From Octopus sinensis (Eukaryota): DNA of 64,000 bases. Position numbers and translations under genes: made by a program. Shown piece after piece: positions 1 through 64,000 of the stretch. The stretch is taken from assembly GCF_006345805.1 (NCBI RefSeq), contig NC_043007.1, forward strand, positions 14,012,001 to 14,076,000. The letters run 5' to 3'. The notes under the pieces are model-generated. The model was not told the origin of the DNA and ran no database searches. It was given only the letters and a program-made list of their open reading frames with translations. Within the stretch, counting starts at the first letter, position 1, and every line of letters starts with the position of its first letter.

Positions 1-84
1 ATTCCCTTTTAGTTTATATATGAGAACCCCACATGTAAACTTCTACATCTTCAGACATTATGTCCCACAAAGATGGTATATAAT

Positions 85-315
85 GGCGGCGAGCTGGCAG
101 AAACGTTAGCACACCGGGCGAAATGCGTAGCCGTATTTCGTCTGCTGTTACATTCTGAGTTCAAATTCAGCCGAGGTTGACTTTGCCTTTCATCCTTTCG
201 GAGTCGATAAAATAAGTACCAGTTATGCACTGGGGTCGATTTAATCGACTTAATCCATTTGTCTGTCCTTGTTTGTCCCCTCTGTGTTTAGCCCCTTGTG
301 GGTAGTAAAGAAATA
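85..315 (+). mobile_element. tRNA-derived SINE, family A (full-length monomer with TSD)
   Basis: A-box-like TGGCAGAAACGTTAGC and B-box-like GAGTTCAAATTC; tail ...GTGGGTAGTAAAGAAATAGG; 10-bp direct repeat GGTATATAAT at 75-84 and 316-325. Confidence 0.9.
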
Positions 316-1085
316 GGTATATAATCGCAGCTAAGAGATACAGATAAAATGCTTTATCTAGACAGTTGTCTAATTTAGATGTTCAATGAGAGCTAATTAA
401 AAATTAACGGGCAGTTCGTTAACTTCAAAAAGCTTTGAGAGGTGACAAAAGCTAGTTAAGAATATGTGGATGGTTTAGCATTTTGTGGGCCATAGAAGAG
501 AAGAGCTGTTGGCACTGGTAGTTCAGTCTGTTGTTAAAAATAAGATTCTATATCGAACAGATTTGAGTGTCTTAGAGAAGGAATGTTAGAATATATATAT
601 ATGGCAAATAAATCAATACAATGACTGTTTGATTATTATAGATGATTTCTCTTTATTACAACCATTTATCTAGCTTTTATGTTGTATGGTCTCTCTTCTT
701 TTTAATCCTGTGTAGAAGTGAAAAGAAAAGCAAATGTCACATGACCTGGAAATTCTTTCTGTATAAAAAAAACAAAACAAAACTCTGATTCATCTCTTTA
801 ATTCTTTAACAGTCTGGTTCCCAGCAACTAAGGAATGAGATCTTGATTCAGAAATTTCCACTATTAAATCTCTGGATGTTTTCTGTTTATATTTAAATGT
901 GTCTATCTATCTACCTATCTATCTATCTATCTATCTATCTCTCTGTCTATCTATCTATCTATCTATGTGTGTATGTACATACATACGTACATACATACTC
1001 TTATGTATGAATTGTGGTCAAATGTAATGTCATTTCTCTCGGTTCAATAAATTTCTAATATTTCTGAAATTCTTGTAAGTTTCAG

Positions 1086-1165
1086 CTGACAGCTTATTCA
1101 ACCAGATTGAACAAGCCATCAGACCAAACTTCAAACTCCCAATCAACATGAGTTTTTTGTCATAA
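1086..1165 (+). CDS. Candidate terminal coding exon (xDSLFNQIEQAIRPNFKLPINMSFLS*), unidentified gene
   Basis: Acceptor-like ...GTAAGTTTCAG at 1085, protein-like peptide ending TAA 1163-1165, then about 1.4 kb of SINE-free UTR-like sequence with AATAAA near 2539; no family recognised. Confidence 0.3.
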
Positions 1166-2063
1166 ATGTAAACTCTACTCTCAGTATTGAATCCACCTTC
1201 TCTTCCCCACCACCATCACTAAATGTTCTGCTGTTATAACTTTAATTTAACATTTAGATAAAACATTATCCACCTTTTCTTGGAGTGTTCGGCTCTTACT
1301 TGTACTGTACATACCCCCACCATCACCACCATCACCATCACCACCATCATCAATACTACTGACTCCTTTCTAATATTTATCTATTTCTCTTTTTTTTGTT
1401 ATTTTTACCAATGTATCTTTCTGTGACTCCAAAATCATTCTTCCACCTTACATTTTTACCTCATTCGCTCTTCCGAAATAATCCATTTTGGCAAGACCAT
1501 TGACAGAACACATAGCATGTTTGATACCTTGCCGTGATTATCTCCCCTTTATTTGCATTCTCTAATTGTGAAAATGGAAAAAAAATTAATCAATTGCCTC
1601 ACAGAAAAGGTCGAGAATATTTCATCTGCATCATTTTGTTATTTATTTAACTTTTTTTTTTGTTTTTTGGGGTGTTTTTATTTTTTTCCAGCTTAATTAT
1701 TTTTCTAATATCACCCACTCTGCTCTCCCACTGCCCCTCCTTCCTCTCCATACCCTACCACTACCACCTCAACAAAACAAACAAAAAAAAAGATCATTAA
1801 ACTCTTTTACTGAAAATAGTTTTTTGGGTTCTTTTTTGGTATTTTTTTTCAAGTTTTTATTCCCCCTTTTTTGAAAAATTTAATTTGTTATTTTTTGAAC
1901 TTCCCATTCTCTCTCTCTCTCTCTCTCTCTCTCTGCTAATTAATTTCCTCAACTGTAATATTACTCCTACATGTTTCTAATCATATATATGTATACATAT
2001 ATATGTATATATATATATTATGTATATATATATTATCTGTGTATAAATTTTGTATTGTTTCAC

Positions 2064-2096
<33 letters not shown>

Positions 2097-2974
2097 CATC
2101 ATCATCATTATTATAGTGCACCTGCCTAGAACATCTTCCTCTCCCCCCTCAAAACAAAAACATTTAAAAAAAAAAATTAAAAATAAAAATAAAGCAAAAT
2201 AAACAAAACGAAGAAAGCAAGAAAGAAAGAAAGAACTTTAAAATAAATATAATAAAAGAAAAACAAAAAATTAAAAAAAAACTTCCAAATCATTGCGGAG
2301 TTTTCAAAAACAAAAAATACACACAACAAAAAAAAAAAAACCAAAAACAAAAAATTATATGTCCCAGGTCGGAAAGTGACCTGGGAGCAGAGAATGCTTG
2401 TGACTCCCTTCTTGGCTGAATTCACTGTATGGCAGCCATATTTATTTTCTCACCGCTACAAGTTATTTGAAACATTTTAGTTGAGCTTGGTATATTTATG
2501 AATGTTTTGTACAACTGTACTAAGTACATTCAAGTTTTAATAAACATGTTGTCTGGGAATGACTTTTTTCCGTCTTCTTTCTTTTCGTTATGTTTTCGTT
2601 TATTTGTTTGGTTGTGTGTTTTTTTTTCATCCATTTATTTATTTTATTTTCTCTGTCTTTTTTCTTTTTTTTTGCCTCTTCTTAACTAATTTTATATTTG
2701 TCTTTTATTCATCCATTCTTCCATTTTTTTTTTTCTTCACAATTAAAAACAAATCTGAAAATCATTTCTTTGTCAGATTCTCCAATAAATTTAATCTCGT
2801 AAAATTTTTCCTTCTATTTCTTCTTCTTCTTCCTCTTCACATTGTTCTCTCTGTTAGTCTCTCTCTTTCTCTCCATATGGTGGCTGCCCCCTCGTTATCG
2901 AGTATGGCCATTGCATGTATCTTAATCAATGTTGTTATCGTGCAATGCCTGTGCAAGATTTTTTCGAAGTGAGG

Positions 2975-3425
2975 AAAGGCTGTGCACTGAGTCAATCCCA
3001 CTCACTAAGCAACAGCAGCCATAATCCGAAAAGAAGAACAAGTCAACATCATCGGTAACCACTGAGCCGCAGGTTTTATGTCGGAGTCATCCCAGTTACC
3101 TGAGTTACCTTCTCCTAGAAGGATGCCCTAACAAAGGCTAGGAGTCCTTCACTCCCAATGGCTTAACCGCGCGATCGGGTATTCAGTCCGATTATTTCTA
3201 TGTCCCCGCACATGATACAGCCTTAAGACATTTATTGGATGGCTGTTGACTCTCAAGAGTTCCTCCGCCCTTTGACAGATTTTGCTTTTTCATCCCGCAG
3301 GGTGACCAATAAATACCCTCCTCACCAAGCAAGCTTAGTGGGATTGCCGGTTTAGTCGTCGACGACCCGACTATGCAACAGGTTGTACGAGGTTATATGT
3401 TACCAGTAGCACTTGAAAGTGGCTT
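2975..3425 (-). mobile_element. Probable LINE (RTE-like) 5'UTR fragment
   Basis: CpG-richer non-coding block containing CCTTCTCCTAGAAGGATGCCCTAACAAAGGCT, with a weaker similar motif near 45775-45810; RTE assignment is recall-based inference. Confidence 0.3.
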
Positions 3426-3624
3426 GACACATACATACATACGTGTGTGTCTGTGAAGGCTTATGGACTTGTGGTTAGTGTGTTGCTCTCTGAATCTCAA
3501 AATCGTGATTTCAATTCCTGACTCATGCAGTGTATCGTGTTCTTAAGCAAGACACTTCATTTCACATTGCTCTCGTCCACTCACATGGACTACTTTATTC
3601 TTTTCTGCAATGGACTACTTTATT

Positions 3625-4020
3625 CTTTTCTACTCTAGGCACAAGGCCCAAAATTTTTCAGATAGGGGGCAGTCAATTAGACTGACCCAGCATGCAACTG
3701 ATACTTAATTTATCGACCCCTGAAAGGATAAATGGCAGAGTCGACCTGGGCAGAATTTGAACTCAGAACATAAAGACAGGTGAAATACCTATTTCTTTAC
3801 TATCCACAAGGGGCTAAACACAGAGAGGACAAACAAGGACAGACACATGGATTGTCGATTATATCGACCCCAGTGCGTAACTAGTACTTATTTAATCAAA
3901 CCTGAAATAATGAAAGGCAAAGTTGACCTCGGCGGAATTTGAACTCAGAACATAGCGGCAGACGAAATACTGCTAAGCATTTCGCCCAGTGTGCTAGCGT
4001 TTCTGCCAGCTCGCTGTCTT
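3625..4020 (-). mobile_element. SINE family A dimer (standard tail unit + alternative tail unit)
   Basis: Two body units joined at GAAATACCTATTTCTTTAC (3781); alternative tail CTACTCTAGGCACAAGGCCC at about 3630. Confidence 0.85.
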
Positions 4021-4336
4021 TAAATGAACTGCTTTACTGCCCAGGAGTAATGCTATGGACTTGATTGCTTATTACCATGGAAACTGGGTAACCGACCCTA
4101 CAAGTCCTGAAATTTGGAACAGTACCTTATATAAATAAGTGGACAAATGTAGGGATAGGAGAGTATTATAATTCGCTTGAAGCATTGCTTATTGTTTGTA
4201 AAGAATAAAATGTTTCGAATGACACAACAATGAACTATAATACAAACAATGGGCTATAAGAACTGTTGTAATTTAACCATCCATAGTCTTTAAAATAAAT
4301 ATAATAAAAGGAAGACTAAAGATAAAAACTTCCAAA

Positions 4337-4742
4337 GGCGCAGGAGTGGTAAGTAGCTTGCTAACCAACCACATGGTTCCGGGTTCAGTCCCACTGCGTG
4401 GCATCTTGGGCAAGTGTCTTCTGCTATAGCCTCGGGCCAACCAATGCCTTGTGAGTGGATTTGGTAGACGGAAACTGAAAGAAGCCTGTCGTCTATATGT
4501 ATATATACATATGTATGTGTGTGTATGTGTTTGCGTGTCTGTGGTTTGTCCCCCTAGCATTGCTTGACAACCGAGGCTGGTGTGTTTATGTCCCCATCAC
4601 TTAGCAGTTCGGCAAAAGAGACCGATAGAATAAGTACTACGCTTACAAAGAATAAGTCCTGGGGTCGATTTGTTCGACTAAAGGCGGTGCTCCAGCATGG
4701 CCACAGTCAAATGACTGAAACAAGTAAAAGAGTAAGAGTAAA
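4337..4742 (+). mobile_element. tRNA-derived CORE-type SINE, family B
   Basis: Head GGCGCAGGAGTGGTAAGTAGC, B-box GGGTTCAGTCCC, CORE-like CTTGGGCAAGTGTCTT, internal (TA)/(TG) tract, tail GACTGAAACAAGTAAAAGAG. Confidence 0.9.
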
Positions 4743-4834
4743 TCAATGTGGACTTTTCAAAAACAAAAACAAAAAATTATATGTCCCAGGTTGGAAAGTA
4801 TTTTAGTGCATTTTTGTACCCCCTCTCTCTTTCG

Positions 4835-5012
4835 GAGAGGCACAAGCACCTACACGCACGTATACACACACGGCAGTAACTTCCACCTACCGAATTCAAT
4901 CACAAAGCTCCGGTCAGCTCGGGGCTATAGTGAAAGACACCTACCCGAAGTGCCACGTGGTGGGACTGAACCCGAAACCATGTAGCTAGGAAGCAAGCTC
5001 CCTAACCACGTT
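4835..5012 (-). mobile_element. SINE family B, degenerate 5' half
   Basis: Reverse complement of head/CORE region (GTGGGACTGAACCCGAAACCATGT). Confidence 0.7.
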
Positions 5013-5209
5013 CGAAACATTTTATTCTTTGGACAAAAGTAGGAATACAGTTGGCTTGATATAATGAATATCTGAAATTAAGAATAATTATGTCATTATA
5101 GAAGGGATTCATTAAAAAGAACGTAAAATCAAAGAATTCCTATCTGAAAACGGAAATGGAGAAATGAATAGAGAATTTCACTTATGATAACCAGTTGTAT
5201 ACCTATTTT

Positions 5210-5600
5210 TTATTTCAGTCATTTGACTGCGGCCATGCTGGAGCACAGCCTTTAGTCAAACAAATTTACCCCAGGGCTTATTCTTTGTAAGCTTTAGTAC
5301 TTATTCTATCAGTCTCTCTCTTGCCAAACTGCTAGATTACAGGGACGTAAACACACCAACATTGGTCGTCAAGCGACGGGGGGGGGGGGGCATGCACAAA
5401 CACACAAACATTTGCATATGCATATATATATATATATACGACGGGCTTCTTTCAGTTTCCGTCTACCAAATCCACCCACAAGGCTTTGGTCGGCCCGAGG
5501 CTATAGTAGAAGACACTTGCCCAAGGTGTCACGCAGTGGGACTGAACCCGGAACCATGTGGTTGGGAAGCAACGTACTCACCACACAGCCACTCATACCT
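5210..5600 (-). mobile_element. SINE family B
   Basis: Near full-length reverse-complement copy of 4337-4742. Confidence 0.9.
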
Positions 5601-5614
5601 ATTTTCCGCATCTT

Positions 5615-5647
<33 letters not shown>

Positions 5648-5663
5648 ATAGAAATGGTAAGAC

Positions 5664-5872
5664 AACAAAAGAATGAGAGACCTCGATATTGTGTAAATAG
5701 AGGAATTTATCTGTAAATGGTTACCAAATAATTGGTTCCCATCAAGAGAACTATACTCTGAGAACTTTTGGAGAAAATTACCTGTAAGTGTAATATGTGA
5801 CAATTATTCGGTAGCGTTTTACAGATAAATTCCTCTGTTTACATAATATCGGGGTCTCTTTCATTCTTTTGT
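5664..5872. repeat. Inverted repeat (about 55-bp arms) within a TA-anchored repeat element
   Basis: AACAAAAGAATGAGAGACCTCGATATTGTGTAAATAGAGGAATTTATCTGTAAA (5664-5717) vs its reverse complement at 5818-5872; same unit start recurs at 12090-12150. Confidence 0.8.
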
Positions 5873-6184
5873 TTACAGATATATATATTATTCGTGTTAT
5901 CATTATTGCTTTTACGTATTTTTGTATTCTTATTCGTGTAACATCGTCCGTTTTTTCGGTCCTTGTTTTGTATACATTCGAGGCTTTCTTCCAAGGAATG
6001 TAATGCGCTTGGCTTAGAATTTCCTTTGGGGCTGGCCAGATCGGAGTAATCTCAAGAATAATCAGCCGAAATTGCGAGGATGATCCGGTTCTTGACTGAA
6101 GATTGAAGGCTTCGAATGTCCCGTCCGTGGTTTTTGTATCGTCTTCTAAATGTTTTGCGTTCTTGTCCCAGTTTGTATCTTTTT

Positions 6185-6228
<44 letters not shown>

Positions 6229-6418
6229 TAATGGTGAATTCACTTGTTGGACACACACGTGTCTCCCAAGGCCTGCTGGTGCCTTGCAAACCTTTTTGGT
6301 GAACGGAACATGTTGGGGATCATTTACTACATGTATTCTTGAGTTGACAGCAAGGCCTGCTTTCCTCCATGCCACAGAACCACAATGGCAGGTAAGAGTT
6401 TCATTTCAGACACACACA

Positions 6419-6486
<68 letters not shown>

Positions 6487-6487
<1 letters not shown>

Positions 6488-6641
6488 CGGTCTGAGTTCA
6501 AATTCCGCCGAGGTCGACTTTGCCTTTCATCCTTTTGCGGGTCGATAAATTAAGTACCAGTTACGCACTGGGGTCGATCTAATCGACTTAATCCCTTTGT
6601 CTGTCCCCTCTATGTTTAGCCCTTGTGGGCAATAAAGAAAT
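6487..6641 (+). mobile_element. SINE family A, 5'-truncated
   Basis: Starts at CTGAGTTCAAATTCCGCCGAGG, ends CAATAAAGAAAT. Confidence 0.85.
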
Positions 6642-6956
6642 AATAATAACACTCACCATCACATGTAGAGCCAAATAGCTTCAGTATTATCTTCAGGCAA
6701 CAACTCTCTGTTACTGCCCATGTTGCAAATTCTCTGTTCTTCTTCTTTACAGGTGGCCACCACTACTTCAGTTGACTCACGTTATTCATCCTCAAGCAAA
6801 GAAGAAAAAAAACAGCGAAAAACATTAAGAATCCATTAAATTAAAAATCAATAGTAAATATTAAGCACTAGTTAGAATCAATTGTATTACATTAGTCTAT
6901 CAATTTCCAAACATACACACACACAAACACATATATATACATACATACATACATAC

Positions 6957-7037
<81 letters not shown>

Positions 7038-7044
7038 CACATAT

Positions 7045-7089
<45 letters not shown>

Positions 7090-7129
7090 TATATATAAAG
7101 TTAATCCAAACAAGAAAGCACAAAAAAAC

Positions 7130-9060
7130 ACAACAACGCGAGGACGTGGAACAAATAAAGTATTATTGGACGCTCAGGAAAGAAGGAAAGAAGGAGGGTT
7201 TAACGTTTCGAGCGGAGCTCTTCGTCGGAAACATAGGAGAAGGGAAGACAGAGGAAAAAAATCGCTATATATATAGCCCTGAGTTTATTAAACACTTGTG
7301 AGTGGACTTAGTTGATGGAAATTATAATTGTCACCAAAATACGAAAGAAAAAACGCAAGAATAAAATTAGTGAAAAAGAGGAACAGCTGGATCCAGGGAA
7401 TGCTATAATTTTATTGTGGTTATGGTTGAATTTTCCAGTGACAGAGATTAAATTTATCAGCGTAAGGACAACACTGAAAATCTCTTTTCTAAAGTTTGAA
7501 CGGCTTCCCATATTTATCGTAGGACGTACTTTCTTTCGGTAATTCAAATGGCTCTGGTCTTTTATAATGTAGTCAATGTTTCCGTTCTAATGTTCTATGT
7601 GTATCGTAGAATTACTTTTGTTGAAATATCTAAAAAATTTTGATCGTGGGAAGAACGTCTTTGTTTGAATTTTCTTTCAGTCGTGCCAATATAAACGTTT
7701 TCGATCCCTTGGTATGGTCTGCTTGACGTATCTTCACTTTCGTACATTAACGGCTTTATGTTGAGTAACTGAGCGCAAGGGAAAGTGTTCATAATTTTCA
7801 TTGAGCAACGTTGATTGTCTTACATGAAATGAGTGCCTTCATATCAAGATAACAGCTGTTGCTCATTTTCATGGTGTGTCTGTCGAAAACTTAACTGCGC
7901 ATGTGATTGTCTAGAAAACGCTTCTCTAAGAGGGCCAAGAAATTTTCTTTTATACCCTAATCTTAACAGGAACGGAAACAGGAAAGTTATGTATTCTGAT
8001 GTGATTGTCTAGGAATGGTAGTTCATTGTACCTGGTTTCTGTTGTGAATTTGATAGTTGGGTGCAGTGTGTTGAGGATGTTGTGAAATGTTCGTAGATCT
8101 TCTTTTGGTCTACCCCCAAAACTGAAGCAGTCATCGAGGTAGCGCTTCCAGTTCTTCACGATGCTTTCCTTGAAGTTGTGATCAAAGATTTTTCCTACTT
8201 CCTCATAAAGTTTACATTCTAGGTAACCCATTACTAGGTTGGCATATGAAGGTGCAAATTTCGTACCCGTAGCCGTGCCTTTATCTGTTCGTATATCTTA
8301 TTATCAAATCTGAAGGTGTTTTCTTCTAGGACTAGACGAGTGGCTTTGGTAATGAAGTCAGTTTTGAAACGTTCATCTATACATCTTCTGTGTCTCTCTA
8401 CTTAGCGTTTGACTGCTTCCAGGCCCAAGGTAGAGGTATGTTGGTATAGAGGTTTGTGGCGTCAAAACTTGCAAGTATAGTGTACCTTTCGGGACAGTAG
8501 TTGGGATATGTTTGAGAAAGTCCATGCCATTCCGTATATAGCTGGGCATTAATGGGCATAAGAGTTTGAGGAGTATGTCCAAGAGACGATTCAGTTGTTG
8601 TGTTGCAGCTTGGGGCCCAGCAACTATCAGTCTCATTTTGAGGTCTGAGGGTCCTTATATCTTTACGTATTGGCTCCTCTGTTCATTCACGACCCTCTGT
8701 ATCTCGGAACTTTTGTGGATTTTGGGCAATCCGTAGAAATTGCTCTCTGATAATGGAGTTGCATAAATAGTCCTTTTCCTTGTCTGTGAAGGAGTCCTGG
8801 TATTCGTTAATTAATTTTCTGATTTTATTCAGTGTTGCTTTTTTCGGGTGTCTTGATTCTTCCTTATAGTATGTTTGATCTGTTAAAATTTCTAGCATTT
8901 ATTCTTTGTAGTAGTCTGTGTCCACGATTACTATCGCCCCGCCCTTGTCGGCCTCCCTTTAGTATGATTGAATTGTCGTTCTTTAGTCTTTGTAAAACTT
9001 CCTTTTCTCCTTCACGAAGATCATGTTTATAATTGAGAAACACTTTCCCACACTTAAACT
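7130..9060 (-). mobile_element. Degenerate, 5'-truncated Penelope-like retroelement (RT + GIY-YIG endonuclease) with 3' pLTR
   Basis: Frameshifted minus-strand peptides: LKNDNSIILK/ADKGGAIVIVD (about 8920-8990), GTATGTKFAPSYANLVMGYLE (8215-8280), WKRYLDDCF, LHPTIKFTTE..LPFLD, GIY-YIG-type VYIGTTERKFKQR (about 7670-7710); all typical PLE motifs. Confidence 0.92.
7198..7232 (-). ncRNA. Minimal type-I hammerhead-ribozyme-like motif in PLE pLTR (U4C variant)
   Basis: Minus strand GUUU-CCGACGA-A-GAGC UCC GCUC-GAAACGUU-AAAC: stem I GUUU/AAAC, stem II GAGC/GCUC, palindromic stem III ACGU. Confidence 0.65.
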
Positions 9061-9836
9061 CTTTTCAGATTGTATTTAAAATCATAACTATACTTACTTA
9101 AAAAATCACTCTTTCAAGAACATAGCCATACACGGCTAAATCAAAAACAACATCTGGAATTTTAATAAAAAAAAAAAGAAAAAACTTTGCCTACATCCAT
9201 ACAACCATTCTCTTTCCCTTACATTAATGAAAACAAAAGAATTAAAAACAAGACCCTGAAATGTAATTATAATTCTACTGGAGTAAATCGAAAACATCTG
9301 GTTTTCCAGTTAAAAAATTTGACCACTTGAATACAAAAATTCGTTTTCTTCCCCCACCCAAAAGCCCACTAAGTGGGAAAAAAAAAAAACACATATTAAA
9401 TCCTAATCAAACAAGTCTGACCACACTGAAACAAAAGCCACGCTTTCTTTACCTACCCCCTTTTCAAACTTTTCTTCTTTCTTTTCCTTTACCTCGCAAC
9501 CCCACAACAAGAATATAATCCCAAAACACACCCTTTCTACCTTCTTTTCCCTTCTCTATTTCACTATCTCCCACTGTCTCCTCCTCTCTCACCTCTACAC
9601 ATTCCTTTCTAATTTGTTCCTTCCTCCTCTCTCTCTCATTCTTTTTCCAAAACATAATCAGTTTCAATTTTATATAAAAAGGCGAAGCATACTTACTGTA
9701 AACCACTTTTCTGATAAATCCGATAACGGAAGAAAGCGCTGAAAATGTAAATAAAATTATATATAACCATTCACCATTCTGACTACCTTGTTATTTTCAA
9801 AATACAATATTTGTACATCACTTCGAAAGACTCTCT

Positions 9837-9891
<55 letters not shown>

Positions 9892-9969
9892 GTATACACA
9901 CACACATATATATAGTTTGAATTTACAGAAAAACAAGAGACGAAGACACGCTCGGGAAGGTGAGAACGT

Positions 9970-10005
9970 CTTTTAGGTTTCGAGTCTACGCTCTTCAACA
10001 GAAAG
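9970..10005 (-). ncRNA. Hammerhead-like motif in solo pLTR-like fragment (about 9905-10130)
   Basis: Minus strand CUUU-CUGUUGA-A-GAGC GUAG ACUC-GAAACCUA-AAAG; flank ACGCTCGGGA shared with the 7170 and 28131 copies. Confidence 0.55.
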
Positions 10006-10321
10006 GAACACGAGGAAATGAACAGAAAGAGAATTAATTAAATGCTTTAGGGGCTAGTGGTCAATCATGGCGGCTGGCTGGAAAGAGGTTGTTAGATAGG
10101 GGAGATAGGAAGAAGGGGAGATAATAAATTATTGGTGATCCCAATACGAAGGTGTGTATGTGAGAGTGTGTAAGTGTGTGCGTCTGTATTGTGTGGGTGT
10201 GTGGATGACGGTGTGTGTGTGCTGGGAAGTGGTCAGTGCTAGTGTGAGCGGGGTGGTTTGATGTGGTGTGATGTGATGTGATGTGGTGGTGTGCGGTGTG
10301 GTGTATATATATATATATATT

Positions 10322-10500
10322 CTTTTATTTGTTTCACTCATTTGACTGCGGCGATGCTGGAGCACCGCCTTTAGTCGAACAAAATCGCCCCCAGGACTTA
10401 TTCTTTGTAAGCCTAGTACTTATTCTATCGGTCTCTTTTGTCGAATTGCTAAGTTAAAGGGACGTAAACACACCAACATCGTTTCAAGAGCTGATGGGGG
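10322..10500 (-). mobile_element. SINE family B, 3' half
   Basis: CATTTGACTGCGGCGATGCTGGAGCACCGCC...GGGACGTAAACACACC. Confidence 0.85.
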
Positions 10501-10534
10501 ACACACAACAAGACGCACAAACAATATACATACG

Positions 10535-10566
<32 letters not shown>

Positions 10567-11097
10567 TATGTATGTATATATATGTATATACTCTTATTAA
10601 AAAGGCAAGATTTTATCTGCCTCCCTTTGGGAGTTTACAAATCTACAATATAGGATTTCTTTTCAATTACAATTTACCTAGCATTTTTTAGAGTACATGC
10701 ATCGCGTCATGCCAGGTCCAGTTTTAAAATTTAAACTCCAATTAAGCAAAATTTACAGAAAACTTACATTCTGGGGTGTGTGTGTCCAATGCTTTTCTTT
10801 TAGGCTGGTTTTACACCACACGCAAACGCACACACACAGTGGGGACGAATAAAATGAAAGTAATCACTTACTAGTGAGTGATTCTTTCACTCTGCCTCCC
10901 ACTTCCCTTCTCTTCCCACCATAGACACGCAAATCTTATATAAATAAAATTGTAAGCTAACGTGCTGTGTGTGAGTGTGTGTGTGTGTGCGCGTGTGTGT
11001 GTGTGTGAGGGTGCGTGTGTGTGTGTGTGTGCGTGTGCGTGAGTGTGTGACAGGAAGTTTTTTACGACGAATATAAGACCTATATCCAAGTAGCAGA

Positions 11098-11365
11098 AAG
11101 ATAAGACAGTAAGGTGTGATTTGAGGGAGATTTGGCTGCTATTTCTACCATGTCTAGCTGCCATGTAGGGGTTTCCTCATAGGCTCATACATACATATAT
11201 ACATAGATAAGACAGTAAGGTGTGATTTGGGGGAAATTTGGCTGCTATTTTTACCAGGTCTAGCTACCATGTAGAGGTCCCCCTCATTGGCTCATATATA
11301 TATAACTACATAAGACAGTAAGGTTGATTTGAGGGAGATTTGGCTGCTGTTTCTAACAGGTCTGT
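11098..11365 (+). repeat. Tandem trimer of a roughly 105-bp unit
   Basis: ATAAGACAGTAAGGTGTGATTTGAGGGAGATTTGGCTGCTATTTCTA.. starts at about 11100, 11207 and 11310. Confidence 0.85.
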
Positions 11366-11439
11366 TAGGCCTTCTCATGTAACTCAAGCTTTCTCATGCC
11401 TTGAACATAAGACCAAAGCAGAGAATGTATTCTTTTATC

Positions 11440-11640
11440 TCTTCTGCTTTTTCCAGCCATTGGTCTGTGGCCATGCTGGGGCAATGCCTTGAAGAATGTG
11501 TTTAATGAATCAACTCCAGTTTTTATTTTTGTAAGCATTGTACTTATTCTTTCTGTTTCCTTTGTCAAACCACTAGGTGACAGGGATTTAAACAAACCAA
11601 CATTCGTTGTCAAGCAGTGGTGGAGGACAATCACAAGCAC
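11440..11640 (-). mobile_element. Old SINE family B, 3' half
   Basis: Degenerate GTGGCCATGCTGGGGCAATGCC...GTCAAGCAGTGG. Confidence 0.65.
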
Positions 11641-11728
11641 AACACACACACACACACACACATACATGCATACACATATACACACATACATACATACATA
11701 CATATATATATGTGTGTATATATATATA

Positions 11729-11988
11729 TTGCAGCGAGGAAGGTGTTGTAAGCCATTTAAGAAACACACACAAACCGTTACATTCATTCAACATTTAAAT
11801 TTAATTTGCCAAAATAATTTTCGTCGTCGCTTTGAGACGCGACCTGTTCACTGACAAAAATATCGTGCTAACAGGTCGCGGTCTCAAAACGACGAAAATA
11901 TTTTGACAAATTAAATTTAAATGTTGAAGTGAATCTAACGGTTTTTGTGTGTTTCTTAAATGGCTTATAAACACCTTCAACGCTGCAA
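11729..11988. repeat. Long inverted repeat, about 120-bp arms, 21-nt spacer
   Basis: TTGCAGCG..AAGGTGTT..CCATTTAAGAAACACAC...GCGACCTGTT (to 11848) / AACAGGTCGC...CTTAAATGGCTTA..CACCTTCAACGCTGCAA (from 11870). Confidence 0.9.
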
Positions 11989-12150
11989 CTGTTTTTCGTT
12001 CCAGCACACGATCTCAGATCAAGTCACTTGCTATGCAAGTACATCTCTGTAACTATATATATATTTATATATATATATATATGTATATTGGTAAAAACAG
12101 TAAGATAACAAAAGAAAGAAAGAGACCTCAATATATGTAAATAGAGGAAA

Positions 12151-12543
12151 TCTTTATATATAAAGTGAGGTTGTGTGTCTGTCTCCTACGATTTAGATTC
12201 CTAACTACTCCCACATTTTGCGGTGCAGTTTAACCAAAACCGGGTATCTTATAGTCGTGATTCATATCGAGACCGTCTGGGTATTAGCGCGCGTCTACGA
12301 TGAGTCTACGATTTAAAAAAAAATTTACCATCAATTTTTCCCATTTTTAATCCATTTTTGACATATATAAGGGAAGTAACTCTCTAAAAATTTATTATTA
12401 ATCTCAGAACGTAAAAGCTACAGTAACAACCCCTCCCCCTTTGTGGTTAGCCATATTGAGATGGCTATTATACTTTACATCTCTAAAAATGCTTATATAA
12501 TTATTCCCTTACAAACCCGAGCAACGCCGGGCGATACTGCTAG
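12151..12543 (+). mobile_element. Non-autonomous Helitron
   Basis: 5' TC(TTTATATATAAAG), 3' hairpin CCCGAGCAACGCCGGG then CTAG; inserted between A12150 and T12544 with no TSD. Confidence 0.85.
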
Positions 12544-12639
12544 TATATATATAATTATACATATATATATATGTATATATATATACGTATGTATGTATGT
12601 ATGAATGAATGCATGTATGTATGTATATATACACACGAC

Positions 12640-12775
12640 GGGCTTTCAGTTTCCATCTACCAAATCCGCTGACAAGGCTTTGGTCGGCCCGAGGCTATAG
12701 TAGAAGACACTTGCCCAAGGTGCCACGCTGTGGGACTGAAACCGGAACCATGTGGTTGGGAAGCAAGCTTCTTAT
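12640..12775 (-). mobile_element. SINE family B, 5' half
   Basis: TTTCAGTTTCCATCTACC...GGAACCATGTGGTTGGGAAGCAAGCT. Confidence 0.8.
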
Positions 12776-12960
12776 TTCTTTATTGCCCACAAGGGGCTAA
12801 ACGCAGAGAGGACAAACAAGGACAGACAAAGGGATTAAGTCGATTACATCGACTCCAGTGCGTAACTGGTACTTAATTTATCGACCTCAAAAGGATGAAA
12901 GGCAAAGTCGAAATATGGCTACGCATTTCGCCCGGCGTGCTAACATTTCTGCCAATTCTT
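12775..12960 (-). mobile_element. SINE family A, internally deleted
   Basis: TTATTTCTTTATTGCCCACAAGGGG...GGCAAAGTCGA joined to CGCATTTCGCCCGGCGTGCTAAC. Confidence 0.8.
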
Positions 12961-12989
12961 ACCATACAGCCACCTATATATATATATAT

Positions 12990-13074
<85 letters not shown>

Positions 13075-13076
13075 TC

Positions 13077-13108
<32 letters not shown>

Positions 13109-13397
13109 AGGTATACTTGCCATCTCAATATGGCTAACCACTAAGGGTGGGTGTTACTATAGCTTGTAGCTCCAGGGAATCGTCTCCAGCTGGCTTTAGG
13201 CACCTTTCTGTGCACTTATGGTATTTGCAAAGGGAGGTCACCCTTCCTCGTCAACCTAAGTGATACGCACGGACTGCAGTTTTCTAGGTTTTGACCTGTC
13301 ATTAACGTACGACAATCACCGGTTTTCGATGAAAAGGTTTCCAATGCAAATCCTTATATCGTTTTCCAGTAAACTTTTCGTCACTATATATATTTAT

Positions 13398-13436
<39 letters not shown>

Positions 13437-13583
13437 ATATCTATATATATATTATATTAATTTTAAAATAGGATAAAATCTTTGTAAGAATTTATCATGT
13501 AGTTAGCGTGAAAAAAACCTCATAAGAGAAAAAATTCACCAATATTTTCACTTAGATATATTTATTTATATTATATAGAGGGT

Positions 13584-13868
13584 ATTACTATACAATAATG
13601 CCACACGCTAGGAGGGACTCTTAAAGTCAAAATTACCAAAATAAATAAACACATCGTACCGAATGCAACTCTAGAAGCAAATCATTTAAAAACAAAATTT
13701 AGCTGCATATCACTGCATGCACTAATTATGAAATCACAGTGATATGCAGCTAAATTCTGTTTTTAAATGACGTGCTTCGAGAGTTGCATTCGGTACGATG
13801 TGTTTATTCATTTTGGTAGTTTTTACTTTAAGAGTCCCTCCTAGCGTGTGGCATTATTGTATAATAAT
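13584..13868. repeat. Long inverted repeat, about 132-bp arms, 21-nt spacer
   Basis: ATACAATAATGCCACACGCTAGGAGGGACTCTTAAAG...GCATATCACTG (to 13715) / CAGTGATATGC...GAGTCCCTCCTAGCGTGTGGCATTATTGTAT (from 13737). Confidence 0.9.
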
Positions 13869-13895
13869 GCTCTCTATAATATATATATATACACA

Positions 13896-13969
<74 letters not shown>

Positions 13970-13972
<3 letters not shown>

Positions 13973-14465
13973 TGATAAATAAAATATATGCATACATACA
14001 TATATGTACGTACCTACATCTACATGCATATATAAATATATATATGTGAGTACAGGACACCAAAAATAGACGTAGAACTAACGAGAAAGGAAAACGTAAA
14101 AACAAACATAGAACGGACTTTTTTTAAACAACGAAAAAACAGAGTACAACACAAACAATACAAGGAAAATTCCCTTCATTCAGCTGCCCCTAGTTTCGAC
14201 TCATGCGTGTTTCCTCCAAGGTAAGGACAGTACACGACTCGTCGAACTGGCCCCTCCTGCGAAAGAATTAATAACATTCCTTTGCAGAGGGTAAAAACAA
14301 GGAAAGAAAAAATGTGACTAAACCAGGACGTAAAAACAATACAATAAAAATACAAATACAAAAAAATACAGTACAAGTAAAGAATAAAATGCATGTATAT
14401 ATAAATGTAGATGTAGGTACGTATATATATGTATGTACGTAAGCATATATTTTTATTTATATTTA
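13970..14465. mobile_element. TA-flanked element with about 70-bp terminal inverted repeats, related to 52529-53684
   Basis: ATAAATAAAATATATGC..GTACGTACCTACATCTACAT vs ATGTAGATGTAGGTACGT..GCATATATTTTTATTTAT; interior TACAGGACACCAAAA and TTTGCAGAGGGTAAAAA shared with 52600-52880. Confidence 0.65.
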
Positions 14466-14568
14466 TTGCATGACTGAGCGCCCTTGCGTCGTTTCGTTTT
14501 TTCTTTCTGTTCCCAAGTAGTTTTATGATATATATATTATATATATATTATATATATATATATATTAT

Positions 14569-14605
<37 letters not shown>

Positions 14606-14638
14606 GATATATATATATATATATAATATATATATATA

Positions 14639-15055
14639 GTGCAGGAGTGGCTGTGGGCAAGTAGCTTGTTTACCAACCACATGGTTGCGGGTTCAGTCCC
14701 CATGCGTGCCACCTTGGGCATGTGTCTTCTACTATAGCCTCGAGCCGACCAAAGCCTTGTGAGTGGATTTGTAGACGGAAACTGAAAGAAGCCCGTCGTA
14801 TATATGTATATATATATATATATATGTGCGTGTGTGTGTTTGTGTTTGTCTGTGTTTGTCCCCCTAGCATTGCTTGACAACCGATGCTGGTGTGTTTATG
14901 TCCCCGTTACTTAGCGGTTCGGCAAAAGATACCGATAGAATAAGTACTGGGCTTACAAAAGAATAAGTCCCGGGGTCGAGTTGCTCGATTGAAAGGCGGT
15001 GCTCCAGCATGGCCGCAGTCAAATGACTGAAACAAGTAAAAGAGTAAAAGAGTAA
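14639..15055 (+). mobile_element. SINE family B
   Basis: Full head-CORE-microsatellite-tail organisation. Confidence 0.9.
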
Positions 15056-15935
15056 TACACACACACACACACACACACAACACAAACACATACACACACA
15101 GAGGGAGAGAGAGAGAGATCACAAAAGGAGTGTCTGCACAATTTTCCAGTTTCAATGACAAGACAGAACTTTGATGAACTTGTCTAAGGACTGGGCAAAA
15201 CTAATTTATTGCATGCGAGATAGTGGAATTTATGAGTTCTTGCCTAGCTTCCTTCCATTTCTCCCTCCCTCCTGACACCCTAGCTCTCACATTTTTACGT
15301 TTTTTTTTTTCCTTGTCCCTTTCACTATTTCCCTTTCTACGTCTATCCCTTTCTCTCTCTGCTTCTCTCTCGCAATGTCCTTTTTTTTTGTCTGTCATAC
15401 AATGGAAAGGTTTCGTGTTATGAGAGCCAATGTAGTTATGAGGTCAACCAGCTGGACTAGTAACCTCGTGGTCAAATGTTCTAATTTTACAGCTTCTATT
15501 GTGTGTGGTGGCGTGTCTACCCTTCTTCGCTCCATAATACACATTACTCTTCTTTTCTTAGCTGTCAACTTGTTCCACTCCTACTTCACAGATGACTGCT
15601 TAACCGTTGCTGTAAAAACAATTTACACAAATAATTGGCAAAAGCCCTCATTTGCAAACTCTCATCCCGAATTGGATGAAATGCAGAGAATAGAAAATAC
15701 ATTTATATCAATTATATATGTTTGTGCGTGTGTGTTGTGTAGGTGTGTATAAATGTGAATGTGTGTGAACGGGTGTGAGTGTGTGTGTGTGTGTGGTTGT
15801 TGGTGGAAGTTCATTTTTTTTTGGAGGGGGGTTCATTTAATTGTGGCAAACAGAAATACGAAACTCAGAGTAGTGATGTATGGGGGGGGGAGACACAGCT
15901 TCAAATAACTTGTATAGTTTGTGGAATTATATACA

Positions 15936-16348
15936 GGCGCAGGAGTGGCTGTGTGGTAAGTAGCTTGCTAACCAACCATATGGTTCTGGGTTCAGTCCCA
16001 CTGCGTGGCATCTTGGGCAAGTGTCTTCTGCTAGAGCCCCGGGCCGACCAATGCCTTGTGAGTGGATTTGGTAGACGGAAACTGAAAGAAGCCTGTCGTA
16101 TATGTGTATATATATATATATATGTATACGTGTGTGTTTGTGTGTCTGTGTTTGTCCCCCTAGCATTGCTTGACAACCAATGCTGGTGTGTTTATGTCCC
16201 CGTTACTTAGCGGTTCGGCAAAAGAGACCGATAGAATAAGTACTGGGCTTACAAAAGAATAAGTCCCGGGGTCGATTTGCTCGAATAAAGGCGGTGCTCC
16301 AGCATGGCCGCAGTCAAATGACTGAAACAAGTAAAAGAGAAAAGAGTA
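15936..16348 (+). mobile_element. SINE family B
   Basis: Full head-CORE-microsatellite-tail organisation. Confidence 0.9.
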
Positions 16349-16754
16349 AAAGAGTATATATCCTATTTCATATCCATCGCAGCAATCTTTTAGAGGTGCT
16401 AACTAATTTTTCAGCTACCATCTTTCTATCTTTCTCGTTCATCACGCAATGTTGCCACTCGATTTGTAATATATTACGAACCACTTACCTGGCTTCCAGA
16501 AATCCGGAATTTCCACAAATCCGAGTATTCTGTACAACATCATGCAATATACTATACCCTGTATTGGGTAAACAAACCCTGGTTTTTGAAGCTGGTTAAT
16601 TTGCTTACGGTGTACTAAAAGTAGTTTTGAAGTGGATTGATCAGGATTAAACATATTCTACCTTAGAAACGTATTATTTTTTACCTTTACCTGTTAATTA
16701 AACTCATGTTCTTTATTTTTCTTCCTCTAATTTCCGTCCTGTAATCATTATACC

Positions 16755-17410
16755 TATTTCTTTACTACCCACAAGGGACAAACAAGGACAGACAAACGGA
16801 TTGAGTCGATTATATCGACCCCAGTACCAGTTATATACTGAGGTCGATGTTATCGACTTAATCCGTTTGTCTGTCTTTGTTTGTCTTCTCTGTGTTTAGC
16901 TGGTACTTATTTAATCGACCCCGAAAGGATGAGGCAAAGTCGACCTCGGCGGCGGAATTTGAACTCAGAACGCAGCGGCAGACGAAATACCTATTTCTTT
17001 ACTACCCACCAAGGGGCTAAACACAGAGAAGGGAAAGCAAGGACAGACAAACGGATTTAGAGTCGATTGTATCGACCTCCAGTGCGGAACTGGTACTTAT
17101 TTAATCGACCCCGAAAGATGAAGGCAATGTCGATCTCGGCGGAATTTGAACTCAGAACGCAGCGGCAGAGCGAAATACCTATTTCTTTACTACCCACAAG
17201 GGGCTAAACACAGAGAGGACAAACAAGGACAGACAAACGAATTTAGTCGATTGTATCGACCCCAGTGCGGAACTGATACTTAATTTATCGACCCCGAAAG
17301 GATGAAAGGCAAAGTCGACCTCGGCGGAGTTTGAACTCAGAACGTAGCGGCAGGCGAAAACCGCTAAGCATTTCGCCCGGCGTGCTAACGTTTCTGACAG
17401 CTTGCTGCCT
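16755..17410 (-). mobile_element. SINE family A tandem multimer (about 4-5 units)
   Basis: One head at about 17360-17410 plus repeated body units; junction GAAATACCTATTTCTTTAC at about 16984 and 17172. Confidence 0.88.
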
Positions 17411-17587
17411 CCTGGAAACATTATACCGTATACATAGTACAATATGATATTTTAAGTGGATCAATAAATAACAAACAAACCTTCTTTTCAAAGTGTATTA
17501 GCTGGAATCTCTTCAATGCAATTTATCTCTTCACTTTTCACAGTTTATTTTATATTTATAGTATATATTCATACTGTCTCCAGATAA

Positions 17588-19520
17588 CCGGAAAGTTCAG
17601 AAAACCGGAAAGTCCAGAAACCCGATAAGTCCAGAAAACCGGTAAGTCCAGAAACCCGGGACTCTTTCGGTCCCAAGCTTACTGGATTATTGGTCCGGTA
17701 TTGTATAACTACAAGACTCTTAGTGTTCAAAGTCCAGAAACCCGGGACACTTTCGGTCCCAAGCTTACTAGATTATTGGTCCGGTACTGTATAACTACAA
17801 GACTCTTAGTGTTCAAAGTCCAGAAACCTGGGACACTTTCGGTCCCAAGTTTACTGGATTATTGGTCCAGTACTGTATAACTACAAGACTCTTAGTGTTC
17901 AAAGTCCAGAAACCCGGGACACTTTCGGTCCCAAGCTTACTGGATTATTGGTCCAGTACTGTATAACTACAAGACTCTTAGTGTTCAAAGTCCAGAAACC
18001 TGGGACACTCGGTCCCAGTTTACTGGATTATTGTCCGGTACTGTAAACTACAAGACTCTTAGTGTTCAAGTCCAGAAACCCGGGACACTTTCGGTCCCAA
18101 GCTTACTGGATTATTGGTCTGGTACTGTATAACTACAAGACTCTTAGTGTTCAAAGTCCAGAAACCCGGGACACTTTCGGTCCCAAGCTTACTAGATTAT
18201 TGGTCCGGTACTGTATAACTACAAGACTCTTAGTGTTCAAAGTCCAGAAACCCGGGACACTTCGGTCCCAAGCTTACTAGATTATTGGTCCGGTACTGTA
18301 TAACTACAAGACTCTTAGTGTTCAAAGTCCAGAAACCCGGGACACTTTCGTCCAAGCTTACTGGATTTTGGTCCGGTACTGATAACTACAAGACTCTTAG
18401 TGTTCAAAGTCCAGAAACCTGGGACACTTTCGGTCCCAAGTTACTGGATTATTGGTCCGGTACTGTATAACTACAAGACTCTAGTGTTCAAAGTCCAGAA
18501 ACCGGGACACTTTCGGTCCCAAGCTTACTAGATTATTGGTCCGTACTGTATAACTCCAAGACTCTTAGTGTTCAAAGTCCAGAAACCCGGGACACTTTCG
18601 GTCCCAAGCTTACTAGATTATTGGTCCGGTACTGTATAACTACAAGACTCTTAGTGTTCAAAGTCCAGAAACCCGGGACACTTTCGGTCCCAAGTTTACT
18701 GGATTATTGGTCCGGTACTGTATAACTACAAGACTCTTAGTGTTCAAAGTCCAGAAACCCGGGACACTTTCGGTCCCAAGCTTACTGGATTATTGGTCCG
18801 GTACTGTATAACTACAAGACTCTTAGTGTTCAAAGTCCAGAAACCCGGGACACTTTCGGTCCCAAGCTTACTGGATTATTGGTCGGTACTGTATAACTAC
18901 AAGACTCTAGTGTTCAAAGTCCAGAAACCCGGACACTTTCGGTCCCAGCTTGCTAGATTATTGTCCGGTACTGTATAACTACAAGACTCTTAGTGTTCAA
19001 AGTCCAGAAACCGGGGACATTCGGTCCCAAGCTTGCTAGATTATTGGTCCGGTACTGTATAACTACAAGACTCTTAGTGTTCAAAGTCCAGAAACCCGGG
19101 ACACTTTCGGTCCCAAGCTTGCTAGATTATTGGTCCGGTACTGTATAACTACAAGACTCTTAGTGTTCAAAGTCCAGAAACCCGGGACACTTTCGGTCCC
19201 AAGCTTGCTAGATTATTGGTCCAGTACTGTATAACTACAAGACTCTTAGTGTTCAAAGTCCAGAAACCCGGGACACTTTCGGTTCCAAGCTTACTGGATT
19301 ATTGGTCCGGTACTGTAATAACTACAAGACTCTTAGTGTTCAAAGTCCAAAACCGGGACACTTTCGGTCCCAAGCTTGCTAGATTATTGGTCCGGTACTG
19401 TATAACTACAAGACTCTTAGTGTTCAAAGTCCAGAAACCCGGGACACTTTCGGTCCCAAGCTTGCTAGATTATTGGTCCAGTACTGTATAACTACAAGAG
19501 TCTTAGAGTTCAAAGCTAGA
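17588..19520. repeat. 86-bp satellite array (about 22 copies) preceded by about 17-bp precursor repeats
   Basis: Unit AAGTCCAGAAACCCGGGACACTTTCGGTCCCAAGCTTACTGGATTATTGGTCCGGTACTGTATAACTACAAGACTCTTAGTGTTCA; e.g. starts at 18661 and 18747. Confidence 0.97.
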
Positions 19521-20124
19521 AATTTAGTGTCATATGTAACAAGATTGATGTCTCTAAAGTAACGCTAATTTTATTAATATTTAACATGCTTTGTATCGGG
19601 AGACAGTTGGATTTTCAAATAAATTCTAACACATCCATCGCTTACTCCGTTCATGTTTCTGTTTATACATTGATTTTTTTTAAAATTCTTTTCCCAAATT
19701 TCAAACCAAAGACACCGTTACTTGTAACTTCCATCGGTGATTGATTGTTTGCTGTAGAAAGCATTGCAAAAAAGATTGTCTGTGGAATGCAATATAAGGG
19801 ATAAGTCACTGGTCGATCAAGACAAGGCTGTCGACTTGGTGATTACTATACGAGAACAACGGAGGAGATGCGACTAAATATTGGATAGTTTAAGTAGGAA
19901 AGGAAACGCGGCTGGTTTTCTTATTAACTGTTGAAAGTCAGAAATGATGAATGCATATTATGGCAATCCATCCATCCAGAGGGGGGAAAAATGTAAGTGT
20001 GGGCAAGCAGGGCGACTTTTATACGGTCACACGCACACACACACACGCAGAGGTTTCATAATACAAATAGGAAAAAAGAACTCAAAATATGAATGTGTGT
20101 GTGTGTATATATATATATGTATGT

Positions 20125-20294
<170 letters not shown>

Positions 20295-20544
20295 TATATT
20301 ATATTTAATTGGCAGAAGTTACAAGTACATGCATGTACACACGCGCATACATGCATATATATATATATATATATATATATCGACCTCAGTATATAACTGA
20401 TATTATTTGTAACAGATAGGAGAAACAGTTTAGAAAGCAACAATTGAACACTTCCAGACAAAAATGACAGATTTATTAAATACCTGGTTAAATTATAATG
20501 AATTATCATGGACTAACTTTATTTGTTGGTAGACATATTTTAAC

Positions 20545-21060
20545 TGAGAGATCTGCTGTTAAAACGCGTGAAATTTGTTGCTACAGACGGATGTGACATC
20601 TGTTGTTAAACTATAGATGTGATATTTGTTGTTAGCAAATAGATGTAAAATATTGTTAACAGATGAATAACAAAACTGTTGTTATACCCGTCAAATATGT
20701 TGTTAGCAGCTTGACGTCAATACATTAACATAAAGATGTTAAATCTATTTTAGTAAATATTTGTCAAATCTGTCGTTAACCGATGATTATGAAACCTGTT
20801 GTCAAGCGATATATTTAAAATTAATTGTTTTTTTTTTGTAGGGGCAGGGATGCGATAAATGTCAAATTTATTGAGAGCAAATAGATGTCAAAATATGTTG
20901 TTGCCTAGAGATACATTATGCTGAATTTATTATATAACAGACGGTTGTTAAATCTCTTTCTGTAAAAATCTTTTATGTGTAAAATCTGTTAGCAAGTTGA
21001 TATCAAACATTTAATAGATTGATTGTAAAAAAAAAAATCTATGGTTAGCAGATATATGTC
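20545..21060. repeat. Degenerate minisatellite (TGTTGTTA..AGATGT-type units)
   Basis: Recurrent CTGTTGTTA / TTGTTGTTAGC / TAGATGT words at about 20-25 nt spacing. Confidence 0.6.
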
Positions 21061-21089
21061 ATATCTATAAGCAGATACGGTCAATATAA

Positions 21090-21396
21090 TTGTTGTTGTT
21101 CCTTCTGGAGCCACGCCTGGCTCATAAGGGCCGATTCCCCGGTTTCCTCTGCGTATAGGTTCCCCAACTGGACGGGACGCCGGTCCGTCGCAGGTGAGCT
21201 GCAAGATGCAAGAGGAAAGAGTGGGAGAAAGTTGTGGCGAAAGAATCAGTAGAAGTTCGCCATTACCTTCTGCCGGAGCCGCGTGGAGCTTAGGTGTTTC
21301 GCTCATAAACAAACACATCACCCGGTCTGAGATTCGAACCCGCGATCCCTCGACCGCGAGTCCGCTGCTCTAACCACTAGGCCATGTGCCGCCTCA
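21090..21396 (-). mobile_element. tRNA-derived SINE, family D, with (AAC)n tail
   Basis: Reverse complement of GAGGCG..ATGGCCTAGTGGTTAGAGCAGCGGACTCGCGGTCGAGGGATCGCGGGTTCGAATC head; tail ...GGCTCCAGAAGGAACAACAACA. Confidence 0.85.
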
Positions 21397-21404
21397 GATG
21401 CCAG

Positions 21405-21615
21405 TATAAATAGCTCTCAATAAAACCAGCTGACAATATAACTATCTACCAATACAACTAGCTGCAAATATCACTAGATGACAATATGACTAGCTGTCGA
21501 TATAACTGGCTACTAATATAACTAGCTGTCAATAAAACCCAGGTAACTAGCTGTATATATAATTACCTATTAATATAACTAGCTGTCAAGCTATAGAGCA
21601 AGCTATCAATGTAAC
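21405..21615 (+). repeat. Minisatellite of ATAACTAGCTGTCAAT-type units; inverted copy at 22083-22385
   Basis: Repeated ACTAGCTG words; complementary CAGCTAGTT words at 22089-22130 and 22356-22378. Confidence 0.7.
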
Positions 21616-21929
21616 AAGCTTTCAGAACTATTGTGTAGTTTCATTCCAAGGAAGTGTTTAAAGATGGTTTCTTATGTTTCTTCAACTGAAATATATTGAT
21701 TTACGCTCCTCGACGCCATTTGTCGGATAATTCACAATCCTTGTTTGTTATTGTTGTTGCTGCTGCTGGTGCTACTATTTAGCGCCAACTCAACCCCAGT
21801 TGAGCACCACTTTGATCCTAGCCGTTCCAATCATGACCATCCCACCCTTTTGACGATCTGCATTTTTATATGTAACCCTCTCTTTCCAAGTTTAAATTGA
21901 AAATAACTTTCTAGTAGAAGGTTAAATGG

Positions 21930-22080
21930 CGAACTTCTGCTGACTCTTTCACCACAAATTTCTCTCACTCTTTCCTCCTGCATCTTGCAGCTCACCTGCG
22001 ACGGATCGGCGTCCCGTCCAGGTGGGGAACCTATATGCCAAGGAAACCGGTAACCGGCCCCTATGAGCCAGGAATGGCTC
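21930..22080 (+). mobile_element. SINE family D, 3' part
   Basis: CTCACCTGCGACGGATCGGCGTCCCGTCCAGGTGGGGAACC matches the 21090-21396 tail. Confidence 0.8.
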
Positions 22081-22147
22081 GATACTGGCAGCTAGTTGTA
22101 TTGATAGTCAGTTATGATGGCAGCTAGTTATTTTGTTATATAGTTAT

Positions 22148-22352
22148 TTTGGTACAAGGCCAGTAAGTTTGAGGAGGGGGAAAGTCGATTACATTGACCC
22201 CACTACTCAGCTGGTACTTATTTTATCGATCCCGAAAAAAGATGAAAGGCAAAGTCGACCACGGCGGAATTTGAACTCAGAACGTCAAGATAGACGAAAT
22301 GCCGCTTAGCATTATGCTCAGCGAGCTAACGATTCTGCCAGTTCGCCGCCTT
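22148..22352 (-). mobile_element. SINE family A (alternative tail)
   Basis: GGTACAAGGCCAG..GAAAGGCAAAGTCGACC..CTGCCAGTTCGCCGCC. Confidence 0.8.
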
Positions 22353-22699
22353 AACAGCTGGTTATATTGACAGCTATTAATATTTACTCCACTTTACTCC
22401 AAATTGAACCTGGAAACGTATGTTAACGGGCCTTCAAACAACAGATTGATCTGCGGGCTGGTTCGTCTCTTTGGAAGCTCTTTTCCATATCCATCTTTGT
22501 AATTAAATGTTTTTACAAACCTCAGTGTGACAGACCTAACCCTTCATCTGGCTTAGCACCAACACTTTGTCCTTGGCTACCTTTAACAGAATCTGTTCTG
22601 TTGCAAACATTTGAACAAAGTCTTCAGTTGAAAAAGGCTCCAGTTTTGGAGGCTTTGAAAAGAGACATTGATGCCGGATTGTTTCCTCTAACTAAATCT

Positions 22700-22950
22700 T
22701 ATTATATTTCGTTTTTGGACTTGGTTTGCTAGATTCTTTATATGAGTTCGTCTGTTGAAGCATATTCTGTTGTGTCTGGGGAGTCATTTTCTTTTTGTTC
22801 CTTATTACAAAACTATTGCAAAGGTTGCAAGACGCAACGAAAATTTTAGGACAATAAAAATCAGAAAAAAGGGGAAATTTTACCGGTGAGTGTGTTACAT
22901 AATAAGGCACAAAAAGAAAATGACTCTCCCCAGACACAACAGAATAATCT
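22700..22950. mobile_element. Fold-back element family (other copies at 32805-33135 and 39304-39600)
   Basis: Shared unit TTTCGTTTTTGGA(C/T)TTGGTTTGC..ATATTCTGTTGTGTCTGGGGA plus inverted TCCCCAGACACAACAGAATA. Confidence 0.8.
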
Positions 22951-23199
22951 TATTATTTTAATATCTGTAAGGTCGACACTTAACCCAGTTTCTGCAGTAT
23001 CAAATTTCCCTTTGAATATGGTACTAGCCTGTTATAGCTAGCTTTCAGTGACGTGCTGCACCCATTTCTTCACAGCAAGTTAAAAGTATCAAAAAATAGA
23101 ATCACAAGCCCTAAGATATAACGAAATGTATGCTGCGGATTTGAACTTACAACCAATTGGTTGGTAGTTCTAATGCAAAATCTAACAGACAATTCCTTT

Positions 23200-23585
23200 T
23201 CTACTCAAGGCACAAGGCCCGAAATTTTGGGGGAGGGGGCAGTCGATTAGATCGACCCCAGTGCGTAACTGGTACTTATTTAATCGACCCCGAAAGTATG
23301 AAAGGCAAAGTCGACCTCGGCGGAATTTGAACTCAGAGCGTAAAGACAGCCGAAATACCTATTCTTTGCTACCCACAAGGGGCTAAACATAGAGTGGACA
23401 AACAAGGACAGACAAACGGATTAAGTCGATTATATTGACCCCAGTGCGTAACTGGTACTTAATTAATCGACCCCGAAAGGATGAAAGGCAAAGTCGAGGT
23501 CGCGGAATTTGAACTCAGAACGTAGCGGCAGGCGAAACACCGCTAAGCATTTCGCCCAGCGTGCTAACGTTTCTGCCAGCTCGCC
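23200..23585 (-). mobile_element. SINE family A dimer
   Basis: Head at about 23540-23585, junction at 23351, alternative tail at about 23200. Confidence 0.88.
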
Positions 23586-23629
23586 AGGCCTGAAAGAAAC
23601 TAACATAAATCACGTTTTTATAAATCTAC

Positions 23630-23910
23630 AGTGTGTTTTGTGTGTTGTGTCTTGAGCAAGGCACTTTATTTCACGTTGTTCCTGTTCACTCAGCTGTAGA
23701 AATGAGTTGCGAGGTCACAGGTGCCAAACTCTATCAGCCTTTGCCTTTTCGCTCGGATAACATCAGTGGCGTAGAGAGTGGAGGTTGTTATGCATGGACG
23801 ACAGCTGGACGTCCTTAAACAACCTTGCCCGGCCTTGAAGCTTCGAAGGGGAACTTTCTAAGTGCAATCCTATGGTCATTTATGACTGAAGGGGGTCTTT
23901 ACCCACCACC
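23630..23910 (+). mobile_element. 5'-truncated SINE with family C central domain and a distinct tail
   Basis: TTGAGCAAGGCACTTTATTTCACGTTG central motif; tail ends GACTGAAGGGGGTCTTTACCC. Confidence 0.65.
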
Positions 23911-24052
23911 CTTTATAGTCATTATAAAGACAGCATATTTCTTACTCCGTCCGGGTGTATAACACAAACGGTCAATTATTCAAGTTTTCACCACCAGAAG
24001 TAACCATACATACACACATATACACACACATACACACCACACTTGTACTCAT

Positions 24053-24152
24053 NNNNNNNNNNNNNNNNNNNNNNNNNNNNNNNNNNNNNNNNNNNNNNNN
24101 NNNNNNNNNNNNNNNNNNNNNNNNNNNNNNNNNNNNNNNNNNNNNNNNNNNN
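24053..24152. other. Assembly gap (100 N)
   Basis: Run of N followed by a (TA)n tract. Confidence 1.
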
Positions 24153-24197
24153 TCATCCACACATATATTTATGAATAAATATATAATATAATAATAT

Positions 24198-24282
<85 letters not shown>

Positions 24283-24592
24283 TATATATATAATATATCT
24301 ATATATATATATAAAATAATATATCCGCACGCATTACCTATATATTTACATATACCAAAGCGACGCCTGGCTCTTAAATTTGAGCTTCTAAGTAGGTAAG
24401 GTACATATAATATATTATGTACGTAACCAGCTGTCTCATAAAAATGAAAGATTCATATTAAAATCAGATTTGTTATTTGCATTTATTTCTTAATATGGTC
24501 TTGCATTACATTCCTTGTAGTTATGCAAGAATATGTATATACATATCTATCTATATCTATATCTATATATATCTATATCTATATCATATCTA

Positions 24593-24639
<47 letters not shown>

Positions 24640-25104
24640 ATATATATATATATGTCATATATGTCATATATGTAAGTGTGTGTGTGTGAAAGCATCAGGT
24701 ATGCTGCATGCTTACTCACCGGGATGCTACCCTTTAGAGTATTGGATTGTTATGAACCGATTTTTGCATATGTAGCATGTATCAGAATCACAGGTATTCC
24801 ACCACTTAGCCGTTAAGTTTCGCCTGAGTCGAGTAGGGAAGCCGAAATTAGAATTTGCCTGCGCAGAAAGGTTCCTACTTGAGGTGTCTCGTCAACCCAA
24901 ACTTTTTAAGTAGTTCAAACTATAGTAATAGCTATCTCTCCAATGGCTTTCTTCAGTTTTTTGATTTCCAAACCAATGTTTTGCAAGAAAGAGTTCTCTG
25001 GTCTTGAAAAAAGATCAGTTTGGAAGACCAACAACTGATAAAAAGCCACTTGAGAGATAGTCACGCATATGCATGCATACATACATACATACATACATAC
25101 ATTC

Positions 25105-25500
25105 TTTTCTACTCTAGGCACAAGGGCTGAAATTTTGGGGAAAGGGGTACAGTCGATTGGATCGACTCCAGTACGCAACTGGTACTTATTTATCGACCCC
25201 GAAAGGATGAAAGGCAAAGTCGACCTCGGCGGAATTTGAATTCAGAGCGTACAGACAGACGAAATACCTATTTCTTTACTGCCCACAAGGGGCTAAACAC
25301 AGAGGGGACAAACAAGGACAGACAAACGGATTAAGTCGATTATATCGACCCCAGTGCATAACTGGTACTTGTTTAATCGACCCCGAAAGGATGAAAGGCA
25401 AAGTCGACCTCGGCGGAATTTGAACTCAGAACGTAAAGACAGACGAAATACGGCTTCGCATTTCGCCCGGCGTGCTAACGTTTCAGCCAGCTCGCCGCCT
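25105..25500 (-). mobile_element. SINE family A dimer
   Basis: Head at 25455-25500, junction at 25261, alternative tail at 25105. Confidence 0.88.
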
Positions 25501-25876
25501 TCACATACATACAGACAGCCAGACAGTGAGACTGACAGACAGACAGACAGACAGATATATACATGTATGTATATGTTTCGTCATCAGAGTTTTCGTCGTT
25601 TACCATATTCACTCACAAGGTATAGGTGATACCGGGGTATAGTAGAAAGCACCTGCGCAAGGAGGTGCTGTGCAGTGAAACTGAACCTGAAACTGCGTGG
25701 TTGAAAACCGATATTCTCAACTACGCAGCCATGCTTGCGTTAACTTTCCTTTCAAGGTACTCAGACTCCTGGAAATGCGTGGGTTAAATTTCATCTATAA
25801 CCATGTAGGCAATGGGTCTATCGCCAGTAGAAGTAATATATATGTATATATGTATATATATATATATATATATTAT

Positions 25877-25942
<66 letters not shown>

Positions 25943-25973
25943 AGGAGATGTGGAACACGAGTTGTGATATACA

Positions 25974-26255
25974 AAAAGGAAATGAAGAAAATGCTGACAA
26001 AATAATTTAAGTAATTTAAGTAATTTAATTAGGTGAAAGTTCTTTTTACCGGTTGCGCATTTGTTATGCTTATCAAAAGATAGAGTTCCTTTTTGATAGA
26101 TTTTTTCCTCTTATCTGATAAGAGGAAAAATCTATCAGAAAGGAACTCTAATCTTTTGATAAGCATAACAAATGCGCAACCGGTAAAAAGAACTTTCACC
26201 TAATTAAATTACTTATTACTTAAATTATTTTGTCAGCATTTCTTCATTTCCTTTT
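25974..26255. repeat. Near-perfect palindrome, about 140-bp arms, 1-nt spacer
   Basis: Centre CTCTTATC-T-GATAAGAG at 26116; ends AAAAGGAAATGAAGAAAATGCTGAC / GTCAGCATTTCTTCATTTCCTTTT. Confidence 0.93.
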
Positions 26256-26349
26256 ATATATATATATATATACAAACATACATACACCACACACACACAC
26301 ACACACACCACACACATATATATATATATATAGATAGATAGATAGATAG

Positions 26350-26396
<47 letters not shown>

Positions 26397-26475
26397 TAGA
26401 TGTGTAGATATGTATTTATTATATATATTAATATTTATAAATATATATTTATATTATGATTATATATATATTATA

Positions 26476-26509
<34 letters not shown>

Positions 26510-26760
26510 GCGTGTGTGTGTGTATGTATGTGTATGTATGTATGTATATGTATATATAATTCAAATAGCGACTCCAATCTCTTGTCAATATGAATTTATG
26601 ACCTTTTGCCAGATGTAAAAATTTTTGTGCATCTGTGCCGATGGTAAACGGCGCGTAAAGCAATATGTAAGTTCGACAATTCCAAAACCGCAATATTTGA
26701 ATAAGATGTGAACCTCGAACCTAAACAAAGCTAACATGAAGCATGACGATAAATAAACAT

Positions 26761-26800
26761 TTTTACGATTCACGTGTCAAATTATATATATATATATTAT

Positions 26801-26831
<31 letters not shown>

Positions 26832-26861
26832 GCAATATAACTTGACACGTGAATCGTAAAA
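26761..26861. repeat. Short inverted repeat around (TA)n
   Basis: TTTTACGATTCACGTGTCAA / TTGACACGTGAATCGTAAAA. Confidence 0.8.
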
Positions 26862-27131
26862 GATCCTATCACAACTTATAGCTCAGCAGAAAAAAGAGAT
26901 GTGTTTACGGTACGCAAGCGTCAATATCCCGCTTCCCTTTTAAATTCCTTTGAGATGATAAAAGCAGCCAGACAGGTGGATTCATTAAAAAAACCATTTT
27001 TGGCATCTGTTGTAGAATATTTCTTTCCCCCCCCCCCCCCCATGTTTCATGTATTGTTTTAATGGGATCTACTGCATTGAAATCTAGCTGAATAAAAGAA
27101 AAAGAAAAATAACAAAAATAGTAAGTTGTTG

Positions 27132-27528
27132 CTCTTTTACTCTTTTACTTGTTTCAGTCATTTGACTGCGGCCATGCTGGAGCACCGCCTTTAGTCGATC
27201 GAGCAAATCGACCCCAGGACTTATTCTTTGTAAGCCTAGTACTTATTCTATCGGTCCCTTTTGCCGAACCGCTAAGCTACAGGGACGTAAACACACCGGT
27301 TGTCAAACGATGTTGGGGGGGACAAACAGACACATAAACATATACACACACACATACATATATACGACGGGCTTCTTTCAGTTTCCGTCTATCAAATCCA
27401 CTCACAATGTTTTGGTCGGTCCGAGGCTATAGTAGAAGGCACTTGCTCAAGGTACCACGCAGTGGGACTGAAACCGGAACCATGTGGTTGGTAAGCAAGC
27501 TACTTACCATACAGCCATTCCTGCGCCT
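27132..27528 (-). mobile_element. SINE family B
   Basis: Full-length reverse-complement copy. Confidence 0.9.
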
Positions 27529-28150
27529 ATTAAAATCATATTTTTAAGCTTTGAAATTTCTGTATTTTTTATATATGTTATATGAAAAATATGCCTTAAA
27601 AACACCTTTGAAACTATATTTATATAAGTAACTGCGACAGTAATGGCAAGGAATTGACACTGAGATGAACTAGTGCCCCGTTCAGGACGGAGGGCGGGGT
27701 TAGATAATCCCTATCACTTAAACTACATGGAAACCGAGATCAACATCGGACTAAGGTGTTTGTAAGCTGGAGACAGATTTGAACTTCTAACTTAGTGTTT
27801 GTGCCAGACAGACAGGCAGAAAGGCAGCAGACAGAAACATAGGCAAAGAGAGAGAGAATGGGGAGAGATAGGAAGGAGAAACTCCAGGTAGTGTATTCGA
27901 AGACTCGGTTTCGAATAAAGGCTATTCCACTCTACGTAATATCGAGTAGCATTTTTCTCTTCATTGTAAATTCTCGCTAGTGTAAAACTATAAACCATCA
28001 TCATCATCATCATCATCACCCTGATATATATACATATATATATATACATATATATATATATAGGGAGAGTTTACGAAAAAAACAAAAGACGAAGACAGGT
28101 GGTGTACAAAACAAACAGATGTATTAGTATAACGCTCAGGAATAGTAAGT

Positions 28151-28186
28151 CTTTTACGTTTCGAGCCTACGCTCTTCTCCAGAAAG
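28151..28186 (-). ncRNA. Hammerhead-like motif in solo pLTR-like fragment (about 28065-28215)
   Basis: Minus strand CUUU-CUGGAGA-A-GAGC GUAG GCUC-GAAACGUA-AAAG; perfect stems I and II, GUA cleavage triplet. Confidence 0.62.
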
Positions 28187-28212
28187 GGACACAGAAGAAA
28201 AAAACAAGGAAA

Positions 28213-28252
<40 letters not shown>

Positions 28253-28256
<4 letters not shown>

Positions 28257-28651
28257 TCAAACTCAACTGGACGTCCTGTTCGATCTTCATCTTCAAGGCT
28301 GAAATCTCCACTTCTGAATTTTGCAAACCATCTTCTACAAGTTCTTTCAGTCAAGCATTTTTTCCCATAAACTGAGTGTATGTTTCGAGTCGTTTCGGCT
28401 GCAGAGTTTCCTTTTTTGTACTCATAAAGTATTATGTGCCTCAAATACTCTTTGGATACTTCCATGTTAGATAGGGTTTTAATCAAAGAAATTTTAATTC
28501 TATTATTCTGTAAAATAATATCTAATTAGTTTAAATGTACACAAATGCATAAAAATAATTTTTAATTCCGTTAGACATTCTAAAATACTATTAAATTTCA
28601 TTCAATTTTAAAAAAGGTAAAACCGGACAGAACTCATGGGATGACCTGATA
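28253..28651 (-). mobile_element. Mariner transposon 5' fragment (TIR + HTH DNA-binding domain)
   Basis: MEVSKEYLRHIILYEYKKGNSAAETTRNIHSVYG..TERTCRRWFAKFRSGDFSLEDEDRTGRPVEFDD (ATG 28465), the mariner N-terminal signature; TIR TA-TCAGGTCATCCCATGAGTTCTGTCCGG at about 28620-28651; truncated at (TA)n. Confidence 0.92.
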
Positions 28652-29026
28652 CTTTCGTAGCAATTATTGATATTTTATAGCATAAGAACCATTAATGCCA
28701 TCTAAACAATTACAGATACTTTCAAAGCCATCAGTGATATTTTCATGACAATCGATATCTTTCCCTTGAGACTTAATATATGTGTGGCAGTTATCAACGT
28801 TTCCTGAGCAATCGTGGACACTTTGATAGCAATTAAGTGATTAGATTTATTTGCTGGCGATCGCATACACTTTGATACAACAATCATTAGTATTTAGATA
28901 GAAATTATATACGTTTTCATAGAAATCATTGATGTTTATATAGAAAATATATACACGCTTTCATAGTAATCATTGATGTTTATATAGAAACTATATACAT
29001 GCTATATACTATATACTATATACATA

Positions 29027-29395
29027 GGCGCAGGAGTGGCTGTGTGGTAAGTAGCTTGCTTACCAAGCACATGGTTCTGGGTTCAGTCCCACTGCGTGGC
29101 ACCTTGGGCAAGTGTCTTCTACTATAGCCTAGGGCCGACCAAAGTCTTGTGAGTTGATTTGGTAGACGGAAACTGAAAGAAGCCCGTCGTATATATGTAT
29201 ATATATATACGTATGTGTGTGTGTATATGTTTGTGTGTTTGTCGATGCTGGTGTGTTTACGGTTCGGCAAAAGAGACAAATAGTATAAGTACTAGGCTTA
29301 CAAAGAATAAGCCCTGGGGTCGGTTTGCTCGACTAAAGGCGGTGCTCCAGCATGGCCGCAGTCAAATGACTGAAACAAGCAAAAGAGTAAGAGAG
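29027..29395 (+). mobile_element. SINE family B (short internal deletion)
   Basis: Head GGCGCAGGAGTGGCTGTGTGG, CORE-like region, tail AAACAAGCAAAAGAGTAAGAG. Confidence 0.9.
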
Positions 29396-29399
29396 AGAG

Positions 29400-31000
29400 A
29401 GTATGCTTTCATAGCAATCATTGATCTCTATATGGAAATTACATCCACATTTTCATTGTAACCATTGAAGTTTATATAGAAATTATATACTCTTTCATAA
29501 CCACCATTAATATTTGCATAGAAATTATATACTCTTTACATAATAATCATATACTCTTTCTGGGCAACCATTGATATTTACATAGCAACCATTAGTATTT
29601 ACATAGAAATTATATACATTTTCACACCTAACCATTGATATTTACATAGCAACCATAAATGTTTACATAGCAACCATTATCATTTACATAGTAACCATTG
29701 ATATTTACATAGCAACCAGTGATGTAACATACCGTTGATAATTATATAACAGCCAGTGATATTTGCATAGCAACCATTGATAATTACTTGGCAATCAATG
29801 ATAATTGCATAGCAACCATTGATAATTACTTGGCAATCAATGATAATTGCATAGCAACCATTGATATTTAGATTGCAACCATTAATATTGACATAGCCAC
29901 CGTTAACATTAACATAGGAAGCTTTAATGTTAACATTTTCATAACAACCATTGTTATTTAAATAGCAATTTCATACAGTTTCATAGCAACCATTGATATT
30001 TACATAGCAACCAGTGATGTAACATACCGTTGATAATTATATAACAGCCAGTGATATTTGCATAGCAACCATTGATATTTACATAGCAACCATTAGTATT
30101 TACATAGAAATTATATACATTTTCACACCTAACCATTGATATTTACATAGCAACCATTAATATTAGCATAGAAAAGATATACATTTTCATAACCATCATT
30201 GATATTTACATAGCAACCATTAGTATTTACATAGAAATTATATACATTTTCACACCTAACCATTGATATTTAGATTGCAACCATTAATATTGACATAGCC
30301 ACCGTTAACATTAACATAGGAAGCTTTAATGTTAACATTTTCATAACAACCATTGTTATTTAAATAGCAATTTCATACAGTTTCATAGCAACCATTGATA
30401 ATTACTTGGCAATCAATGATAATTGCATAGCAACCATCGATATTTACATAGCAACCAGTGATGTAACATACCGTTGATAATTATATAACAGCCAGTGATA
30501 TTTGCATAGCAACCATTGATATTTACATAGCAACCATAAATGTTTACATAGCAACCATAAATGTTTACATAGCAACCATTAACTCTTACATATCAACCAT
30601 TCATTAACATTTACAACCAATGATATTTAAATAGCAACAATTAATATCTATGCAACAATCTGATAATTGACATAACATTAACACATTAGAAACCATTAAC
30701 ACATTAGCAACCATTAACATTTACACCAAGCCTTTGATATTTACATAGCAACCATTATCATTTACATAGTAACCATTGATATTTACATAGGAACCATTAC
30801 CATTTTCATAGCAACCACTGATATTTTCATAGCAACTATCCATTAATATTTACCCACCAAAACATCATAATTTACATAGCAACCGTTGATATTCTACATA
30901 GCGACAATCTATTATTACTTACATAGCAACAATTGATGTTTACCTAGCAACCATTATCATTTACATAGCAACCATTGATCTTTAGATAGCAACCATTAAT
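29400..31000. repeat. About 21-bp minisatellite (ATTGATATTTACATAGCAACC) with higher-order duplications
   Basis: Dozens of CATAGCAACCATT words; related degenerate blocks at 28650-29010 and 33130-33960. Confidence 0.9.
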
Positions 31001-31002
31001 AT

Positions 31003-31390
31003 TCTTTTCTACTATAGGCATAAGGGCCGAAATTTGGGGAGAGGGGGCACAGTAGATTTGATCGACCTCAACACATAACTGGTACTTAATTTATCGACCC
31101 CGAAAGGATGAAAGGCAAAGTCGACCTCGGCAGAATTTGAACTCAGAACGTAAAGACAGACGAAATACCTATTTCTTTATTACCCACAAGGGGCTAAACA
31201 CAGAGTGGACAAACAAGGACAGACATAGGTATTAAGTCGATTACATCGACTCCAGTCTGTAACTGGTACTTAATTTATCGACCCCGAAAGTATGAAAGGC
31301 AAAGTCGACCTCGGCGGAATTTGAACTCAGAACGTAGCGGCAGACGAAATACGGCTACGCATTTCGCCCGGCGTGCTAACGTTTCTGCCT
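31003..31390 (-). mobile_element. SINE family A dimer
   Basis: Junction at 31161, alternative tail at 31003, head to about 31390. Confidence 0.88.
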
Positions 31391-31429
31391 GCTATTAACA
31401 TAGTAACCATTGATAATTTACATAGGAAC

Positions 31430-32150
31430 TAAGAAGCTCGTTTTGTAACCATGTGGTTTCGGGTTCGATCCCGATGCGTAGCAACTTGACCAAGTGCCTT
31501 CTACTATAGCTGAGGCTGACCAATGCCCTTGTGAGTGGATTTGGTAGCCGGTCACTGTGAAAGCACATCATATGTGTGTGTGTATGCACGCGAGCGTGTG
31601 TGTGTATGCATGTATATGTGTATCTGAGTGTGTTTGTATTTGTCTGCACCACCATCGCTGGACAACCGGTGTTGGTTTGCTTACGTCCTTGAAGATGCGT
31701 GGGTTAGTGGTCAGGGTATTCCGCTCACGATGGTAAGGACGTGAGTTCGATTCCGGGCGGCGTGTTGCGTCCTTGAGCAAGACACTTTATTTCACGTTGC
31801 TCCAGTCCACTCAGCTGGCAAAAATGAATTGTACATGTAGTTCAAAGGAACAGCCTTGTTACATTCTCTGTCACGCTGAATCTCTCTGAGAACTATGTAC
31901 GCGTGTCTGTGGGGTGCTCAGCCACTTGCACAATCATTTCACGAACAGGCTGGCACCCTCGTCACGTAACCGACGGAGAACCAGTTCTATGTCCTCGTGG
32001 CTGAGCGGTTTCACATATGAGGCTGATAGAACAAGTACCGAACTTTTAAATAAGTAAGTACTCGAGGCAATTTGTTCAAATTAACCCTTCAAAACGGTGC
32101 CCCAACATGGCCACAGTCCAATGACTGAGGCAAGTGAAAATAAAAAGTTA
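31430..32150 (+). mobile_element. Old SINE family B interrupted by a family C SINE (31690-31985)
   Basis: B 5' half ends GGTTTGCTTACGTCC; C copy GAAGATGCGTGGGTTAGTGG..CGTAACCGACGGAG; B 3' half resumes CTCGTGGCTGAGCGGTTT..CAATGACTGAGGCAAG. Confidence 0.75.
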
Positions 32151-32257
32151 AATGAAATAAGATTAAAAAAATAATTTTAACAAATTTTGATATTTAAGTA
32201 ATAATCACTGATGTTTTCAGAGCGAATCATTTATATCTCTTTAGCAATTCATACTTT

Positions 32258-32517
32258 GTGGAGGTGCGTGGCTTAGTGGTTAGGGTGTCAGCATCATGCT
32301 CGTAAGATTGTGGTTTCGATTCCTAGACCGGGCGACGCGTTGTGTTCTTGAGCAAAACACTTCATTTCACGTTGCTCCAGTCCACTCAGCTGGCAAAAAT
32401 GAGTAACGCTGCGATGGACTGGCGTCCCGTCCAGCTGGGGAACACATACACCACAGAAACCGGGAAACCGGGCCCATGAGCCTGGCTAGGCTTTAAAAGG
32501 GCGCATTTATTTATTTA
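32258..32517 (+). mobile_element. SINE, family C head with GAGTAACGCTGCGATGGACTGG tail
   Basis: A/B boxes GTGGCTTAGTGG / GGTTTCGATTCC, central TTCACGTTGCTCCAGTCCACTCAGCTGG, (TTTA)n end. Confidence 0.85.
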
Positions 32518-32802
32518 GTGGAGGCGCAATGGCCCTGTGATTAGAGCAGCGGACTCGCGGTCGGAGAATCACGATTTCGATTCCCAGCGAAAACACCTAA
32601 AGCTCCACGAGGCTCCGGCAGGGGGTTGTAACGACCCCTGTTGTACTCTTTCACCCCAACTTTCTCTCACTCTTTCTTCCTGTTTCTTGAGTAACGCTGC
32701 GATGGACTAGCGTACTGTCCAGCTGGGAGGGAACACATACGCCATAGAAATCAGGAAACCGGGCCCATGAACCTGGCTAGGCTTGAAAAGGGCGCATAAA
32801 TA
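32518..32802 (+). mobile_element. SINE, family D head with the same tail as 32258-32517
   Basis: GTGGAGGCGCAATGGCCC head; tail GAGTAACGCTGCGATGGACT..GAAAAGGGCGCATAAATAAA. Confidence 0.85.
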
Positions 32803-32804
32803 AA

Positions 32805-33135
32805 ATTCATACTATTCTGTTGTGTCTGAGGAGGGTCATTCTCTTTTAGTGCGTTATAATTTAACACACTCCCCGGTAAAATTTCCACTCATTTACTTAT
32901 TTATTTTTCTAAAATTTTCGTTGCATCTTGCAACCTTTTCAATAATTGTTGACTCTGTCCCTTATTCAAGCTGCGTTCTTTTTGTTTGTTTGTCGCTGTT
33001 TTTGGCGGTGAGTGTGTTAAATTATAAGGCACTTAAAGAGAATGACCCTCCCCAGACACAACAAAATATGCTTCAACACACGAACTCCCATAAAGAATCT
33101 TGCAAACCAAATCCAAAAACGAAATAAAATCCATA
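32805..33135. mobile_element. Fold-back element (22700 family)
   Basis: TATTCTGTTGTGTCTGAGGAGGGTCATT..ACACACTC / GAGTGTGTT..AATGACCCTCCCCAGACACAACA. Confidence 0.8.
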
Positions 33136-33427
33136 CTATTTCAATAGAAATCACATACACTTTAACAGCAATCACCAATATTAATATATCAATCATTTGA
33201 CATTTTCATGGCTCCCGTTAATATTTCCATATCAATCACTGGAATTTACAAAACAGTCATTCATAGCTTCCTAGAAGCGATTGATATATCGATAGCAACC
33301 AATAATCATTTTATAGCAATTACTGATATTTTCATTAACATAACAACCATTGATATTTCCACAGAAATGAAGGACGAGTCAAAAACTTACAATACTAATT
33401 TAACGTCAATTATTCATATTTCCTTAA

Positions 33428-33818
33428 TCTCTCTATATATAAAGCTGAAGTTGTCTGTGTATGGCAGGTTTGGTAGCCTTCAACTAACATTATCTCCTCC
33501 GAGACCCTGCGGCGCAAGTTGACCAAAATTAAGAGTATGATAGAAGACGGCTTGCTCTTCCTTCCGTATAAGAAAAAATTCAAATCGGACCATGTTAATA
33601 CCAAAACTTATTTACATCAAAAAGATGCTTTTTTCTATGAAAAGCCCTATTTTTTACGATTTTTTGACTGCTGTGTCGCCATTTTTCAGTGTATTTCAAC
33701 CAGAAAAATATTCACTTAAAGAGAATAACAAGCTACATAACGCAAAATTTTTACTTTTCAAAAATTTCAATTCTAAAGGGTCGAAACAAACCCGAGCAAC
33801 GCCGAGCGATACTACTAG
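33428..33818 (+). mobile_element. Non-autonomous Helitron
   Basis: 5' TC(TCTCTATATATAAAG), 3' AAACCCGAGCAACGCCGAGCGATACTA-CTAG; A/T target dinucleotide; termini match 12151-12543. Confidence 0.85.
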
Positions 33819-34178
33819 TCAGTGATATTAACATAACAATCAATAATATTTCCACAGAAGTGAAGGATGTCTCAAACACTAGCAATGCTAATTTAACCGT
33901 CAATTATTCATATTTAATCAGTGATATTTCCATAATAATCAGTGGTATTTCACTATAATAATGCCTTTGTACAGAATTGTCTTTACACCTTTTCATTTCT
34001 TAACTTAGGTAAAAGGTTAACTGTTTTGAGGAGTGGTGAGCAGTCAATAGCATCGGCACAAGTACTTAACTCGTACTTTATGTTAACGGACTCGAAAGAA
34101 TGAAAGGCAAATTTAAACTCAGGACGTAAAGTCTGAAGAAACACTGCAAAGCAATATGTACGACATTCTAACGTTTCT

Positions 34179-34600
34179 TATTTCTTATTTCTTTATTGCC
34201 CACAAGGGGCTAGACATAAAAGGGACAAACAAGGACAGACAAACGGATTAGGTCGATTACATCGACCCCAGTGCGTAACTGGTACTTAATTTATCGACCT
34301 CGAAAGGATGAAAGGCAAAGACGACCTCGGTGGAATTTGAACTCAGAACATAAAGACAGACGAAATACCTATTTCTTTACTACCCACAAGGGGGTAAACA
34401 CAGAGGGGACAAACAAGGACAGACAAACGGATTAAGTCGATTACATCGACCCCAGTGCGTAACTGGTACTTAATTTATCAACCCCGAAAGGATGAAAGGC
34501 AAAGTCGACCTCGGCGGAATTTGAACTCAGAACGTAAAGACAGACGAAATACTGCTACGCATTTCGCCCGGCGTGCTAACGTTTCTGCCAGCTCGCCACC
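34179..34600 (-). mobile_element. SINE family A dimer, part of a chimeric insertion
   Basis: Head at 34555-34600, junction at 34361, (ATTTCTT)n tail at 34179-34195. Confidence 0.9.
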
Positions 34601-34603
34601 TTT

Positions 34604-34669
34604 TGGGTCCCCGGCAGGGAATCGAATCCCGGTCTCCCGCGTAACAGGCAGGGATACTTACCACTATAC
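34604..34669 (-). pseudogene. Retroposed tRNA-Asp fragment (5'-truncated, CCA-ended; anticodon GTC changed to GTT)
   Basis: Minus strand GTATAGTGGTAAGTATCCCTGCCTGTTACGCGGGAGACCGGGATTCGATTCCCTGCCGGGGAC-CCA closely matches metazoan tRNA-Asp(GTC) from about position 10 onward. Confidence 0.85.
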
Positions 34670-34759
34670 ATTCTAACGTTTCTGCCAGTTCATCGCCTTC
34701 GAAGCACCCCGAGGGGATAAATCTTTCACCTTTTACAACCATTACATGATATTCGTTTC

Positions 34760-34960
34760 GAATTTTTGCACAAAGCCAGCAATTTTGTGGGAGGGCGTAA
34801 CTCGAATACGTCTATCTCTGTGCTCAACTTGTACTTATTTTATCAACACAGAAACGATGAAAGGCAAAATCGACCTCAGCAGAATTAGAACTCGGAACGT
34901 AAAAGCAAACGAAGTGCAGCGAAGACCTACATGCTAACGACTTTGCCACCTCGCCACTTT
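34760..34960 (-). mobile_element. Old SINE family A
   Basis: Degenerate GATGAAAGGCAAAATCGACCTC..GCTAACGACTTTGCCACCTCGCCA. Confidence 0.7.
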
Positions 34961-35159
34961 AGAACCATTACATATTATTATCTGCACAATCGTTTATCTT
35001 TTACTTGTTTCAGTCATTGGACAACGACCTTACCGAGATGCGACCCGGAAGGGTTGGAGTGGAAAGGATCGACCGCTTTGCTTATTTTTAAAGTCTAGTA
35101 CTAATTCTAGCGATCTCCTTTGCTGAAGCGCAAACAAACTGTGCGAGGAATGGGGCGAC

Positions 35160-38000
<2,841 letters not shown>

Positions 38001-38089
38001 TGTAGAAGTCCCTACCCCTTCCGGAAACAGCTATTATAACTCTGATTAGAATCTTTTCTCCCTTCGACACATTGCTTCAGCTGTCATAA

Positions 38090-38330
38090 TTACATCATCA
38101 TTTTTACATCATCGACAACTTCATCTTCACATCATCTTCATCATCATCATCATCATCCTCATCATCATCATCATCATCATCATCATTAACTTGGTCGTCA
38201 TCATCATCATCATCATCATCATCATTAACTTGGTCGTCGTCATCATCATCATCATCATCATCATCATTAACTTGGTCGTCATCATCATCATTATCATCAT
38301 CATCGTTATCGTCATAACGGGTTTGCTTGC
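38090..38330. repeat. (CAT)n microsatellite with three interrupting ATTAACTTGGTCGTC units
   Basis: CATTAACTTGGTCGTC at about 38184, 38223 and 38265. Confidence 0.9.
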
Positions 38331-38662
38331 CTCTGTAGTGATGCTGTGGGTCAGGATGATATGGGTGTAAGAGTACATGCTGGTCTACAGCCCAACAGCA
38401 AAGTCAAGCAGACATTTTGCTGTTGTTGTTGTTGTTGTTCTTGTTACAATAGTTGCTGCTGTCAATACTGATGTTGATGCTGCTGCTGCTGCTGTCAACA
38501 GCAGCGGCCGCCGCAGCCGCAGCTGTCGTGGTGGTGGTGGTGGTGGTGGTGGTGGCGTTGGCGTGTCCTTTCACCAGACTTGGTCACATGACACAAGCCT
38601 AACACTAGACGTGACCTTCTGGCAATATCAACAGTCTGATCTTCCATCTCACCGACCACGCT

Positions 38663-38701
<39 letters not shown>

Positions 38702-39018
38702 CACACACACACGTACATATATACATAGAACCAGTTTTTGTTCATTCTCTTTATTTACATACTCTATCACCACTATTATCCCCCATCTCCCCCGCCATTA
38801 GAATAATTATTACCATCGCCTGTATCACCCCACCCCCATCACCAACAGCACCATCACCACCATCACCAACACCACCATTACCAACACCACCATCGTCTAT
38901 CACATTCCCTTGCATTCTCTATGTTAATCTAAATCATTATGTAAGCACGTGTATGCATGAATTGCCGCCCTAACTAAATAGGTAGAGAGATAGACAGACA
39001 GACAGATATATAGAGATG

Positions 39019-39074
<56 letters not shown>

Positions 39075-39181
39075 TAGATAGATAGATAGATAGATAGACA
39101 AAGAGAGAGAGAGAGACAAAGAGAGAGAGAAGATTAAATGCTTCACGTACGAAAATATTAACGCATTCATTTAAATCTCTC

Positions 39182-39225
<44 letters not shown>

Positions 39226-39226
39226 A

Positions 39227-39303
<77 letters not shown>

Positions 39304-39305
<2 letters not shown>

Positions 39306-39600
39306 TTCGTTTTTGGATTTGGTTTGCAAGCTTCTTCACGTGAGTTCCTGTGTTGAAGTATATTCTGTTGTGTCTGGGGAGAGTCTTTCTCTTTTAGTGC
39401 TTTACAATTTATCACACACGCCGGTTAGATTTCCACTCATTTACTTATTTATTTTTCTAAAGGTTTCGTTGCATCTTGCAAAGGTTACAAGACGCAACGA
39501 AGATTTTAATAAAAATAAATAAGTAAAATGATGGAAATTTTACCGGTGAGTGTGTTAATTATAAAGCACTAAAGAGCATGACTCTCCCTCGATACAACAG
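39304..39600. mobile_element. Fold-back element (22700 family), about 120-bp arms
   Basis: Centre CTTGCAAAGGTTACAAG at about 39475-39491; arms ATTCTGTTGTGTCTGGGGAGAGTC.. / ..GACTCTCCCTCGATACAACAG. Confidence 0.8.
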
Positions 39601-39734
39601 CGTGTATATATATATAATATATATATATATATATAGATATATATATATATAATATAATATATATATTACATATACATACATATATACTACATAACATATA
39701 TATATATATATATTATATATATTCATATATATAT

Positions 39735-39768
<34 letters not shown>

Positions 39769-39873
39769 CGCATACGGCCAACAATGATACAACGGTTTGC
39801 ACTCCTATTCTTCAAGACACCACTACAGATTGATGCAATAATTATATATACATAAGTGCAGGCATGGCTGTGT

Positions 39874-40557
39874 AGTAGTTTCCCAGATGCGAAATTATTT
39901 TTCCCACAAGAGTTCCGGACCCCAGTTATAAACTCATTTGCATACAGCCAATCAGAGCTCAGTTATCAAGCTTATTTTTGAGCGCATAACAAGCGATGGG
40001 CGATAAGATACGGTCACTTGGGTAAGGAATGACCATGCTTCTTTTCTCTTTTAAGAATGCATGTTGTTCTTGTTCTTGTTCCAACCATGGCTGCCTCTGC
40101 GTAGTTATTTGTGTTGCTGTTTACTTTGTAAAACAGTAAAGGGGAGAGGGTTGCTAGCACATCACGTCAACCCACATTTTCCCCATCCACATCTTTACCA
40201 TATGGGGCCCTAACAAAATCCGATAATAAGTATAGATGCAATTCTATCTAATTGTCTCCCTTTAAAATCAGGCATAACATCTGATCGGTTGATTTACAAC
40301 AGCGTTCTTCGTCTTGAATTTACTTGGTAGAGTGTGTTTTATCAAGAGATCATAAGAGATTGCTTGTTATTAACACATTTACAAATCTATGTTGGGCTTT
40401 GCGTCTAGGCATAATCTGAGAGCTGATCGGATCTGATCCTTGGTTTTCCGCATGGCTGCCTCCGCGTAGTTGTTTTTATGTACAAGGTCAAGCTGAGCTC
40501 TGATTGGCTCTATGCAAAAGAGTTCGGGAAAAAAATTTCGCGTTCCGGATACGAAAC
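39874..40557. mobile_element. Probable MITE with long imperfect TIRs containing octamer and CCAAT motifs
   Basis: AACTCATTTGCATACAGCCAATCAGAGCTCAG (39931-39962) inverted at 40493-40524; outer GCGAAATT..TTCCC / GGGAAAAAAATTTCGC. Confidence 0.6.
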
Positions 40558-40604
40558 GTCGTAACAAATAACAGTGCTTGCTATGATCTCTATAGAATAG
40601 ACTC

Positions 40605-41015
40605 TTTTGCTCTTTTACTTGTTTCACTCATTTGATTGTGGCCATACTGGAGCACCGCCTTTAGTCGGGCAAATCGACCCCAGGACTTATTCTTTGTAAG
40701 CCTAGTACTTATTCTATTGGTCTCTTTTGCCGAACCGCTAAGTTAAGGGGACATAAACACATCAGCATCGGTTGTCAAGCGATGTGGGGGAGGGGCACAA
40801 ACACAGACGCACAAACACGCACACACACATATATATAATATATAATATATACGACGGGCTTCTTTCAGTTTCCGTCTACCAAATCCACTCACAAGGCTTT
40901 GGTCGGCCCGAGCCTATAGTAGAAGACACTTGCCCAAGGTGCCACGCAGTGGAACTGAAACCGGAACCATGTGAAATGCAAGCAAGCTACTTACCACACG
41001 GCCACTCCTACGCCT
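40605..41015 (-). mobile_element. SINE family B
   Basis: Full-length reverse-complement copy. Confidence 0.9.
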
Positions 41016-41479
41016 ATCTGTCGAGATAATCTTAACAAAGTAATGTAAAAGCTCGCTTCTAACACAGTAGAACGTGCTATTGACTTATAAAAACATTTCA
41101 TATAGTTTCTAGTATATTATGGTTGCGCAACGAAATACCTCATACCTACAAGTCATTAATATATCACACAACCGTCCTGGCTATCAGATGTTGTGATACA
41201 CCGCTGGTTACAATGCGCTTCTTCAAATTGTTGTAGCTCTCGCTTGTTGCCAACCCGCTGGCTTGGCGCTAGGCGGGCCGGACAACGTTCCCCCATACAT
41301 ACATAGCGAGAAGTTGAGGTTATAAGAGATAGTGATGTCATCGAGACTCAAAGGTGTCAGGTAATGCTGAATAAGTGCTATAGACAGACTATAGTTAAGT
41401 TCCAGATTCGGTAATATTGCGAATAAAGGGTTCAACGTTGGTTCTATGTCAGCGTGTCTATATAAGAAGTTTTTACGTA

Positions 41480-41617
41480 ATAAGATGAAAAACCAAGGCT
41501 TTATAGATGTTAGAGCATTTATAGATAGATATCTATAAATGCTCTAATATCTATAGATTTATAGATATCTATCTATAAATGCTCTAATATCTATATAGCC
41601 TTGGTTTTTTATTCTTA
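41480..41617. repeat. Inverted repeat with internal partial duplication
   Basis: AAAAACCAAGGCT..TTAGAGCATTTATAGATAGATATCTATAAAT / ATTTATAGATATCTATCTATAAATGCTCTAA..AGCCTTGGTTTTT. Confidence 0.8.
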
Positions 41618-42042
41618 TATACATACATACATATGCACACACATATACATACATACATACAGACAGACACTTAAACAATACATACATGCACACATACATG
41701 CTTATACATAGACGTGACGTTTATAAATGACCAAATATGGCTTATCACATGATCAGTCGATGCCTGTTACCCGTTTCGGTAAAGAAAATCTATATCGTAA
41801 GCAAACTGGTTTGACGTTTGTAATATAACAAATATTTTACTCGCCCTAACCAATTCCACTCCTAAAGTGTGAAATACGAACAAATTATTTTAACTGTTTG
41901 TCTTGTGTTAAGTAAACGAAACACCTGCCAATTAAGAATGTCTGCACCTTGTGTAAGCAGACCAACCAAGCTTCATTAGCAAGCGCATCACTTTTATCTA
42001 GGTTTGCGTCATGTTTTTATACAGTATTAGGGGTCTTTTTGT

Positions 42043-42420
42043 TACTCTTTTACTTGTTTTACTTGTTTCAGTCATTTGGCAGCGGCCATGCTGGAGCACC
42101 GCCTTTAATCGAGCAAATCGACCACAGGACTTATTCTTTGTAAGCCTGATACTTATTCTATCAGTATCTTTTGCTGAAGCGCTAAGTTACGCTGGACATA
42201 GACAAACCAACATCGGTTGTCAAGCGATGTTGGGGGGGGGTCAAATACAGACACACAAACACATACACGCACATACATATATATACATATACACGACGGG
42301 GTTCTTTCAGTTTCCGTCTACTAAATCCACTCACAAGGCTTTGGTCGGCCGGAGGTTATAGTAGAAGACACTTGCCCGAGGTGCCATGTGGTTCGTAAGC
42401 AAGCTACTTACCACACAGCC
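42043..42420 (-). mobile_element. SINE family B (5' deletion)
   Basis: Reverse-complement tail, microsatellite and CORE region. Confidence 0.85.
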
Positions 42421-42943
42421 TTTTTTAAATCTTTTACTTATTTTAGTCGACTATGGTAATGCTGAAACACTGTCATGAAGGGCTCAGTGGAACAAATACC
42501 CCTCACACACACACACACACGCAGTACGCATACATTTTATTAATGTCTGCTACGTATTCTATCGGTCTGGTCACTATTGGCGACCCGTTACGGTACGGGG
42601 ACGTAAACAATGCAACACCGGTTGTTAAGCGGTAGGGGAAGAGACACAAACACACACACACAAATAAATACATACACACATACATATACATGCATACATG
42701 TGTGGGGGGGGGGGCGTATTTGAAAAAATGAGTAGAGATAACTTCTTGGTGGTGGGGGGATAATTTTTATTTTGATAATAATGTTTACAGTCAGTAAACA
42801 TTATTATTTAACTCTTTGTAAACATTTTTATTAAAATAAAAATTAAAATTAAAATTATCCCCCCACCCGCCACCAAAAAAGCCATCTCTACACATTTTTC
42901 CAAATATATAATACTGTACCGAGAACTTTCTTATTATTATTCT

Positions 42944-42993
<50 letters not shown>

Positions 42994-44043
42994 GATTAGA
43001 AACAGGTATTCTCTGTATAGAATACACTTCGTAATGCTCAAGAGACTTGAACTTGAGCAGGTAGAGGCATAAAAGTAAGGACAGGTAAGTTAGGCAAGTC
43101 GGTATACAAAAAATATTAAATACATTTAATAGAAAAGATGTACATATGTACACATATAAAAAGTCCGACTTACGCAGAATAGAAATGATATCAGGAATTA
43201 AGGGGGTTCAGTAGTAGTTTTAGGAGTTTAACAGCTGTTTCTGGGGGCGGTCCAAAGTAATGCTTGTAACTTAATTCCATCATTGGATACCACCAGCCTC
43301 CGTCTTCAGGGAAGAATTTTATATTAGAGATGTTTTGACAGAATGGAGAAAAGTTATCAAAATGATACAATGATCGAGTTTTTCGCACATTGCACTTACC
43401 AAATAAATGTGTGTTTGCGAAGGGTGTCTATGTAGAGAGAGCAGAATATCCAATTTCTAATCAAACTCTCTACTTCTGCATTCGACAAAATAGATTTTAA
43501 AGCTACAAATAGCGTCTCCTATGCTCTACGCTTCAGTGACATAATCTTAGTTGTTTATTATGTTTAACTGAAATATAAATAAACGACATGACATTATACG
43601 AAGTGCAAATTATTTAAAATGGCTTATAAATTGGTTATTGTCTGTGGACTTTGACTGAATGAAATCTAATAGCTAAAATAAGGAAGTTTTGTTCTTATTT
43701 ATAAGCATGTGTAGTATCCATGAGTGTATGTACGTGTGTGTATCTCTGTTCATGTGTCTATGTGTCAGTATGCGTGTTTATGTATATATGATTACACGTA
43801 AGTTTGTATACATCTATGTATATAAGTTTGTATACATCTATGGATATAAATAAATATATGTGTATTACAACATGTATGTACGTTTAACTATTTACTATAT
43901 ATGTTCACACGTTATACATGTATATTCATATATAGGCACATATACATAACATATATATAAGATATATATAATATATATATATATATATATTCGTACATAT
44001 ATATACTATATATATATATAGGAGCATATATATATATTGTGTG

Positions 44044-44075
<32 letters not shown>

Positions 44076-44090
44076 TGCCTAGTAGGTATA

Positions 44091-44144
<54 letters not shown>

Positions 44145-44424
44145 AATATATATGTATATATATAATTTTATGTATATATGAATGAATGTACATATGTACA
44201 CGAAATACCTAATCAACAATACAGCTTTATATTCGTTCTGTAGCTAACACAAATATTGAGCTGCTGAACTGTTTGCGTTGAAATACGCATAAAATATCTA
44301 TTAAAGGTTTTTCTGTGTTCAAAGGTTTTTCTATGTTCAAATATAAAACTACTTAAAATCAAGCAAAAGCAAGGCTTGTGTGTCAAAATATATACACTGA
44401 CACAAGATTATTTCTTACGACATA

Positions 44425-44856
44425 GAAAATTTCTACATACATGCATGCCTACATACAGGCATGCATACATACATACAAACAAACAAACATACATACATGC
44501 ATGCATACATACATACATACATACATACATACATACATACATACATACATGCATACATACATACATACATACATACATACATACATACAAACAAACATAC
44601 ATACATGCATGCATACATACATACATACATACATACATACATACATACATACATGCATACATACATACATACATACATACAACAACATACATACATGCAT
44701 GCATGCATACATACATATATACATACATACATACATACATACATACATACATACACACACATACATACATACATACATACATACATACATACATACACAC
44801 ATACATACATACATACATACATAAATGCATGCGTACATACATATATATGCATGCAT
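44425..44856. repeat. (TACA)n microsatellite
   Basis: Directly visible. Confidence 0.95.
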
Positions 44857-46989
44857 TTCTGCTACAGGAAATTAAGAAGACTGTGGCAGAAACATTTAGC
44901 AGTTGAACCCGGATCACTATATCCGTTGTAGGATATACAACTTGAGAATCACGATTAGCTAGAATATTTGCTACGTCTTAGAATGTTTGATCATTCATGA
45001 CTTCGAGTGGAACAGGATGTAACAAAATTTCATCTTTGACGCGCTTTTTCTTAGCCCAACCACCATTATATTTCAGTGCATTTTAGCCACCACCAACCGA
45101 CGGTGGACGACAGGAATAAAGAGACAGTAACAGAAGCATTGTCTGGGCAGAGCGCTGTGCCGACACAGAAACAATGAACGAATGGCGATAGCAACACACA
45201 ATGACCAGCTAACATTCTGACAACTATTACTATCATACCTAGTTCAAAAACAGTAAGCTTCGAATTATTTGTTGTTTTATGGTTTGTAGTAACGAAAACA
45301 TTTTTTATTTACGTTAAGAATAAATATCCTTTTATCAAAAGCCTCAAGCAGATTTCAGTGTTTTTTTTTTTATCGCAACAAGGCTATAGTTACACATCAA
45401 TGTGTTTCATTAAGTGTATAACTGATGGCACCCATTTTCTCTTAAGCTATGTTTAACCATTCCTTTGTTTCTGCTCTTCTGCTTGATGCGCTGGGAAATA
45501 TGCCAGATATATGAAATACCGATAACAATGGTTCAGGATAAACACAACTGGTTTGCTCCGATTGTAGCACTCCGTGCTGAGAGTGTGTACCGGTTTACTC
45601 CAATTCTGCCTCTTTTCTCGGCTAGCAGTAACTGGAGTGGGAAACCTGTCAGACGAGGTACGTTCTTCTCTGGTCCCAGTTCCATTTACACTTATTTGAA
45701 TCATTGTTTTGCATCATTTCATTAATCAGTTAGGTTTATGCGGGTTTTCCCTCACACGAGTATTCTTTTCATGACACCCTCACTAGGAGGGCTACCAACC
45801 AAGACTAAAGTCGCCCGAGTGTTATTGTTGGGGATGCCTCGGGTATTATTATTACCAAGATCACAAACGAGATTGAAAAGATAGGGGTAAATGTGAAGAT
45901 AGGGCATCTACAGAAAACAGTCTTATTTGGAAACGTATGGATTGTCTGAATGAAAAGCGTTCGGAGAGCTGTCACGTTTTTGCATTCTCAAGTCAAGTGA
46001 CTCTGTTAAACAACAACAACAAGACGACCACATAAGGCTGAAATTTCGTAGGGGCTATTCGATTACACCAATCCCAATGCTCAGTTGGTCCTTAATTTGT
46101 CGACCCCTAAAGGATTAAGGGCAAAGTCGACCTCGGCGGAATTTGAACTCAAAACTTAAAGCCGGAGGAAATATTGCTAAACTATACACTTGTATATTGA
46201 ATATTTTCAAAAACAACAGGCAAAAGAAAAAACAAATACCAAAACGCTACTCAAGGTAGAGTAGAAGCAACTTTTTAGTAAAACCCTGTGAAACGCAAAC
46301 ATCTGATAGATGAATTTGTAATGAGAAAAATAACCTTTAAGTTTCCAAATTCATAGGTACGCATATTAAATTTAATTTACTAGTTTAATCATAACGCTGT
46401 TTTTTATTTTTATTTTTCTCCCACATGGGAACATTCTAAATTTGAAAGCAGGTAACGTTTCACTTACTGGCAGGGACTTCCCCACCAACGCTGCAAAAGC
46501 CGTTTCGGGTGGACATACTGAAGCCCATCAATGTGATTGACTGGCTACTTTCACTTTCCTTTTCCTCATGTACATTTCCACTCGTGGTTCCACATGTTTT
46601 CTTCTTTTCCACATTTCCCCGGTATATATTTGCAACATTCTAACTGCAACCACCTACTGAGCATATTTTTCATGTTTTCACGCCCCATACCCAAGTGAAT
46701 TTCGTGCAAGGCGTTTCTATTTGCTTTTGCTGATGTTGTATTAGTTGTATTACAGCGTATGTGTACCGCTGCGTATACCTGTGTGCGTATGTGTGTACGT
46801 GTGTGTATGTGAGGGCGAGTATGTCTATATGCGTGTGTATATTATGTATGTGATCACAAGCATTACTAATTCCGCATATAAACGTTTCATATTGCCAGCA
46901 CTTAAGGAGGTTAGTGCGATCGCTTACAAGAGTTTTCATACGCATATTCACACACATGCATAGGTATCCATGAATACACACATATATAG

Positions 46990-47090
<101 letters not shown>

Positions 47091-47099
47091 CGGTAAAAT

Positions 47100-47500
47100 A
47101 ATCCTTTCTACTATAGGCACAAGACCTGAAATTTGGTGGGGAGACTAGTCGATTACATCGACCCCAGTGTTTCACTGGCACATATTTTACCGACCCCGAA
47201 AGGATAAAAAGCAAATTCGACGACGGTGGAATTTGAACTCAGAACGTAGCGGCAGACGAAATACCTATTTCTTTACTACTCACAAGGGGCTAAACATAGA
47301 GAGGACAAACAAGGACAGACAAACGGATTAAGTGGATTATATCGACCCCAGTGCGTAACTGGTACTTATTTAATCAACCCCTAAAGGATGAAAGGCAAAG
47401 TCGATCTCAGTGGAATTTGAACTCAGAACGTAGCGGCGGACGAAATACCTCTAAGTATTTCGCCCGGCGAGTTAATGATTCTGCCAGCTCGCCGCCATAA
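47100..47500 (-). mobile_element. SINE family A dimer
   Basis: Alternative tail at 47100, junction at about 47258, head to 47500. Confidence 0.88.
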
Positions 47501-47545
47501 ACACGGTAAAATAATCCCGTAATTCTGTAATTACATACATGAGAG

Positions 47546-47594
<49 letters not shown>

Positions 47595-47599
47595 TGATT

Positions 47600-47698
<99 letters not shown>

Positions 47699-47713
47699 GA
47701 CAGACAGACAGAC

Positions 47714-47764
<51 letters not shown>

Positions 47765-47811
47765 CATGTGTGAGAGAGAAGTAGAGAGCGAGAAAGTGCG
47801 CGTCTCATAAT

Positions 47812-47843
<32 letters not shown>

Positions 47844-48405
47844 ACTCATCCCTATGCACACATATATACTGAATATATCAGCGTATGTGTGTGAAAGAGC
47901 GTGTACGTTTATGTGTGCGCATAATTGAAAAGTAATCTTGCAGCTAGTTTAATATTTGTTGGGGAAAGAGAACTTATCTCCGGTCTTCGAGTTACCTGTA
48001 AGTCAGTCAGTGGTCTACTGTGCGATGGTAGAATTATTCTAAGAATGTTTCGTCTTGCCATCTTTTGTTTTATGTTTTATATATGTTTCTCTCTTGGATG
48101 CTAGCTGCTCCGTTGCCATAGTTACAGAAAAGCACCGACAAACATTCAGAATTGGGCTGTTTGTGCTGTTCGCTTACGTTGCTTCTATCGTTTGAAATAT
48201 TAGATAAAAAAAAAACGTGAGGGGAACACACTTCCCGCTTTCACTTCTAATTACGTGTCCTAGTGAGTGTGTGTGTGTGTGTGGTGTGGTGTGTGTGTGC
48301 GTGCGTGCACGTGCCACTTATATAAATATATATGGAGGAAGCGTAGTATATTTGTGTGTGTATGTTATATATGAGTATACATCATAGAGGTATATATATA
48401 TATAT

Positions 48406-48484
<79 letters not shown>

Positions 48485-48559
48485 GTGCCTTCTGTGTTTT
48501 CTGTTCGTCTGTGTATTTAGTATGTATTCGTATGTTTGATTTCTACACGAGTTTTTGCA

Positions 48560-48775
48560 GCGTCGTTAGAACACCGGGGTGAAATGCTTAGACGTATTTC
48601 GTCTGCTGTTACGTTCTGAGTTCAAACTCCGCCGAGATCGACTTTACCTTTTATCCTTACGGGGTCGATTAAATAAGTACCAGTTACTCACTGAGATCAA
48701 TGTAATCGACTTAATGCCTTAGTCTGTCCTTATTTGTACCCTCTATGTTTAGCACCCCTGTGGGCAATAAACCAT
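48560..48775 (+). mobile_element. SINE family A
   Basis: CGTTAGAACACCGGGGTGAAATGC..CTGAGTTCAAACTCCGCCGAG..GTGGGCAATAAA. Confidence 0.8.
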
Positions 48776-48898
48776 TATAAATATATATATAATATATACA
48801 CACACCACAAAAAGGTATGTCATATTTTCCGTTTGTTGCCTTTTATTTAATCCTGAAAATATTATTTATGTAACGCAAGCACTTATTCATTTTTAACT

Positions 48899-48969
<71 letters not shown>

Positions 48970-49079
48970 TACACACCACACACACACACACATAATATAT
49001 ATATATATATATAGAAGGCGGTGGGTCCAGCATGGCCGCAATCAAATGACTGAAACAAGTAAAAGAATAAAATATGAAA

Positions 49080-49113
<34 letters not shown>

Positions 49114-49189
49114 CACCACACCAACCAAGTACTCTCTTCCATGTATAAATATATAAATATAAACATATATAAGTATATGCTAGCAGATA

Positions 49190-49585
49190 TATTTATTTCT
49201 TTATTGCCCACAGGGGGCTAAACATAGAGGGGACAAACAAGGACAGACAAAAAGATTAAGTCGATTATTTCGACCCCAGTACATAACTGGTACTTATTTA
49301 ATCGACTCCGAAAGGATGAAAGGCAAAGTCGACCTCGGCGGAATTCGAACTCAGAACGTAACGGCAGACGAAATACCTGTATCTTTACTACCCACAAGGG
49401 GCTAAACATAGAGGGGACAAACAAGGACAGACAAACGGATTAAGTCGATTATATCGACCCCAGTGCGTAACTGGTACTTAATTTATCGACCCCAAAAGGA
49501 CGAAATGAATGTCGACCTCAGCGGCAGACGAAATAACGCTAAACATTTGGCCCGGCGTACTAACGATTCTGCCAGCTCGCCCTCC
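49190..49585 (-). mobile_element. SINE family A dimer
   Basis: Two body units, junction at about 49371. Confidence 0.88.
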
Positions 49586-49874
49586 TTTATATAAGCTTAT
49601 ATATTAGCATATACATATGTTTGTGTATGCATTTATGCATGTATATATATATGTATGTATGTGTGTGTATGTATGTATGTATGTATGTATGTATGTATGT
49701 ATGTATCTATGTAAGTATGTATGTTGTATGTATATATGTATGATAAAGTGTGTTTTACCTGTTGCCAGGTCACCTCCGTTGTTGCGCAAATAGCTAAACT
49801 GTTCTTCATCTGATTGATATCGCAGTCTGTATTGTATGTAATATATATATATATATAATATCGTATATATATAT

Positions 49875-50187
49875 GAGGGCGCGTGGCTTAGGTGGTTAGG
49901 GCATTCGGCTCATGATCGTAAGTTGTGAGTTCGATTCCGGCGACGCGTTGTGTCCTTGAGCAAGACACTTTATTTCCTTGCTCCAGTCCACTCAGTGGCA
50001 AAAATGAGTTGTACTTGTATTTCAAGGGTCGCCTTGTCACTCTCTGTGTCACGCTGATTATCCCGAGAACTACGTTAAGGGTACACGTGTCTGTGGGAAT
50101 GCTCAGCCATTTGCACGTTAATTTCACGAGCAAGCTGTTCCGTTGATCGTAATCAGCTGGGACCCTCGTCGTCGTAACCGGCGGAGT

Positions 50188-50188
<1 letters not shown>
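49875..50188 (+). mobile_element. tRNA-derived SINE, family C (full length)
   Basis: GGCGCGTGGCTTAGGTGGTTAGG head, GAGTTCGATTCC B-box, central TTGAGCAAGACACTTTATTTC, tail CCCTCGTCGTCGTAACCGGCGGAG. Confidence 0.88.
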
Positions 50189-50238
<50 letters not shown>

Positions 50239-51194
50239 GCCTATTTCTAGATTACCCAGTTCCTGCATTACACAGAGATAACAGCCTGGATTTGGACCAG
50301 GCAATAGATTAGCTTCATACTTCATCTCCCTTGATTCCAATCACAGTGTCCTGTTCTGATGTTTTCTCTCTCAGGATTCTATTAAATAAAAACCCATAAA
50401 GCATACACACACATAAACAAATACACACGTACGCACACTCACACACATACACATACACACACACACACACATGCGTTGTTTTATGGAAAATAACTTTGCC
50501 ACACTTATTCTAATTTAACTGGTTTGGTGCCTAAATGAGAAGACCATAGAATACACAGAGGTATCTAAAACCTTTCAACTTAGCATATTTATATGCATGG
50601 TATGTATATTCCTCAGTCAATCCTTTTCGATAATATACACCTTTGCTGAAGCCTCCAAATTATATCCATCATAAACTTTAAATCGTTGCTATATATTATA
50701 CATAAACCATCCTGGTATTTCTACCTTAGTTATTGATTACATTATATACACCAATAGGCATATGTTTCAGCACTTAAATGCTCTTCATACAAGAATTCCT
50801 CTTATTTAAATATTAAATCAATGTCCATTTAGTGCGCGTTTCGTCACAAAGATTGTTTTTTTTTTTGTTTTTGTTTGTTTTTTTGGTTTTGGGGTTTTTT
50901 TGTGGGGGTAGTTATACACTAATTTCCACGTCTATACGTGTATCTAATTCTGCATCTACTTAATTCTCAGTTGATTCCCTCATCTTTATAAGATACTTTG
51001 AAGTATTTACTTCGCTGACGAGGATTAATGAGAGCGAAATAGACCCCTAAAGAGTGAAAGGCAAGGTCAACCTCGGCTGAATTTGAATTCAAGACGGAAG
51101 AAATTACCGCTAAGCATTTTGTCTGGGGCATTATTTTGCGCCTTAATTACTGTCTGCACTCATGCAAGCACTCGAAAAGTGAGACCTTATCATA

Positions 51195-51560
51195 TACTTG
51201 ATTCAGTCATTGGATTATGGCCATGCTGGGCTCCGCTTTGAAAGACTTTAGTCGAACAAACCTGCTCCCGTACTCATTTTTAAATCTGGTGCTTGTTCTA
51301 TCGATTTCTTTGGCCGAAACGTTAAGTTATGGGGACGTAAAGAAACTAACATCGGTTGTCATGCAGTGAGGGAGAGCGAGGGACAAACAAAAAAAAAGCA
51401 TACAAACACATGAAAATGGCTTCCACACAGTTTCCCTCACAAAGCATTGGTCGACTTGTGGGATCTATAGTAAAAAGACTCTTAGCAAAGCTTCCCTGCA
51501 GTGGGAGTGAACCCGAAACTACGTGGTTACAAAGTGGGCTTTTTAACCACAGAACCATCT
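51195..51560 (-). mobile_element. Old SINE family B
   Basis: Degenerate TCAGTCATTGGATTATGGCCATGCTGG...GAACCCGAAACTACGTGG. Confidence 0.65.
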
Positions 51561-52446
51561 CTGTATTATTAGTATTGTATACTCGTGATGCTTATAATAT
51601 CCGTAATTATTACTTCAAATCTAGCCGCCTGAATCATCTGCCAAGAACCTTAATTATTACCTCCATTATATACCACCCATGTGAATACTCCAGCCTTGAA
51701 TCACTCGTTAATATTTACACACAAGAGAAATACATCTCTTCCCAGTTTATTCCTGATATATATGTTATTATGTACATGCATACGCACATATACACACCCT
51801 GAATGGTATATCAATTTACAGCGCTGGAATTATAACTGTAGACTTGATAGAAGAAATGCGAAGAAACTTCCCGTTTAGACAACCAACTCCTCTGTTATTT
51901 TCTCTTTCTCTTTGTCGCTGTCATCCACTCTCTTCTCTCCCTTCCCCACTATCTCTATCTCTCTATCTATCTATCTATCATTCTCTTTCTCTAACGCCCT
52001 GTGTCTCTCGCTTTCCGTCCTAATCTTTCTCTCTTACCTTCTCTTCTTCACTGCCCCCATCTCCCACTCACGCCCCCGCCATTTTCTCAGTTTCTCAAAT
52101 AACTTTCACTTTCTATTTATAATACTCGCCTTTCCAAAGCCTTAAGTGTCTATAAACATTCGTACATAACTAAGCACAAGCGCTCAAATACACGCACGAT
52201 TACAGCGCGCGCACACACATACAGGCACACATGTATAAACACACACACACAACACATATATATATATGTGTGTGTGTGTGTATATATATATACATACATA
52301 TATATTATATTATTTATATAAATATAAATAAATATTTTGAAGTGAAAAGATTTACAGATTTTTTCTCTTATGAGGTTTTTCACGCTAACTACTTGATAAT
52401 TTCTCATTAAAATTTCTTATTAAGATTTTATCCTATTTTTTAAATT

Positions 52447-52519
<73 letters not shown>

Positions 52520-52528
52520 TATATATAT

Positions 52529-53793
<1,265 letters not shown>

Positions 53794-53967
53794 ATAATAT
53801 AATACACACATATATATACAAATATATATATATATAGTATGTAATATGCTTTATTTAAAGCAGCAGAAAATTCAACAAAAAAAAAAAAATTCACATTTAT
53901 GTGTTTACTCCGGTATATAGTATATATATATATATACATACATCAACACATACAAATATATATATAT

Positions 53968-54320
53968 ATCATCATCATCATCATCGTTTAACGTCCGCTT
54001 TCCATGGTGGCATGGGTTGGACGATTTGACTGAGGGCTGGCGAACCAGATGGCTGCACCAGACCCCAATCTGATCTGGCAGAGTTTCTACAACTGGATAC
54101 CCTTCCTAACGCCACCGGCACGAAGGCCCATCAAGCAATGCTGGCAACGGCCACGCTCGAAAATGGTGTTTTTTACATGCCACCTGCACAGGAGCCAGTC
54201 CAGCAGCACTGGCAACGACCTCGCTCGAATATCTTTTCGCGTGCCACCGGTTACAAGTGCCAATAAGACGACGCTGGTAACGATCACGCACGAATGGTGG
54301 TTTTTACGTGCCACCATATA
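53968..54320 (-). mobile_element. Retroposon 3' end with (TGA)n tail, RTE-like
   Basis: (TCA)n then TCGTTTAACGTCCGCTTTCCATG..CATGGGTTGGACG; RTE assignment from tail type is inference. Confidence 0.6.
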
Positions 54321-55122
54321 TATATATATATATGCATACTCATATATACAGACACTGACTCACGAATAGATACCAGTGTCATCATTCTTCCCGGCCACCA
54401 TTAAGTTTCTGATGAAAAGCAGTTCCCGAAAATCTACGCTCGAAATTGCTCACGGCTAATTAACTTTAACCTCTGAAGTTTCCTATCAACTGACTTTTAT
54501 TGTGGCAGACCAGAGTTAATGGGTTGAACTACAACCATCAGATAGGACTGCCTTTCAGAACTGCACAATACCTTGTTTTATTTATTTATTTATTTATTTA
54601 CTTATTTATTTGTTAGGTTTCATTCTGCATTTTTTTTTATTTCCAGTTATTTCCTTGTAAGATATTTCATTTTAAAATTAAAGATTCTTTTACTAGATAT
54701 CGTATAAAAACTTATCACCTGAGTAAATTAGAACAGGAATGCAGGTAATCTTTTCCTTGAATATGTTAAATGCATGTGTTTGCTAGCACATCTGCAAATT
54801 TTCTGGCTTGCACGCTTCTTATAATTACTCACACACAAACACAGACACACATCGAAAGTTACATATTATGTATGTGTGAAGGTGCGTAGCCAAGTGGGCA
54901 GAAAGTTGCACTCACAATCGAAAGAATGGGGTTTCGAATCCCAGAAACGTTTGCTTTCACGTTGCTCCAGTTCACTAAACTTAAAATGGGTAGCAGTGCG
55001 ATGGATTGACGTTCTGTTTTTCGAGGGTGAGGTATGTTGGCATGCCCGCCAAGCTTGCAGGACGACATCATTCGAAAGCTACAACAACGCGATAAAGCGC
55101 ATTGTAACCAGTAGTGTATATA

Positions 55123-55210
55123 CAGCAATCCCTCGACTATCGCGGATGTTACGTTCCAAAAACACCCGCGATAGGTGAAAATTCGCGAAGTAGAAACAGT
55201 ACTGTACTGT
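55123..55210 (+). mobile_element. Tigger/pogo-like TIR fragment
   Basis: TA-CAGCAATCCCTCGACTATCGCGG start typical of pogo/Tigger MITE termini; no partner TIR found. Confidence 0.5.
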
Positions 55211-55261
55211 ATATTTTTCTTTTTTTATTTTTATAATTTTTATATCTCTTTTTTACTATCT

Positions 55262-55678
55262 CTTTTTTAATTGCTTCAGTCATTTGACTGTAGCCATGCT
55301 GGAGCACCGCATTTTAGTCAAAGAAATCGACCCCAGGACTTATTCTTTGTAAGCCTAGTACTTATACTATCGGTCTCTTTTGTCGAACCGCTAAGTTACG
55401 GGGACGTAAACACACCAGTATCGGTTGTCAAGCGATGTTGCGGGCCAAACACAGACACACAAACGTATACACACACACACACACACATATATGTATGTAT
55501 ATACATATATATGACGGGCTTCTTTCAGTTTCCGTCTACTAAATCCACATCACAAGGTTTTGGTCGGCCCGAGGCTATAGTAGAAGACACTTGCCCAAGG
55601 TGACACGCAGTGGGACTGAACCCGGAACCATGTGGTTGGTAAGCAAGCTACTACTTACCACAGCCACTCCTACGCCTA
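55262..55678 (-). mobile_element. SINE family B
   Basis: Full-length reverse-complement copy. Confidence 0.9.
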
Positions 55679-56067
55679 TATGCATATTTATTATAAACGC
55701 AAAAGAACACCACGGAGGAATCGACGTAAGCTTAATAATAAACCACGATATGTGAACTGTGATATGACGAGAGATAATTGTACAACAGAATCCGATAGCC
55801 CGATCGATACAGTGACAAAGAAACAACCAATTATCTTATGAACTTCATTAACTTGGAGCTGTTTCACAGCCGTAAGCTAATGAACTAATCGTTTGTTTCT
55901 TTGTCTTTTCTTTGCTCTTATTATTGCTCCGTGCTCGACTAACACTTCGCTCAGAGAAGCCTACAAATTAGTTCTACACCTGGTAGTTAGTATATCGCAC
56001 CGTTTTAGGACGTAGTTACATTATGATCTGTCTGTGGAATTTATGCTTTTGTCTTATATTCTGAATA

Positions 56068-56655
56068 TATATTTCTTTACTACTCACAAGGGGTTAAACA
56101 TAGAGGGGACAAACAAGGAACAGACTAAGGGATTAAGTCGATTACATCGACCCCAGTGCGAAACTGGTACTTTATTTTAATTGACCCCGAAAGGATGAAA
56201 GGCAAAGTCGACCTGGGCGGAATTTGAACTCAGAACGTAACGACAGACGAAATACCTATTTCTTTATTACCCACAAGGGACTAAACAGAGAGGGGACAAA
56301 CAAGGACAGACATAGGTATTAAGTCGATTACATCGCCCCCAGTGCGTAAATGATACTTAATTTATCGACCCCGAAAGGATGAAAGGCAAAGTCGACCTGG
56401 GCGGAATTTGAACTCAGAACAAAGCGACAGACGAAATACCTAAGGGGCTAAACACAGAGGAGACAAACAAGAACAGACAGACGGGCTAAGTCGATTACAT
56501 CGACCCCAGTGCGTAACTGGTACTTAATTTATCGACCCCGGAAGGATGAAAGGCAAAGTTGACCTCGGCGGAATTCGAACTCAGAACGTAGCGACAGACG
56601 AAATACCGTTAAGCATTTCGCCCGGCGTGCTAACATCTCTGCCAGTTCGCTGCCT
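56068..56655 (-). mobile_element. SINE family A trimer
   Basis: Three body units, junctions at about 56250 and 56433, single head at 56610-56655. Confidence 0.88.
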
Positions 56656-56695
56656 TATTTTGTCTTTTATTCTGAATATATACATTACTCTAAAG

Positions 56696-57587
56696 CAGGG
56701 TTTCTCAACCATTTATTTTTTTTACTAATGGACCCCTTACTATTTTATTCTGGTAGATCTCCATAGCCATTCGATATTTAAAACTAGTTTTGTATTGGGT
56801 TGTCCGGAAAGTTCGTGCCGATTTTTAAAGGAAAGTAAAAGGTCAATAAATACTTGCCATTACATTTTTCATCAACCAAATATGAACCATTTTGTTGCAC
56901 AATGCGTCTCCATCTTTCCTTTAACTTGAAAATACGCTCTTCCCAGAATTGAGCTGGTTTCATCGCAAAGAATTCATCAAGGTATCATTTTATGTCATCC
57001 AAGGAATTGAAATTTTTACCATTAAGACTATTCTGCAGAAACCTGAATAAGTGGAAATCCGAAAGAGCAATATCTGGTGAATGTGGAGGGTGGGGTAACA
57101 CATCCCAGCCGAGCTGCAGCAACTTTTGTCTGGTTCCCAAAGCATCAAGCGCCGAAAATGAACTTTCTTATCTTCCATTTTAAAGGGTTACAGAATTAAC
57201 ACAGGTTATAGGAACATAAATCTTCTTCCACGAAAAGAGAGCTTAAAATGTGCCCTAAATGGAGGTGTAGTGAAATCCTATTTTATGGACCCAACCACGT
57301 TCTAAAATAAGTCGAAAGGTAAACTATTATAAATCGACATGAACTTCCCGGACAACCCAACAGAAACTACTTTTAAAATTCCTATTTTGTTTTTCTAACT
57401 TGTGTAGGTTGAACTAAGTAAAACGTTAAAGTAACATAACTGGGTTTTTTTTGCGATACAAACCAATACATACATCTAAAGCAAAAATTTACTATTGCAG
57501 ATCCACAATTTATTATTTGTTGTGTGAACCCCCAAAAGTCTTAAATGGACCCTCAGGGGCCTTATAGACCCCAGTTGAGAACTGCTG
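56696..57587. mobile_element. hAT (Charlie-like) MITE with 8-bp TSD, interrupted by a mariner
   Basis: TIRs CAGGGTTTCTCAAC / GTTGAGAACTGCTG; TSD CTCTAAAG at 56688-56695 and 57588-57595. Confidence 0.88.
56795..57360 (-). mobile_element. Internally deleted mariner with both TIRs
   Basis: TIRs TTGGGTTGTCCGGAAAGTTCGTGCCGATTT / AAATCGACATGAACTTCCCGGACAACCCAA with TA/CA flanks; MEDKKVHFRRLML (ATG 57178) fused to QKLLQLGWDVLPHPPHSPDIALSDFHLFRFLQNSLNGKNF. Confidence 0.93.
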
Positions 57588-58047
57588 CTCTAAAGGATAA
57601 TCTAACTGAGAGTGAGCTCAGTGTTTAATATTATTTTAATCATGTTGGTAAACATGGGAGATAACTCAAGACATATATCCGTGCTATTAGACCTCCTCAG
57701 CTTCATGGTACTGGTTTAAGTTGTGGGAGAGAATGAGTTCGTAGATGCACCATATTGTACGTGAGTAAGTGTGAAAACTTAACATATTTAAAAGTAAATC
57801 TCTGATGCTAGTTACTCAGAGATATTATCTGCATTAAAAAAAAAACAATAAAGTTGGTGTTGACATATATGATGCTGTGAGCTTTGAAAACGTAATTAGA
57901 AGGAATTATGAGTAAAAGATAACATTAGTTTAATAAAAAAAAATATTATTTTAATCATAATATACTCTCAAACAGAAAGTTCTTTCTTACTCAGATCTCT
58001 CCGTTTCTCTGTCTTTCTGCCTCTATCTCTCTCTTTCCTTATATATG

Positions 58048-58102
<55 letters not shown>

Positions 58103-58105
58103 GTA

Positions 58106-58143
<38 letters not shown>

Positions 58144-58234
58144 CGTATACATATGTATATACATATATATATATATACATGTATACATAAGTATATATAT
58201 ATATTATATATATACACGTATATATATATATATG

Positions 58235-58271
<37 letters not shown>

Positions 58272-58315
58272 ATACGTATAGTTATATATGTACATATACA
58301 CACATACATATTTGA

Positions 58316-58353
<38 letters not shown>

Positions 58354-58547
58354 TATGTGTGGTGTGTGTGTGTGTGTGTGTGTTGTGCGTGTGTGTGCGT
58401 GTGTGTTACTCACAAACGCGATAGTTTCAGACGTTACGCAAAGACTAAACAAGTCTTCAGAATTCTTCGCAAGAACTTATCAGATAGAGAGAGGAATAAA
58501 TATTTCTATGTTACAATATTTCATTTTGGTTCAAACGTGTTGCTGGT

Positions 58548-58840
58548 GTGATGACAGTGGTGGTGGTGGTGGCGGCGGTGGCGGCGGCGACGGCGGTGGT
58601 GGCGGCGGCGACGGCGGTGGCGGCGGCGATGGCGGTGGTGGCGGTGGTGGCGGTGGTGGCGGTGGTGGTGGTGGTGGTGGTATTGATGGTGGTGGTAGTG
58701 GTGGTGGTGGTGTATGGAGTTGTATTGTTGCTTATGTTTATACTGATGTTGCTGATAAGGATGTATTGTTGTTGATGAATATAGAACCGTTGATATTGGT
58801 GATGCTGGCGGTGCTGGTGGTGGTGAAGAGGTGCTGGTAA
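58548..58840. repeat. (GGT)n/(GGC)n trinucleotide tract
   Basis: Directly visible. Confidence 0.9.
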
Positions 58841-59249
58841 TGGCTGTTTTCCTCTTTGTTTATTTTCCCGTTCTAATACAGGAGCCAAATATTTGCTTTG
58901 TATCTTCATCTGTTCATCTCAACATGAAATTATATTTATTATCGTATATAAACGGCCAGAATAGTACTTTGCGTCTGTTGGTGTGTGAGTCTGTCAGAGA
59001 TAAACAACAGAGCTTGAGAGACGATGGAGAGAAGGGAATACGCAGAGAAAGAGAGAGAGAAGAGAGAGAGAGAGAGCATGCAAGTGAAGGAATAAGTATG
59101 GCTAACATATTATGTAATTCGAGAACGAGAGGTAGATTGTTTTATTGCTCACACACACACACGTAAAAATTTTCTGTTTATCTATGTGTGTGTTTGTATA
59201 TATATATGTGGTGTGTGTGTGTGTGTGTGTGTGTATAAAACCAAATAAC

Positions 59250-59291
<42 letters not shown>

Positions 59292-59850
59292 CAGGGTGCG
59301 ATGGATAAATTGTCACCATTTTATATTTTTAATTTCGAGTGTACGCATTGGGATTTTTTTTTTATTTTGCCGACTACACAGTATAGTAGGGTCAGTTGGG
59401 CACCGTCTGTGAGAAAAACAGCACCTTGACGCAATTCACTATGCCAGAAATTTGGAAACGACATGCTGTACTGCTTGGCATTCGCACCGGAAGCTCTAAT
59501 ACGCACAATTCAGAGTGTTTGGGTGTTAAGATGAGCACAGCGCAATCTGAAGACATGTACCAAGAATGATAAAAAATCAAACATCTAGTCAACATCATGA
59601 TGTTTGGAATGATCACTAGTAATGGCGACGTTATGCCTCCATTCGGCATCCCACTCGGCCTCAGCCTCGACCCCGCGGCTTACATTAAGTACTTGGAGGA
59701 GTTAGAGCTGCTGGAAGACCCTATGTCTGGCAACAGGACTCTGCACCATGTCATACAAGCAGGAGAACCCAGTCATGACTGTCAGACAATTTCTTCGACC
59801 ACATTACCCCTAACATCTGGCCACCTAACTCCCTAGACTGCGACCCGTTG
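59292..59850 (+). mobile_element. Tc1/mariner DD37D (maT-type) relic, internally deleted and 3'-truncated
   Basis: TA-CAGGGTGCGATGGATAAATTGTCACC TIR; MPEIWKRHAVLLG (59441), MMFGMITSNGDVMPPF, PYVWQQDSAPCHTSRRTQS*LSDNFFDHITPNIWPPNSLDCDPL (37 residues follow the QQD aspartate up to the expected third D position). Confidence 0.85.
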
Positions 59851-59989
59851 TGGTTCGAATAGTAGTGATTGGAATTGTTCTGAATAAATTTATGTGAAGT
59901 AATTGTTTAAATCATATCATTTTTAATATATGCATGTGTATTATTCCAAGGCCCTGGTAATAGTGTCATTTGTGGTGGATGCAATCAAA

Positions 59990-60980
59990 AGTGAAAAAAG
60001 TGACTCTTTATTAATGTGCTGACTACAGGTTGTATCGTCTCTGAATTGATAGAGGGGGAAAAATTCTAAAGCTGGGTTGTTTGTTATTGGCGCAGATGTC
60101 GATGTGTTCGCTGAATGCTATTTTTCTGTTTTTCGGAATTTTAATTTGGGATCTGTCAGAGCCATCCTTTGACGCAGACTGTTTTTGGTTTGGCCTATGT
60201 ATTGCCCATGACACCCAAAGCAGGTTAATTCATATATCAGGTTCTCCGAAGCACATGTGAAGTTGCTTTTCACTGTGAAACGTTGACCCTGTTTGAAAGA
60301 GAACTCTGATCCCTCAATTGGGTTGATACATATACCACAGTTAGGCCTTCCGCATTTTTTACTAACGGCTTCAGTGTTGTTGTTGAGCGTAGTCGGGCTT
60401 GTGTTAGGAGACTTTTCATAGATTTGAGCTGTCTTTTGCTCTTTATGATGGTGTGCGTTTAGCGGATTAAATTCATTCTGTGGTCCCTTTTTAGTAGGGG
60501 AATGTTTTGGAGGATGGTGTCGAAGGCTTCATTGTTAAGAGGGTTGTGTGTGGAGATGTATGATAGGGTTTTTGATTGTAAATCCTTCTTTAATTTGTGA
60601 TATATGAGTTCGTGGATGTTGAGTTGTAGGGGACGTTGAAAGTATATATCAATTAGTGATGGTGGGCAGTTCCTGGTGATGACTGTATCCTTTAGTTCAT
60701 GTAGCCGTGTGTCCCTCGTGCTTGTATTAGAAACTATAGTATAAATTCATTTTACTAGGTTGAAGGGGATATTCATTCTAGTGTGTCTGGGGTGGCATGA
60801 GTTGAACGGTAGATATTCCTTGGAGTCCGTGGGCTTATAGTATATATCTGTTTCTATTACGTTGTCAGATTTTCTTAATGAGGATGTCGAGGAAAGGAAG
60901 TTGTTGATGGCTATTTTCCATCGTGAATTGAATGTTTACGTCAAGTCCATTTATAAGTGCTTGCAATTCTTTAAGTCTCT
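59990..60980 (-). mobile_element. Degenerate Penelope-like element 3' fragment (RT thumb + GIY-YIG)
   Basis: Minus-strand peptides INGLDVNIQFTMENSHQQLPFLDILI, IETDIYYKPTDSKEYLPFNSCHPRHTRMNIPFNL and CFGCHGQYIGQTKNSLRQRM. Confidence 0.9.
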
Positions 60981-61004
60981 CTATACCTTCATATATATAT
61001 ATTG

Positions 61005-61228
61005 GTTTCAGATTTTGGCACAAGGCCAGCAATTTCGGGGTGGTGGTGGCGGTGATTAGTCGATTGCATCGACCCCAATGCTGAACAAGGTACTTGTTTT
61101 ATCGACCCCGAAAGGGATGAAAGATAAAGTCGACCTCGGTGGAGTTTGAACTCGGAACGTAAAAACGGACGAAATGCCACTAAGCATTTTGTACGGCATG
61201 CTAACGTTTCTGCCAGCTCGCCGCCTTA
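61005..61228 (-). mobile_element. SINE family A (alternative tail)
   Basis: GGCACAAGGCCAGCAATTTCGG..CTGCCAGCTCGCCGCC. Confidence 0.85.
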
Positions 61229-61513
61229 AAAACCAAATTTAATATTGCAATAAGTTTAGGATGTCGATATATTTTACAGCGTGTAATATCTCAGATATCA
61301 TGATGAGAAAAAGAACCTCTGTGCTATCAAGTTAGTATCACATGCTTTCGCGGGTATTTTGTGTTGAGCTAACATCTCCAAAGATACGTTGAAAAGAGTA
61401 GGAACATAACATATAATTATATAATTGCATTTGAAAGACAAAACCACCTCCTTTTAGAACAGTTGTGTAATCTTTAGAGATTCATATGCACGTTCAAGGT
61501 AATATATATTCAT

Positions 61514-61558
<45 letters not shown>

Positions 61559-63364
61559 GCATGTATGTATGTACGTATGTATGTATGTATGTATGTATGT
61601 ATGTATGTATGTATGTATGTATGTATGTATGTATGTATGTATATGTATGTGTGTATATATATATATGTACATGTTTATATATACATATATATGTGTGTAT
61701 ATGTGTGTGCATATGTATGTAGGTATGTATGTAAGCGTGTTCACATACACAACATACACGTACAACAGTTTATCCACCTAGACAGATAGTTAGATATGTG
61801 TGTGTGTATGTGTGTCTGTACATGTGTGTGTATGTGTGTGTACGTGTGTGTGTATATATATTTATATATTATATCATATATATGTGTGTGTGTGTATGTG
61901 TGTGCGTTTGTTTGTTTGTATGCATACATGTATGTATGTATGTATGTATGTATGTATGTATGTATGTATGTATGTATGTATGTATGTATGTATGTATGTA
62001 TGTATGTATGTATGTATGTATGTATGTATGTATGTATGTATATGTGCTTACGCATAAGAGTATATATTTTCTGGAGCTGGTATTACGTTTTAATATTTCA
62101 TAAGCATCTTGAGGTTTTCACCGTGTTTCATCCTGTTTGGCACGCCAACCATTTTCGGTCATTGACTCATAACTGGTTGCCATATTGACTACCGATTTGT
62201 ATCTGGCCAAGAAACTGCTATCAGTGGTTCGCAACCACCCACCGACTCGGTATCCGCAATATAAAGGCTATGGTCTGAAGACACTTACCCAAGCTACCGC
62301 ACTGTGATATCGAACCCGAAAACATGTCCTTACGAAGTGGCTATTTGAACCTCACTGCTATGTCTGCTCCTCTGCTTAAGGCTTACTCCTCCGTCCTATT
62401 CTGTTGTATAAACCTATGTTTTATTGCTACAGAAGTTCATCAACTGTTTTATGAAGACCTCAGTAGCCCGTGGCCGATTTGTCCATGCTAGTTGTAGGCT
62501 TATCCATTCACATCTACCAACTGAAAGTTGGATTGAGTGCTCCATTGATCGGGCGAGAAACTGAACTTCGCAGTCAGCGTCGAAACGTAATTTTAACTTA
62601 GAACATAAAAGAACCAGAGCAAATACAGCAATGATTCCATCCAATTCTGTAACAACATTTCAATTTCTATTTGCTACATTTATTAACCGTGAAAGACTGG
62701 GAGGAAATGTTTGGTATCGATTGGATTTAAACTCCAAGCTCAGAAAACTGCAAAACAGATTAACTACTGCGCTATCGACTCTGTCAATTTGCCTAAATTT
62801 TACCCATGATTAAAATTTATCTAACAAGGAAATAGAAATGTGGTGGGTTGCAAGAATCTTCCGTGTGATTTCTCGTCACTATTGGTTACAGACGGAATTA
62901 TTCAGCCAGTCACTTTGATTTATCCAATGCTAAGAAAGCTCTGAGACGATTCGAAATTCGTTGCTTAATAATAATAAGTACCATAACAATTACTACTAGT
63001 TCAGTATCTACCAAAGAGTCGTTCTTTCTCTCCAGATATTTGTTAATTCCATAGCTCTCAGGCAACAAGCTCCTGACAAGTTATACATGTTCGTCATGCA
63101 CAGTGCAGCCTATTTTGACCATTTCTTTTTCAGAAGATGATAGGTTCCCCGAAAGACGATGAAAACGTTTCTTCGTGATCGCTCAACCAGCTATATAGTC
63201 AAATTAATCGAAAATTGCACTTTACTCTCTTCCAAATAAATGATACATTTGACAATGTAGACTCAGATATACAAAAAGATGAGATATACTGACTGGAATC
63301 ATTTAACCGTAGATCTGCTCAATCAGGACTGACATGCAGTTAGGTATCTTCAACAGCAACTACA

Positions 63365-63745
63365 GTGGAGGCGCAATGGCCCAGTGGTTAGGGCAGCAGA
63401 CTCGCGGTCGGAGGATCGCGGTTTCGATTCCAGACCGGGCTTTGTGTGCGTTTATTGAGCGATAACACCTAAAGCTCCACGAGGCTCCGGCAGGGGGTGG
63501 TGGCGACCCCCTGTTGTACTCTTTCGCTCCAACTTTCTCTCACTCTTTCTTCCTGTTTCTCGTCCCCGACTTCCTACGCAACCGCTGAGCTTGGATGCGC
63601 ATTCATCCATCCGTCGATGCTCTCGGTGTCGGGGGTTGACATGCTTTCTCTTCTGCGGGTCTTACGAAAAGCAAAGGACCACGTTTCGGACTTCTCCCAC
63701 TAATGGGACGAAGACCGCTTCGCTCAACAAACAAACAAACAAACA
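63365..63745 (+). mobile_element. SINE family D head with a third tail type, (AAAC)n end and 13-bp TSD
   Basis: GTGGAGGCGCAATGGCCCAGTGG head; TSD AACAGCAACTACA at 63352-63364 and 63746-63758. Confidence 0.9.
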
Positions 63746-64000
63746 AACAGCAACTACAACTGCTCTTAACATACAAAGCTTTCTATGATGATCCAAATGA
63801 CAAATGGACTTCCCAATGCGTTTTCACTTTAGATTGAAAGAAATACTATTGCGTGGATTACCCAAAAATAAAGTACAGTCGGAAGGGAATTAATGATAAA
63901 TCTTCTCTGCTATGGGTTGAAGTCGTAAATTTGTTTCCCTTCATTTAGGGTACTGAATTTACTGAATTTATATCAAATTTGTAAACTTAGGAAAAAAATT

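What the first reader, a model, noticed from the sequence alone, without database searches (positions are those of the whole stretch)
34163..34683. Chimeric retrogene: mature tRNA-Asp fused to a SINE dimer inside one 16-bp TSD
On the minus strand, a 5'-truncated tRNA-Asp ending in CCA (34669-34604) is joined directly to the head of a SINE A dimer and its (AAGAAAT)n tail. The whole unit is flanked by ACATTCTAACGTTTCT at 34163-34178 and 34668-34683 and interrupts an older SINE A in its A-box region. CCA is added post-transcriptionally in eukaryotes, so the simplest model is a LINE RT jumping from SINE RNA onto a mature tRNA in one insertion event, analogous to U6-L1 chimeras. It adds new pol III boxes upstream of a SINE and could represent a route to new SINE heads (inference).
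Basis: partly seen in the sequence, partly recalled or inferred. Interest (0 to 1): 0.75.

Follow-up and report, generated by a model that had tools for sequence, protein, structure and literature searches.

The report
Mature tRNA-Asp fused to SINE retrocopy
A decayed copy of a processed aspartate tRNA, still carrying its added CCA end, is joined to the front of a short mobile element, and both were inserted together into an older element; this is a clean single example of reverse-transcriptase template switching, a known process thought to give SINEs new heads.

Summary
An exact 16-bp repeat (34163-34178 and 34668-34683) flanks a 489-nt insert on the minus strand. Removing the insert plus one repeat copy restores an older, diverged SINE.

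The insert reads as follows:
- tRNA-Asp positions 10/12-73, then CCA in register. It matches human tRNA-Asp+CCA at 59/66 without gaps.
- AAA.
- The exact 5' end of the local SINE family.
- Two 184-nt SINE units.
- An (AAGAAAT) tail.

Fourteen other SINE heads in the window start at the same base, with unrelated flanks and no tRNA. Copies with a recognisable target-site duplication (TSD) have 9-25 bp, and several have 3-6 extra A-rich bases before the head. The TSD length, dimer, tail and AAA spacer are therefore normal for the family; only the tRNA is unusual.

Best explanation (about 0.7): one target-primed reverse transcription event. The LINE enzyme copied the SINE RNA to its 5' end, jumped onto the 3' CCA end of mature tRNA-Asp and stopped in the D arm.

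I could not reach paralogues, orthologous sites or the host's tRNA-Asp genes, so a pre-existing chimeric master copy is not excluded. This is a new member of a known kind (U6/L1, snRNA/Alu and tRNA/L1 chimeras; the PittSINE model). Interest is moderate.

The parts
34668..34683 (.). Target-site duplication, copy on the 5' side of the element. On the minus strand it reads AGAAACGTTAGAATGT. Its last two bases (GT) could equally be tRNA positions 10-11.
   Evidence: Exact 16-mer with only two copies in the window. It is part of the older SINE's A-box-like region.
34607..34667 (-). 5'-truncated tRNA-Asp body, positions 12-73 (10-73 if the GT of the TSD is counted). The D arm, anticodon arm (anticodon now GTT) and T arm are present.
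   Evidence: Rfam tRNA model positions 10-63, 26.4 bits. 59/66 identities to human tRNA-Asp-GTC+CCA, ungapped, score 97 against shuffles of 13.4 +/- 2.2.
34604..34606 (-). CCA at tRNA positions 74-76, the post-transcriptionally added 3' end.
   Evidence: In register in the ungapped alignment to tRNA-Asp+CCA. That eukaryotic nuclear tRNA genes do not encode CCA is established knowledge.
34601..34603 (-). AAA spacer between the tRNA's CCA and the SINE head.
   Evidence: Direct reading. Other copies carry 3-6 extra, mostly A-rich bases (TAA, GAA, TTAA, TAAA, GTTTAT) between TSD and head.
34553..34600 (-). Full-length 5' head of the SINE (GGTGGCGAGCTGGCAGAAACGTTAGCAC...). It starts at the family's normal first base.
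   Evidence: Alignment of 14 other heads in the window; their flanks diverge immediately upstream of GGCGGCGAG.
34369..34552 (-). SINE unit 1 (184 nt), containing the B-box-like GAGTTCAAATTCC.
   Evidence: TRF period 184; BLAST self-hits and unit alignment.
34179..34368 (-). SINE unit 2 (92% identical to unit 1), ending in the tail AAAGAAATAAGAAATA (34194-34179).
   Evidence: c12964 shows the same GGGCAATAAAGAAATAAGAA ending and c49584 a similar one, GGGCAATAAAGAAATAAATA.
34163..34178 (.). Target-site duplication, copy on the 3' side. Its first five bases (AGAAA) match the tail repeat, so 11-16 nt are true duplication.
   Evidence: The inferred first-strand nick on the + strand is ...GTTTCT^GCCAG.
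33994..34162 (-). 3' part of the older, diverged SINE that received the insertion.
   Evidence: Colinear alignment of the reconstructed empty site with c61225, c22350 and other copies.
34684..34697 (-). 5' part of the older SINE head (GGCGATGAACTGGC), upstream of the insertion.

Best explanation
This is a single LINE-mediated insertion, a chimeric retrocopy built from two RNAs.

1. The partner LINE's endonuclease nicked the + strand at ...GTTTCT^GCCAG, inside an old SINE (inferred).
2. The freed 3' end TTTCT paired with the (AAGAAAU)n tail of a dimeric SINE RNA and primed reverse transcription (inferred; the microhomology is shown).
3. The enzyme copied the SINE RNA to its very 5' end, including the few A's this family often carries there.
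4. Instead of stopping, the enzyme continued on the 3' CCA end of a mature tRNA-Asp and copied it back to the D arm, positions 10-12. This end-to-end template jump is inferred. Joining of a separately made tRNA cDNA cannot be told apart from it.
5. The cDNA end was joined to the other side of a staggered break with 0-2 nt of microhomology (GT), giving the 16-bp duplication.

The product is a dead-on-arrival or barely competent pseudogene. Since insertion it has decayed: the SINE part differs from the window consensus by 3.7%, and the tRNA part has 5-7 changes in 66 nt. There is no sign that it has a function.
For: - The exact 16-bp TSD encloses tRNA plus SINE, with only two copies in the window. 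Deleting the insert and one copy restores a colinear SINE.
- The tRNA homology ends exactly at the A of CCA (positions 74-76). The SINE starts exactly at the family's 5' terminus, as defined by 14 other heads. RNA end is joined to RNA end.
- No second TSD or A-rich tail separates the two parts.
- The family behaves like a LINE-dependent SINE. Its other copies have TSDs of 9-25 bp, the same tail and 0-6 extra bases at the 5' junction. TSD length, tail, dimer and AAA are therefore all ordinary for the family.
- The tail and the start of the TSD share AGAAA, as expected for target-primed reverse transcription.
- None of the 14 other heads has tRNA-Asp-like sequence upstream. One of them, c12964, carries the same subfamily marks.
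- The model has precedent: template switching from a SINE RNA to tRNA-Asp was proposed for PittSINE (PMC5729268); snRNA/Alu and U6/L1 chimeras are known (PMC4494074); tRNA/L1 chimeras with 9-19 bp TSDs have been reported (bioRxiv 10.1101/2025.02.02.635956).
- The 5' end at G10-A12 lies just 3' of position 9, which carries m1A in human tRNA-Asp (PMC6800469). m1A blocks reverse transcriptases (my own knowledge). This point is suggestive only.
Against: - It is a single locus. No paralogue, orthologue or host tRNA-Asp gene could be retrieved.
- CCA in register would arise by chance about 1 time in 64 in a random 3' trailer. That is good evidence but not overwhelming.
- The discriminator base is C, not the G73 expected for tRNA-Asp, so one extra substitution must be assumed.
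- The tRNA part looks somewhat more diverged (7/66 against human, perhaps 5/66 against the host's own tRNA) than the SINE part (3.7%) and the TSD (0/32). By my own Poisson estimate, not a tool result, P is about 0.1. This would also fit a chimeric master that aged before this copy was made.
- If m1A58 was present, it was read through without a trace, so the modification-stop argument is weak.
Confidence: 0.7

Rival explanations
1. This is a daughter copy of an already existing chimeric master. The tRNA-Asp-CCA/SINE fusion arose earlier at another locus by the same kind of template switch, was transcribed from the tRNA's internal pol III promoter, and this copy is an ordinary 5'-truncated retrotransposition of it. 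That would make it a young SINE subfamily with a tRNA-Asp head.
For: - The tRNA part appears more diverged (5-7 of 66) than the SINE part (3.7%) and the perfect TSD.
- 5' truncation at positions 10-12 would then need no special cause.
- PittSINE shows that such heads can take over (PMC5729268).
Against: - None of the 14 other SINE heads in 64 kb has the tRNA.
- c12964 shares the subfamily marks but lacks the tRNA.
- The excess divergence is not significant (my own Poisson estimate, P about 0.1) and is measured against human tRNA, not the host's.
Confidence: 0.15
2. This is read-through or 5' transduction. A SINE copy sat immediately downstream of a genomic tRNA-Asp gene, a pol III transcript that began in the tRNA gene ran into the SINE, and this transcript was retrotransposed.
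For: tRNA genes are strong pol III promoters. 5' extensions taken from the master's flank are known for other SINEs (SINEU-2, PMC4494074).
Against: - It requires CCA to follow the discriminator by chance (about 1/64), because eukaryotic tRNA genes do not encode CCA.
- It requires a SINE whose first base lies within 3 nt of the tRNA end.
- It requires no T-run terminator in between; none is present.
Confidence: 0.07
3. There were two separate events or a DNA-level rearrangement. Either a tRNA retropseudogene and a SINE inserted one after the other at the same spot, or a tRNA-derived DNA fragment was captured as filler during break repair or recombination between SINE copies.
For: - The target and the inserted SINE share CTGGCAGAAACGTTAG, so homology that could drive recombination is present.
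- Filler DNA at 5' junctions is common in this family.
Against: - Neither part has its own TSD. The only TSD encloses both.
- The 16-mer carries the old SINE's private variant AGAATGT in both copies, so it is duplicated target sequence, not two different SINE copies.
- Precise RNA-end-to-RNA-end joining is not expected from recombination.
Confidence: 0.08

Closest known systems
U6/L1 and other small-RNA chimeric retrogenes, including snRNA/Alu (Buzdin 2002, 2003; Garcia-Perez 2007, as cited in PMC4494074 and PMC5729268)
   Same: - A bipartite insert lies inside one TSD.
- The 3' partner is a retroelement with its normal tail, and the 5' partner is a small pol III RNA in the same orientation.
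- The small RNA is joined at its own 3' end.
- The accepted explanation is template switching during target-primed reverse transcription.
   Different: - The 3' partner here is a full-length SINE multimer, not a 5'-truncated L1.
- The tail is an (AAGAAAT)n-type repeat, so the enzyme is probably not an L1-type poly(A) user.
- The 5' partner is a tRNA carrying CCA.
- The host is clearly not a mammal. It may be a cephalopod, but that is only my impression from the repeats and was not tested.
tRNA/LINE-1 chimeric insertions in primates (bioRxiv 10.1101/2025.02.02.635956)
   Same: tRNA sequence is co-inserted with a retroelement inside TSDs of 9-19 bp, and the tRNA is truncated.
   Different: Those tRNA pieces are mostly 5' halves (positions 1-37) in antisense orientation and are attributed to twin priming. 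Here the tRNA is in sense orientation, keeps its 3' part up to CCA, and is joined to a SINE rather than a LINE.
PittSINE origin model (Suh et al. 2017, PMC5729268)
   Same: The proposed mechanism is the same: the reverse transcriptase switches from a SINE RNA to tRNA-Asp, and the result is a tRNA-Asp-headed composite flanked by a TSD.
   Different: PittSINE is an amplified family whose founding event was inferred after the fact, and its tRNA replaced the old head. Here a single unamplified locus still shows the junction, with CCA and the complete old head retained behind the new tRNA.
HaSE3 (5S rRNA + tRNA-SINE chimera, PMC3272025) and SINEU 5' additions (PMC4494074)
   Same: A small RNA is added to the 5' end of an existing SINE, and template switching is the explanation given.
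   Different: Those are multi-copy families. Their small RNAs are 5S or U1/U2 rather than a tRNA, and no CCA-type mark of RNA maturity is available.
Strong-stop DNA model for tRNA-derived SINEs with retained CCA (Ohshima and Okada, recalled from memory, not read here)
   Same: CCA retained inside a SINE is taken as proof that a mature tRNA, not a tRNA gene, was the source.
   Different: In that model the tRNA is a retroviral primer and is followed by LTR-derived sequence. Here CCA is followed by the sense-strand 5' end of a SINE inside a LINE-type TSD, which fits a template jump rather than tRNA priming.

Membership tests
Chimeric retrocopy made by template switching during LINE-type target-primed reverse transcription | One target-site duplication encloses both parts, and neither part has its own. 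| tested here: met
   Exact 16-bp repeat at 34163-34178 and 34668-34683, the only two copies in the window. No internal repeat flanks either part.
Chimeric retrocopy made by template switching during LINE-type target-primed reverse transcription | The 3' partner is a retroelement with its normal 3' tail next to the TSD. | tested here: met
   The SINE dimer ends in AAAGAAATAAGAAATA directly before the TSD. The same ending is seen in c12964 and a similar one in c49584.
Chimeric retrocopy made by template switching during LINE-type target-primed reverse transcription | The 5' partner is in the same orientation and is joined at its RNA 3' end. | tested here: met
   The tRNA alignment ends at A76 of CCA, 3 nt before the SINE's first base.
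Chimeric retrocopy made by template switching during LINE-type target-primed reverse transcription | The insertion is absent from the pre-insertion allele, so the empty site is intact. | tested here: met
   This was tested only by reconstruction. Joining the flanks gives a colinear old SINE. No real empty allele from another individual or species could be obtained.
Chimeric retrocopy made by template switching during LINE-type target-primed reverse transcription | Both parts arrived in the same event, with no intermediate alleles. | not testable with these tools
   The host genome and related genomes are not in the searchable collections.
Copy of a mature (processed) tRNA-Asp | Sequence and cloverleaf of tRNA-Asp. 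| tested here: met
   59/66 identities to human tRNA-Asp-GTC. The Rfam tRNA model aligns the D, anticodon and T arms. The anticodon is now GTT through one C>T change.
Copy of a mature (processed) tRNA-Asp | CCA at positions 74-76 that is not encoded by the gene. | tested here: inconclusive
   CCA is present in register. Whether the host's tRNA-Asp genes lack CCA could not be checked; for eukaryotes this is assumed from general knowledge.
Copy of a mature (processed) tRNA-Asp | Discriminator G73. | tested here: not met
   Position 73 is C. It needs a post-insertion G>C change or a host-specific difference.
SINE (short LINE-dependent retroposon), the 3' partner | Many short non-coding copies with a common 5' end, a common 3' tail and variable TSDs. 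| tested here: met
   About 17 copies in 64 kb, a common start at GGCGGCGAG, and TSDs of 9-25 bp.
SINE (short LINE-dependent retroposon), the 3' partner | A head derived from tRNA, 7SL or 5S RNA with pol III A and B boxes. | tested here: inconclusive
   B-box-like GAGTTCAAATTCC and A-box-like TGGCAGAAACGTTAG are visible. Rfam's tRNA model does not match the SINE heads at E<=10.
CORE-SINE (for example octopus OR2, PMC4758252) | The conserved CORE central domain. | tested here: not met
No curated CORE model was available, so this is a weak test.
New SINE family with a tRNA-Asp head (PittSINE-like) | Multiple copies sharing the same tRNA/SINE junction. | tested here: not met
   The tRNA piece is unique in the window and absent upstream of the 14 other heads. 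The genome-wide count could not be made.

The most novel reading that the evidence does not exclude
This locus, or a sister copy elsewhere in the genome, is the founder or an early member of a new SINE subfamily with a tRNA-Asp head, caught before the old head was lost. The retained CCA would be direct physical proof that SINE heads can be acquired from mature tRNAs by template jumping. The 5' end at position 10 would record a reverse-transcriptase stop at a modified base 9 in vivo.
Probability: 0.1. Interest if true: 0.65.

Novelty: new member of a known kind. Interest (0 to 1): 0.4.

Why it matters
How SINEs acquire new pol III heads has mostly been inferred from amplified families, long after the founding event. 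A single unamplified insertion that still shows the following features is a clean fossil of that step, here in a non-mammalian genome with a non-poly(A) LINE partner:
- the full old SINE;
- the new tRNA in front of it;
- the CCA that marks the tRNA as processed;
- one enclosing TSD.

It also suggests a simple genome-wide screen: search for tRNA 3' end + CCA followed by the SINE 5' end. That screen would measure how often this reverse transcriptase switches templates and onto which RNAs. The locus itself is almost certainly non-functional.

Tried and rejected
1. A metagenome scan for the junction pattern GGGGANCCA(N0-8)GGCGAGCTGGCAG gave 9 hits. All are chance matches in unrelated, mostly GC-rich DNA, with no SINE or tRNA around them.
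2. Scans of genome contigs and viral contigs for the SINE B-box region gave 0 hits.
3. A protein search with the 71-aa ORF that spans the junction found no candidate. Five exact-product look-ups for ORFs at or near the site, meant to fetch the locus from other assemblies, all returned 'not on record'.
5. I asked whether the older SINE also carries a tRNA-Asp 3' fragment in its 24 extra 5' bases (CCCC..GGGG motif). The alignment is not better than shuffles, with P of 0.11-0.14. Rejected as unsupported.
6. I asked whether the SINE is a CORE-SINE such as octopus OR2. Left open.
7. The whole-window Rfam search at E<=1 returned microsatellite-driven miRNA noise in the 150 rows listed, none above its gathering score, and no tRNA.
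8. tRNA priming (the strong-stop model) was considered and rejected. It does not explain the sense orientation of the SINE after CCA, the tail next to the TSD, or the LINE-type TSD.

Full report
**1. What is there**

On the minus strand the region reads as follows:

| Window coordinates | Sequence or feature |
|---|---|
| 34697-34684 | older SINE head, GGCGATGAACTGGC |
| 34683-34668 | AGAAACGTTAGAATGT (TSD copy) |
| 34667-34607 | ATAGTGG...GCCGGGGAC (tRNA-like) |
| 34606-34604 | CCA |
| 34603-34601 | AAA |
| 34600-34553 | SINE head, GGTGGCGAGCTGGCAGAAACGTTAGCAC... |
| 34552-34369 | SINE unit 1 |
| 34368-34179 | SINE unit 2, ending in AAAGAAATAAGAAATA |
| 34178-34163 | AGAAACGTTAGAATGT (TSD copy) |
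| 34162-33994 | rest of the older SINE |

The 16-mer is exact. It occurs only at these two places in the window and does not extend on either side. TRF reports the 184-nt period (2.0 copies, 92% matches) and the 7-nt tail repeat.

**2. The tRNA piece is real and is tRNA-Asp**

- ARAGORN finds no tRNA in the window, as expected for a truncated, mutated copy.
- Rfam's tRNA model matches 34669-34615: model positions 10-63, 26.4 bits, E=0.0098 for the 2-kb search. The D, anticodon and T arms align.
[quoted passage not shown] The alignment is ungapped from position 10 to the final A of CCA, with 59/66 identities. It scores 97, against 13.4 +/- 2.2 (maximum 27) for shuffles.
- The seven differences are:
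  - G>A in the D loop and A66>C. From memory these positions vary between animals, so they are probably host-specific.
  - C29>T and C64>T, both at CpG sites.
  - C36>T, so the anticodon now reads GTT.
  - G53>A, in the B box.
  - G73>C, the discriminator.
- The homology stops exactly at CCA.

**3. The SINE part is an ordinary member of a local family**

- BLAST of the insert against the window finds about 17 copies.
- Fourteen other heads were examined. Full-length ones start at GGCGGCGAGCTGG and the sequences upstream are unrelated to each other. This defines the SINE's 5' terminus at 34600.
- Copies with a recognisable TSD have 9-25 bp. Several carry 3-6 extra bases between TSD and head: TAA, GAA, TTAA, TAAA, GTTTAT.
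- Multimers of the 184-nt unit, always joined at ...GTAAAGAAAT|AG|GTATTTCG..., are common: dimers, a trimer and a 3-4-mer.
- The ending GGGCAATAAAGAAATAAGAA recurs in c12964, and c49584 ends similarly.
- The dimer, the tail, the TSD length and the AAA spacer are therefore all normal for this family. The tRNA is the only unusual element.
- The SINE part differs from the window consensus by 3.7%, against 5-9% for the other copies. It is a comparatively young insertion.

**4. It is one insertion into an older SINE**

- Joining the flanks with a single copy of the 16-mer gives a sequence that aligns colinearly with other SINE copies across the junction...CTGGCAGAAACGTTAGAATGT|CGTACATATTGC... against c61225 ...CTGGCAGAAACGTTAGCATGCCGTACAAAATGC....
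- Both copies of the 16-mer carry the old SINE's private variant AGAATGT. They are therefore duplicated target sequence, not two different SINE copies.
- There is no second TSD and no tail between the tRNA and the SINE.
- The first five bases of the 3'-side TSD copy (AGAAA) match the tail repeat. The true duplication is therefore 11-16 nt. On the + strand the primer end ...TTTCT^ could pair with the RNA tail. This is what target-primed reverse transcription predicts.

**5. Mechanism**

The junction joins the real 3' end of a processed tRNA to the real 5' end of a SINE RNA. The simplest reading is an end-to-end template jump by the LINE reverse transcriptase within one insertion event, followed by 5' joining with 0-2 nt of microhomology (GT).

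- Shown: the anatomy, the single TSD, the colinear empty site, and the position of the RNA termini.
- Inferred: the jump itself (as opposed to ligation of a separately made tRNA cDNA), the identity of the enzyme, and the timing.
- One speculative detail. The copy begins at tRNA positions 10-12, just 3' of position 9. Human tRNA-Asp is the only known cytosolic tRNA with m1A9 (PMC6800469), and m1A blocks reverse transcriptases (my own knowledge). Nothing is known about this host, and m1A58, if it was present, left no trace. I give this little weight.

**6. Rival explanations**

- (a) A chimeric master copy elsewhere, with this locus as a 5'-truncated daughter. This is not excluded. The tRNA part looks somewhat more decayed than the SINE part and the perfect TSD, but the excess is not significant (my own Poisson estimate, P about 0.1, not a tool result) and is measured against human tRNA. 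No other head in the window carries the tRNA.
- (b) Read-through from a tRNA-Asp gene with a SINE just downstream. This needs CCA by chance (about 1/64) and a SINE within 3 nt of the tRNA end.
- (c) Two separate insertions or a DNA-level rearrangement. This is contradicted by the single enclosing TSD and by the RNA-end-to-RNA-end junction.

**7. External evidence could not be obtained**

- The junction pattern gave only chance hits in metagenomes.
- The SINE is absent from the prokaryotic-genome and viral collections.
- The junction ORF has no homologues.
- Five exact-product look-ups failed.
- No paper in the library contains the SINE strings I searched for.
- The host is therefore unnamed. 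The repeats remind me of cephalopod genomes, but I did not test this. A CORE-SINE (octopus OR2) relationship was not supported by a crude test.

**8. Comparison with what is known**

- Chimeric retrocopies made by template switching are well documented: U6/L1 and snRNA/Alu (cited in PMC4494074), and tRNA/L1 at 21 primate loci, mostly antisense 5' halves (bioRxiv 10.1101/2025.02.02.635956).
- SINE-to-small-RNA switching has been proposed as the origin of HaSE3 (PMC3272025) and of bipartite-LINE-derived SINEs (PMC5786205).
- It has also been proposed, specifically with tRNA-Asp as the acceptor, for PittSINE (PMC5729268).
- This locus fits that class on every defining feature I could test. Within it, it is a distinct example: the tRNA is in sense orientation, its 3' part is retained up to CCA, the 3' partner is a full-length SINE multimer, and the tail is not poly(A).
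- It is not a new kind of element.

**9. Verdict**

- Novelty: a new member of a known kind.
- Function: none expected.
- Interest: moderate (0.4). Its main value is as a clean fossil of the proposed head-acquisition step and as a seed for a genome-wide screen.

Noticed in passing
window 34698-34734 and 33980-33993 (minus strand): The older SINE that was hit has its own putative TSD, AAAAGGTG(T)AAAGA (13 of 14; P about 0.01 against shuffles). It encloses 24 extra bases, TTTATCCCCTCGGGGTGCTTCGAA, in front of the old SINE's head. This would be a second 5'-extended copy. The extra piece is unique in the window, and its faint likeness to a tRNA 3' end is not significant.
   Followed up: partly
window 49190-49584, 56065-56654, 16750-17409; also 3640-4018, 23215-23588, 25125-25499, 31025-31400, 47125-47496: SINE copies come as one to four tandem 184-nt units, always joined at the same point (GTAAAGAAAT|AG|GTATTTCG). 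Many are hetero-dimers whose last unit has a different 3' end (...CCCCAAAATTTCGGGCCTTGTGCCTAGAGTAGAAAAGAAT). The copy at 16750-17409 also contains an inverted segment. Either multimeric masters exist, or the reverse transcriptase re-initiates or switches templates often.
   Followed up: partly
window 34752-34960 (minus strand): Another SINE of a related subfamily lies directly upstream of the old SINE. It has its own TSD, ATGTAATGGTT[C/G]TAAA. Three generations of SINE insertions therefore sit within about 1 kb.
   Followed up: partly
window 12765-12964 (minus strand): This SINE copy shares the finding's subfamily marks (head GGTGGC, ending GGGCAATAAAGAAATAAGAA) and has an internal deletion. 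Its head contains an unexplained 14-nt stretch, TGTATGGTAAGAAT, in place of GAGC.
   Followed up: no
window 28154-28486 (minus strand): An ORF fragment carries the HTH_48 domain of Mos1/mariner transposases (Pfam E=1.3e-23). It runs into a (TA)n microsatellite and is probably a dead mariner-like element.
   Followed up: partly
window 35182-35621, 36250-36960, 44400-44900 and many others: Long (ATAG)n, (CATA)n-type and (TA)n microsatellites fill much of the window. They produce dozens of spurious sub-threshold Rfam miRNA matches (mir-297, mir-3149 and others) and long low-complexity ORFs.
   Followed up: no
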